A stretch of 64,000 nucleotides of DNA, taken from contig NW_024704750.1 of the NCBI RefSeq assembly GCF_018977255.1, positions 20,956,001-21,020,000 on the forward strand. The letters are read 5' to 3'. The number at the start of each line of letters is the position of its first letter. The first letter of the stretch is position 1. Below the pieces are notes generated by a model. The model worked only from the letters and a program-made list of their open reading frames with translations, was not told the DNA's origin and ran no database searches. Made by a program: the position numbers and the translations under genes. This DNA is from Callorhinchus milii (lineage: Eukaryota). Of the stretch, positions 1 to 64,000 are shown one piece after another.

Positions 1-394
1 GTCTCTCCAATGGCAGACCCTGGTCAGGGCCCCCCCACCCCATAGGAGGTAAGAATATTGCTATCTTGTCTCCATGGACCTCACTGTCTCAATTATTTCC
101 ACGCTTTTTGAATGGCAGAGCACGTGACCAAAGGAATAAACGCTGGGTGTTTGATCCAGGTGGGTGCAGCTGTACCTTGGATGGATTTCTTATAAGAAGT
201 TGATCAACTTGCCCACCCGGCTCAACATGTGTTTTGGGATGTCGTCATTTGTGCGCTTGTCGCCAATAAATAGTTTGATTGAAATATTTTTGAATTGTTT
301 TATTAATATAAAGAATTCTGGTTTTCTCACCGTGACTCGAAAAAACACTTTAGTCATTGGGAGATTGGGTATAAATAACAGCTCCATGACAGTA

Positions 395-960
395 CCGAGC
401 ATTTATCTGCATTAACCTTCATTTGCCAGTTCTCAGCCCATATGCTACCCTATCAAACCCTCTTTGTAGGACCTTTTCTGCTTCTTCTTATTCCATTTGC
501 CCCAACTTGATGTCAGTTGTAAATGAAACTGTCTTACCCTGGATCTAGGAATCCAAGTCATTAATACATACGAGGAATTGGGGGTCCCAGTATGGATCCT
601 TAATACCTCTCCCTGTTGTGTCTTTGCTACTCTAACAAAGACCCTCTCTTTCCTTCACTTCAGCCATTTCTGAATCCACATCCATGTCTTGCTCTGGATA
701 GTCTTAGGCAAACTTCTGGAAGTCTAGATAGACTGTATCATATGGCTTCCCATAGTCAATTTGGGCTTTCCTCAAAAAATCTCAATGAAATTGATCGGAA
801 AAGACTTACTGTTTCTGAACCCATGTTGGCTGGCAATTATTAGATTATTCTATATCGATAATCTTCCACTTCATTTCTGATGATTGTCACCATCATTTTC
901 CAGTGATTGAGGTTAGGCTGATAGCTCTATAATTGTCAGGTTTAGTTTTGCTGTCAGTGC
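395..960 (-). mobile_element. Degenerate CR1-type LINE reverse transcriptase fragment
   Basis: Minus-strand translation pieces SQHGFR, GSILGP, INDLD and WAENWQMKVNADKC, broken by stops and frameshifts. Confidence 0.7.
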
Positions 961-2189
961 AGGATTAGCTTCTTGAAGGTGCTTGGAATTTTCATGTAAA
1001 ATGGGGGCACTAAACCTCGGGCTTCTCTCCTCCATCACAAACCGACTCCTTTGCCCACCCTTTCACGCCTCACCCATCCTTTCCTCCATCTCCAACTGCG
1101 AGGAGATGCTGGACCTCATCGAGTCCAAAATCGAGGGGTTCTGCACAGCTGCCTCTCCCCACCTCCCCGTCACACTCTTACTTAGCAATAAGTAGGAACC
1201 TGGTTGTTAGTTGATTGATGGATTGCTTTATTAAATTCATTTATCTATTAGATTTCATAACAGCAGAAGCAGAATTTAAGTATTATTAAACTTTAAACAT
1301 TTCAAAATAAAAATACATCAGCTAATTCTTGGTCAAGCGGGTGTCCAACACATACAGAAACACATCACCATGTTTACACGTATCCAAACTAGACTGAGGC
1401 TTCTATGCATCCCACCTACACATGGAGATTACTGTGTCTGGAATGGAATAGGCACTCGCTCCCTGGAGAGATGTATTCTTCTTACCTAATTCCATATGGT
1501 ACTAAGCATAGGCTGGCAAGAGTCAAGGTCTAGGGACCCTAGAGTGTAAGGATGAACTGACTTAGTGCACTAAGAGTTTACTGATGTTAACTTTGAGAGT
1601 TAGCATAATAATATTAATTCTTGTATTTGATATAGCGCCCTGCAGTGTACCACAAATAGTCGTAGATTGGGTGACCACATTTTTGGGGGAGGGATTATTA
1701 TCCTCAACAAAACAAGTACCTGGTTTGAACAATAAGTCTAAAATCTAATTGAGACCCTGTCCACATAATGGACCACTCCTATCAGATGACAGACTGATTG
1801 GGTTTAGTGATTTATGACTTTTCACCATTTCATTTTTTAAACACTTTTGACTGTTTTCTGCCTAATAACTTGTATGTTATGTGGGCACATGCACAATTTT
1901 TCTAACCTCTGCTTCAGGTACTGCAATGGGATCTTCCAACTATGCAGTTTCACATCTGCAATCAAAGACACAATACAAACTCAAGGTGTGTAGAAGAGGC
2001 ATTGAAAAGGTTGAGAGAACAGCAGATGATAGGAGTAAAGCCCAATAAAACAGAGAAAAGATTTTACAAATCAACTTTGATGAGGTGAGATATTAAGGTG
2101 TCTTAGTAGGAGAAGGCTACAAGCCATGTTATATGTCAAACAACTTCGTCCATCCTGATAAAAATATTAATAATATGTAAAGAACCTGC

Positions 2190-5201
<3,012 letters not shown>

Positions 5202-5265
5202 TGTTCTCTCTGGTCTTCAGGTGGAATCCCTAACTAATCCTGAGAAAACATGATTTTAGGTTAAA

Positions 5266-5408
5266 AACAGAAGTTGCTGGGAACACACAGCAGGTCAGAC
5301 AGTATCTATGGAGAGAGAAGAAAGTGAGTTAATGTTTCAGGTCAATGATCCATCAACGTCTGTTTTCATTTCACATTTCCAGCATCTGCAGTATTTTCCT
5401 TTTTGGGG
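5266..5408. mobile_element. Penelope pLTR-derived fragment with a 12-bp flanking duplication
   Basis: Matches 8960-9085, partly inverted. TTTTAGGTTAAA occurs at both 5254-5265 and 5409-5420. Confidence 0.6.
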
Positions 5409-5583
5409 TTTTAGGTTAAACGTCTTTAAAAACACAAGTTGGCATTGTTATTGCTGATAATAAAATAAAGCAAATACTGTACTTATCTATAATTCACCAA
5501 TGTGTTTAACAACAGCCTGAACCTGGAACAAGACATAAATTACAGAAACCGCATGCAGCCAATACAAACTATAAAGCTAACAT

Positions 5584-5898
5584 TGGAGTCCTGTAGCTCA
5601 GTGATTAGAGCACTCGCTTTGCAAGTGAGAGACCTGAGTTCAATTCCAGGCAGGGCGAAACCTTGGGCAAGTTTCCTTACTCCACACGCCTAATAATAAT
5701 CCTCCAAAAAAAAACAATAATAAATGTCATTTTCAATCTACGGCTGTTGTGGGACATGCTGTGCGCAATGGCTGCCGCGTCGCCACAAATATACAGTCAA
5801 TTCACTTTACAGTGTGTTCTGTGAAGCGCTTTGGGACGTCCTCCCGACGTGAAAAGCGCTATATCAAATGCAAGGATTATTATTATTATTATATTATT
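5584..5898 (+). mobile_element. tRNA-derived SINE (dominant family)
   Basis: GGAGTCCTGTAGCTCAGTG A box, GAGTTCAATTCC B box, L2-type tail and (TTA)n. Confidence 0.85.
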
Positions 5899-6064
5899 AT
5901 AACATCACAAAAACAGCCATTTAGGAAAATTGGGAAAAATCATCTTTAAAAGAAGTACATATTTACTGGAAAAAAATAACTCAATGTGAATTTACCAATG
6001 AGGAAGTCTTTCAGTGTTTCAGTTTTTCAAAGTAATTTTTTTCCCCCAAAAAATTAAAACTTAC

Positions 6065-6177
6065 ATCAATCCTTCAAAGTTCCCACAGTGATATTCTTTT
6101 CTATTCAGTGTGGATCAGATGCTCTGCACTGTGACAAGAAGCGCAGAAAGTATGACCTGAAACTTGGGGGTTTTATT
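6065..6177 (-). promoter_or_regulatory. Probable non-coding first exon/promoter of EEF1AKMT3-like copy 1
   Basis: The first coding exon has an acceptor (ttttctcag, 5240-5242) before the ATG. A GTAAGT donor lies at 6064 on the minus strand, with an AATAAAA TATA-like element near 6171-6177. Confidence 0.4.
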
Positions 6178-6844
6178 GCTTAAAATCCCACAGAAATTCT
6201 CCTCTGCTATTTGGACACCGCGAGAGTATGAATGGTATGATAGAGTTGTTTTAATGTCCTGCACACGGCCAGGATGAAATGTTCAAAGCCATTAAAGCAC
6301 ATTTTGTGCTTCATAATTACATGTTAAAGTACGAGGTGTTGATTGCGGGTAAATGGGGGTGAAGGGGTCTGTATGAGTGGCTCTTTTAAAGAGCCAGCAC
6401 CAACATGGGTCACATGGACTTCTGCCTTTAAATCTCAATAGTTCTGTAGGTCTAAGGTCCCACACTGGGCTCTGTGAGCCTATCACCCCCATCCTCCACT
6501 GGCTCCCCAGAGGATCAAGTTCAAGATCCTAGTCCTCACTTTTAAATCCTTCCATGATCATGCAGCTCTGGGACCTCCTCAAACCATATAAACCCATCCA
6601 CTCAGCGATCACCGGCTTTGAGACATCTCAACAATCTGTAGAGGTGGTATATTAAGTGCAAGGATTATTATTATTATGCATACTGTTATTTTTTACTGTG
6701 GGAAGAATCCTTGCCCCCAATTCGCCCCTCACGTTCTGCTGACCAATCAGGTTAGTTGATTTATCAGAGGTTGCCTTGCAGTGCCCCCAGGGCGGAGGTA
6801 TGCAGGACTCCTTGGGGCTGAATTGGCTCCAAGTTGATGTTTTT

Positions 6845-7178
6845 ATAATAATCCTTGCATTTAATATTGCAGAATATACGGTGAAGTGAATTGACTGTAT
6901 ATTTTGTGGCCGAAATGCGGCAGCCAATTGCCCACAGCAGCGTCCCACGAACAGTCATGGATTGAAGTGACCAAATTATTATTATGATTATTATTATTTT
7001 TGAAGGAATTATTACCCTCATAAAAGCGATCTGCCAATCAACTAACAACTGGGTTCCTACTGCTAGGTAAGCAGAGGCGAGTGGAGTGAGGAAACTTGTC
7101 TAACATTTCACCCTGCCGGGAATTGAACCCAAGTCTTTCGCTTGTTAGGTGAATTCTCTAACCACTGAACTACACAGA
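6845..7178 (-). mobile_element. tRNA-derived SINE inserted into an unclassified repeat
   Basis: Reverse copy of the dominant SINE. The flanks 6780-6840 and 7180-7600 are collinear with 46020-46590. Confidence 0.75.
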
Positions 7179-8148
7179 ACGTGGAAATCTAATTCCCCAC
7201 CCAATGTGACAGTCTCTAGTCCGGTTCCTGAGCCAGACAGGTCCGCAGTATTCCAGGGCACTGCTGATGACAGCACAGTCCAGCTTGGCTCATCGGCAGG
7301 ACCTGGAAGGGCAGATCAGTCACTATGGGCAGGAACTCTTCCCAACCAGCTTCATTTAACCCTGCAAGCCAAAGCCCTAACAGGTGGGATGGTCCTAGCT
7401 GAACAAGCAGCAGGAGTGGACCAGACAATGATTTTAATAGCAAACTGTACGGTTTTAGCTGGTTAGACTCCAACAGTATCCAGTAAACAGTCTGGGGTCC
7501 CCATGCCTTGGCACTTGCCAACCGACATCTAATCATCTGAAATTAGGGTAGCAGGTGTCCTTCCAGGGAGAGAATTTGATGCTGGAATGCCCAGATGTAG
7601 GAGGCAGATGTAGAAATCTCAAGCTGGTTTGAATACTCTCAGGCAGAGTGTTGGCTTTTGCTGGCTCATCGTATTGTTTTTGGGAGTGCTGCAGATCTGC
7701 ATCTCAGGAGGGGATATCCTTCAGGTTTCTAACATTTCCTTGTCATTTTGGAGCCAATTAGACAAAAGGAGACCCCAAATAACTCCCAAATCACAACTGA
7801 ATCGTATTTATGGTCACCTCCCCTCTCGCCCCAGCACAGCATCAAGCTCGGCACTGTTAAGTGCTCCGATTTGCTAAATCCAAATTGTTGTCCATTGTAG
7901 GAATATTAAAGCTTAAAGCATATTAAAGAGTATGAAAGTTGTCTTAAAGAGAATTCTTAATAAGTAGTTCTAACCTTACCCCAGTTGTTACATTGTAGTA
8001 CAGTAAAACAAATCTGGAACATTGTGCATTGGAACTTTTCTGGGTTAAGACGTGAAACAGTGACTACAGAATAGATGCTCGTCTGACACATTCGAAAAAT
8101 ATTTCCAAGTTGACTCTCACAAGTTACAAATTATTTATTACACATTAT

Positions 8149-8510
8149 GTGGAGTCCTGTAGCTTAGCGGCTGGAACATTCGACTCGCAAGCGAGAGGAT
8201 CTGGGTTTGATTCCCGGGCATGGTGAAACTTTGGGCAAGTTTCCTTGCTCCACATGTCTCTGTTTACCTAGCAGTAAGTAGGACCTGGTTGTTAGTCAAT
8301 TGGCCGATCGCATTTCTGGGGGTAATAATTCTTTAGAAAAATAATAATAATTATTGGGACATTATCCTGAAGTGAAAGGCGCTATACAAATGTAATTTTG
8401 TTGTTCTTGTAATTTGGTCACTCAATCCACGACTGTTTGCGGGACACTGCTGTGCGCAATTGGTTGTCGCATTTCGCTTGCAAACTTTGCAGTCAATTCA
8501 CTTTACAGTG
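8149..8510 (+). mobile_element. tRNA-derived SINE (dominant family)
   Basis: Head GGAGTCCTGTAGCTTAGCGG; body as in the other copies. Confidence 0.8.
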
Positions 8511-8544
8511 TGTGCTTTTTGCCACATACCGTAAAGTGAATATT

Positions 8545-9090
8545 TGTCCGCTTTCTTGCCACTTCAACTCTCCCTCCCACTCGCACTCTGACCTCTCCAT
8601 CCATGGTCTCCTACACTGTTCCAATGAGCCACAGCCCAAGCTCGAGGAACAGCATCTCATTTATCTGCTAGGGACCTTACCTCAATATTGATTTCAACAA
8701 TTTCAGACCATAACTGCTCACTTTCCCCCCCCCCCCTCTTCCCACATCATCTGGGTCCCCACCAAACCTTTTCTCTCTCTCTCTGGTCGGTCTATTTGGT
8801 TGCAATTTTTCCCCCATTGTTTTGCATCATTAACACATCTGTAACCCATCATCCCCTGACCTCTACACCATTTTCTCCTTTGTCGTACTTGCCCTGCCTC
8901 CCCCTCTCTGTTAGCCCTTAAAAGCCTCTCCCACCCAACGTGCCCCAGTTCTGACAAAGGGTCGTGGAACCCAAAACATCGACTCACTTTCCTTTCTCCA
9001 TAGATGCTGCCTGACCTGCTGAGTGTTCCCAGCGACTTCTGTTTTTGTTTCAGATTTCCAGCATCTGCAGTATTTTGCATTTGCTTTCAT
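8545..9090 (+). mobile_element. Penelope-like element 3' end (GIY-YIG C-terminus plus pLTR)
   Basis: Translation HFNSPSHSHSDLSIHGLLHC...KLEEQHLIYLLGTL is typical of the Penelope endonuclease C-terminus. It is followed by CTGACAAAGGGTC...CCCAAAAC...GATGCTGCCTGACCTGCTGAG. Confidence 0.75.
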
Positions 9091-11199
9091 TATTTTGCTT
9101 CATTTTTACTAAATGTTGGGTAGAATGTTCGTGACAAAACCAATAGGGACTTGAGACATAGTGACTCTCCACAGGAAGTGATAAGACACTGTATCAAATG
9201 CAAGGGTTATTATTATAAGACTAATCAATATTTCCCCTCGGATCAGAATAAGATTAATATCCAAGAAAACAATATAAATATTGAGTTTTGTATGTTTCTC
9301 GGTTGGAGTTACAACCTAACAGATCAAAGTTTTGTTTTGAATCCGATAAAGCATAACATTTATGCCAACCTCTCCTCTTCCGAAAGAGATTGTGCGAATA
9401 TATGCCTTGTTTACTGGGTGTAAGCTGAAAAGAATTTTAATTTAGACTACATTATCCTGTGTTCAGATATTGAGCACTCCACCTCTACCTATAGAATACT
9501 ATCGCTGAAACTGCAACATCTCAGTAGCAATATATACATAAAATAAAATAAAAAATAATTTGGTCACCCAATCTACGACTGTTTGTGGGACGCTGAGGTG
9601 CGCAATTGGCTGCCGCGTTGGCCCACAAATATAGTCAATTCACTTTACAGTGTGTTCTGTGAAGCGCTTTGGGACGTCCTCCCGACGTGAAAAGCGCTAT
9701 ATCAAACGCAAGGATTATTATTATTATTAAAGTGAAGGTATCAGCGTGCACAAATTAACTCTAAAAAATAAAGTGATGGACATCAGAATCGATAATGAGA
9801 ATCTTAACTAAATCTTGAATTGATTTACAACCAAGTGGTACTATGTGTCTTATTCTGAAATCTAATTGACTTTCGGTTCCTCATTCAGACAATTATGTCA
9901 CACATTTATCTGCCCCAGTTCCTCTGTGTCCAACTTCATATCGCACCTGAGGTCTTTCTTTTTCAACCATGCCTTCGACCTACATATTCTTTCGCGCTCG
10001 GTGTCAAATGCAAAATGTTGTTATTGTCCTCCCACAGGAACAGTGAAATAAAGTTATAGTTAGCAATGTATTAAATTGTGTTCTATATTGTCTCCGGTCT
10101 CCCAATTTTCCAGCACTGCACATTACACATGCCCATTGTATGGATATCTCTGAGTGTTGTTAATTCTGTTTTATATCAGCCATCTAATATAGATAATACT
10201 AATACCTAAATGCTTCACATTTCTGCTGCAACAAACGTGCTAATAATATGAACAAATCTAAAGTAATCTCGAGAGACATTAAAGGAGTAACAGAAGAGGA
10301 AGTGCAGAGACATATAATTTTCATTTCACTATGACAATAACCAGAGGACACAGATTTAAGATTAGAAAAAGACCCAGAGTGGAGACAAGGAGAATTGTTA
10401 CTGTCTGGAATGCACTGCCTGGCAAAGACTTGGTGGAATCATCACCGCATCATTCCCTCCTTACCTCGTTCAAGAATGACTTACTACTGGATGTCCTCCC
10501 ACTATGAAAGATGCTGTAAATATGCAAATTTGTATTGCATTATATCGCCTAATGCTGCGCAAACTCTATTCATGTATGGGTCACTTCCTGCCTGGAGATT
10601 ATAAATGCTCTCCTCGCGATCTTCTCATCTACAATATTCACACATAACAGCTAATCCCAAACTCCAATCCCTGCAGCCTCAGATACATGAAGCTTTGTAA
10701 TCACATCATTCCCATCCTCATCACGCTCCACTAGCTCAAGATCCTCACTCTCACTTAAAAATCTCTTCAAGCCATGGCACCTCCCTACTTCTGTAACCTT
10801 CTCCAGCCTCACTCTTCTGCTCACTCCTCTGCTCAGCAAATCCAGGTCTACCGCACGTTCTCATTCGCCGGTGCCAGTATCTGGTTCAACCTCCGACACT
10901 GTCACCTTCTGGAACACTCACCCTCAAACAGTAGTACCACTATCTGTCTTCAAACGCATCCTAAATATCTGTCTCTGGTCATTTCATTCCTCCCCCTCCT
11001 CCACCCTCTACTCAGTAGGTCCCGTATCATTTGTGTCTAATGCTCCAATGTTACACTAGGCCAACACTCACCCCAAATAAAATCAGTTATTTATTGCACG
11101 ATTTTGTGGTAAATTGCGGAACCCAAATTAGCTGCCTTGTTCGTGTACGTTCTCAGGCTGTTGGACCTTGCTAAATGTTACATATTACAATCTTTTTTC

Positions 11200-11955
11200 A
11201 GCCTGGCTAAGTTAGTAGCACTTTCCTCTCTGAATCTCAAATGCTCAAGCGATGGGTGGAATTTTTGAACACAGGCTACGTTGATACTCCAGTGCAGTGC
11301 TGGAGGACAACAACAACAACAACCGCAAAATGACATTTATAGAGCACCCTTCATGTCAGGAGGCGCTGAAGATTCATTCTTGGGGATGAGAAGTTTAAAC
11401 ATGATCCCGTCTGCCTGATCAGAAGAACATTAAGTATCCGATCAGCTATTCAAAAACAGAAGAGAGTTCCTCTCGTGGCTAGGTTTTCCTGGCCAACAGC
11501 TCGCCAGATAAATTTGGCCATTCACTTCATGACTGATTGTGGTTGAGAATGTTCTCCCAACTTGAAAGGCGCTCTATCAAACGTTAGGATTATTGTTATA
11601 TACACGTGTGCTTTTATTTGATGTTTCTCAGGATTCACAGTAAACTGTAGTGACTGTGTATTTGTACACAGGCACGGCAGCCAATTTGCATTCCGCAATG
11701 TACCACAAAGTCGTGCAGTAAATAACTGATTTTATTTGGAGTGAGTGTTGGCCAAGAAGCCAGAGAAACTCCCTTCTCTTTTCTTTTCTTCTTGTTGTGT
11801 GAACTGAACAGGGAGACAGGATCAGCACCCCGGCAATGCAGCATTCCCCCAGCAGGTGATATGTGTTCCCTAACTATAAACCAGACAATGTCCTGAAGTT
11901 GGGCTTGAACCCACAATATCCTGACTCAGGCGAGAGTGCTACCAATTGAACCAGG
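11200..11955. mobile_element. Two degenerate SacSINE1-like DeuSINEs, tail to tail
   Basis: CTGGCTAAGTTAGTAGCAC head and GATGAGAAGTTTAAAC...CCCGTCTGCCTG Deu-type segment (+); reverse copy at ~11600-11955. Paralogous sequence at ~20855-21560. Confidence 0.6.
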
Positions 11956-12865
11956 ATGAAGCATTGAAGATCTTAAAATCGTGGACAAAGTGAACATGAA
12001 GATCTGTATAACATAGTCAGCAACTCTACGATAGGCAGACACTGATTCAGAGAAATGATGAACAGACAGTTTCCAATTAATTACTGCAACCAGAGAGTGG
12101 TGAATGTGCTGACTGCATTGCCCAAAGGAGGGAACGAGGCCACGTTGTGGCAGAAAACCCAAGAGGGCAGCTATTTGGCAAAGAAATTGGATGAAGGAGT
12201 TGAGAGTTCAAACCGTGTGTTGCACTTTTTATGTTGCATCTTAGAACCGTAGACTACAAGTTGTACACAGAAAGTGGGCTTTTGACTCATCAGATTTGCA
12301 CAGGTCTTTGCTCATTCATTTAAGACACCCATTCTAAATCCAATCCCTACTCTTTCCCCATACCCTCCAGTGCCTTTTATCTATATGTGGTTATCTAATT
12401 CTTCTTTAAATCCTCACCATTGACCCTCGTCCCCTCTGCTCCACCATCGGTGGCCGTGCCTTCAGTCACTATGCTCCGAAACGCTGGAGCTCTCTCCCGC
12501 AATCTCTCTGCCTTGTCCCTTCCTGCCCCACTTTCACATTATGCCTAAAGACCTTCATTTTTGATCATTCTTCCAGTCACCTCTCCCTGCCTCTCCCCCT
12601 GACTCGCGGTCAGACTCTGTCACTGTGAAGCGCTCCAAGTTGCTACCCTGCATGAAGGGCGCTACATAAATGTAAATGTTGTTGTTACAAAACTACACCA
12701 AATTCTGAAGCTGACAACCCTCTGCGGGGAATATTTTTCCTAATTATTCACGTTTCTATTTTAAAACGGTGCCAAATCCATGTGACCTTACATCACGCGA
12801 TGAACCTGTTGGTTGATTAAGCAACTTTAGCTTAGATAATTGTCCCCACAGAGATTTCCCCGCGG

Positions 12866-12871
12866 TATAAA
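12866..12871 (+). promoter_or_regulatory. TATA box of GPCR copy 1
   Basis: TATAAA 77 nt upstream of the ATG, conserved in the duplicate at 22806-22811. Confidence 0.55.
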
Positions 12872-12942
12872 TGAAGTTTTCAATGTATCTGCCAGTCACA
12901 GCAGCAAGTTATCTTCACGTCCTGATCGCGTATTGACATACC

Positions 12943-15900
12943 ATGCAATACCCCTATAACCTGGTTCATGTACCAACAATATCTGAGATTGAAGTCGTTT
13001 ACTATCCGATGCTTGGAGCTGTTGGGATTTCCGGTACGTTGCTTTTAAAATCTCTCTGTAATATTGTATTACAGTTTAAGAGTGTTATCCATTATTATTT
13101 TTATTTATCATTGTTTGCATTATCTGTTGCACAACCACCTATTTTGTACTGCTCTCCCTTTACTCACTTGCATTACATTCTGCTGTCCAGATTATCACTC
13201 TCACCTGAGTCAGTAGGTTATGGGTTCACGATGGTGGGTTCCAGTGTTGGTACTTGGAACTCATATAGTTTAAGCTGATGCTCCAGTGCAGCAGTGGGGG
13301 AGAACGGGGTGGGAGTTTGGGTCTGCATTGTCAGTGGTGCCATCCTTCAGATGAGACGTTAAACCAAGGTCCCGTCTGCCTGTTCAGGGCGACGCTAAAG
13401 ATCATGTAACTATTTGAAAAAAGAAGGGAGTTTAATAATAAAAATAATCCTTGCATTTGATATAGCGCCTTATCACTTATTTGAGACATCAGAATATAGG
13501 CGTGTCTAAACAGAGGTGTGTGGAGTAAGGAAACTTGCCCAACACTTCACCCTGCCGGGAATCCAGCCCAGATCTCTCGCTCGAGTGCTCTAACCACTGA
13601 GCTGTAGTTACTCTCCCGGTGGCCTGACAAACAATCCCAATAAAATAGGTCACTCACTCCATGGCTGCTTGTGGGACATTGCTGTGTACATATTGGCTGT
13701 GATGTTCACCCACAAAAACAGTCTCCACAATTTGCTGTGTATCCTGTGAAGCACTTTGGGATATCCTCCTGACATGAAAGGTCCTCCTGACATGAAAGGT
13801 TCTGTACCAAATTTAAGGATTATATCAATTGGGCTTACACTGAGGTACCACTCACATCTCTGATCCTGAAGATTGTGGGTCCAAACACCATGACAGGACG
13901 GGAGTTAATAGTTCAGGCAGACACTCTGTTGCATTACTCGGGGAGCATTGGAAGTGCCGTCCTTTGGATAACATAAGACCGAGATCTGATCTGCCTCTTC
14001 CTCAGGTGGGCATTGAGAACAACATCAACAACTTGCATTGATAAGGTCCTTCATGTGGGGTAGCAACTTGGAGACTTAACAAGGGCAGATCCCGGTGCTG
14101 AGCTGTGGATTGGTGGGAAATGAGCATAGGTACAGTCAAAGAGGAAGATCTTCAAGTGTGATCTGAAGTTGGGAAGAAGGAGGCAAGCCTGAGAGATTGT
14201 GGATTGTGGAGTCCTGTAGCATATTAGTTAGAGCACTCACCTCGCAAACTAGAGGACTAAGGTTTTATACCGGGGCAGGGCGAAACGTTAGTCAAGTTTT
14301 CTTACTCCACACGCCTCTGTTTACCCAACAGTAAGTAGCAACCCAGTTGTTAGTTGATTGTCAGATTACTTTCTAGGGTTAATAATCCCTTCAGAAAAAG
14401 TAATTTGGTCATTCAATCCACAACTGTCTGTGGGACACTGCTGTGTGGAATTGGCTGCCATGTTTTGCCCACAAAATATACAGTCAATTAACTTTACAGT
14501 ATATTCTATTAGGCGATTTGAAATGTCTCAATAACGTGATAAGAGCTGTATCAAATGCAATGATTATTAAAATTATATTTATATATTAAAGAAGAGTTCC
14601 ATATTTTGGGGGCGTAATGGCTGAAAGCCTGGCTGCCAATGGTTGGAGTGGAGGGGATGAGGGACAAGCAGGAGGTTGGGGCCAGCTGAGCGGAGGCGTT
14701 GGGTGGAGCAGTGGGGGTGAGGAGGTATAATATGACACCAGGAAAGGAAAGGGAGTTTCTCCTTGTATCCTGGACAAGAACCTCTCAAATAATATTGACC
14801 ATTCAATTAATTTGTGCAACCTTGCTCTGCAAATTAGCTGTGCGTACAAATTCTCTACGACAAAGTGCATTTCGGGCAGAATCCATAAATTACTGTCCTT
14901 TAATTGATTTTGAAAGATGAACTGTTATCATCACTCATCTTAAAGAATATTCTGCATACAACCCTACATTGTATTTGTGTTTGAACCAGAATATTACGTG
15001 AGTGAATTATAATCCTTCTACTTGATGTGAAGCAGTGGAGTCCTGTCGCGTAGTGGTTAGAGGGTTCGCCTCACAAGCGAGAAGACCTGAGTTCAATTGC
15101 CGGGCAGGGCGAAATGTTGGGTTTCTTTACTTCGCATGCCTGTTTACCTAGCAGTAATTAGGAACCCAGTTCTTAGTCGATTGGCGGATTGCTTTTCCGG
15201 GCGTAATAAATCCTTCAAAAAAAATAACAATTTGATCACTCAACCCACGACTGTTTGTGGTGCGCAAATGGCTGCTGTATTTCGCCCACAAAATATATAA
15301 TCAATTCACTTTACAGTATATCTGTAAAGTGCTTTGAGACATCGCAAGGATAATTATTATAAACAGCAAAATGTCTCAGTTGCTGAAATGTTAGTTTTGA
15401 CTGTATTTGTATTTATCAAAAGTGGCACCGAATTTGGGGCTCAATGACATTCCACAAACAGCTATGAAGTCAATACCTATACATCTGGAGGATTATTGGC
15501 CAGGACACAAGGAGGAAATCTCCTCAGCTCTCGAATAGCCTCTTACGATCTTTCACATTCACCTGAACAGGGACAGCATCTCTGTTTCACACTCCAATAG
15601 TTACCCCATATACTCACTCCTCAAGCCTTGGCTCCTGCCAACCTGCGCCTAATACTCTACAGGATTAGGTGAGGAGATTGGGTCCCTTCAGGTAGAGAAT
15701 GCACATTCCATTCCAACAATCTATCCCTGGGATTTCCATGTGCAGGTGGGGATCTATGCAAATCTGTTTGGTTTGGATACTCTTAAGCATGCTGATGGGT
15801 TTCCACAAGTGTCAGACACTCGGGTGAGCAAAAAAAAATTGGAGGGAAGAGGTCTGGAGTTTAGGAAATTATTGGAAGGAGCGAATAACTGGCGCTGGAG

Positions 15901-16997
15901 CAGATGCTTCAATTGGAAGAGCGAAGCGGAGCGGAGGTGAGGAGAGGAGAGCTGGCGGGGGGTTCCGAGATAAAGAGCGACAAAACCTTGAAGAGGATTC
16001 CATGACAGAGTCGGGCATATATCATGTAGCGCTGGTTGACTCGAAGTGATTCCAGTTCCTCCTGTTTCTTACAGTCAATCTCCTGGCCATTGTGATCTTG
16101 TCCCAGGGTAAGTGCAGCCTCTCGCGATGTGTGACGTGCTATCTGGTAGCTATGGCGGTGGCAGACCTGCTGGTGGTGGTATCCGATGTGGTGTTAAGAT
16201 GGGTGATTGTTTATTTCCCCGTGTGCTTCCTGGACATCACTCCTGTGTGCAGCTCGGTGATGGTCACAATCGTGGCCTCCACAGAGTGCTCCGTCTGGCT
16301 GACAGTCTTCTTCACCTTCGATCGCTGCGCGACCATTTGTTCCCAGAGGCTAAAGTCCAAGTACTGCACTGAGAAAACAGCGGCTGTGGTGATCGGGACG
16401 GTGTGCGTGCTGAGCTGCTTGGAAAGCGTTCCCTGGTACTTTAAGTTTGAGCCCGGCCATGTTATCGACAACGTGCCCTGGTTTTGCGAAACAAAAGCCA
16501 GTTACTACACTTCGTCCACGTGGGCAGCGCTGGAGCTCATCCACCGCATCCTCGTGCCTTTGCTGCCCTTCCTCCTGATTCTCGTTTCCAACGCTCTGAC
16601 CATCCGGCACATCCTGGCCTCCAGCAAAGCCCGCAGGCGGTTCCGGACACACAGCACCGGGGACCGTCAACCAGACCCAGAGGCTGAGAGGCGCAGAAAG
16701 TCTATCACTCTGCTGTTCGCCATATCAGGCAGTTTCATCCTTTTGTGGACGCCTTTCCTCTCCTATTTCATTTACCAGCGAGTGGGCTTCATGTCCAATT
16801 CCTATCATCCCTCTCCCCTTGCGGCGACGCTGGGCGTGATGCTCCAGCTGCTCAGTTCCTGCACAAACACATGTATCTATGTCGCGACCCAAAGTAAATT
16901 CAGAGAAGAGCTTGGGAATTTTTTGAAATATCCTTGCACTCTAATTGTGAAACGCCTTGGACGGCCTCCTGACGTGAAAGGCACCACACGGATGTAA
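12943..16997 (+). CDS. GPR139-like class A (rhodopsin family) GPCR, copy 1; 2 exons, 337 aa
   Basis: Exon 1 12943-13033 (MQYPYN...[11 protein letters not shown], phase 1, GTACGT donor). Exon 2 16075-16997 after a ttcttacag acceptor ([17 protein letters not shown]). Seven hydrophobic segments with AMAVADL, FDRC (DRY-like), LWTP and CTNTCIY (NPxxY-like). Confidence 0.9.
14206..14570 (+). mobile_element. tRNA-derived SINE (dominant family) in the GPCR intron
   Basis: Full head-to-tail copy. Confidence 0.8.
15036..15360 (+). mobile_element. tRNA-derived SINE (dominant family) in the GPCR intron
   Basis: GGAGTCCTGTCGCGTAGTGG head, body and truncated tail. Confidence 0.8.
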
Positions 16998-18069
16998 TTT
17001 GTGCAAAGGCGTCCTTCTGATGAAAGGTTAAACACAGATGCCCTCTGCCTCGCTCAGGTTAAAGATTCCATTAGAGAAGGCCAAGATAATAATAATAATC
17101 CTTGCATTGAATACAGCGCCTTATCACGTCTTTGAGACTTCACAGGATATACTGTAAAGTTATTTGACTGTACATTTTGTGGGTGAAAAGCAGCAGCTAC
17201 TTGCGCACCGCAGTGTCCCACAAACAGCCATGGATTGAGTGACCAATTTATTATTTTTCAAATAAATTGCTATTTTGGGGACTTTGCTGCATCCAAATTG
17301 GTCACTTTTTTTTCTGATAAATGCTGATGAGTACACTTCCCTTGAGGAGTTCTGAAGCATTTGGACGTCTATCGCCAAAGGCAGGGTTACATTATTCAGT
17401 CTCCTATTACAGACTTTACACACATAAACATTGTTCTTTGAAATCAGCAAATTCTTCCAAAAAGATTTACAATTGATTAAAAAAAAAAGGTACCATATCT
17501 GAACTCAATAATGTTTTATCAAATAAATGAATGGCTCCAAAATATTTTTGCAGTCTCATGACATTAATCAGAGAAAGAATTGACAGCTGGAAGGGGTTCC
17601 CTTAATGGTGTGATGGTCAGCCCATGGACCTCAAGAGGTGAACCACCAAACATCCACACTGATCTATACAAATGTAATGTTATTGTTGTTGTTGTAAATC
17701 CAGTTTTTTTCTTGTTTCAATATTTCTTATGGCATAAATCAGGTCATATTCACTCAAGAACATTTATTTTGTTGGCCGACCAAAAAAGATTGGGCACAAC
17801 AGACTTACAGACATTGGGACACAATGCAGGACAGCACTCATTTACAAACTATTTTCATATTGTAATGAGAAGACAGTGGTTGTGACGGGTATTCTGGAAT
17901 TGTGAGGTCCAAATGGCCATTCCTTTGCTCAAGGCAGTTCTGCATATTCTCACTTCAGGACATGGAATCCGATGCTCCAATGCAGCGCATTGTCGGAAGC
18001 GCCGTCCTTCAGATGAGATGTTTAACCAAAGTCCCATTTGCCTGTTCAGGTGGACATTAAAAGATCCCA

Positions 18070-19520
18070 TCACTTCAGCTCTCTTAACTCTTCAATCCTC
18101 TCCCTACCGCCACCCAACCCATCTCCATTTCCTACTTAGCATGGAAAAAAAAATCTCCCCTTCCCCCCCCTCCCTCTCAGCTGCATTGGAGTCATCTGAA
18201 CTCCTTCCCCTCTGGGCTTCCTCCCGCAATTACCTATCCTCCTCGGTCACTCTTCTCCACAGCTCCCTCTCCTCCACTCTTGATTTTCTTGCTCCCCTCC
18301 CTTTCCAAACCATGGTACACCAGCTACCTCTGTTCCCTTAAAGCACAGGTGCGTGTCGCTGAGCGCACCTGGCTTAAATCTAATTTAACGGTCCATTGGC
18401 AGATCTGGCTGGACCATGTCAAATCCTACTGCTCTGCTCTTGCCTCTGCTAAATCGTTGTTCTACTCCAAGACAATCTTGGAGGCTAAGGACAACCCCAG
18501 GCTCCTCTTCTCCTTCATGGACCGGTTCCTCCGTCCATCCTTTCATGCCTCGCCCATCCTCACCTCAAATGCCAACTGCGAATCCAAAGTCCAGAAAATT
18601 CCATCTGCTACCCCTCCCCATCTCCCTCTCCCCCTCCCACCTTGGCCCTTACCCATCCCTCCCTTCAAAGCTTCAAACCAGTCTCCCACTCCTCTCTCAT
18701 CACCACCATAACCCACATGAAACCGACCACCTGCTCCCTCGATCCTATCCCTACCCCTCTCCTGACCTCCCAGCTCTACCTCCTGGCCCCTCTACTCACT
18801 GACATCATAAACCACTCTCTGTCCTCAGGTACTGTTTGCACCCCATTAAAAACCACCGTTATCTCTCCTATCCTTAAAAAAACCACCCTGGACCCATCTC
18901 CACTCAGAAACTACCACCCGATCTCCAACCTCCCTTTCTTGGACCGAGTTGTTGCTTCTCAGCTTTGCTCCTTCCTCTCCCGCCACTATCTTCTCGAACC
19001 CCTCCAATCGGGTTTCCGTACCGCTCACAGCACAGAAACAGCCCTGGTCAAAGTGATCCCGATCAGCCCCATCCTCGCCCTACTCCACTGGCTTCCCATC
19101 ACACAGAGGATACAGTTCAAGATCCTAGTCCTCACCTTCAAAGCCCTCCATAGTCTTGCTCCCCTTTGCGACCTCCTAACCCTCTACCATCCTGCTCGCT
19201 CCCTCTGCTCAGTGGGCTCCGGCCTGTTCCACGTTCCCCGCCTCGCTTGTACCACTATTAGTGGGTGGGCCTTCTGCCACTCTGTCTCCACCTTCTGGAA
19301 CTCCATTCCACAGTCCCTCCACCTCGCTCCTTCCCTTGCCACCTTCAAGACCCATCTCAGGACCCTCCTCTTCGACCGTGCTTTCGATCTCCCTGCTTCC
19401 CCCCCCAGCCCTCCACCCTCCCCGACCCCAACTCCCAGCTCGGGTCCAAAACTCTGTCCAGCACTTTGAGACGCCCTCCCCATGTGAAAGGCGCTGTACA
19501 AATGTAATTTTGTTGTTGTA
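18070..19520 (+). mobile_element. L2 LINE fragment (ORF2/RT with internal deletion, plus 3' tail)
   Basis: TTCSLDPIPT, NYHPISNLPFL, QSGFRTAHSTETALVKV and LHWLPI..RIQFKILVLTFKALH; tail GTGAAAGGCGCTGTACAAATGTAA(TTG)n. Confidence 0.9.
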
Positions 19521-21734
19521 TATTCTGTGAAGTGCTTTGAGATGTCTTGGTGATGGTTCAGGATTGACATCATGGCCCTCATTGAAACCTGGATCATCTC
19601 AGGCGACACCTCCCCCTTCACTGAGGCCACACCACCTGGCTATAACCCCACCTTACACCACATCCCAACTGCCATGGCAGTGGTGTGGCCCCCATATCCA
19701 AGAGAGAGAAGAGGAAGTGTAGAGACGTATGATTTTCATTTCACTATGATAATAACCAGAGGACACAGATTTAAGATTGGAAAACGACCCAGACGGGAGG
19801 CAAAGAGTAATGTTTTTACTCAAAGAATTGTTACGGTCTGGAATGCACTGCCTGAAGTGTGGTGGAAGCAGATTCGCTAGTAGCTCTAAAAAGGGAATTA
19901 GATAGGTACTTAAAAAGGAAAAAAATTGCTGGGCTATGGTGTAAGAGCAGGGTAGTGGGACTCGTTGGTAGCTTTTCCAAAGAGCCGACATAGGTACGAT
20001 GGGCTGAATGACCTCCTTCTGTGCTGTAAAATTCTATGATTATATGAGTGATGAATAAATGGCTCTCAAAAGGTTTCAGATATTCCATGGCTCCAATGTT
20101 GTACTCAAACTCCAATGTTGGAAAAGATGGAAACCATCCTCCTTGACACCCACCAATTTGCTTGGATACTGGGTCCCACTTCCGCAGCCTCTCTATCGAA
20201 CTCATCAAATTGAGGGCTTTGGTTCAGCCCTCAATTCTCTTTCCTCTCTCAGATCTGGTCCCTGGCAAAGACTTGGTGGAATCTTCACCACATCATTCCC
20301 TCATTCCCTCCTCACCTCGTTCAAAAATGATTTAGTAATGTTCAGCACTTTGGGATGTCCTCTCACCATGAAAGATACTAATAATATATAAATTCCGAAT
20401 GCATTATATCGCCTACTGCTGCGCAAATTCCATTCATGTCTTGGTCACTTCCTGCCTGGAGATTATAAATGCCCTCCTCGCAATCTTCCCATCTGCACTA
20501 TTCACACATAACACCTAATCCCAAACTCCAATCCCTGCAGCCTCAAATACATGTCACCAGCTCAAGATCCTCACTCTCACTTAAAAATCTCTTCAAGCCA
20601 TGGCACCTCCCTACTTCTGTATTCTCTCCAGCCTCACTCTCCTGCTCACTCCTCTGCTCAGCAAATGCAGGTCTACCTCATGTTCTCATTCCCAGTGTCG
20701 TTCAACCTCCTACACCACCACCTTCTGGAACACTCACCCTCAAATGCAGTGCCTCAGTCTGTCTTCAAATCCATCCTAGATATCTGCCTCTTTACACTTA
20801 GGTTACACGAGGCTGTTAGACCTTGCTAAATATTACATATTACAATCTTTTGTCAGCCTGGCTAAGTTAGTAGCACTTTCTTCTCTGAATTACAAATGCT
20901 CAAGCCCTGGGTGGAATCTTTGAACACGGTCGAGGTTGACACTCCATTGCAGTCCTGGAGGACTACTGGAAGTGTCATTCTTGGGATGAGAAGTTTTAAC
21001 AGGATCCCATCTGCCTGTTCAGAAGAACATTAAAAATCCAATCAGCTATTCGAAAACAGAAGAGAGTTCCTCTCGTGGCTAGGTTTTCCTGGCCAACAAC
21101 TCCCCAGATAAATTTGGCCATTCACTTCATGACTGTTTGTGGGATGAGAATGTTCTCCCAACTTGAAAGGCGCTCTATCAAACGTTAGAATTATTCTTAT
21201 AAACACATGTGGTTTCATTTGATGTTTCTGGCAGTAAACTGTAGTGACTGTGTATTTGTACACAAACACAGCAGCCAATTTGCATTCCGCAATGTACCAC
21301 AAAGTCGTGCAGTAATTAACTGATTTTATTTGGAGTGAGTGTTGGCCAAGAAGCCAGAGAAACTCCCTTCTCTTTTCTTTTCTCTTTGCTGTGCGGATCA
21401 TTGATGCCGAACTGAACAGGGAGACAGGATCAGCACCCCGGCAATGCAGCATTCCCCCAGCAGGTGATATGTGTCCCCTAACTATAAACCAGACAATGTC
21501 CTGAAGTTGGGCTTGAACCCACAATATCCTGACTCAGGCGAGAGTGCTACCAATTGAACCAGGATGAAGCATTGAAGATCTTAAAATCGTGGACAAAGTG
21601 AACATGAAGATCTGTATAACATAGTCAGCAACTCTACGATAGGCAGACACTGATTCAGAGAAATGATGAACAGACAGTTTCCAATTAATTACTGCAACCA
21701 GAGAGTGGTGAATGTGCTGACTGCATTGCCCAAA

Positions 21735-22080
21735 CAACAACAACAACAACAACAAGATTCCATTTATAAAGCGCCTTTCACGCCAGGAGGACGTCCCAAG
21801 GCGCTGCACAGTTGGGTCATGACCCGAGCAGGGGGAAATGGTCAGGGTGATGGGAGGGAAGGGAGGGAGCGAGGAGGGGGGAATGGTCAGGGTGAGGGAG
21901 GGAAGGGAGGGAGCGAGGAGGGGAAGAGAGTCGAGAGGGGAGCTGAAGGCACGGTCAAAGAGAAAGGTTTTGAGACCGGCCTTGAAGGAGGAAAGGGAGG
22001 AAGCAAGGCGAAGGCACTGGGGGATGGAGTTCCAGAGCCTGGGGGCTGAGAGGCTGAAGGCCCGACCACCGATGGAACCA
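21735..22080 (-). mobile_element. 5'-truncated L2 insertion specific to duplication unit 2
   Basis: (CAA)n tail plus reverse L2 3' end, flanked by CCAAA (21730-21734, 22081-22085). The empty site is at ~12121-12126. Confidence 0.85.
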
Positions 22081-22805
22081 CCAAAGGAGGGAAGGAGGCC
22101 ACGTTGTGGCAGAAAACCCAAGAGGGCAGCTATTTGGCAAAGAAATTAGATGAAGGGGTTGAGAGTTCAAACAGTGTGTTGCATTTTTTACGTTGCATAT
22201 TAGAACTGTAGACTACAAGTTGTACACAGAAAGTGGACTTTTGACTCATTGGATTTGCACAGGTCTTTGCTCATTCATTTAAGACACCCATTCTAAATCC
22301 AATCCCTGCTCTTTCCCCATACCCTCCAGTGCCTTTTGTCCATATGTGGTTATCTAATTCTTCTTTAAATACTCACCATTGACCCTCGTCCCCTCTGCTC
22401 CACCAATGTGGCCGTGCCTTCAGCCACTACACCCAAAACTCTGGAACTCTCTTCCTGAATACCTCTGCCTTGCCTCTTCCTGCCCCACTTTCACTTTATG
22501 CTTAAAGACCTTTTTGATCGTGCTTCCAGTCATCTCCCCCCTGCCTCTCCCCCTGGCTCGGGGTCAGACTCTGTCACTGTGAAGCACTCCGGGATGCTAC
22601 CCTGTTGTTGTTGTTAGAAAACCATACCAAATTGTGAAGTTGACAACCCTCTGCGGGGAATATTTTTCCTAAACATTTGCCATTTGATTTTAAAATGGTG
22701 CCAAATCCATGTGACCTTACATCACGCAATGTATCTGTTGGAGGTTTTCTGGTTGATTAAGCAACTGTAGCTTAGGTAATTGTCCCCACAGAGTCTTCCC
22801 CGCAG

Positions 22806-22811
22806 TATAAA
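22806..22811 (+). promoter_or_regulatory. TATA box of GPCR copy 2
   Basis: TATAAA 79 nt upstream of the ATG at 22885. Confidence 0.55.
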
Positions 22812-22884
22812 TGAGGTTTGCAATGGATCTCTACCAGTCACAGCTGCAAATTATCTTCACGTCCTGATTGTGTATTGACATACC

Positions 22885-25236
22885 ATGCAATACCCCTATA
22901 ACCTGGCTCATATACCAACAATATCTGAGATTGAAGTCATTTACTATCCGATCCTTGGAGCAGTTGGGATTCCTGGTACGTTGCTTTTAAAATCTCTCTT
23001 GTAATATTGTGTTAAAGTTTAAGAGTGTTATTCATTATTATTTTTATTTGTTATCATTATTTTCATTGTCTTTGTTGCACAATCACCTATTTTGTCCTGC
23101 TCTCCCTTCACTCATTTGCATTACATTCTGCTGTCCAGAGACTTCCTCTGACATCTTTCCAGAATCATTGTTGGTAATGAAGATCTATACCATGACCCAC
23201 AGTTGGCTTTTAAACTAAAATTAAAATGGATGTGATATATTGTTTAAAAAAATTACTAAATCAAAAGAAAGAGTGCCGAGCTGGCTCAGTCAGTATCATT
23301 CTCATCTGAGTCAGTAGGTTGTGGGTTCATGGTGACGGGTTCCACCGTCAGGACTTGGAACTCATATAGTTTAAGCTGATGCTCCAGTGAGGCAGTGGAG
23401 AGAGCTGGGTGGGGGTGTTGGGGGGGCTGCATGGTCAGTGGTGCCGTCTGTCATCCTTCAGATGAGATGTTAAACTAAGGTCCCGTTTGCCTGTTCAGGA
23501 GGATGTTAAAGATCGTGTGACTATTTGAAAAAAGAAGACAGTTTAATAATAAAAACAATCCTTGCATTTGATATAGCGCCTTATCACATCTTCAAGTCAT
23601 CTCAAAGCGCTTCACAATGATAAGGTGTCCTTCACGTGGGGTAGCATCTTGGATCTTGGAGCACTTAACAGTAGCAGATCCTGATGCTGAGCCGGGGATA
23701 GGTGGGAAGTGACCATTGGTATATTCGAAGAGGAAGATATTCAAATATGATCTAAAAATGAGGAAGGAGGAGGGAAGCCGGAGAGATTGTGGATTGTGGA
23801 GTCCCTTAGCATATTAGCTAGAGCACTCGCCTCACAAGCAAGGGGACCAGGGTTTTATCTCCAGACGGGGCGAAACCTTAGGCAAGTTTCCTTACTCCAC
23901 ACACCTCTGTTTACCTCACAGTGAATGGCGACCCAGTTGTTAGTCGTGAAACGTCTCAATTGCTGAATTGTTAGTTTTGACTGTATTTGTATTTATCAAA
24001 AGTGGCACTGAATTGGGGCTCAGTGACATTCCACAAACTGCTATGAAATCAATACCTATATATCTGGAACAAAACAATTGGAGGGAAGAGGTCTGGAGTT
24101 TAGGAAACTATTTGAAGGAGCGAATAACTGGTGCTGGAGCAGATGCTTTAATTGGAAAAGCAGAACATAGCGGAGGTGAGGAGAGGAGAGCTGGCGGGGG
24201 TTTCCGAGATAAAGAGCGACAAAACCTTGAAGAGGATTCCATGACAGAGACGGGCATATATCACATAGCGCTGGTTGACTCAAAGTGATTCCAGTTCCTC
24301 CTGTTTCTTACAGTCAATCTCCTGGCCATTGTGATCTTGTCCCAGGGTAAGTGCAGCCTCTCGCGATGTGTGACGTGCTATCTGGTAGCTATGGCGGTGG
24401 CAGACCTGCTGGTGGTGGTATCCGATGTGGTGTTAAGATGGGTGATTGTTTATTTCCCCGTGTGCTTCCTGGACATCACTCCTGTGTGCAGCTCGGTGAT
24501 GGTCACAATCGTGGCCTCCACAGAGTGCTCCGTCTGGCTGACAGTCTTCTTCACCTTCGATCGCTGCGCGACCATTTGTTCCCAGAGGCTAAAGTCCAAG
24601 TACTGCACTGAGAAAACAGCGGCTGTGGTGATCGGGACGGTGTGCGTGCTGAGCTGCTTGGAAAGCGTTCCCTGGTACTTTAAGTTTGAGCCCGGCCATG
24701 TTATCGACAACGTGCCCTGGTTTTGCGAAACAAAAGCCAGTTACTACACTTCGTCCACGTGGGCAGCGCTGGAGCTCATCCACCGCATCCTCGTGCCTTT
24801 GCTGCCCTTCCTCCTGATTCTCGTTTCCAACGCTCTGACCGTCCGGCACATCCTGGCCTCCAGCAAAGCCCGCAGGCGGTTCCGGACACACAGCACCGGG
24901 GACCGTCAACCAGACCCAGAGGCTGAGAGGCGCAGAAAGTCTATCACTCTGCTGTTCGCCATATCAGGCAGTTTCATTCTTTTGTGGACGCCTTTCCTCT
25001 CCTATTTCATTTACCAGCGAGTGGGCTTCATGTCCAATTCCTATCATCCCTCTCACCTTGCGGCGACACTGGGCGTGATGCTCCAGCTGCTCAGTTCCTG
25101 CACAAACACATGTATCTATGTCGCGACCCAAAGTAAATTCAGAGAAGAGCTTGGGAATTTTTTGAAATATCCTTGCACTCTAATTGTGAAACGCCTCGGA
25201 CGGCTTCCTGATGCGTTAATCACCACACGGATGTAA
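22885..25236 (+). CDS. GPR139-like class A GPCR, copy 2; 2 exons, 337 aa
   Basis: Exon 1 22885-22975 ([30 protein letters not shown]), exon 2 24314-25236; same motifs as copy 1. Confidence 0.9.
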
Positions 25237-26385
25237 TTTGTTGTCTTCGAGACGTCTCAAAGCAGTTCACAGGATATTCTGTAAAGTGATTTGATTGTAT
25301 TTCTGTGGGTGGGTGAAAAGTGGCAGCCGCTTTCCTTGAATGGATCTGAAGCATTTGGACATCTATGGCCAAAGGCAGGTTTACTGTTATTCAGTCTCCT
25401 ATTACTGACTTTACACGCATGCACATCGTTCTTTGAAATTCTTCCAATTTTACATTGAATAAAAAAAAAGGCAGCATGTCTGAACTTGATAATGTTTTAT
25501 CAAATAAATGAATGGCTGCAAAATATTTTTGCAGTCTCATGACATTAGTCACACAGAAGGAATTGACAGCTGGAAGGGATTGCCTTAATGCAGTGATGGC
25601 GAACCCATGGACCTCAAGAAGTGAACCGGCAAACATCCACACTAGCCTAGTCTATACAAATGCAATTTTGTTGTTGTTGTTGTAAGTCCGCGTGTGTTTC
25701 CAGCTTTTTTCTTGATTCAATATTTCTTATGGTATAAATCAGGTCATATTCAATCAAGAACATTTATTTTGTTGTCTGACAGCTGTGAGCTCTCAGCTGT
25801 GGCCAAAGGTTCATTGTCCGTATTTTAGAGCTTTCTTCAAGGCAGTTCTGCATATTCCCACTTCAGGACATGGAATCTGAACAGTCATGGCTGTAGAGCA
25901 AATTAGCGACTTGGGAGATAAAGAAGAGTGTGTCAAGTAGGGGCAAAAAGCTCAACAAAAGAAATAGGGCTTTCCAACAACACCTTGTATTTATATAGCG
26001 CCTGCCACGCTGAACGGCGTCTCAGAGCGCTTGAACGAGTAGTGGAAATAGTAAGAAGTCAAATTTAATGGCGCTATATCTGAATGCACGAAGCATTCGT
26101 AACAAGATAGACAAATTAAATGCACACATAGACATAAATGGGTACGTTCTAGTGGCTGAGACGTGGTTACAGGAAGTATTACTCTGCTTACCTAACTCTG
26201 AGAGCCAAGACCTGGGGACCCAGATTGTGTGTTCAAGGAGTTCAACCTGCTGTTTGTCCAGCTAGGACCATCCTATCTGTTAGGGCTTTGGCTTGCAACA
26301 CCTCACCATGAAGCCAGCGCTGCTTGAAGGAGGATAGTCACTAGTTGGTCATTTGACATCTGACAATCGCAGGGTTGAGCCCTCA

Positions 26386-26900
26386 CTAGGTGGGTACTGG
26401 GAACTCCCTGTGAGCTTCCTGGTGAGTAGAACAGCTCAGCGTGAAATGTGTGAGAGCATTGCCACCATCTTCTTGCCCACAGCTCGGGCACACGTCCCTT
26501 CCCATTGAGCAATGGTTACACTCGTTGGAGGTGTGGAGCATGATCAGCAGATGGATACCAAGATCTAGATAGATGAACGTGCGTTCATGAACTTGAACTC
26601 CATGTAACACCTTCCAGCAGCTGTTGCCGCAAACCTCAGAGTTTCCCCGTAAACTATCTGACAGAGTTATGAAGGAGAACTGTTTGGACACAGGTCATAT
26701 ATGCCACAAACTTGACCTGCATTGAGACCCTTGAAGAGACAAGAATGACCTTGTTGTTAAAGACAGTTTCCAAGTAAATTTTGTTGACTGCCAGAACCCC
26801 CCTGGACCCTAATATGAGTCAATATTTGTGACACAGGCCCCTTGTATTTTCCAATTAATACCTTCAAGGTCCTCTCAAGGCAACCACACCACCATGTCCC
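26386..26900 (-). mobile_element. Possible Tx1/L1-clade LINE ORF2 C-terminal fragment
   Basis: WKVLHG...CPSCGQED...HFTLSC resembles the zf-RVT/CCHC region. Confidence 0.4.
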
Positions 26901-28277
26901 ATTGAATGGCCCAATAATGGATTTGACGTTTCACCGACAAAATGTATCGTCAATACACTTTATAACATATTCTGTGAAACGCTTTGGGACGTCTCGGTGA
27001 TGTGATAAGGCGAATGCAAGGATTATTATTATCATATTATTATCATGTGAGGAGTTTGGGAACAGCCTGGAAGAGATGAATGCCTTCCTAATGAGTTTTA
27101 TTTCACTGCTTCTCCCAGTACAAACACTTGGGGGACAGAATTTATCACAACGGGGAAGTTAAAGTCAATTAGGTTTACCAATAACAAAAGCACAGCAGCA
27201 CCTGAGCACAAAACAGTTCAACATAATCATTTCAAAATTAATATAGAACAGCATTCAAGAGTAATAATAATCCCTCCAAAAGAAAACAATAATAAATTGG
27301 TCATTTTCAATCCATGACTGTTTGTGGAATGCTGCTGTGTGCAATTGGCTGCCGCGTTCGCCCACAAATATACAGTCAATTCACTTTACAGTATATCCTG
27401 TGAAGCCCTTTGGGACATCTAGAAGACGTGAAAAGCGCTATATCAAATGCGAGGATTATTATTATTAATATTACACAATAGAGAGGTAATCTGTATTTCA
27501 CCTCTGCGACTAGGATTAAATCAATCCCCCTAAAAATTTGTGTGTGACTTTTAACTGTCCTCTCACCTCTGGCAGGGAAAGAATGAATAAGTGATCCTTG
27601 CATTACGCAATGCAATGTAGTATCTCTATCTATCGTACACTACACATCTTGAAATCATATTCAAAAGGAAAAGGAAAAATCTGAGCAGTAACAACAACAA
27701 CTTGCATTTATATAATGTCTTTCACACAGGGTAATGTCTCAGAGCCCTGTCTAGAGCTGGTTGGACACTGAGCGAGGCATCAGAGGTGCATTCAGGTGGG
27801 ATTTAAGAGAGATAGAGCAGGGCGAGGTGGAGGGATTGAGGGAGGGAGCTCCAGAGGTTAGGAAATCATTATGTTTTAAACAACAGAGCTGGGAAAGTGG
27901 AATTAATGATGCAATGTGGAGAAAAAATCATACAGGATGGTCCAAATGTCCTCTTTATTATATGCAAAGAAAAATATTTGTTTATGATATAATAATCCTT
28001 GGATTTGGTATAGCGCCTTATCACATCTTCGAGATGTCTCAAAGCACTTCACAGAATATACTGTAAAGTGAATTAACCTTTGCCCAGTACTTTGTGGGTG
28101 AAACAGCAAGACAAAGCCCTGCCTAGCGGGTAAGGCACTGACTGTCTTCAACAGATCAAAGCAGTGGTTGTTGGGAGTAAAAGGTAAGGAAATGAAGAAA
28201 ACATGAATGAAATATTTGGCAAACTCACTTTGAGTTAAGTGAGATACTGAGGCCCCATCAAGAAACCGTGAACCATG

Positions 28278-33079
<4,802 letters not shown>

Positions 33080-33852
33080 TCTGTTGTAGCTGATTTGTCG
33101 TCTCTGCCAAGGAAGAACAGCCAGGACTAACTCACACAACGGCTCTTTACTGAGGAGTCAGTTTGAAGGAGAGAGCAACAAGGCTGATGCCCCAGTTTTG
33201 GAAGAATGAGGTACGAGAAATGATTAGATAAGCTTGGGCTCTTCAGTTTTAAGAGAAGACGACACAGAAGGGATCTTGCAGAGGCAAAGCTGTTTGTGGC
33301 ACAGATCTGAGGTTTGAAGGATAGTTGAGGGTTAAACAGGACACCAAGGTCCCATACTGGCTCAGAGCCTGAGGTGCGGAGGTGCTGAAGGGAGCCAATC
33401 AGGAGAGCCTTGGTCTTGTTGACATTCAACTGGAGAAAGTAAGCTCTCATCCAGGACTTGATATCTGACAGAGTGGAGGGTGGAGGCAGAGAGATAGAGT
33501 TGGGTGTCATCCATATACGATAAGTTAACACCATATCTGTGGATGGCATTACCAAGTGGGAGTATGTAGATAGTAAAGAGAAGGAGACCAAGGATAGAGC
33601 CCCGAGGAACACAAAGATTGAATTTAAAGGTTTTCTATGTGAGTTGTGTTTTAAGGCATGACAATTTATACAGGGTGACCAAAAAAGTTGTGATACCATT
33701 GAGATGTCCAATAAGCCTTAAAGAAATGATCAAAAGGCAAAATACTGCAGAAATAAAAACACACAGTGTCAGATCAGAAAACACTGTGTTTCAAGTGATA
33801 AGAGGCTGAAAGAGGTCACAGGTGGTTTGGGAATAACACATGTAAAACTCAC

Positions 33853-33940
33853 TGAGTTGTTCCGGAACTGGAGCTGACAGGCACTTCTCACGCTCAAACC
33901 AAGTCACTAAAAGCCACTGAGCAAGCACTGGTCTTTTATA
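33853..33940 (-). promoter_or_regulatory. TATA box and non-coding first exon of EEF1AKMT3-like copy 2
   Basis: TATAAAA at 33934-33940 (-), GTGAGT donor at 33852, and acceptor ccttggcag at 33104-33106 before the ATG at 33079. Confidence 0.55.
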
Positions 33941-34189
33941 CAGACAACTCTCCTCTACCCCCTCTCTGAGGGGCTGGCTCTCCCACTCCTACACCCTGAG
34001 GGGCTGTCTCTCTGCCTTTCCTACCCCCTGAGGGCTGACTCACAAAGAGTCATGGATTGGATGACCAAATGTTTTATTTTTTTAAGGGATTTTTCCACTG
34101 TTCTTCCAATAATATTGAGTGCCCTGGTATGGAACTCAGGTCCTCTTGCTTGTGAGTCAAGCGCTCTAACCACTGAGACACCAGGGTCT

Positions 34190-34920
34190 GGATAACTGTA
34201 GCTGAATGTGGACAAAATGGAAGCCATACTCTTTGGCTCGCGTCAATGTCTTCACTCCTCTGGATCTAAACTCCTCAACCATCCTGGGCTCTCTCTCATA
34301 CTCACCGAACCAGTGTGCAATCTATACATCCAGTTCGAACCCCAGTTGTCCTTCCTTCCCCCACATCCGGTCCCTAACTGGGTCCACCTTCCTCCACCTC
34401 TGCCACATTGCCCGCCTCCGACTGTAGCTTACCCCAAATGCAACCAAAACCCTCTTGCATGTGTTTGTCACCTCCCGCCTGGATTACTCCAACGCACTCC
34501 TTGCCGGTCTCCATAGCTCCACTATTGAAAAATCCAGCTCATTCAAAACTCTGCCGCCCGCATACTGACCCAGACCAAACTCAATACCCACATCTCACCA
34601 GTTCTGGCCCAGGCTCCACTGGCTCCACATCACCGATTTATTCAACTTCAAGATCCTCACTCTCGTGTTCAAATCACTTCACTCCCTGGCACCACCCTAC
34701 CTCTCCGACCTCCTCACTCCCCAATCCGACAACTAGCGCTTCCGCTCGACTGTCACAGGGCTCCTGCTTGTCCCTCGCACACTCCACCCCACCATTGGAG
34801 GTTGCGCTTTCAGCCACTACATTCCGAAACTTTGGAACACTCTCCCTCAATCCCTCTGCCTTGCCCCCTCTCTCCCCCTTTTCAAGTCCCACCTTAAAAC
34901 CTTCCTTTTCGGCTTTGCTT
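34190..34920 (+). mobile_element. Degenerate L2 LINE 3' fragment
   Basis: LNVDKMEAILFG, RLDYSNALLAG and IQNSAARIL-type motifs with frameshifts. Confidence 0.8.
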
Positions 34921-37424
34921 ACAACACAATACAAAATGACATTTCCAAAGCGCCTTTCACGTCAGGAGGACATCCCAAGGTGCGCTGAACAGTGAGGGAT
35001 TAGAACCTGAGTGGAGGGGGTGTAGGTTGGGATCAGGGAGGGTGGAGGGCAGAGAAGGTAGGAGGGTGGCTGAAGGCACAGTCAAAGAGGAGGATCTTGA
35101 GGCATGTCTTGAAGGAGGTAAGGGAGGGAGCAGGGTGAAGGGATGGGATATTCCAGAGGGTGTGGGCAGAGAGACTAAAGGCCTGACCGCTGATGGTGGG
35201 ATGGCCGGACAGGGAACGTGGAGCAGGCTGAGCTGAGGGCGCGGACCAGTTGATAAGGGGTTAGCGGATCGGAGAGATAGGAGGGGACAAGGCCATGGAG
35301 GGTCATCTCCCAGCACCCCCCCCCCCCCCCACCCCGGCTTGGAGACAGGCTCCGCCATTGTTAAGTATTCTGAGATGCTGCCCTGTGTGTAATAAATAAT
35401 AATCCTTGCATTTGATATAGCGCTTTTCACGTCTTCAAGACATGTCAAAGCGCTTCACAGAATATAATGTAAAGTGAATTGACTGTGTATTCGTGGGTGA
35501 AACGTGGCAGCCAATTGTGCACAGCAGTGCCCCACAAACAGTTGTGGAATGAAGTGACCCGATTTATTTTTTTCTTGAGGGATTATCATTAGTGTAGAGC
35601 GCTATATAATTGCAATTTTTTGTTGTAAACTACAAGACTCCACAAACTCCACAGGAACATCCCCGCATCATTCATAATGTCTCCATATGTGAGTGATGTT
35701 CAATGACATGTTCCAAAACGCGCGGTTCCTTCTGAGTATTCTGGTTTAAACGTCCTGTGCTTACAAAACTCAGTGTTGCAAATTAGTTGTGTTATTCCTG
35801 AGCATTAGTTTCACATTATTTTCATTTGGAATTGTCTCGGTTGCTGAGACAAGATATCATGTCTATTTCTATATCTAAATCAGTGAACAGTCGCAAACCA
35901 TTACTGAAGTTTAATCATGTTCTGAAAATGTTACAAAAAGCATTCATCAACCATCATTGGGGTTATCACTCGTGACGTTCGACAGATTCGACAGAGAATC
36001 GTACATTCTCCTGGGTGCTGCAAGTTGCTTTATGTGGCAATTAAACAAAGGAAGCAAAGAATAAATTCAGGGTAAGTGAACAAGATCATTCTCAGTGTGA
36101 TAAGGTGTGAAAATGACTCACAGGGCTAAGATGATATAAAGGAAGTCCAGCAGGAAACATCGAAGGACATTTTAAAAAAATGTTTTATAAAAATATATAT
36201 ATATAGTAATATATATTAACGACCTGGGTATAGGGAGCAAAATGTTGAAAGTTCACAGGAGACACAAAACTTGGAAACATAGTGGAAACTGGTAGCAGAC
36301 TACAGGAGGACAGACAGGCTGGTGAAATGGGCAGACACATGGCAGATGGAATTTAATGCAGAGAAGTGTGAAGTGAATCACTTTGGGAGGAGGGATGAGG
36401 AGACAATATAAGATAGTTTCAAAGGGGGTGCGGGGAAGAGAGACCTGGGGGTAATTTTGTTGTTGTTGTTCACATACACAAATCTTTGAAGGTGGCAAGA
36501 GACAAGATTCCTGGCACTAGTCTTGGGATTAATTGTACATTTATCTCCTTGAAATTTTATTTCACTCGACATTTTTACAGAAATTTCACGAAATGTCATT
36601 TTATGCATGTTTGTGCAGAAATATCATCGAATGTAATCTTACTTGACATTTGCACTTCTCTTAAGTTTTCGAGTTTCTCATGATGTAATACAACACGGCT
36701 GACCAACAGGATCTCAGAAGGAATGTTGGTACTTTAATTGAATCAAATCAACATCGATAAACCGTAATGCCATACACACAACCGAGATGCATAGTTCAGA
36801 TTCAAGGGCGATCAAATCTTTCCTCCAGGAGAGATGGTGACCACTTAGCATATGTCGATCCTTCTCCTTCTGTGGCGGTGTCTTGTCCTATTGATGTAAT
36901 GGGTTACCACTTTTATACTGTATTCTAAGGACAGCCCGACCAGGTGTCACCAATGGTTTCACAGAAACTACCCCTGATCAGTTCATTCTAGTTCTTTCTT
37001 TGTTTTACCTTTTTAACCTATTTGCATTCCTTCAGGCCTCCATGATCACTTTTCATATCCCCTTATCAAAGAGGATATCTTTGTTCGCCTTTGCTCGTCC
37101 TGCCTCCACGAGCCATCGTGTCTGGCACCATTTACATTCTCCCCCTCTATAATAATAATCCTTGTATAATAATGCGCCTTATCTCATCTTCGAGACGTCG
37201 CAAAGCGCTTCATAGAATATACTGTAAAGTGAATGGACTCGAGGCTGGAATACAGAGTTTGTGCATCAAATGTTATTATGCTCCACATTTGACTTGAAAC
37301 CACTGAAATTCTTCTCCACTCAATAATTTCACAGAAATTCGATGAAATGTTACGTTGTCCAACACACTGATTGTCCAGTGCCTTGGCACGTCCCCCCGAT
37401 GTGAAAGGCGCTATACAAATGCAT

Positions 37425-37560
37425 TTTTGTGCCGTGCGGTCAGTGAACCCGAGAGGCTGAAACTCTAGCCACGCACCAGGCACTCATAACATCCACTGTC
37501 CCCGCTAACACCCCTAATCCGTCACTGGCCTGAGAGACAGAGACTGAGAGAAAGACTGAG
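37425..37560 (-). pseudogene. Truncated C2H2 zinc-finger exon remnant
   Basis: Shares the acceptor region AGAGACTGAGAGAAAGACT and GCACTCATAAC.TCC with 40920-41060. Translates to GCYECLVRG*SFSLSGSLTA; cut off by an L2 tail. Confidence 0.6.
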
Positions 37561-38357
37561 GTTCTAATCTTGTTCCTGTCTGTTCAAGGTTTTGCGTAAA
37601 AAGTATTTATTTTTCAATGTACATAAATAAATACCACTTGAAACACACGCGTCTATAATTTCCTTTATTTCTCAATTGATTAATTATTTTTCATGATAAA
37701 CCTAGCCCCTCGACCACTGGTAAGTCTAAACCTCACTCTTGTTCCCCTGCAACAGGGCATCCAATCTTCTGGCTGCCATGAGCCACGTAAGCAAGTTTTG
37801 TGTTTCCTTTCCAGAAACATTTAGAACACTCTTTTCACATTCAAAGGACATCTTAGAGAACTCGACGCCTGCCAACTAGGCACCAAGCTGGGGATGGGAG
37901 CCAAGAGAGGTGGGATGGGAAAAGCATGGCTAAAAAGTTAGATCTTCACATGCCTTGAAAGAGGGGAAGGAGGGAGCAAGTTGGAGGGACTCCCAGAATG
38001 GAACTCCAAAGCAGCCGTAAAAGATGGGGTGCTCCAGCATGAAGCAAACCAGTGTTTGTTGGGTAAATGGCAGAGGTAGGGTGGGGAGAATGATGGACAT
38101 AGAAGTTTCTTACTGGGAATAGAGGAAGTTTTCTGTGAGGGCCTCACAGCACGCCTCCCCCCACTCCTCAATCACAGGTGTTTTTATTTATGTCTCTCCC
38201 TCATACTCTCTCAATGTCTCCTCTCAGTGTACTCTCGCACAGACTCTCCATCTCCCCCCCCCCCCCCCCACCGCCCGTCTTTCTTATTCAGCAGCACAGC
38301 TTTGGCAGCGGGATCGGCTGCTCCACCACTCACGTGACATGCCACAGAAGGCCGGTA

Positions 38358-38716
38358 TTATAATAATAATCCTTGCATTTGATATAGCACCTTATCACGT
38401 CTTCGAGACGTCTCAAAACTCTTCATAGCATACACTGTAAAGTGAATTGACTATATTCTGTGGGATACACAGCAGCTAATTGCACACCACAATGTTCCAC
38501 AAACATCGTGGATTGAGTGACCAAATTATTATTATTTATTTGAAAGGATTATTACCCTTGGAGAAGCGATCCGCCAAACGACTAACAACTTGGTTCCTAC
38601 TTACTGCTAGGTAAACAGAGGTGTGTGGAGTAAGGAAACTTGCCCAGAGTTTCGCCCTGCCCGGGAATCGAACCCAGGTCTCTCGCTTGTGATGTGAGTG
38701 CTCTAACCACTAAGCC
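38358..38716 (-). mobile_element. tRNA-derived SINE (dominant family)
   Basis: Near-complete reverse copy with B box GGTTCGATTCCC. Confidence 0.85.
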
Positions 38717-39729
38717 TTCCCAACTCTTCCCTCCACAAGATCATCCAGAACTCTGCAGCTTGGCCACATGATCCCATCATCCCCACCCGGCTCCCCAATC
38801 CCCCAGAGGATAGACTTCAAAATCCTCATATTCAAGGCCCTCCATGCCCTTGCCGCTTCCTAATTCTGTGACCTACTAACCCCATATCAACCTGTCCGCT
38901 TCCTCCGCTCAGCATTGGTCGGTCAGGCCTTCAGCCTCTCTGCCCCCACCATTTGTAATTCCATCCCACATTCCCTTCGCCTCGCTCCCTTCTTTGCCCT
39001 CTTCAAGGCACATCTCAAGACCCTCCTCTTCGACCATGCCTTCAGCCACCCTCCTTGATCCTAAACGCCTGCTTGGGTCCAAATCCAACTGTCCACAGTG
39101 CCTTTGGACGTCCTCCCGACATCAAATGGACCATACAAATATAATTGTATTGTAAGCTACATTATTCTCACTCTCCGCGCTGCGTCCTTCCAACCGCTGC
39201 CATGAGAGGACGGTTCCACGAGAAGGGAGGGAGCAGGCAGCCCAAAGTTGGAAATGGTCTCAGGCTGGATAACATCAAACTCCAGGCCGGGTGCAGCCCA
39301 CTTGTTGGGACTACACTGCTCTACGACAACTACAAAACCCGTCGCAGATTTTAATACAAAAAAAAGTAACAAAATGACAAAAAAAAAACACATGTACATC
39401 CAGCACCGGAGAAGAAATTTAAACCCTGTCCAATGGAGGTCTTCCACTCTCCTCGCACTCAAAGGGTTGGAGGTTTGAGCTCCCCCCCACCACACGAAGG
39501 TTCCAGCTCCCCACACACACACACACACACACACTCGGGGCTCCTTGCTCCCAGTCCAGTCTGATGCTCCGGTGCAGCGCTAGGAGAGCATCGCGGTGTC
39601 AGACCTTCACAACTTCTGTGAACGTGTCTGCCCTCAGGGAGGGCATACGTTAAACACCTCCCCTGTTGGGTTCGGGGGGGGGGAAGAGAGGATGTTTCTC
39701 TCTCCCAGTGTCCTGTGTGCGTATTACGG

Positions 39730-39958
39730 TCACCAGCTCAGACGTGTGTGTTTGTATATTATTGTCCCCAGCTCAGGCGTGTGAGTATTGCCGTTCCCAG
39801 CTCAGGTGTGCGTGTGTCTTATGGTCCCCAGCTCAGGTGTGTGTGTTTGTTGGTGACTCCATTCAGGGGTGTGTGTATGTGTGTGCGTGCGTGTCTCTGC
39901 CCCAACTCAGGTGTGTGTGTTCTTCGATGCCCGGCTCAGGCGTGTGTGTGCTGGTGAC
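39730..39958. repeat. Degenerate ~30-35 bp tandem repeat (CCCAGCTCAGGTGTGTGTG...), about 7 units
   Basis: Units start near 39732, 39767, 39796, 39827, 39858, 39901 and 39930. Confidence 0.75.
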
Positions 39959-41018
39959 GCCGCAGGGCGCCAGAGGTGTTGAAGCGTTTCTGGCACTGGC
40001 TGCACTGGTACGGCCGCTCCCCAGTGTGTGTGCGCTGGTGAGCGCGGAGCGAGCCCGAGTGTGTGAAGCGTTTGGCGCAGTGCGAGCACTCGTACGGCCT
40101 CTCCCCTGTGTGTGTGCGCTGGTGGGTGAGAAGGGCGCCTGAGCGGTTGAAGCGCTTGTGGCACTGGCCGCACTGGTAGGGCCTCTCCCCGGTGTGTGTA
40201 CGAGCATGCGCGGTCAGTGAGCCCGAGTGGCTGAAACGCTTGCCACAGGCCGAGCACTCGTACGGTCTCTCTCCTGTGTGTGTGCGCTGGTGCGTGGCCA
40301 GGGCACCGGGGCGGTTAAAGCGCGCCTTGCACACGGTGCAGGCGTGGGGCCGGCCCCCAGTGTGCGTGGTCTGGTGCTTGCGGAGCGCGCTGGGCACGGG
40401 GAAGCGCTTGCCGCACTGGCCGCACTGGTGCGGTTTGTCGCCTGTGTGGTTGCGGTGGTGGAGCAGGCGGCCGCTAGCCGTGCGGAAGCGCTTGTGGCAG
40501 ATCACACACTCGAAGGGCTTCTCACCAGTGTGCGTGCGGGCGTGCGCGGTCAGCCCGCAGGATTTGGTGAAGCGTTTCTGACACACCGTGCACTGGAACG
40601 GCCTGTCTCCCGAGTGCGTGCGCTGGTGACGCATCATGTTGCAGGACTGGGAGAAGCGGCGGCTGCAGACGGGACACTGGAAACTCTTCTCCCCGGAGTG
40701 CGTACGGAGGTGGAGGATCTGCTCACCGGACGTGGCAAAGCGTTTCTGGCACAGCGAGCACTGGAATGGTCTCTCTCCCGTGTGCGAGCGCTGGTGCACA
40801 CACAGCCCGCTCGCCGTGCGGTAACGCTTCTCACACAGCCGACACCCGTACGGTCGCTCCCCCGTGTGAGAGCGCTCATGGATCCGCAGCTTGGAGGCTC
40901 CGCGGAAACGCTTCCCGCACACCGGGCACTCATAACGTCCCTCACTGGCCCCAGTAACGGCCAACGGCAATGTCTCTACACCATCTGCTAACACTGCCTG
41001 GTCCGTCTCTGTCTCCAT
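39936..41018 (-). CDS. C2H2 zinc-finger protein, 12 tandem fingers, 360 aa
   Basis: Twelve CxxC-x12-HxxxH units with TGERP/TGEKP-type linkers. A polypyrimidine tract and AG acceptor (41026-41027) lie 7 nt before the ATG, so an upstream exon is required. Confidence 0.92.
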   Translation of the reverse strand: METETDQAVLADGVETLPLAVTGASEGRYECPVCGKRFRGASKLRIHERSHTGERPYGCRLCEKRYRTASGLCVHQRSHTGERPFQCSLCQKRFATSGEQILHLRTHSGEKSFQCPVCSRRFSQSCNMMRHQRTHSGDRPFQCTVCQKRFTKSCGLTAHARTHTGEKPFECVICHKRFRTASGRLLHHRNHTGDKPHQCGQCGKRFPVPSALRKHQTTHTGGRPHACTVCKARFNRPGALATHQRTHTGERPYECSACGKRFSHSGSLTAHARTHTGERPYQCGQCHKRFNRSGALLTHQRTHTGERPYECSHCAKRFTHSGSLRAHQRTHTGERPYQCSQCQKRFNTSGALRRHQHTHA

Positions 41019-41092
41019 TACCGGTCTGAGAGAGAGAAATAGAGACTGAGAGAAAGACTTATCACATCATTGCCTGTAAATGGATGAGCACG

Positions 41093-41093
<1 letters not shown>

Positions 41094-41136
<43 letters not shown>
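41094..41136. repeat. (CAAT)n microsatellite
   Basis: About ten perfect CAAT units. Confidence 0.9.
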
Positions 41137-41138
<2 letters not shown>

Positions 41139-42209
41139 TTTGACTCCTCCCATTTCCTCCCTTGTTCTGCGTTCCTCCGCCTCTTCATTGATTGACAGCC
41201 CAACTCCAGCCACTTGTGAATGGGTGGAGACTGATGTCAATCAGTTGTAGACTCCTCCCATCGCCATGCGGGAGCCCCTTGTGGCTGAATGGAGGCGCTC
41301 GACAGACAGAAGGCACGAGTGAGGGCATTCAGTGGCGACCAGGGTGGCATTTTGCCCGGATTAAACTGGATGCTTGTCCAAATCAACCGGCATATTTAAA
41401 ACAAGTAAGAATCGGGGCTGGGCGGTTTGTTCGGTTCATCCAGCGTTGACTGGTGTCTGCTTAAAACAGATTCCACTTTACATATAATCCAGTGGTAGAT
41501 ATAATGTAACATGTAATGTAATATAATATATATATATCTGTGATGACAATTCTATATAACAGTATACAGGGAGAGAGAGACAGACATACACACACGTAAT
41601 AAAATATAAAATGTAATGTAAATGTAAATAAAATGATATATAGTCTAAGCGCTCCGAGACCCTACCCTGCGTGGTGGGCGCTATGTAAGGGCAAGTTGTT
41701 GTTGTATATATCTGTGTGATATAATATATATAAACCGGTGATAGATGTAATGTAATATGTAATACAACATGTCATATAATAATATTTACAGTGATGCGTG
41801 TGTCACAGTCACTGTGTGTGTGTTCACACTATTTTGTTATAGTAATAATATAATTATATAATATAATGTATATCTGTGACAAACAATTATAAATACAATA
41901 TACAGAGAGAGACACACAAACACACATAATTGAATATACTTATATATATGGTAAGATTATTCCGGTGATGATAATAATCTTTGCATTCACATCGTTGAGA
42001 CGTCTCAAAGCGCTTCACAGAATGTATTGTAAAATGTAGTGACTGTGTGTTCTGTGGGCGACACGGTGCTAACAGAATATATAATTATATACAGTATAAT
42101 ATTATTATTTGGAGGGGGATTATTACGCCCTTATTATAAATTACAATAGTCAGTTCAATCCACCACTGTTTGCGGGACACTGCGGTGGGCAAACGGCGGC
42201 CGCGTTTCT

Positions 42210-42552
42210 CCCCCCCCGCCCCATACTCCCCAAATACCCCCCAATACCTCCCAAATACACCCCCCTAACCAGCCCCCCCCAATATAGCCCCCCCAAATAC
42301 AGCCCAATATAGCCCCACCAAATAACCCCTCCAAAAATACTCCCTATACCTCCTAAATACACCCCCAAACCACCCCCCCAATATAGCCCCCACAAAATAT
42401 AGCCCCCACCAAACTTCCCCAATACTCCCCAAATACCCCCAACCCTCCCCATACCTCCCAAATACACCACGAATACCCCCTAATATAGCCCCCCCAATAG
42501 TCCCCAAATATCCCCCAACAACACCCCCCAATACCTCCCAAATACGCCCCCC
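42210..42552. repeat. C-rich low-complexity array (inverse of the 48020-51170 array), running into the gap
   Basis: CCCCAATAC, CCCAAATAC and CCCCATAC units. Confidence 0.9.
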
Positions 42553-42577
42553 NNNNNNNNNNNNNNNNNNNNNNNNN
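42553..42577. other. Assembly gap (25 N)
   Basis: Run of N. Confidence 1.
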
Positions 42578-42875
42578 GAGAGAGGAAAGGGCGAAGCTGG
42601 GAGGCAACAGCTCTCTCAAGAACCTTATACTGAAAAGAGAGGTTGGAGATGGGCCGGTAACTGGATAGCTGTGTTGGGTCAAGGGAAGGTTTCTTCAAGG
42701 TGGGTAGTGGCTGTTTTGAGGAGGGTAGGAACATGCAAGATGACAGGGAGCGGTTGATGATAACGGTGAGTAGTGGGGCAAGGAGGTGGAGCTGGGATTT
42801 AAGGAAAGGGGTGGGGATGGGGTCCAGGGAGCAGGTGGTGGGCTTCATGGAGGATATGGTGGTGATGATAGAGGA
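42578..42875 (-). mobile_element. L2 LINE RT fragment
   Basis: MKPTTCSLDPIPT...LKKPSLDP...YRPISNL. Confidence 0.85.
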
Positions 42876-43385
42876 GGGTAAGAGATTGCACAGTCAGAGA
42901 CATAAACCAACCTTATCAAAGGATTATGAATAGGTTACATTCTAAAAGAATATAAAGATTAATTAAAGGTCTCAAAAAAACATTAAGCATCACAAATATA
43001 ATCTTACAACCACACATTACATTTACACAGCATCTTTCATATGGGGAGGACGTCCCAAGGCACTGGATAGTCAGCGATTTGGACCTGAGCTGGCGGTTGG
43101 GATCAGGATGGGAGGAGGGCAGGGAGGGTGGAGGTAGGAAGGTGACCGAAGGCACAAATGCACACATGGACACACACTCACACACAGTGATTGATGTCTC
43201 ACCTTGCACAGTGAGCTGCGCTACCGCTGTACAGGGAATAAACCAGTTCCTCCCTCTCACACTCACATACACAAGACACACACACAGTGACAGACCCACA
43301 CACACAACAGTGACTGTAGCACACACACAGAGACACACCCACAGATAAACACACACACATACATACACAGTGACTGACATCTCAC

Positions 43386-44913
43386 CTCGCACAGTGAGCT
43401 GCACTACCTGACTGTACGGGGAATAAACCAGTTGCTTCTCCCCACGCACAGCGTACACGCACTCGTACCCCCCTGCATTCTCAGTGGTGACGTTGTGGAT
43501 GGTTAGAGTCACTCGCTGGTCAGTGACCTGGTCCCAGCGCTGGAGGATGGTGCCTTGGACTTTATACAGGAAAACATGGCTCGGGGGAGGGGGCGGCATG
43601 GAGCATGATACACGCACCGTGTCGCCCTCCCCCACCACACCGTCCATCGGCTCCACACACACGGTGGGGAGAGGGAGGTCACCTGTAACCAAAGAATGTG
43701 TTAGAGAGAGAGAGAGAGAGTATGTGTGAGTGTGAGAGACTGAGAGAGAGAGAGAGGGTGAGGGAGAGGGGGAAGAGAGGGAAATTTCCACCTTGACAAG
43801 GAGTGAGGTTTAATGTCTCTGACTGTGCAATCTCTTACCCTTCCACAGGGGCTGACATTCTCCAGTGAAGGAACCCACTGCAGAGAAATATAAAGATTAA
43901 ACTCAAACATTAGTGTGTCAGCTTGGCTCAGTCACTCTCTCTGTATATACAGTATATATGTTACAGTAAAGTTGTGAAACCAGAAACTTCTCAACCAGAC
44001 ATCACAACCATGCAATAAGGCGTTTTATCAGATGTGAGAATTATTATAATTATTATAATAATAATAATATTATACCGAGGCATGTAATGTAGCCCATCAC
44101 ACAGAGGATACAGTTCAAGATCCTGGTCCTCACCTTCATGACTTTGCTTCCCTCTACCTCTGCGACCTCGTAACCATCTACCAACCTGCCTTCTTCCTCC
44201 ACTCAGCAGGCTCCGGACTGCTTTATGGCCCCCGCCTCGCCCCATCGTTGGAGGGTGGGTGTTCTGCCACTCTACCCCACTCCCTAGAACTCCATCCCAC
44301 AGTCCATCCCACTCGCCCCCTCCCTTGCCTCCTTCAAGACTCATCTCAAAACCCTCCTCCCCCCCCCCCGCCCTCCATCCTCCCCTATCCCGATCCCCAG
44401 CTCAGGTCCAAAACAGGGACTATCCAGCGGCTTTCGACATCCTCCCAACGGGAAAGGCACTATACAAATGTTGTTTGTTGTTGTTGTTGTAGCGGGTAGC
44501 ACGTTCGCATCACAAGTGAGAGGACCCAGGTTTGATTCCCGGGGGTGGGGGGTGCGAAAACTTTCGCACCGTTCAACGGTCCCAACTCCAACGTTCCCAA
44601 CTCCACAAGCCTCTGTTTACCTAGCAGTTAAGTAGGAACCCGCTTGTTAGTTGATTGGCTAATCGCTTTCCGAGGGTAATAATCCCTCCAACATAATAAT
44701 AATTTGGTCACTCAATCCACGACTGTTTGTGGTACGTTGCTGCCGCGTTTCACCCATAAAAAATCGTCACTAACCTTCACAGTACATCCTTTGAAGCGCT
44801 TTGAGATGTCTCAAAGACATGAAAGGCGCTATATCTAATGCAAGGATTATTATTTTTATTATTCAAAGAGAAGTACACTCACCCAGCGAGAGAACCAGGT
44901 AAAGAAGAAACAT
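43386..44913 (-). CDS. Ig-superfamily (LRC-type C2 domain) gene, 5' part: split signal peptide plus one Ig exon; 3' exons not seen
   Basis: Exon 1 44883-44913 (MFLLYLVLSL, 31 nt), mini-exon 43839-43877 (VGSFTGECQPLWK, 39 nt) and Ig exon 43386-43682 (297 nt: DLPLPTVCVEP..VV.EGDTVRVSC...ENAGGYECVY...YSPYSQVVQLTV). All introns are phase 1, GT-AG. Confidence 0.8.
44490..44860 (+). mobile_element. tRNA-derived SINE in Ig gene intron 1
   Basis: Dominant SINE family sequence. Confidence 0.8.
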
Positions 44914-45319
44914 AGCCAAGGTCTTCCCTTTGCAGAATAATCTCAAATTAGACAGAGTTTAGCTTGCTGCTCCCCAAACAGCAGACGTGTCTGAGCCAAA
45001 CTCAGTCCCTGACGGACAGAGATAAGACCTCGAAACCCAGGACTAAACACACGACGGAAATTAGTGCGTTTTATCCATAGGACACAGAGAGGCATCCTGT
45101 CACGAACCGACAATAACTCGTTTCTATAAATAATAATGATCCTTGCATTTGATATAGCGCATTTTCATGTCATTGAGACCTCTCAAAGTGCTTCACAGAA
45201 TATATTCTAAAATGTAGTGATTGCATACTTTGTTGGGGTAACACCATATTTTGTGTATAGTTTGACAATAATGTGTGGGTTAAATGTGGTGATTGAGCGG
45301 GCGAGACATTGGGCATGTT

Positions 45320-45665
45320 ATAATAATAATCCTTGCATTTGATATAACGCCTTATCATGTCGTCGAGGCGTCTCAAAGCGCTTCACTGTAACTGTGACTG
45401 TGTACTTTATGAGTGAAACACAGCAGTCAATTACGCACAGCGATGTCCCAGTCAATTATGGATTGAGTGACCAAATTATTATTATTTTTTAGCGGGAATA
45501 TTACCCCGGAAAGCGATCATCCAATCGGTCAACAAGCTTACTGCTAGGTGAACAGAAGCGCATGGAATAAGGAAAGTTGCCTAAGGTTTTGTCCCGACCA
45601 AGAATCAAACCCAGAACCTTTCGCATGTGAGGCGAGCGCGCTAATCACTTTGCTACAGGACTTCA
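45320..45665 (-). mobile_element. tRNA-derived SINE (dominant family)
   Basis: Reverse copy. Confidence 0.8.
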
Positions 45666-46019
45666 CTATAATGCAAGTTGTTGTTATTGTTAAACACTGA
45701 AACTGTGGAATTTTCTGGATCACAAGAGGACATTCAGCCATCGTATCTCTTATCGTTTCTGAGCTGTTTCATGGTGTAAGTCAACAATAATAACATAAAC
45801 TCTTTACAAAGGCGCCTCTCACACCTACACCTTATGTTTATTACTTTTTATTATTAAATTTGTTTAATTTTTTTGAAAAACACAGAGGAGAAGAGAAAGC
45901 GGAGAGTCTTTCAATGTGAAAAAATATATTATTACATTAAAAAAAGAAAAAGGTTTTAAATGTTTTCAATGAGTTTGGTGCACTCACTGGTTGTGAGGCG
46001 GTGGCCATCTTTAGTGTTC

Positions 46020-46590
46020 TATAAGCGGGGTCTCATTGGAGCTGAATTGGCTCCAAAGCGACGTGCCTGGCAATAAAATGTTGGAATCGAGCCAGCCCAT
46101 TGTGGTGGTCTTAGTTGTCCAGTTCCTGAGCCAGGCAGGTCCGCAGTATTCCACGTCACTGCTGATGGCAGCACAGTCAGCCTGGCTCATCGGCAGGACC
46201 TGGAAGGGCTGACATTGGGGGCAGGGAGTCATCCCACTTAGTTCTTGTTAACCTTGTGAGCCAAAGCGCTAACAGGGAGGGTGGTCCTAGCTGGACAAGC
46301 AGCAGGAAAGCTTGCCAGACAGTGCTCTCAATGGCAAGCTATACGGTTTTAGACTCCAGTAGTTACCCCAACGCATGCTCTGGGGTCCCCAAGCCTTGGC
46401 TCTTGCCAACCTGTGCCTCATACTTTCCGGAATTAGGTAAGCAGGATGCCTCCCTCCAGGGAGAGAGAGCGCATTCCATTCCAACAATTTGTCTCTGTGA
46501 TTTCCATGTGTCGGTGGGATGCATGGAATTTTAGCCTGGTTTGGAAAGTCTTAAGCACAGAGATGGGTTTCCACATGTATCAAGACACCT
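46020..46590. repeat. Unclassified old interspersed repeat (longest copy)
   Basis: Homologous to ~1335-1560, 6780-6840 plus 7180-7600, 15600-15825 and 26170-26300. Confidence 0.7.
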
Positions 46591-46834
46591 TCAGCCTCTC
46601 TGCCCCCATCCTCTGGAACTCCATCCTACAGACCCTCCGTCTCACCCCTTCCCTTGTCTCAAGACCCTCCTCTTCAACGGTGCCTTCAGTCACCCTCCTA
46701 TCCCTACCCTCCCTGCTCTCCACCCCTTGTGACCCCAACCACCAGCTTGGGTCCAAATCTCTGACTGTTCCGGCGCCTTTGGGGCGACCTCCTGACTTGA
46801 AAGGCGCTATACAAATGTAATTTGTTGTTGTTTT

Positions 46835-47228
46835 AAGGCCACCCATGGCCTCGCCCCCTCCTACATCTGACCTGCTGACCCCCTACCAACCCGCCCGCTC
46901 CCTCCGCTCATCAGGCTCCGGGCGTGTCTCCCGCCCGACCCGCCCTACCATCGGTGGCCGGGCTTTCAGCCTCTCTGCCCCCACACTCTGGAGGTCCATC
47001 CCACGGTCCCTTGGCCTCTCGCCTCCTCCCTCGCCTCCTTCGAGGCCGGTCTCAAGACCCTTCTCTTCGACCGCGCCTTTGGTCTCCCTCCCACCTCTCC
47101 CTGCCTTCCCTCACCCCCCTCCACCACCACCCCACCCCATGCTCGGGCCCCGACACCGCTTTGGGACGTCCTCCCGACGTGAAGGGGCGCTCTGGAAACA
47201 TCACGTCGTCGTTGCTGCTGTCGTCGTC
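46835..47228 (+). mobile_element. GC-enriched L2 3' fragment
   Basis: LLTPYQPARSLRS...IGGRAFSLSAPTLW and tail GGGACGTCCTCCCGACGTGAAGGGGCGC. Confidence 0.8.
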
Positions 47229-47229
47229 C

Positions 47230-47551
47230 ACGTAGGAGCCGAAGCAGCGGCGGCCATCTTTAGTGTACCCGCCGGATGTGGGGCCGGAGTGGGACGGGGG
47301 GGTGGGCGCGGCCAGGTGTCACGCGTCACTTCCGCTCTTTGTCCGCCTCTCCCGCCGCCGCCGCCGCCATCTTGGTCGCGGGAACCGTTCAAAAAAATAT
47401 ATTCGAAAAACAAACCGTCTCCCAACGGCCGATAAAGGCGACGAGTCGTTAAATTCCCGTGGGGGTGGGGGGAGGGGGGGGAAGGGGAATAAAAGAAAAG
47501 GAAGATAAAAAAACACCGGCGGCGGCCCGAGGGCACGTCACGGAAATAACG
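47230..47551 (+). promoter_or_regulatory. CpG-island promoter with probable non-coding first exon
   Basis: CpG-dense. YY1-type GCCATCTT at 47253-47260 and CCGCCATCTT at 47364-47373; ETS CACTTCCG at 47327-47334; strong donor AACG|GTAAGA at 47551/47552. Confidence 0.65.
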
Positions 47552-48019
47552 GTAAGAGTTATTGTTTTCGAAAATCTATATATCTTTTTTTAATTTATAT
47601 AAAAGATAACCCGTCGCCGACGCGATCTGCCACACGTTATCATCACTTTGTATGGTATTAAGTCCTGCATTGCATTCTGTATCGTTATGGATCACACACT
47701 TATGGTTTTATATGACATTACTTGTTCGTTGTTATAGGGCTATAACACCATTGTAATAATAATAATAATAATAATAATAGATGTTATGTCACGAATATAC
47801 ACCAACTGTCACATGTCATATATTACATTATACATATTATATAATGCGTCATTATATATTGCGTTGTATGATTATCCTTTCGCTCGATGCGGGCGTCTCG
47901 AAGACCTGATAAGGCGCTGCACCAAATGCACGGATTGTTATTGTTATTGTTGCACCTTCGAGACGTCTCGCAGCGCTTCACCGGAGTGTACTGTAAAGTG
48001 AAGTGACTGTATGTTTTGT

Positions 48020-51000
48020 TGTTGGGGGTATTTGGGAGGGGGTTAGGGGGTGTATTTGGGAGGTATTGGGGGGGTATTTGGGGAGTATGGGGCGGGGGGT
48101 TGGGGGTATTGGGGGGGTTAGGGCGTGTATTTGGGAGGTATTGGGGGGTATTTGGGGAGTATGGGGCGGGGGTTGGGAGGTATTGGGGGGTATTTGGGGA
48201 GTATGGGGCGGGGGAGTTTGGGGTATTTGGGAGGGGGTTAGGGGGTGTATTTGGGAGGTATTGGGGGGGTATTTGGGGAGTAGGGGTGGGGGGTTGGGAG
48301 GTATTGGGGGGGTATTTGGGAGTAGGGGTGGGGGTTGGGAGGTATTGGGGGGTATTTGGGGAGTATGGAGCGGGGGATTGGGGGTATTTGGGGGGGTTAG
48401 GGGTGTATTTGGGAGATATTGGGAGAGTATGGGAGGGGGGTATTAGGGGGTATTGGGGGGGGTTAGGGGGTGTATTGGGGGGTATTGGGGCAGTATGGGG
48501 CGGGGGGTATTGGGGCAGTATGGGGCGGGGTGTATTGGGGGGTGTATTGGGGCAGTATGGGGCGGGGGGTATTGGGGGTATGGGGCGGGGTGTATTGGGG
48601 CAGTATGGGCGGGGGGTATTGGGGCAGTATGGGGCGGGAAGGTATTGGGGCAGTATGGGCGGGGGGTATTGGGGCAGTATGGGGCGGGAGGTATTGGGGC
48701 AGTATGGGGCGGGGGGTATTGGGGCAGTATGGGGCGGGAGGTATTGGGGCAGTATGGGGCGGGGGGTATTGGGGCAGTATGGGGCGGGAGGTATTGGGGC
48801 AGTATGGCGCGGGGGGTATTGGGGCAGTATGGGGCGGGGGGTATTGGGGCAGTATGGGGCGGGGTGTATTGGGGCAGTATGGGGCGGGGGTATTGGGGGG
48901 TATGGGGGGGGGGGTATTGGGGCGGGAGGTATTGGGGCAGTATGGGCGGGGGGTATTGGGGCAGTATGGGGCGGGGTGTATTGGGGCAGTATGGGGCGGG
49001 GGGTATTGGGGGGTGTATTGGGGCGGGGGTATTGGGGCAGTATGGGGCGGGGGTATTGGGGCAGTATGGGGCGGGGTGTATTGGGGGGTGTATTGGGGCG
49101 GGGGGTATTGGGGCAGTATGGGGCGGGGGGTATTGGGGAGTATGGGGAGGGGGATATTAGGGGGTATTGGGGGGGTTAGGGGGGTGTATTGGGGGGTATG
49201 GGGCGGGGGGTATTGGGGGTTATGGGGCGGGGGGTATTGGGGCAGTATGGGGCGGGGGGTATTGGGGGGTATGGGGGGGGGTATTGGGGGGTATGGGAGG
49301 GGGTATTGGGGGGTATGGGGGGGTGTATTGGGGGTATGGGGCGGGGGTATTGGGGGGTATGGGGCGGGGGGTATTGGGGGGTATGGGGGGGGGTATGGGG
49401 GGGTATTGGGGGGTATGGGAGGGGGTATTGGGGTATGGGGGGGTGTATTGGGGTATGGGGCGGGGGGTATTGGGGGTATGGGGCGGGGGGTATTGGGGGG
49501 TATGGGGGCGGGGGGTATTGGGGGGTATGGGGCGGGGGGTATTGGGGGTATGGGGCGGGGGGTATTGGGGCAGTATGGGGCGGGGGGTATTGGGGCAGTA
49601 TGGGGCGGGAGGTATTGGGGCAGTATGGCGCGGGGGGTATTGGGGCAGTATGGGGCGGGGGGTATTGGGGCAGTATGGGGCGGGGTGTATTGGGGCAGTA
49701 TGGGGCGGGGGTATTGGGGGTGTATTGGGGCGGGAAGTATTGGGGCAGTATGGGGCGGGGGGTATTGGGGCAGTATGGGGCGGGGTGTATTGGGCAGTAT
49801 GGGGCGGGTGTATTGGGGGGTGTATTGGGGCGGGGGGTATTGGGGCAGTATGGGGCGGGGGTATAGGGCAGTATGGGGCGGGGTGTATTGGGGGGTGTAT
49901 TGGGGCGGGGGTATTGGGGCAGTATGGGGGGGGGTATTGGGGGAGTATGGGGAGGGGGGTATTAGGGGTATTGGGGGGGGTTAGGGGGGTGTATTGGGGG
50001 TATGGGGCGGGGGGTATTGGGGCAGTATGGGGCGGGGGTATTGGGGGTATGGGGGGGGGTATTGGGGGGTATGGGAGGGGGTATTGGGGGGTATGGGGGG
50101 GTGTATTGGGGGGTATGGGGCGGGGTATTGGGGGGTATGGGGCGGGGGGTATTGGGGGTATGGGGGGGTATGGGGGGGGTTATTGGGGGTATGGGAGGGG
50201 GTATTGGGGGTATGGGGGGTGTATTGGGGTATGGGGCGGGGGTATTGGGGGTATGGGGCGGGGGGTATTGGGGCAGTATGGGGCGGGGGTATTGGGGGTA
50301 TGGGGGGGTATTGGGTGGTATGGGGGGGGTATTGGGGGGTATGGGGGGGGTATTGGGGCAGTATGGGGCGGGGGTATTGGGGGTATGGGCGGGGGGTATT
50401 GGGGGTATGGGGGGTATTGGGGCAGTATGGGGCGGGGGGTATTGGGGGGTATGGGGCGGGGGTATTGGGGGGTATGGGGGGTATTGGGGCAGTATGGGGC
50501 GGGGGGTATTGGGGTATGGGGCGGGGGGTATTGGGGGGTATGGGGCGGGGGGTATTGGGGCAGTATGGGGGGTATGGGGGGGGTTGGGGGGTGTATTGGG
50601 GCAGTATGGGCGGGGGGTATTTGGGGGTATTGGGGGGTATGGGGCGGGGGTATTGGGGCAGTATGGGGGTATGGGGGGGGTTGGGGGGGTGTATTGGGGC
50701 AGTATGGGCGGGGGGTATTTGGGGGTATTGGGGGTATGGGCGGGGGGTATGGGGGGGGTATTGGGGGGTATGGGGGGTATTGGGGGTATGGGGGTATTGG
50801 GGGGTATGGGGGGGTATTGGGGGGTATGGGGGGGGTATTGGGGGGTATTGGGGGGTATTGGGGGGTATTGGGGGTATGGGGGGGGTATTGGGGGGTATGG
50901 GGGGGTATTGGGGGGTATGGGGTATTGGGGGTATGGGGGGGTATTGGGGGGTATGGGGGGGTATTGGGGGGTATGGGGGGGGTATGGGGTATGGGGGGGT

Positions 51001-51170
51001 ATTGGGGGGTATGGGGGGTATTGGGGGTATGGGGGGTATTGGGGGGTATGGGGGGGTATTGGGGGGTATGGGGGGTATTGGGGGGTATGGGGGGGTATTG
51101 GGGGGTATGGGGGGGGTATTGGGGGGTATGGGGGGGTATTGGGGGTATTGGGGGGTATGGGGGGGGGTTC
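48020..51170. repeat. 3.1-kb G-rich degenerate tandem array (GnTATT / GnTAT / GGCAGTATGG units)
   Basis: Seen directly; variable G-run lengths and scattered TTAGGG. Confidence 0.95.
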
Positions 51171-51179
51171 GTGGGGGCG

Positions 51180-51375
51180 AATCAATACGCATTCGGACCT
51201 TCTTTTAAAAGAGCGACACCCCCCCGTCACGTGATCAGCGCGGGCCTCTGGCGTCACCGACGTGCCAGGACCGTGCGCGTGACGTCAGCCGCAGGCCCGG
51301 AGTGGGTGGGGACGGAGGGAGGGGGGGTGGGAGGCTGCGGGGCTGCCGGGCGGGGGAGCGCGAGGTCCCGCTGCC
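51180..51375 (+). promoter_or_regulatory. ABCD4 CpG promoter/5' UTR
   Basis: GTCACGTGAT (E-box/CLEAR-like) at 51226-51235, CRE TGACGTCA at 51280-51287, and Kozak GCCATGG at 51373-51379. Confidence 0.65.
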
Positions 51376-54300
51376 ATGGCTCGGCGCTCGGGGCTGAGGG
51401 GGAAGCAGCCGGTCAGCAGCAGGTGAGCGGAGCGGCGGGGGCTGTAAGCGGCTGTCAGGGCCGGTGGTGGCTCCCAGGTCAGCGCCGCGCCGCGCCGAGA
51501 GCTCAGCCGACCCGACCCGACCCGGCGGCAGGAGTCTCCCTGGGTCAGGGTGGTCTGGTCACGTGCGGGGCCAGCCCCTCCCCCCCGTCCCGTCCCAGCT
51601 ACTAAGTTGCACAAGTCGTATTAATCACCTCCTAACTCGTAACGCCGTTCCCCTGCCCTCCAGTGCCCGCCCACACTTACCGGCGACAATCAGCGGTGGA
51701 GAATTTCATCAACAAAAAGGATATTGCAGTGATTGAGAGGATACAGAGGAGGACAAACTGATTGAGGGGTTGGAGTGTGGGGTGGGGAGGTGTTTTGGGG
51801 GGCTATTTGGGGGGGGTTATATTGGGGGGGGCTATATTGGGGGGGGTTATATTGGGGGGGTTATATTTGGGGGGGGGAGGAGCAAATAGATAAACTGGGC
51901 TTGTTCACTCTGGAGAAGGGAAGGTTACGAGGTGATAAAATTACAGGCTTTAAGATTCTGAAGGGACTTGATAATGTAGATTATAATAAGCTGTTTTATT
52001 TTGTACTGAACAGTAGAACCAGAGGACACGGTCTGCAACTGAAGGCGGGGGGGGGGGGAGGGGGGTAAATTCAGAACAAATCTGCGGAAACACTGCTTCA
52101 GTGAGCGAGTAGTAAACTTACAGAACAGGTTCCCTGGGGAGATGGCGGAAGCAGAAAGTGTTGTTTCTATCGATAGATTACATAGATTTCTGCTAGAAAA
52201 TAATATCTCGGGTTACAGGACACGACAGCCAGGATGGTGGAAGGAAACGAGATGGACCTCGGACTTCTTTCACCTGGCAAGTTCTTATCAAATGACCCAT
52301 CACCTTGTACACGTTTACCATCCAAGCACGCTGAATCACGTGTGTGCAGTGTAGATTATTGATTTAAATTTTATGCAAATCGCATAAGTCGTATTAAATG
52401 CTATGGCCCAGACTGATGTCAATTTTTTACAGTATTTTCATACAAGCCACAAACTCTGCCTTTATCCATCTCTGTGTCCTCTGTTGCCATAGACTAGAAA
52501 ATAGGTATTGTGGGAGTCCCAGGGATCGATCTCCCCCCCCCCCCCCCCATCTCTCAGCCAGGGCTGGAGCTTCAGGCTAGAGGTGTGGCACCAAAGAAAG
52601 ACACGGCATCATGATAGAAAGATGGCTGGTCCGTCATGATGTGCTATTCTGATTTCCAGGCCGAAGCTGGATCTACTGTTTTTGCAGCGATTTGGGCGGA
52701 TCCAGGCTATTCTCTACCCGTCATGGCTGTCGCAGAGTGTGCTGATGTATGCCACGCTGCTGGCTGTCGCCCTCCTTGGTGAGTCCGTGCTGTGTGCTGG
52801 GTATATTTCTGTCAATTCACTTTACATTAAATTCTGTGAAGCGCTTTGAAATGTCTTGAAGACATGATAAGGGACTATATCAAATGCAAGGGTTATTATT
52901 ATTATTAGAGCTGTATATTTGATATAAATGACCTGGACTTGGATATAGGGAATACAATTTCCAAGTTTGCAGATGATACTGAGCTAGGAAAAGTAGTAAA
53001 CAGTGAGGAGGATAGTAGCAGTCTGCAAATGGACATGGAGACTGGTAAAATGGGCAAACACGTGGCAGATGAAGTTTAATGTGGAGAAATGCAAAGTGAT
53101 GTATTTTGGGAGGAAGAATGAGGAGAGGCGATATAAGCCGATGGTACAATCTTAAAGGGGTGAAGGAACAGAGAGATCTGGGGCTCATATAAGAAAATCT
53201 TTGAAGGTGGCAGGACAGGTAAATAAAGCTGTTAAAAAAGCATACGGGATACTGGACTTTATAAATAGGGGCATAGAATACAAAAGTCAGGAAGTTATGA
53301 TGAACCTTTATAAAACACTGGTTAGGCCTCAGCGAGAGACTGTGTTCAGTTCTGCGCCCCACACTTTAGGAAGGATGTCAAGGCTTTGGAGAGGTGCTAG
53401 ACGTACAGAGGATCGGTCGGTGTGTGTGTGAGTGAGTGAGCGCCATAATTTTCAGGGCAGATAATGATCCGTCTCCATGTTTAGTGCCACATCTTCGGTA
53501 ACTTGGATGGGGTGAGGAGGCAAAATGCATCTCTGACATCTTGTTTCAGCTCCTCTGTAGTTTCATATTGCCGTTTTGTAACGGGGCAGTGGGGGGAAAG
53601 GGGGGTAACAGGACTTTATGGGCACTCTGTACAAACTGAAATCTCATTCGACCAATTGCCCTCCCCTTCACTCCATTGTGTACAAATCCAGGAATGGGAT
53701 GATTGTTTCTGTATTTCAATATAATCCTGCTCACATCTGTCTGTTCACGCTGTTGTTAAAAGATCTTGTGACTCTTATCAAAAAGAGAAGGTATCCTGGC
53801 CTCCAGTTAATTGGTCATTCACCTCCTGGCTATTTGTGGGACATTGCTCTGCGAGAATTAATTTACTGCCATGTTAGCGTACAAAATACGCACTCACTAC
53901 ACTTTATAGAAAAATCCTGGGAAGCGTTTTGAGGTGTTTTGACGTGAGGAGGTGTTATGGATGGATTATGGATTATTGCATGGATTATTGTTAAGTGTTC
54001 AGTTTCTCCAGTCAGTTACTGACTCAGGCAGGTGTTGTTCTCATGTCAGCTTGCCCGCTCTGTTTGTTTTTGTTGAATAATGGCAATAGAGTGCGGTGTT
54101 GTGTACAGATTACCTGATTGAGTAAAGAATCCTGACCCTAGTTATCAGCTTATCAGGATTCATCCTCCTGGACTTTGATTTGTCAGGTTAATGGCTTGGA
54201 GCTGGCAAAGGAGATGGGTGATGGAAGCGAATAAACAGGATCTGGCATAGGACAGAGCAGGTGTCCTGCAAAATTTTGGGGCACAACCAGGGCTTTTGTG

Positions 54301-57300
54301 GGAACAGCACACAGTTGATAGGGAATGAATGCCAACACCAGCTGATTGGAACCCTGTTTTCCCATTCATTTACTCAGAGAATCAAGAGTTTATAGTACAT
54401 TGTGGAGTCCTGCAGCCTATTGGTTAGCTTGCTCGCCTTACAAGCAAGAGGAACCCAGGTTCGATTACCAGTCGGGGCGAAATCTTAGGCAAGTTTTCTT
54501 GCTCCGCACGCCTCTGTTTACCTAGCAGTAAGTAGGAACCAGGTTGTTAGTCAACTGGGGGATTGCTTTTCCGGGGATAATAATTTATTCAAAAAATAAT
54601 CATAATAAATCAGTCAGTCAAACCACAACTGTTTGTGGGACACCCGCTGTGTGAAATTGGCTGCCGCATTTTGCCCACAAAATATATAGTCAATTCACTT
54701 TGCAGTATATTCTGTGGAGTTCTTTTAAACATTGCGAAGATGTGGTAAGGTGCTATATCAAATGCAAGGATTATTATTATTCTGTGAAGCACTTTCAGAC
54801 GTCTTGAAGACGGGATAAGACACTATATCGAATGCAAGGATGGTTATTATTACAGAAGAAGGTCATTCAGCCCAGCGTGTTTGTGGCAGTTCTTTTAAGA
54901 GCACTTCTGTGGTCCTATGTGTTACAATAACCAGATTGAGGTTGATCTAGTCTAATGTATTGTTGGTCCTGTTACAGAACAGCTGGTGGTTTATCAGGTG
55001 GGGATCATCCCCAGTCATTTCTATGAAGTTCTGGGAAACAAAGATCTAACCAGCTTTAGAAACCTCACCCTCATCGCCATCACCTCATAGTGCTCAATTC
55101 AGTGGTAAGTGGAGTCTTGTCTTACCTCCCGCAGCCTCAATCACTAGATGTACAGCACTTTAGCGCTGCATTCTGTTGGGACAAGGAGGTGTGGAACATC
55201 TGAAGGTTCATGCTCAATGAACTGCCAAACCTTCAGCTGGCAGGTAAGCATCCTGCCGGGGGCTGCCTGAGAGAGCTGGTCTCCGCCAGGTCTGCCATTG
55301 CCGTCCATTAGCCCAGGGTTAGAGATGGAGAAAATGAGCCTATCGCCTTGCAGCTGATCAATATCCAGAAACGTGCTGGGAGATGAGGGTTGGGGGGAAG
55401 ACAGAATACGAACCCACCTGGAATGCTTATTATTATTATTATAGCCATGTTTCACCTACAAAATCCTCAGTCATTCCACCCTACTGTATATTCTGTGAAG
55501 CGCATTGAGACGTCTCAACAATGAGATCAGGTGCCATATCAAATGCAACTCCTCGGTCCATCCTGACGTGAACAGTTCTTGCGAGGTGAACCTCAATGCT
55601 AGGCGACCTGGTTGAATTCAGGATAGGCAGGTGGCTCTGGCCAAACACAAGGGAGGGATCAGGAACACTCGGTCTTCGCTCCAGTTATTACAAATGGGGA
55701 CTATTTACACCACACGCCTGTTTACCGAGCAGTAAGTAGAAACCCAGTTGTTAGTCGATTGACAGATCACTTTTCCGGGGTAATAATTCCTTCAACAAAA
55801 AAAATTAGTCACTCAATTCCACGACTGTTTGTGGGACGCTGCTCTGTGCAATTGGCTGCTGCGTTTCAATTCACTTCATAGTATATTCTGCGAAGCGCTT
55901 TGAAACGTCTCAAAGACATGATAAGGGGCTATATTAAATGCAAGAATTATTATTATTTATTATTATTTTTCATTTTCAGCTAAAGAGTTTTGACCAGTTT
56001 ATTTCGAGTCTGATGTACGTGCACTGGAGGCAGAGCCTGACCACGTACCTGCACAGGAACTACTTCCAGAGGAAGGTCTACTACGTGCTGAACGTGCTGC
56101 GAGAGGACCTGGACAACCCGTAGGTGCCACTGTCCCCAGGCCCTTCTCTGATACACTCGCTGAGGCCGTCTGCATTCTGTTTGATATGAGTTTTTGACGT
56201 GTGGATTGATTTCCCTCTCAAACAACTCGCACAGATGAAAGGGATCGAGTGACAGTGGGCAATGATCAGGGTGTGTGTTGTTAGCAGGCGGTAAGGGGAC
56301 TCGCATGTTGTTAGCATAGAAACAGGAGGAGGCTATTCAGCCCCTTGAGCCTGTTCCACGATTTTATAAGATCATGGCTGATCTGTACCTCAAGTACAAT
56401 TACCCGCCCTTGCCCTGTATCCCTCAATACCCTGACCTAACAAATATCTAGCGAGCTGGTGGGAGGGGAGGGAGAAGGTGCGCACATGTTTTTAACAGCC
56501 TGTTTGTGGGCATGTGTGTTGTCAGCCGGGTGGTGGCGGGGGGGGGGTGTGGTGGGGAAGGTACATGTCAGCAGGGGAGGTATGTTGTTTGTGGTCATGA
56601 GTGTTCTCACCTCTCGGTGTGTGTTTCAGGGACCAGCGGATTAGCCAGGACGTAGAGCGGTTCTGCCAGGCGCTGAGCACCGTGGCCAGTAAATGCATAA
56701 TTTCTCCATTTACACTGGGCTACTACACCTACCAGTGCTTTCACAGGTAACATCTGGGATGGGGAGAGAAGGGTGTCAGTCACCACGCTCGCAATAAACA
56801 GAGTCCGCTACAGAATATGTTATGGAGTCCCGTGGGGTAGTGGTTAGAGCACTCGCCTCGCTAACAAGAGGACGCGGGTTCGATTCCCAGGTGGGCTGTA
56901 ACCTTACCCAAATTTTCCTTACTCCACACACCTTTCTTTACCTAGCAGTAAGTTGGAACGTAGCTTCAGTCAATTGGCAGATCGCTTTCCGGGGGTAATA
57001 ATTCCTCCCCAAAAATCTAATAACTTGTTCACTCGATCTATGACTGTTTTGCGCTATTGGCTGCCGCGTTTCACCCACAAAATACATAGTCAATCCACTT
57101 CACAATATATTCTGTGAAGCCCTTTGAGACCTCTCTACAAAGTGATAAGGTGCTATATCAAATGCAAGGATTGTTATTATAAAAAAGCGCTTACAGACGT
57201 TTTGATGTTGTAAAGGACCACAGATGAAAGTTTTTCGTGCTGGGAAGCATTTACAGCCTTCTGGGGTAGTAAATTCGATAAATTCACTACCCTCTGAGTG

Positions 57301-60300
57301 TAGTGAATCTCAATGTGCCTCTCGTGATCTGTGATCTAACAAAAGGCTCTCTTCCTCCTTTACACAGCACTGGCTGGATGGGGCCCGTCAGCATCTTCAT
57401 TTACTTTGTGATTGGATCCACCGTCAACAAGATCCTGATAGGACCCATCGTGGCCACCCTGGTGGAGCAGGAGAAGCTGGAGGGAGACTTCAGGTCAGTT
57501 CTGCTTTCAATCTCTTGTCCTCTTCGCTGAGCTGCCTACCTCAACTCCTCTTTGTTCTTCCCCGCACCCCCACAGGTGGATGGACGGGGCTTCAGCCGAG
57601 AGGAAACTTCAAGGTATTTTAACCTTTATCCCTCTCCCACTCAGGTTCAAGCACATGCAGATCCGAGTAGGCGCAGAGTCTGCGGCCTTTTACAGGTGAG
57701 CACACGGCCATTTTCTGCGAGAATCAGGGAAAATATATTGGTCAGTAGGACATATGAATTAAATTGTACCAGTTTTTTGCCATTAGTGCTCGGGGGTGAT
57801 GTATTTTGATGTAACGATTCAGAGCAGGATGCCTCTGTTTCTCTTGGGTGCGCAGAGCGGGGAGCGTGGAGCAGGTGAGGACAGGCAAGAGACTCCAGGA
57901 ACTGCTGCGGACACAGAGGTTGCTGATGCAGAGGGAGCTGTGGCTTCACCGTGAGTCTGTGTGGGGCTGAGCGACAGAAGTGGGGGGGGGGGCAGGGAAA
58001 GGGGTGAGTCGATATGGGGGTATCAGGCTTCAATAATAATGAGGATAATCCTTGCATTTGATAAAATGCCTTATTACGTCATTGGGACGTCTCAAAGTGC
58101 TTCACAGAATATACTGTTAAGTGGATTGACTAGTTTGTGAGCGAAATGCAGTGGCCAATTGAGCACAGCAGTGTCCCACAAACAGACGGTGATTCAGTGA
58201 CCACATTATTATTTTTGTTTTTTGAAGGGATTATTACCCCTGTAAAGCTAATCGACTAACAACCGGGTACTACTGGGTAAACAGAGGCAGGTGAACGCAG
58301 GAAACTTTCTAAGGTTTTGCCCCATTTGGGAATCAAACCCACATTCTCTTGCTTGCGAGGAGAGTTGACTAACCGCTACTGTACGATATTGGGCAGAATT
58401 TTTCTGGGGGGATGGTGGTGGGAGGAAGAGAAAGGAACAATGCAATTTTCTTTAAAACTCACTGAAAGTCTTTAAATCTGAGACAAGGCCTGAAATGAAC
58501 GACGGACAAATTCAGACTGGGATTGGACGGAGATTTGATAAAGCGATGGAGGGAGGGATAGAGCAGTGTAGGAGGATAATATAATAATAATCCTTGCATT
58601 TGATATAGCGCCTTATCACGTCTTCTAAACATCTCAAAGCGCTTAACAGAATATACTGTAAAGGTAATTGACTGTATATTTTGTGGGCGAAACACTGCAG
58701 CCAATTGGCACAGCAGTGTCCCACAAATAGTCATGGATTAAGTGACCAAATTATTATTATTTTTTTGAAAGGCTTATTACCCCCGGAAAAGTGATCCATC
58801 AGTTGACAAAGAATCAGGTTCCTGCTTACTGCTAGGTAAACAGAGGCGTGTGGAGTAAGGAAACTTGACTAATGGTTCGCCCTGGTTTATGTTGTTTGGA
58901 CCTTGTGCTTGTCCTTTCAGTGGGGGTGAACACGTTCGATTACCTGGGCAGCATCCTCAGCTACGTAGTGATCGCTGTGCCTATCTTCAGTGGGGTGTAC
59001 GATGGGCTGCACCCCGCAGAGCTCATCGCGCTTGTCAGCAAGGTGAGCACCAGCCCTGGGGAGGGAGTGGAATGCCTCAGGCTTCAGATCGCCTCTTTGC
59101 CTCTTTAAGACCCCAGCCCGGATGCCAAGCTCAAACTGTTTCTTGCTGAAAGGCGTAACATAAGTGTACATTTGCATTGTAATTTATATTCAAAGAGTTT
59201 TGTTTCGAATTTCTGAAATAACATTCAGTATTCAGGTAATAATACCAATACTAATCCTTGCATTTGATATAGCACCTTATTACTGTATTGAGACGTCTCA
59301 AAGCGCTTCACAGGATATATTGTAAAGTGAATTGACTGTGATTTGTAAGTGAACACCTACAATTAAATATAAGTTTATTACAGTGGAGTCTAACCTTCAT
59401 ATTTCGAACCCGTCACTGGAATGAAGGGGTGTATTTTGAGCCGACTTCCACTAGGTGTTGCTGCAATAAAAGTTGACAAAGGACTAGAACACTTAATGGG
59501 ATCTTTCATATGGAGGGAGGCGCCTTAGATAGGCTATCGTTCTTGTAGTCAGGGATGCCGCGTGTGGTACAGGAGCAGCATTAGTGAACATGGGGAGGAG
59601 GATATGTGCTATGTGTAACCTTTGCTCATTCCCCCCCCCCCACTTCTCTTTTCCAGAATGCCTTTGTGTCCATCTACCTGATCAGCTGCTTCAGCCAATT
59701 GATCGATCTCTCGACGTCCGTGTCTGACCTGGCCGGCTACACGCACAGGTGAAGGGTCATTAAAAGGTTGGACGGGGCAGGGAGAGAGGGACAACACAGA
59801 AATCAGGTGGTCTCCGCAGTCTTGCTCAAGGCCTTCAAGGCTGCCATGGTCTTGCTCCCCCCTACCTCTGACCTCATAAGAATCCCATATCAGCTTGTCC
59901 GCTCCCTCTGCTTCAGGTCCCCCACACTTCATGCCCCAGTATTGGCGGTCGGACATTCAGCATTTCTGCCCCTCTGGAACGCTATCCTGCAAACCCGCCG
60001 CCTCACCCCCTTCTCTTGCCTCCTTCAAGTCCCGTCTGAAGACCTTCCTCTTTGATCGTGCCTTCAGCTACCCTCATACCCCCAACCCCCTGCCCTGTAT
60101 CCCCTCTGACCCCAACCCCCAGGTCGAGTACAAAACCGCTGATTGTCCAGCACTCTGGGACGTCTTTCCAAGGGCCTTATACAAGTGTAATTTATTGTTG
60201 TCTTAAGATGGCTGTAGACAGGAGTGGGGGAGGGTATGTTAGTGTTTGGACTGGATTCTGTCCACTTTTAGCTCAAGTACCTTTAGAGATTATGATATGT

Positions 60301-61177
60301 TCAGTGAGTGGAGTGGGGGCTCGCAGTGCTGGTCAGTAGATGTACTTGGTGCTGTCTGCATTGGCACCTCCTGGACTTGCCTTCTCTCTGTCCACTGGTT
60401 GCAGGATCGGGGAGCTGCAGGAAGCCTGCCTAGAGATTTCCAAATCCCAAGGGAAAGAGGGTCTTTGTGTCAGCGAGGATTTGTGGGAGTTTGAAGAGTA
60501 AGTTGTGCGGGGAAAGCGTGGCTGTGTTTAAGCTAGCCATTAAACCCATCCTCTCTGACATCAGTGTCACCACTGACCTCACCAGAGACTTATTGCTCCT
60601 GTGTTATTTTCCTTCTTTACTCTCTTCCCCACCCACCCACCCACCCCTGCTTGCCTCCCCCCTTTTCGTGCTAGTCTCCATCCGAGACCATTTTTTAAAA
60701 AAATCAAAAAATTAGCTTCCGATCTTTGGGCTTTATTGGGCACTAACATGTAATCCATGTGTGAATGCAATTGGATTGCGCATTCCATACGTGTGTGTGT
60801 GTGTGTGTGTACACAGAGGGAATTCTCTCTTACTCTTACCTCATTCGTGTTCTCTTTATTCTCTCTACTCTTGCTCATCCCCCGCGCTCCTTCTGGACTT
60901 GCAATATATATTTAATTATACAGTAAAAGTCACGTAAGTCTGATCTGTATAAATTAATGATCATCTTAAGTCATACACTGCCCAAGTCCTCTGCAAGTTT
61001 GACATAACTCATACTTAGCATAAGTAATGTTAACTGATACGACTTATGTGAGGTTTACTGTATACTCTCTCTCTCTCTCGTTTCTTTTGCCTTTCCACTC
61101 TTCTGTTACCCATTCAGTCTATCCTGTTTTTCTCTTTTCTCCTTCACTCATTTTCACCCCTTCTCGTGCTCACATCC

Positions 61178-61215
<38 letters not shown>

Positions 61216-63524
61216 TCTCACACACCGCAACCACGCATACACATACGCAGACTAGCCAGGGGCAGACTCCAGCCTGCTGGTGGGAAGGGTAATACAGTGT
61301 GCTCTGTGTACAGTAGCCTGGATTTAGGCGAGGGGCAGTCCAGTGGGAAGGCCTGGATTCTGGAGCGAGTCTCCTTCACCTCGCCCTCTTCAGACCAGCT
61401 CCTGGTGCAGAACCTGACGCTGCAGATCACAGAGGGCAACAGCCTGCTGATTACAGGCAACACAGGCACCGGGAAGACGTCCCTGTTACGGATCCTGAAC
61501 GGACTGTGGGAAGCCGCGGAGGGTAAGAGAGACACTGCCGGGCCGGCAAGGACACACCAGGAGAAACTCCCTTCTCTTTCCCAATAAGTGTCTGTCAGCC
61601 AGGATGGGTTGGGCTCAGGTCCTGAAATGTGCGACGAGGCATGAGTTGGTGGGAATGACACTCACTGTAACCGCCCGCCCGGTGTGTTTCCAGGCTCCGT
61701 GCGGAGGTTGACCTGCTTCGGGCCCCATGGGATTCTCTTCATTCCCCAGAAGCCGTTCTTCACAGATGGGACCCTGCGGGAGCAGGTAAGCGCTTGGATC
61801 TTGTGTGCGTGAGAGTGAGTGAGAGAGAGCCCAAGCATGGAGGGAATTAATAATAATAATAATACTTGCATTTGATGTAGCGCTCAACAGGTTGTTGAGA
61901 CGTCTCAAAGCCCTTCGTAGAATATATTGTAAAGTGGAGTGACTGTGTATTTTGTAGGTGAGACACGGCAGCCAATTGCGCACAGCAGCGTCCCGCAAAC
62001 AGTCAGGGATTGAGTGACCAAATTTATTTATTTTTTGGAGGGATTATAACCCCCGGAAAGCGATCTGCCAATCAACTAACAAACCGAGTTCTAAGAAAAA
62101 TGAAGGAAGAAGCAGCCAGAGAGTCTCGGGGGGGGGGGTGGGGTTGGCGGGGCAGAGAGAGAGAATGCGCAGCAGGATCACACTGCCACTGAGACCAGCG
62201 ACCATCAGATGATAGTATGAGCTGGAGAAGGAGGTTCGCAGTCGAGCTTTGAGACGTCTTTCTAATATGAAGGGTACATTGTAATTCCTCTCGGGTCTTC
62301 AGCCTTCCTGCCCTACCATTTGGAACTCCTTCCCTCCCTCCCTCCACCCTTCCTGATCCCAAACCCAAGCTCGGGTCCAAATCCTCGACTGTCCAGCGCC
62401 TTGGGACGTCCTCCCGACGTGAAAGGCGCTATACAAATGTTGTTGTTGTGTATTTACATAGCTTTGTGTTTGTATTTCTGCAGGTGATTTACCCCTTGAA
62501 AGAGATCTACCCAGCCTCAGGTATTGTTCTGTGTGCTCAGTACTTCAGTGTGCAGGACAGCCTGTTAGTAAGTGAGTCACTAGAGCACAGCTTTGCTTTA
62601 ATGTGGGTGTCCTGTGGACCCACTGTTACTGAGCACTGTAAATATCCAGCTTCCAGTGCAGAACAGCCTGTTTCCTCGGCTAAACACCTAGAGGTTTGCC
62701 AGTTATCAGCCCAGTCTCTGAAATTTATCGAACTTGATGCCAAGTGCACTCTCTATCTTTCTTTCTGTGACCGACAACAATCTCAGGAACTCCCTGCCTC
62801 AATCCCACCCATTTTGCCCCCTTTTTCCCCCTCTTCAAGTCACACCTAAAGACTTCCCTCTTCGACCGTGCCTTTGGCCAGCTCTTACCAGCTCGGTGTC
62901 CAGCCGCACCACTGTTAATCGATCCGAGACGCTACTCACATGAAAGGTGCTATATAATGGCCTGTCGTCATCGTGGCTGTTGACCTGGGTTGATGTCTTT
63001 TTCCATAGATTCAGCCGACGAGAGAATCATTCGTTTCTTGGAACTCACAGGCCTGGTGAGTCATTTCCGTCTTGGTTACCCAATATACAGGCATCTTAAC
63101 GGGGCAGTGCTTTTACACACTCATCTTGTGGAGGGGCGTGTGTTCATTATACACTGGCATCTAACACAAGAGTGTGTTACAGACTGGCATCTAACGGGGG
63201 AGTGCGTTACACACTGGCATCTTGTATATATAGAGAGAGAGATAATACCGCACAAACCTGGAAAATAACCCTATATTTAATAAAATACCAGAAACTTTAC
63301 AACTAAACTATGCACATGCTGACGCCATTATTTAAAGTGTGTGACTGCTTGTTGCCCAAACACCCTTCGTGCTGTTGCCCAAGTCTAATCGGAGTGCAAT
63401 TTGCAGCAGAAGGTCCACCTACCTTTGAGAGATTTTTAGAAAAAAGCCTCACCATCTTTTCCTGTCTTTAGATGTCGCTGTTGAAGAGGACGGGAGGGCT
63501 TGACAAACAGATGGAGTGGAACTG
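51376..63524 (+). CDS. ABCD4: ABCD4 lysosomal cobalamin ABC transporter, exons 1-16; continues beyond the window; 1-nt frameshift in exon 3 as assembled
   Basis: Exons 51376-51422, 52660-52778, 54978-55104, 55980-56119, 56630-56746, 57368-57493, 57645-57695, 57856-57950, 58921-59042, 59657-59748, 60405-60497, 61314-61522, 61694-61785, 62484-62520, 63009-63055, 63472-63524; all GT-AG. Diagnostic peptides: [55 protein letters not shown], Walker [28 protein letters not shown]. Confidence 0.95.
51700..52225 (+). mobile_element. CR1 3' fragment interrupted by a short G-rich array
   Basis: [21 protein letters not shown]...RTRGH; array at ~51775-51878. Confidence 0.75.
52915..53395 (+). mobile_element. 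CR1 RT fragment
   Basis: YINDLD...SKFADDT...WQMKFN...[31 protein letters not shown]. Confidence 0.9.
54402..54785 (+). mobile_element. tRNA-derived SINE (dominant family)
   Basis: Complete copy with A/B boxes and tail. Confidence 0.85.
55705..55966 (+). mobile_element. 5'-truncated SINE abutting the ABCD4 exon 4 acceptor
   Basis: SINE body with a (TTA)n tail ending about 13 nt before the exon start at 55980. Confidence 0.8.
56822..57180 (+). mobile_element. tRNA-derived SINE (dominant family)
   Basis: GGAGTCC...GGTTCGATTCCC head through tail. Confidence 0.85.
58040..58870 (-). mobile_element. Two reverse SINE copies (~58040-58385 and ~58582-58870)
   Basis: Dominant SINE family sequence. 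Confidence 0.8.
59810..60200 (+). mobile_element. L2 3' fragment
   Basis: [14 protein letters not shown] followed by the tail. Confidence 0.8.
61848..62095 (-). mobile_element. SINE fragment (dominant family)
   Basis: Reverse tail and Deu-like body. Confidence 0.8.
63150..63222. repeat. 30-bp tandem repeat (ACACTGGCATCTAAC...GTGTTAC), about 2.5 units
   Basis: Seen directly. Confidence 0.75.
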
Positions 63525-64000
63525 GTGAGATCAATCGTAGATGTGCTGGTAATTTCGTGGCTTTCAAGCAGGAAATGCAGCTGGCAGTGTGTTGGGAAGC
63601 TGGTGGTCTGAACTCCACAACCTTCTGACCCAGTAGCAAAAATCAATCAATCAGTTGATTTCTGGGTCAGCAGAAAGAACACAACACAAAATTACGTGTG
63701 TATAGCACCTTTCACGTCGGGAGGACTTCCCAGGGTGCTGTGACGTCCTCTTGACGTGAAAGGCGCAATACGTTGTAACTTGTTGTTGCTGGCCGGTCAG
63801 GGATTTGGACCCAAGCAGTGGGTTTGGGATCAGGGAGGGTTTGGGTAGGAGGGTGGCCGAAGCTGCGATCGAAGAGCAGTGACCCCGATGGCCTGAAAGC
63901 CGGCCATTCTTTCTTTTTGTTCAACAATTAGCCTGTGAGCAGGGAGCGAATGGGCCAGCCATGACTTCGACACAGCCAAATCCAATATCGGGCCTCAACG

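Follow-up and report, generated by a model that had tools for sequence, protein, structure and literature searches.

Mis-assembly beside a gap as the probable cause of a reversed segment between two G-rich arrays, which parts a zinc-finger gene from its first exon in the elephant shark reference

Inversions between inverted repeats, such as int1h and int22h of F8, can split a gene from its first exon. In this arrangement one repeat copy is intronic and inverted relative to a copy outside the gene, and the flip cuts the coding body off from its promoter and first exon. G-rich minisatellites are also known to arise inside retroposons, e.g., mouse Ms6-hm in an MT/MaLR element. The genes placed around such repeats in the locus described here include one of the vertebrate tandem C2H2 type, with one coding exon of linked fingers behind a CpG-island non-coding exon.

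Comparable layouts are found at the overfilled or mis-extended gaps of the gap-filling tool PBJelly, for which the relevant passages of the literature state that a flank alignment of about 200 bp at 15% error is accepted, that at least 25 N define a gap, and that in one test genome 44% of the overfilled gaps were scaffolding errors, with inversions suspected among the rest (PMC3504050, PMC9635638, PMC7757076, PMC8848313). According to its supplement, the published long-read assembly of Callorhinchus milii was produced with FALCON, HiRise and PBJelly and leaves 69.3 kb in about 2,100 gaps, ~33 bp per gap (PMC8302630), a mean from which it follows, as far as the supplement goes, that the gaps are unsized. 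The stretch analyzed here, called the window throughout, comprises 64,000 nucleotides and was presumably drawn from this PBJelly-filled assembly, as suggested by the style of its gap and by a protein that matches C. milii at 100%. Between two G-rich arrays it contains a segment (42578..48019) that is reversed relative to the expressed zinc-finger gene, and this reversal is probably a mis-assembly beside the gap.

The zinc-finger gene is represented by a C2H2 coding exon at 39936..41025 on the minus strand, with an AG acceptor just before 41025 and a 360-aa ORF that runs from an ATG at 41018 to a stop at 39936. Twelve fingers were counted by eye in the ORF, which matches Pfam PF13465 and PF00096; no KRAB, SCAN or BTB domain was among its Pfam matches, and the best of 8000 scored candidates (lengths 195-622) were distant relatives, about 35-51% identical. 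The exact protein was absent from the protein collection searched. On the plus strand, a CpG island holding a non-coding exon lies at 47200..47551, the exon ending at a GT donor (47551/47552). CpG observed/expected is 1.45 over 47200-47620, the exon is free of ATG, and the sequence of its end is unique within the window. The acceptor at 41026/41025 (-) and the donor facing the opposite way, both reported in a preliminary description of the locus, are present.

The preliminary description had proposed that these two exons belong to one gene, with the middle segment reversed, and that an RNA junction from 47551 (+) to 41025 (-) should exist. Contig ends together with depth arithmetic show this junction in two of the three RNA-like runs. 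The data were contigs of 4 of 24 listed sequencing runs (X1, X5, X9, X10) over 39200-48110, a stretch that reaches into the first part of the right array; no listed run is recorded as RNA, X9 and X10 come from two studies, and their RNA origin rests on the canonical splice. Record 29 of X9 (depth 3.5) and record 13 of X10 (depth 7.72) both leave the reference at the zinc-finger acceptor 41025/41026, with 44 and 35 leftover letters, respectively. When these letters were placed at the end of the plus-strand exon, the depths predicted for bins 47246-47543 and 47544-47841 were 0.435 and 0.082 in X9 (observed 0.43 and 0.08) and 0.699 and 0.207 in X10 (observed 0.70 and 0.21). Only 47550 and 47551 fit among 700 end positions tried. 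The two records explain the whole depth in both bins, leaving no further contig over the donor there, and part of exon 1 (47507-47551) is backed by contigs of both runs. The zinc-finger gene is thus expressed and spliced normally, as a tandem C2H2 gene with its CpG-island exon. Since exon 1 on the plus strand is joined to the zinc-finger exon on the minus strand, the sequence between 42578 and about 48420 runs opposite to its direction in the animals from which the RNA came. The splice in X9 and X10 supplies independent data for this other orientation, the only one seen, in two of the four runs; X5 and X1 carry no orientation information. In X5 the depth could not be decomposed, and the main contig runs unspliced across the acceptor to 41083.

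The left breakpoint coincides with a gap of 25 N (42553..42577), the only one in the window. We take 25 N to be the mark of an overfilled PBJelly gap. Left of it lie genes for 7TM receptors and a lysine methyltransferase. The reversed segment begins directly after the gap with non-array sequence, from an intron of an Ig-domain receptor gene (LOC103186801, XP_007904228.1), whose 5' half occupies 43386..44913 on the minus strand. The signal-peptide exon (44913-44883) and a 39-nt exon (43877-43839) are predicted from splice signals and frame only; the Ig1 exon (43682-43386) is covered exactly by record 21 of X5 (43386-43682, with 44 further letters). Residues 89-286 of the Ig protein are encoded nowhere in the window in either orientation, so the gap conceals lost sequence and its true length cannot be 25 bp. 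The proposal that flipping 42578-48460 in place would restore the locus is accordingly not supported, the 3' exons of the Ig gene being missing either way. A fusion of the Ig gene to the zinc-finger exon in the present orientation was also considered and discarded, since the phase-1 join would lead to a stop two codons further on.

Further evidence is provided by a SINE. A profile of 370 positions was built from 19 copies within the window, and a search with it returned 69 fragments, amounting to 15.8% of the window length. The element is identified as tRNA-derived by its high copy number (69 fragments in 64 kb) and by the only Rfam match over 38000-53000, to tRNA (38661-38716), in the head of the copy at 38715-38357; the split fragment itself has no head. 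A 5' part at 42117..42212 (+) covers the profile from about 160/190 to 256-260 and runs into the left array at 42209, and a 3' part at 47953..48019 (-) covers 261-326 and begins at the edge of the right array. The two pieces are therefore complementary halves broken at one point, as had been claimed, the breakpoint being profile 260/261 on opposite strands. The rebuilt SINE, which had been expected to be intact, spans only about 160-326 of the 370 positions. Fragments starting at profile 238-285 are common (16/69), only 2/69 start at 256-266, and the left-array piece itself is the only one of 69 that ends at 250-270. Identity to the consensus is 85-86% for the two pieces, which equals the window median, and divergence gives no discrimination between candidate partner pieces.

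The left array (42209..42552, C-rich on the plus strand) ends at the gap. It shares its unit vocabulary with the first part of the G-rich right array (48020..48420, TATTT-type units) and has CTATATT spacers in addition. The remainder of the right array (48421..51168) is composed of TATT/CAGTAT-type units with a higher-order period of about 715-805 bp. All exact matches of at least 18 nt between the reverse complement of the left array and the right array lie inside 48046-48368 (longest, 48 nt), in agreement with the observation that the left-array variant matches only the start of the right array. No GGCAGTATGG unit occurs in the left array or in the opening 300 bp of the right array; GGCTATATT units occur five times in the left array and never in the right. 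The reported change of unit type in the right array exists, at about 48410-48445; it is gradual, with AGGTATT, TTA and AGTAT spacers on both sides and no sharp seam, and the left array has GGCTATATT units of its own. Most likely, 48020..48420 is the other end of the left array, and 48421..51168 probably constitutes a second one, upstream of ABCD4. On the right, the breakpoint falls at the start of 48421..51168 or within it, inside a 3.1-kb G-rich repeat that is related to the left array and to which reads can be mis-mapped.

The one SINE is interrupted by the array at profile 256-261, as in minisatellites of the Ms6-hm type. The point of interruption is a short run of C, and the array units are similar to the local CGCCC…ATAC of the SINE; on this similarity the units may derive from the SINE, and nucleation of the array inside the element is plausible. 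The locus differs from Ms6-hm in that related arrays also occur outside SINEs, so the array was possibly copied in. Such arrays lie ahead of ABCD4 and within a LINE-like fragment (about 51790-51880). A third small array in ABCD4 intron 1 has a 22-nt exact match to the left array, which suggests a local array family.

The splice, the complementarity of the SINE ends, the absence of the Ig exons and the gap are all observed, and from them the following course of events may be proposed. On the true chromosome, the zinc-finger and Ig-receptor genes would be divergently transcribed. The zinc-finger intron would hold the SINE fragment interrupted by a single G-rich minisatellite (the left array plus 48020 to about 48420), and the Ig gene would run on towards the second, related array upstream of ABCD4, the two arrays being inverted relative to each other. 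Most plausibly, long reads extended the ABCD4 contig into a gap, and sequence exiting the intronic array was wrongly fused with the array on the ABCD4 side. A piece of about 5.9 kb, with exon 1, the promoter and the Ig 5' half, would thereby have been placed backwards; what the gap really contained, the Ig 3' exons among it, would have been lost, and only a placeholder left behind. The window resembles the PBJelly cases, as far as the cited passages describe them, in its unsized gap with non-overlapping flanks, in a break within a repeat where reads are assignable to the wrong locus, in GC-rich, G-quadruplex-rich sequence at the extension, and in the use of the tool for the published assembly (PMC8302630 supplement); it differs in that the error could equally stem from FALCON or HiRise and is known from contigs, not reads.

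Mis-assembly is favored by the splice, by the missing Ig residues, by a left breakpoint in the window's only gap, with the segment starting in non-array sequence, and also by a frameshift that the assembly has in ABCD4 (below). Several points stand against it. No DNA record over 39200-48110 spans either array (X1 contigs end at the repeats), the splice rests on contig ends and depth arithmetic, the X5 main contig passes unspliced through the acceptor, and the animals sampled for RNA may not match the assembled one. The right junction is continuous, with unit types grading into each other, and a true inversion would produce an identical layout if an unsized gap concealed the array and the Ig exons. 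If the reversal is an artefact, it matters to users of the reference: an expressed zinc-finger gene, seemingly unannotated in the protein collection, is severed from its promoter, the Ig-receptor gene of a key cartilaginous fish is stripped of most coding exons, ABCD4 gains a false upstream exon, and small inversions next to 25-N gaps in the elephant shark genome call for read support.

It is unlikely that the assembled animal carries a real inversion, private or polymorphic, produced by exchange between the intronic array and the inverted ABCD4-side array. The flip would then take in exon 1 with its promoter and the entire Ig gene, leaving the zinc-finger CDS promoterless and exon 1 facing ABCD4, and the gap would conceal the Ig 3' exons and the hybrid end of the array. 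Once the order is rebuilt, the segment is indeed flanked by the arrays as inverted repeats, the right junction has no gap, and G-quadruplex motifs are dense in both arrays (87 in the 3.1-kb right array and 5 in the left, vs. 41 in the remaining 60 kb). Homologous exchange, however, usually needs a few hundred bases of identity, and the longest exact match in the assembled sequence is 17 nt between the left array and 48420-50570 and 22 nt between 48020-48420 and 48420-50570. Such identity is weak for recombination and sufficient to mis-map noisy reads, and of the two causes named in the preliminary description, mis-assembly is preferred to recombination between the arrays. The allele would, moreover, break a gene expressed in two studies, no competing contig lies over the donor in X9 or X10 (though contigs drop rare variants), and one breakpoint coincides with the gap. 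The F8 repeats are long and nearly identical, which again sets them apart from these array types with at most 17-22 exact bases in common; here, in addition, one junction falls at a gap, and the transcript seen is the intact one alone. A segregating elephant shark inversion with its ends in two short-unit, G-quadruplex-rich minisatellites of little exact homology is distinctly improbable. It would aim the zinc-finger CpG promoter and exon 1 at ABCD4, so that the zinc-finger allele would be null and the ABCD4 transcript would lack the ATG exon, and a locally spreading array family, one member SINE-born, would itself have created the invertible cassette; a real inversion would amount to a promoter-swapping polymorphism driven by low-homology G-rich minisatellites. 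The flipped piece is most likely a genome-assembly error and not a real inversion.

A larger mis-join, in which everything from the right array onward, including ABCD4, comes from a distant locus through a chimeric join inside the array, is very improbable. It would account for the absence of Ig 3' exons between the segment and ABCD4 in either orientation, and the 7TM receptor and lysine methyltransferase genes give no tested synteny with ABCD4. Against it, ABCD4 (P020128/XP_007904226.1) and the Ig gene (P020129/XP_007904228.1) are consecutive entries in an older annotation, the numbering of which presumably follows gene order, and this suggests that they are true neighbors; the 22-nt match of the intron 1 array to the left array also points to one local family. 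Hardly credible is a correct present orientation with a coincidental SINE match and an RNA join from a second gene copy or trans-splicing: SINEs are abundant enough in the window, 3' fragments starting at profile 238-285 are frequent, and a 3' piece at 42066-41967 (-; profile 250-365), ~50 bp from the left SINE piece, is its possible partner in a locally inverted insertion, but in two studies the join falls exactly on a GT donor and an AG acceptor, both canonical, the zinc-finger part of the contigs shows 0 other letters, the end of exon 1 occurs only once in the window, and the Ig gene would enter the gap with its 3' exons still missing, so that the splice evidence has already largely refuted it.

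No literature on elephant shark ABCD4, and none on the locus by title or abstract opening, was found. The ABCD4 promoter and coding exon 1 lie at 51170..51423 (+); with a first exon of its own, the gene has no need of the exon ending at 47551. Compared with two database proteins, ABCD4 carries a 1-base frameshift in the assembly at about 55084.

The locus reads, from left to right, as a C2H2 zinc-finger ORF on the − strand (39936-41018), a C-rich array (left array, 42209-42552), a 25-N gap that is the sole gap in the window (42553-42577), an Ig-receptor gene represented by its 5' half (− strand), a CpG island accompanied by a non-coding + strand exon that ends at 47551 (exon 1), a G-rich array of 3.1 kb (right array, 48020-51168), and ABCD4, which starts at 51376 on the + strand. 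Two exons of the window are 100% matches to named C. milii proteins. The protein collection yielded neither the exact sequence of the zinc-finger protein (39936-41018) nor, among the hits that were scored, a close relative, and the gene seems to be unannotated. The preliminary description had rebuilt this gene by flipping the middle segment, and it was right: exon 1 is spliced from 47551 (+) to the zinc-finger acceptor at 41025 (−).

The junction was shown in two RNA-like sequencing runs, X9 and X10, after contigs of four of the 24 listed runs were aligned to 39200-48110. In X9 record 29 (a contig of 182 letters, depth 3.5), letters 45-182 lie on 41026-40889 and 44 letters are left over; in X10 record 13 (371 letters, depth 7.72), letters 1-336 lie on 40690-41025 and 35 letters are left over. 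If the leftovers end at the donor, the depths expected in bins 47246-47543 and 47544-47841 are 0.435 and 0.082 for X9 and 0.699 and 0.207 for X10; those observed are 0.43 and 0.08, and 0.70 and 0.21, and the two records account for all depth in these bins. Of 700 end positions tried for the leftovers, none but 47550 and 47551 agreed with these depths, and the ambiguity of one base comes from a G common to donor and acceptor. The records come from two different studies and have more than 31 letters on either side of the join. The splice was deduced from contig ends and depth arithmetic, not from a direct joint row, at low depths and from contigs that drop rare forms; the exon 1 bins of X5, also RNA-like, could not be decomposed, and the contigs of the DNA run X1 stop at repeats. 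Since exon 1 (+) is joined to the zinc-finger exon (−), the segment is reversed in the X9 and X10 animals. In X5, the main contig crosses the zinc-finger acceptor without splicing (39545-41083) and reaches a CAAT repeat; it may represent a retained intron, another start or the antisense transcript. A + strand GT donor at 41404/41405 ends contigs of X5 (41194-41404, depth 48) and X9 (record 30, whose 263 further letters have no listed piece on 39200-48110); the stretch 41199-41404 (+) is an exon lying antisense within the zinc-finger intron.

The observation that started this work, a SINE split between two inverted arrays, is real. A search with a 370-position profile, made from 19 window copies, gave 69 SINE fragments, together 15.8% of the window. 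The complementary halves noted earlier were recovered as profile positions 160-260 (+) before the left array and 261-326 (−) before the right array, each directly touching its array and both about 85% identical to the consensus, the same as the median copy. The rebuilt element covers only profile positions ~160-326, and is therefore a fragment rather than the intact SINE first proposed. As a null comparison, 3' fragments are common (16 of 69 begin at 238-285), but only two begin at 256-266, and one ends at 250-270. Because a second 3' piece (42066-41967, −, profile 250-365) is an alternative partner for the left half, the SINE argument alone is suggestive but not decisive. Small SINE pieces of opposite orientation at the outer ends of the split fragment (47894-47947, +, profile 314-367; 42097-42130, −, profile 159-192) look like local fold-back copies.

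As described earlier, the left-array variant is confined to the first part of the right array: all exact matches of at least 18 nt lie within 48046-48368, the longest being 48 nt. When the spacers that separate the G-runs were mapped, the left array and 48020-48420 both showed units of the TATTT type, followed to the right by units of the TATT/CAGTAT type, arranged in a higher-order repeat of ~715-805 bp (marks at 48441, 49155 and 49960), and then by simple TAT/TATT units. These repeats are most economically read as a single array, of which the left array and 48020 to ~48420 would be the opposite ends, with the remainder a second array; some spacers are common to both sides of the transition, and the breakpoint could thus be further right. 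The right array holds 87 G-quadruplex motifs. ABCD4 intron 1 contains a further small G-rich array, the third (~51790-51880), within an apparent CR1 LINE fragment; 22 nt of it match the left array exactly.

The Ig gene, overlooked in the preliminary description, is LOC103186801 (XP_007904228.1, 286 aa), whose sequence predicts two Ig domains together with a stalk and a transmembrane segment. Residues 1-88 are present; for residues 89-286 no exon-sized match was found on either strand of the window. Flipping the segment in place therefore leaves the Ig gene cut off and does not fully restore the locus; the 25 N represent no fewer than ~600 coding bases together with introns. ABCD4 and the Ig gene have consecutive entry numbers in an older annotation, where numbering presumably follows gene position, which suggests that they are true neighbours. 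The true order is likely to begin with the zinc-finger exon, then the array with a SINE part on either side, then exon 1 with its promoter; the complete Ig gene, oriented to the right, would come next, before the second array and ABCD4. RNA-like contigs run on past the Ig gene donors (X5 record 21, X10 record 15). At 43203-43245 (−) the 3' end of the Ig exon is duplicated, and the copy has a GT donor of its own; X10 record 15 spans 43415-43203 with 28 further letters, and this second donor seems to be used. Next to the 39-nt Ig exon, the donor and the beginning of the following intron are repeated as an inverted copy of 35 bp with 97% identity (42875-42908 and 43807-43841).

An assembly error is the probable cause of the inversion, and the window lacks sequence. 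The C. milii long-read assembly, from which the window appears to be taken, is described as a FALCON assembly with Chicago and Hi-C scaffolding and PBJelly gap filling; its gaps total 69.3 kb for 3,865 contigs in 1,761 scaffolds, or ~33 bp per gap (PMC8302630; assembly table, PMC12952989). PBJelly extends contig ends with reads aligned over ~200 bp at 15% error, and in one genome 44% of overfilled gaps were traced to scaffolding errors, the rest being suspected inversions or assembly mistakes (PMC3504050). Other papers report gaps overfilled where contigs had been mis-joined, added sequence rich in G-quadruplexes, and reads that repeats caused to be placed at a wrong locus (PMC9635638, PMC7757076, PMC8848313). 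A read leaving the intronic array could have been mapped onto the ABCD4-side array; this would leave a reversed stretch as long as a read (~5.9 kb) that breaks off within intron sequence next to a placeholder gap, and the true content of the gap would be lost. In ABCD4 exon 3 (~55084), one base is missing relative to C. milii V9KTS7 and XP_007904226.1, shifting the frame after residue 91; this is probably an assembly indel, and points to residual assembly error nearby.

A real inversion in the assembled animal would give the same layout if a hybrid array and the Ig exons lay hidden in the gap, and the right junction is gap-free; it is nevertheless unlikely, as the longest exact match between the two array types is short (17-22 nt), an expressed gene would be broken, and one breakpoint coincides with the gap. 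A chimeric join between distant loci is considerably less probable still. That the present orientation is right and the pattern a coincidence is the least credible reading. The searches made found nothing in print on this locus.

Elsewhere in the window, two nearly identical rhodopsin-family 7TM receptor ORFs lie 8.2 kb apart on the + strand (16050-16997 and 24289-25236) and may be a recent tandem duplicate or a duplicated haplotype. A lysine methyltransferase exon (Pfam Methyltransf_16), presumably METTL21-like by resemblance, is located at 28278-28880 (−).
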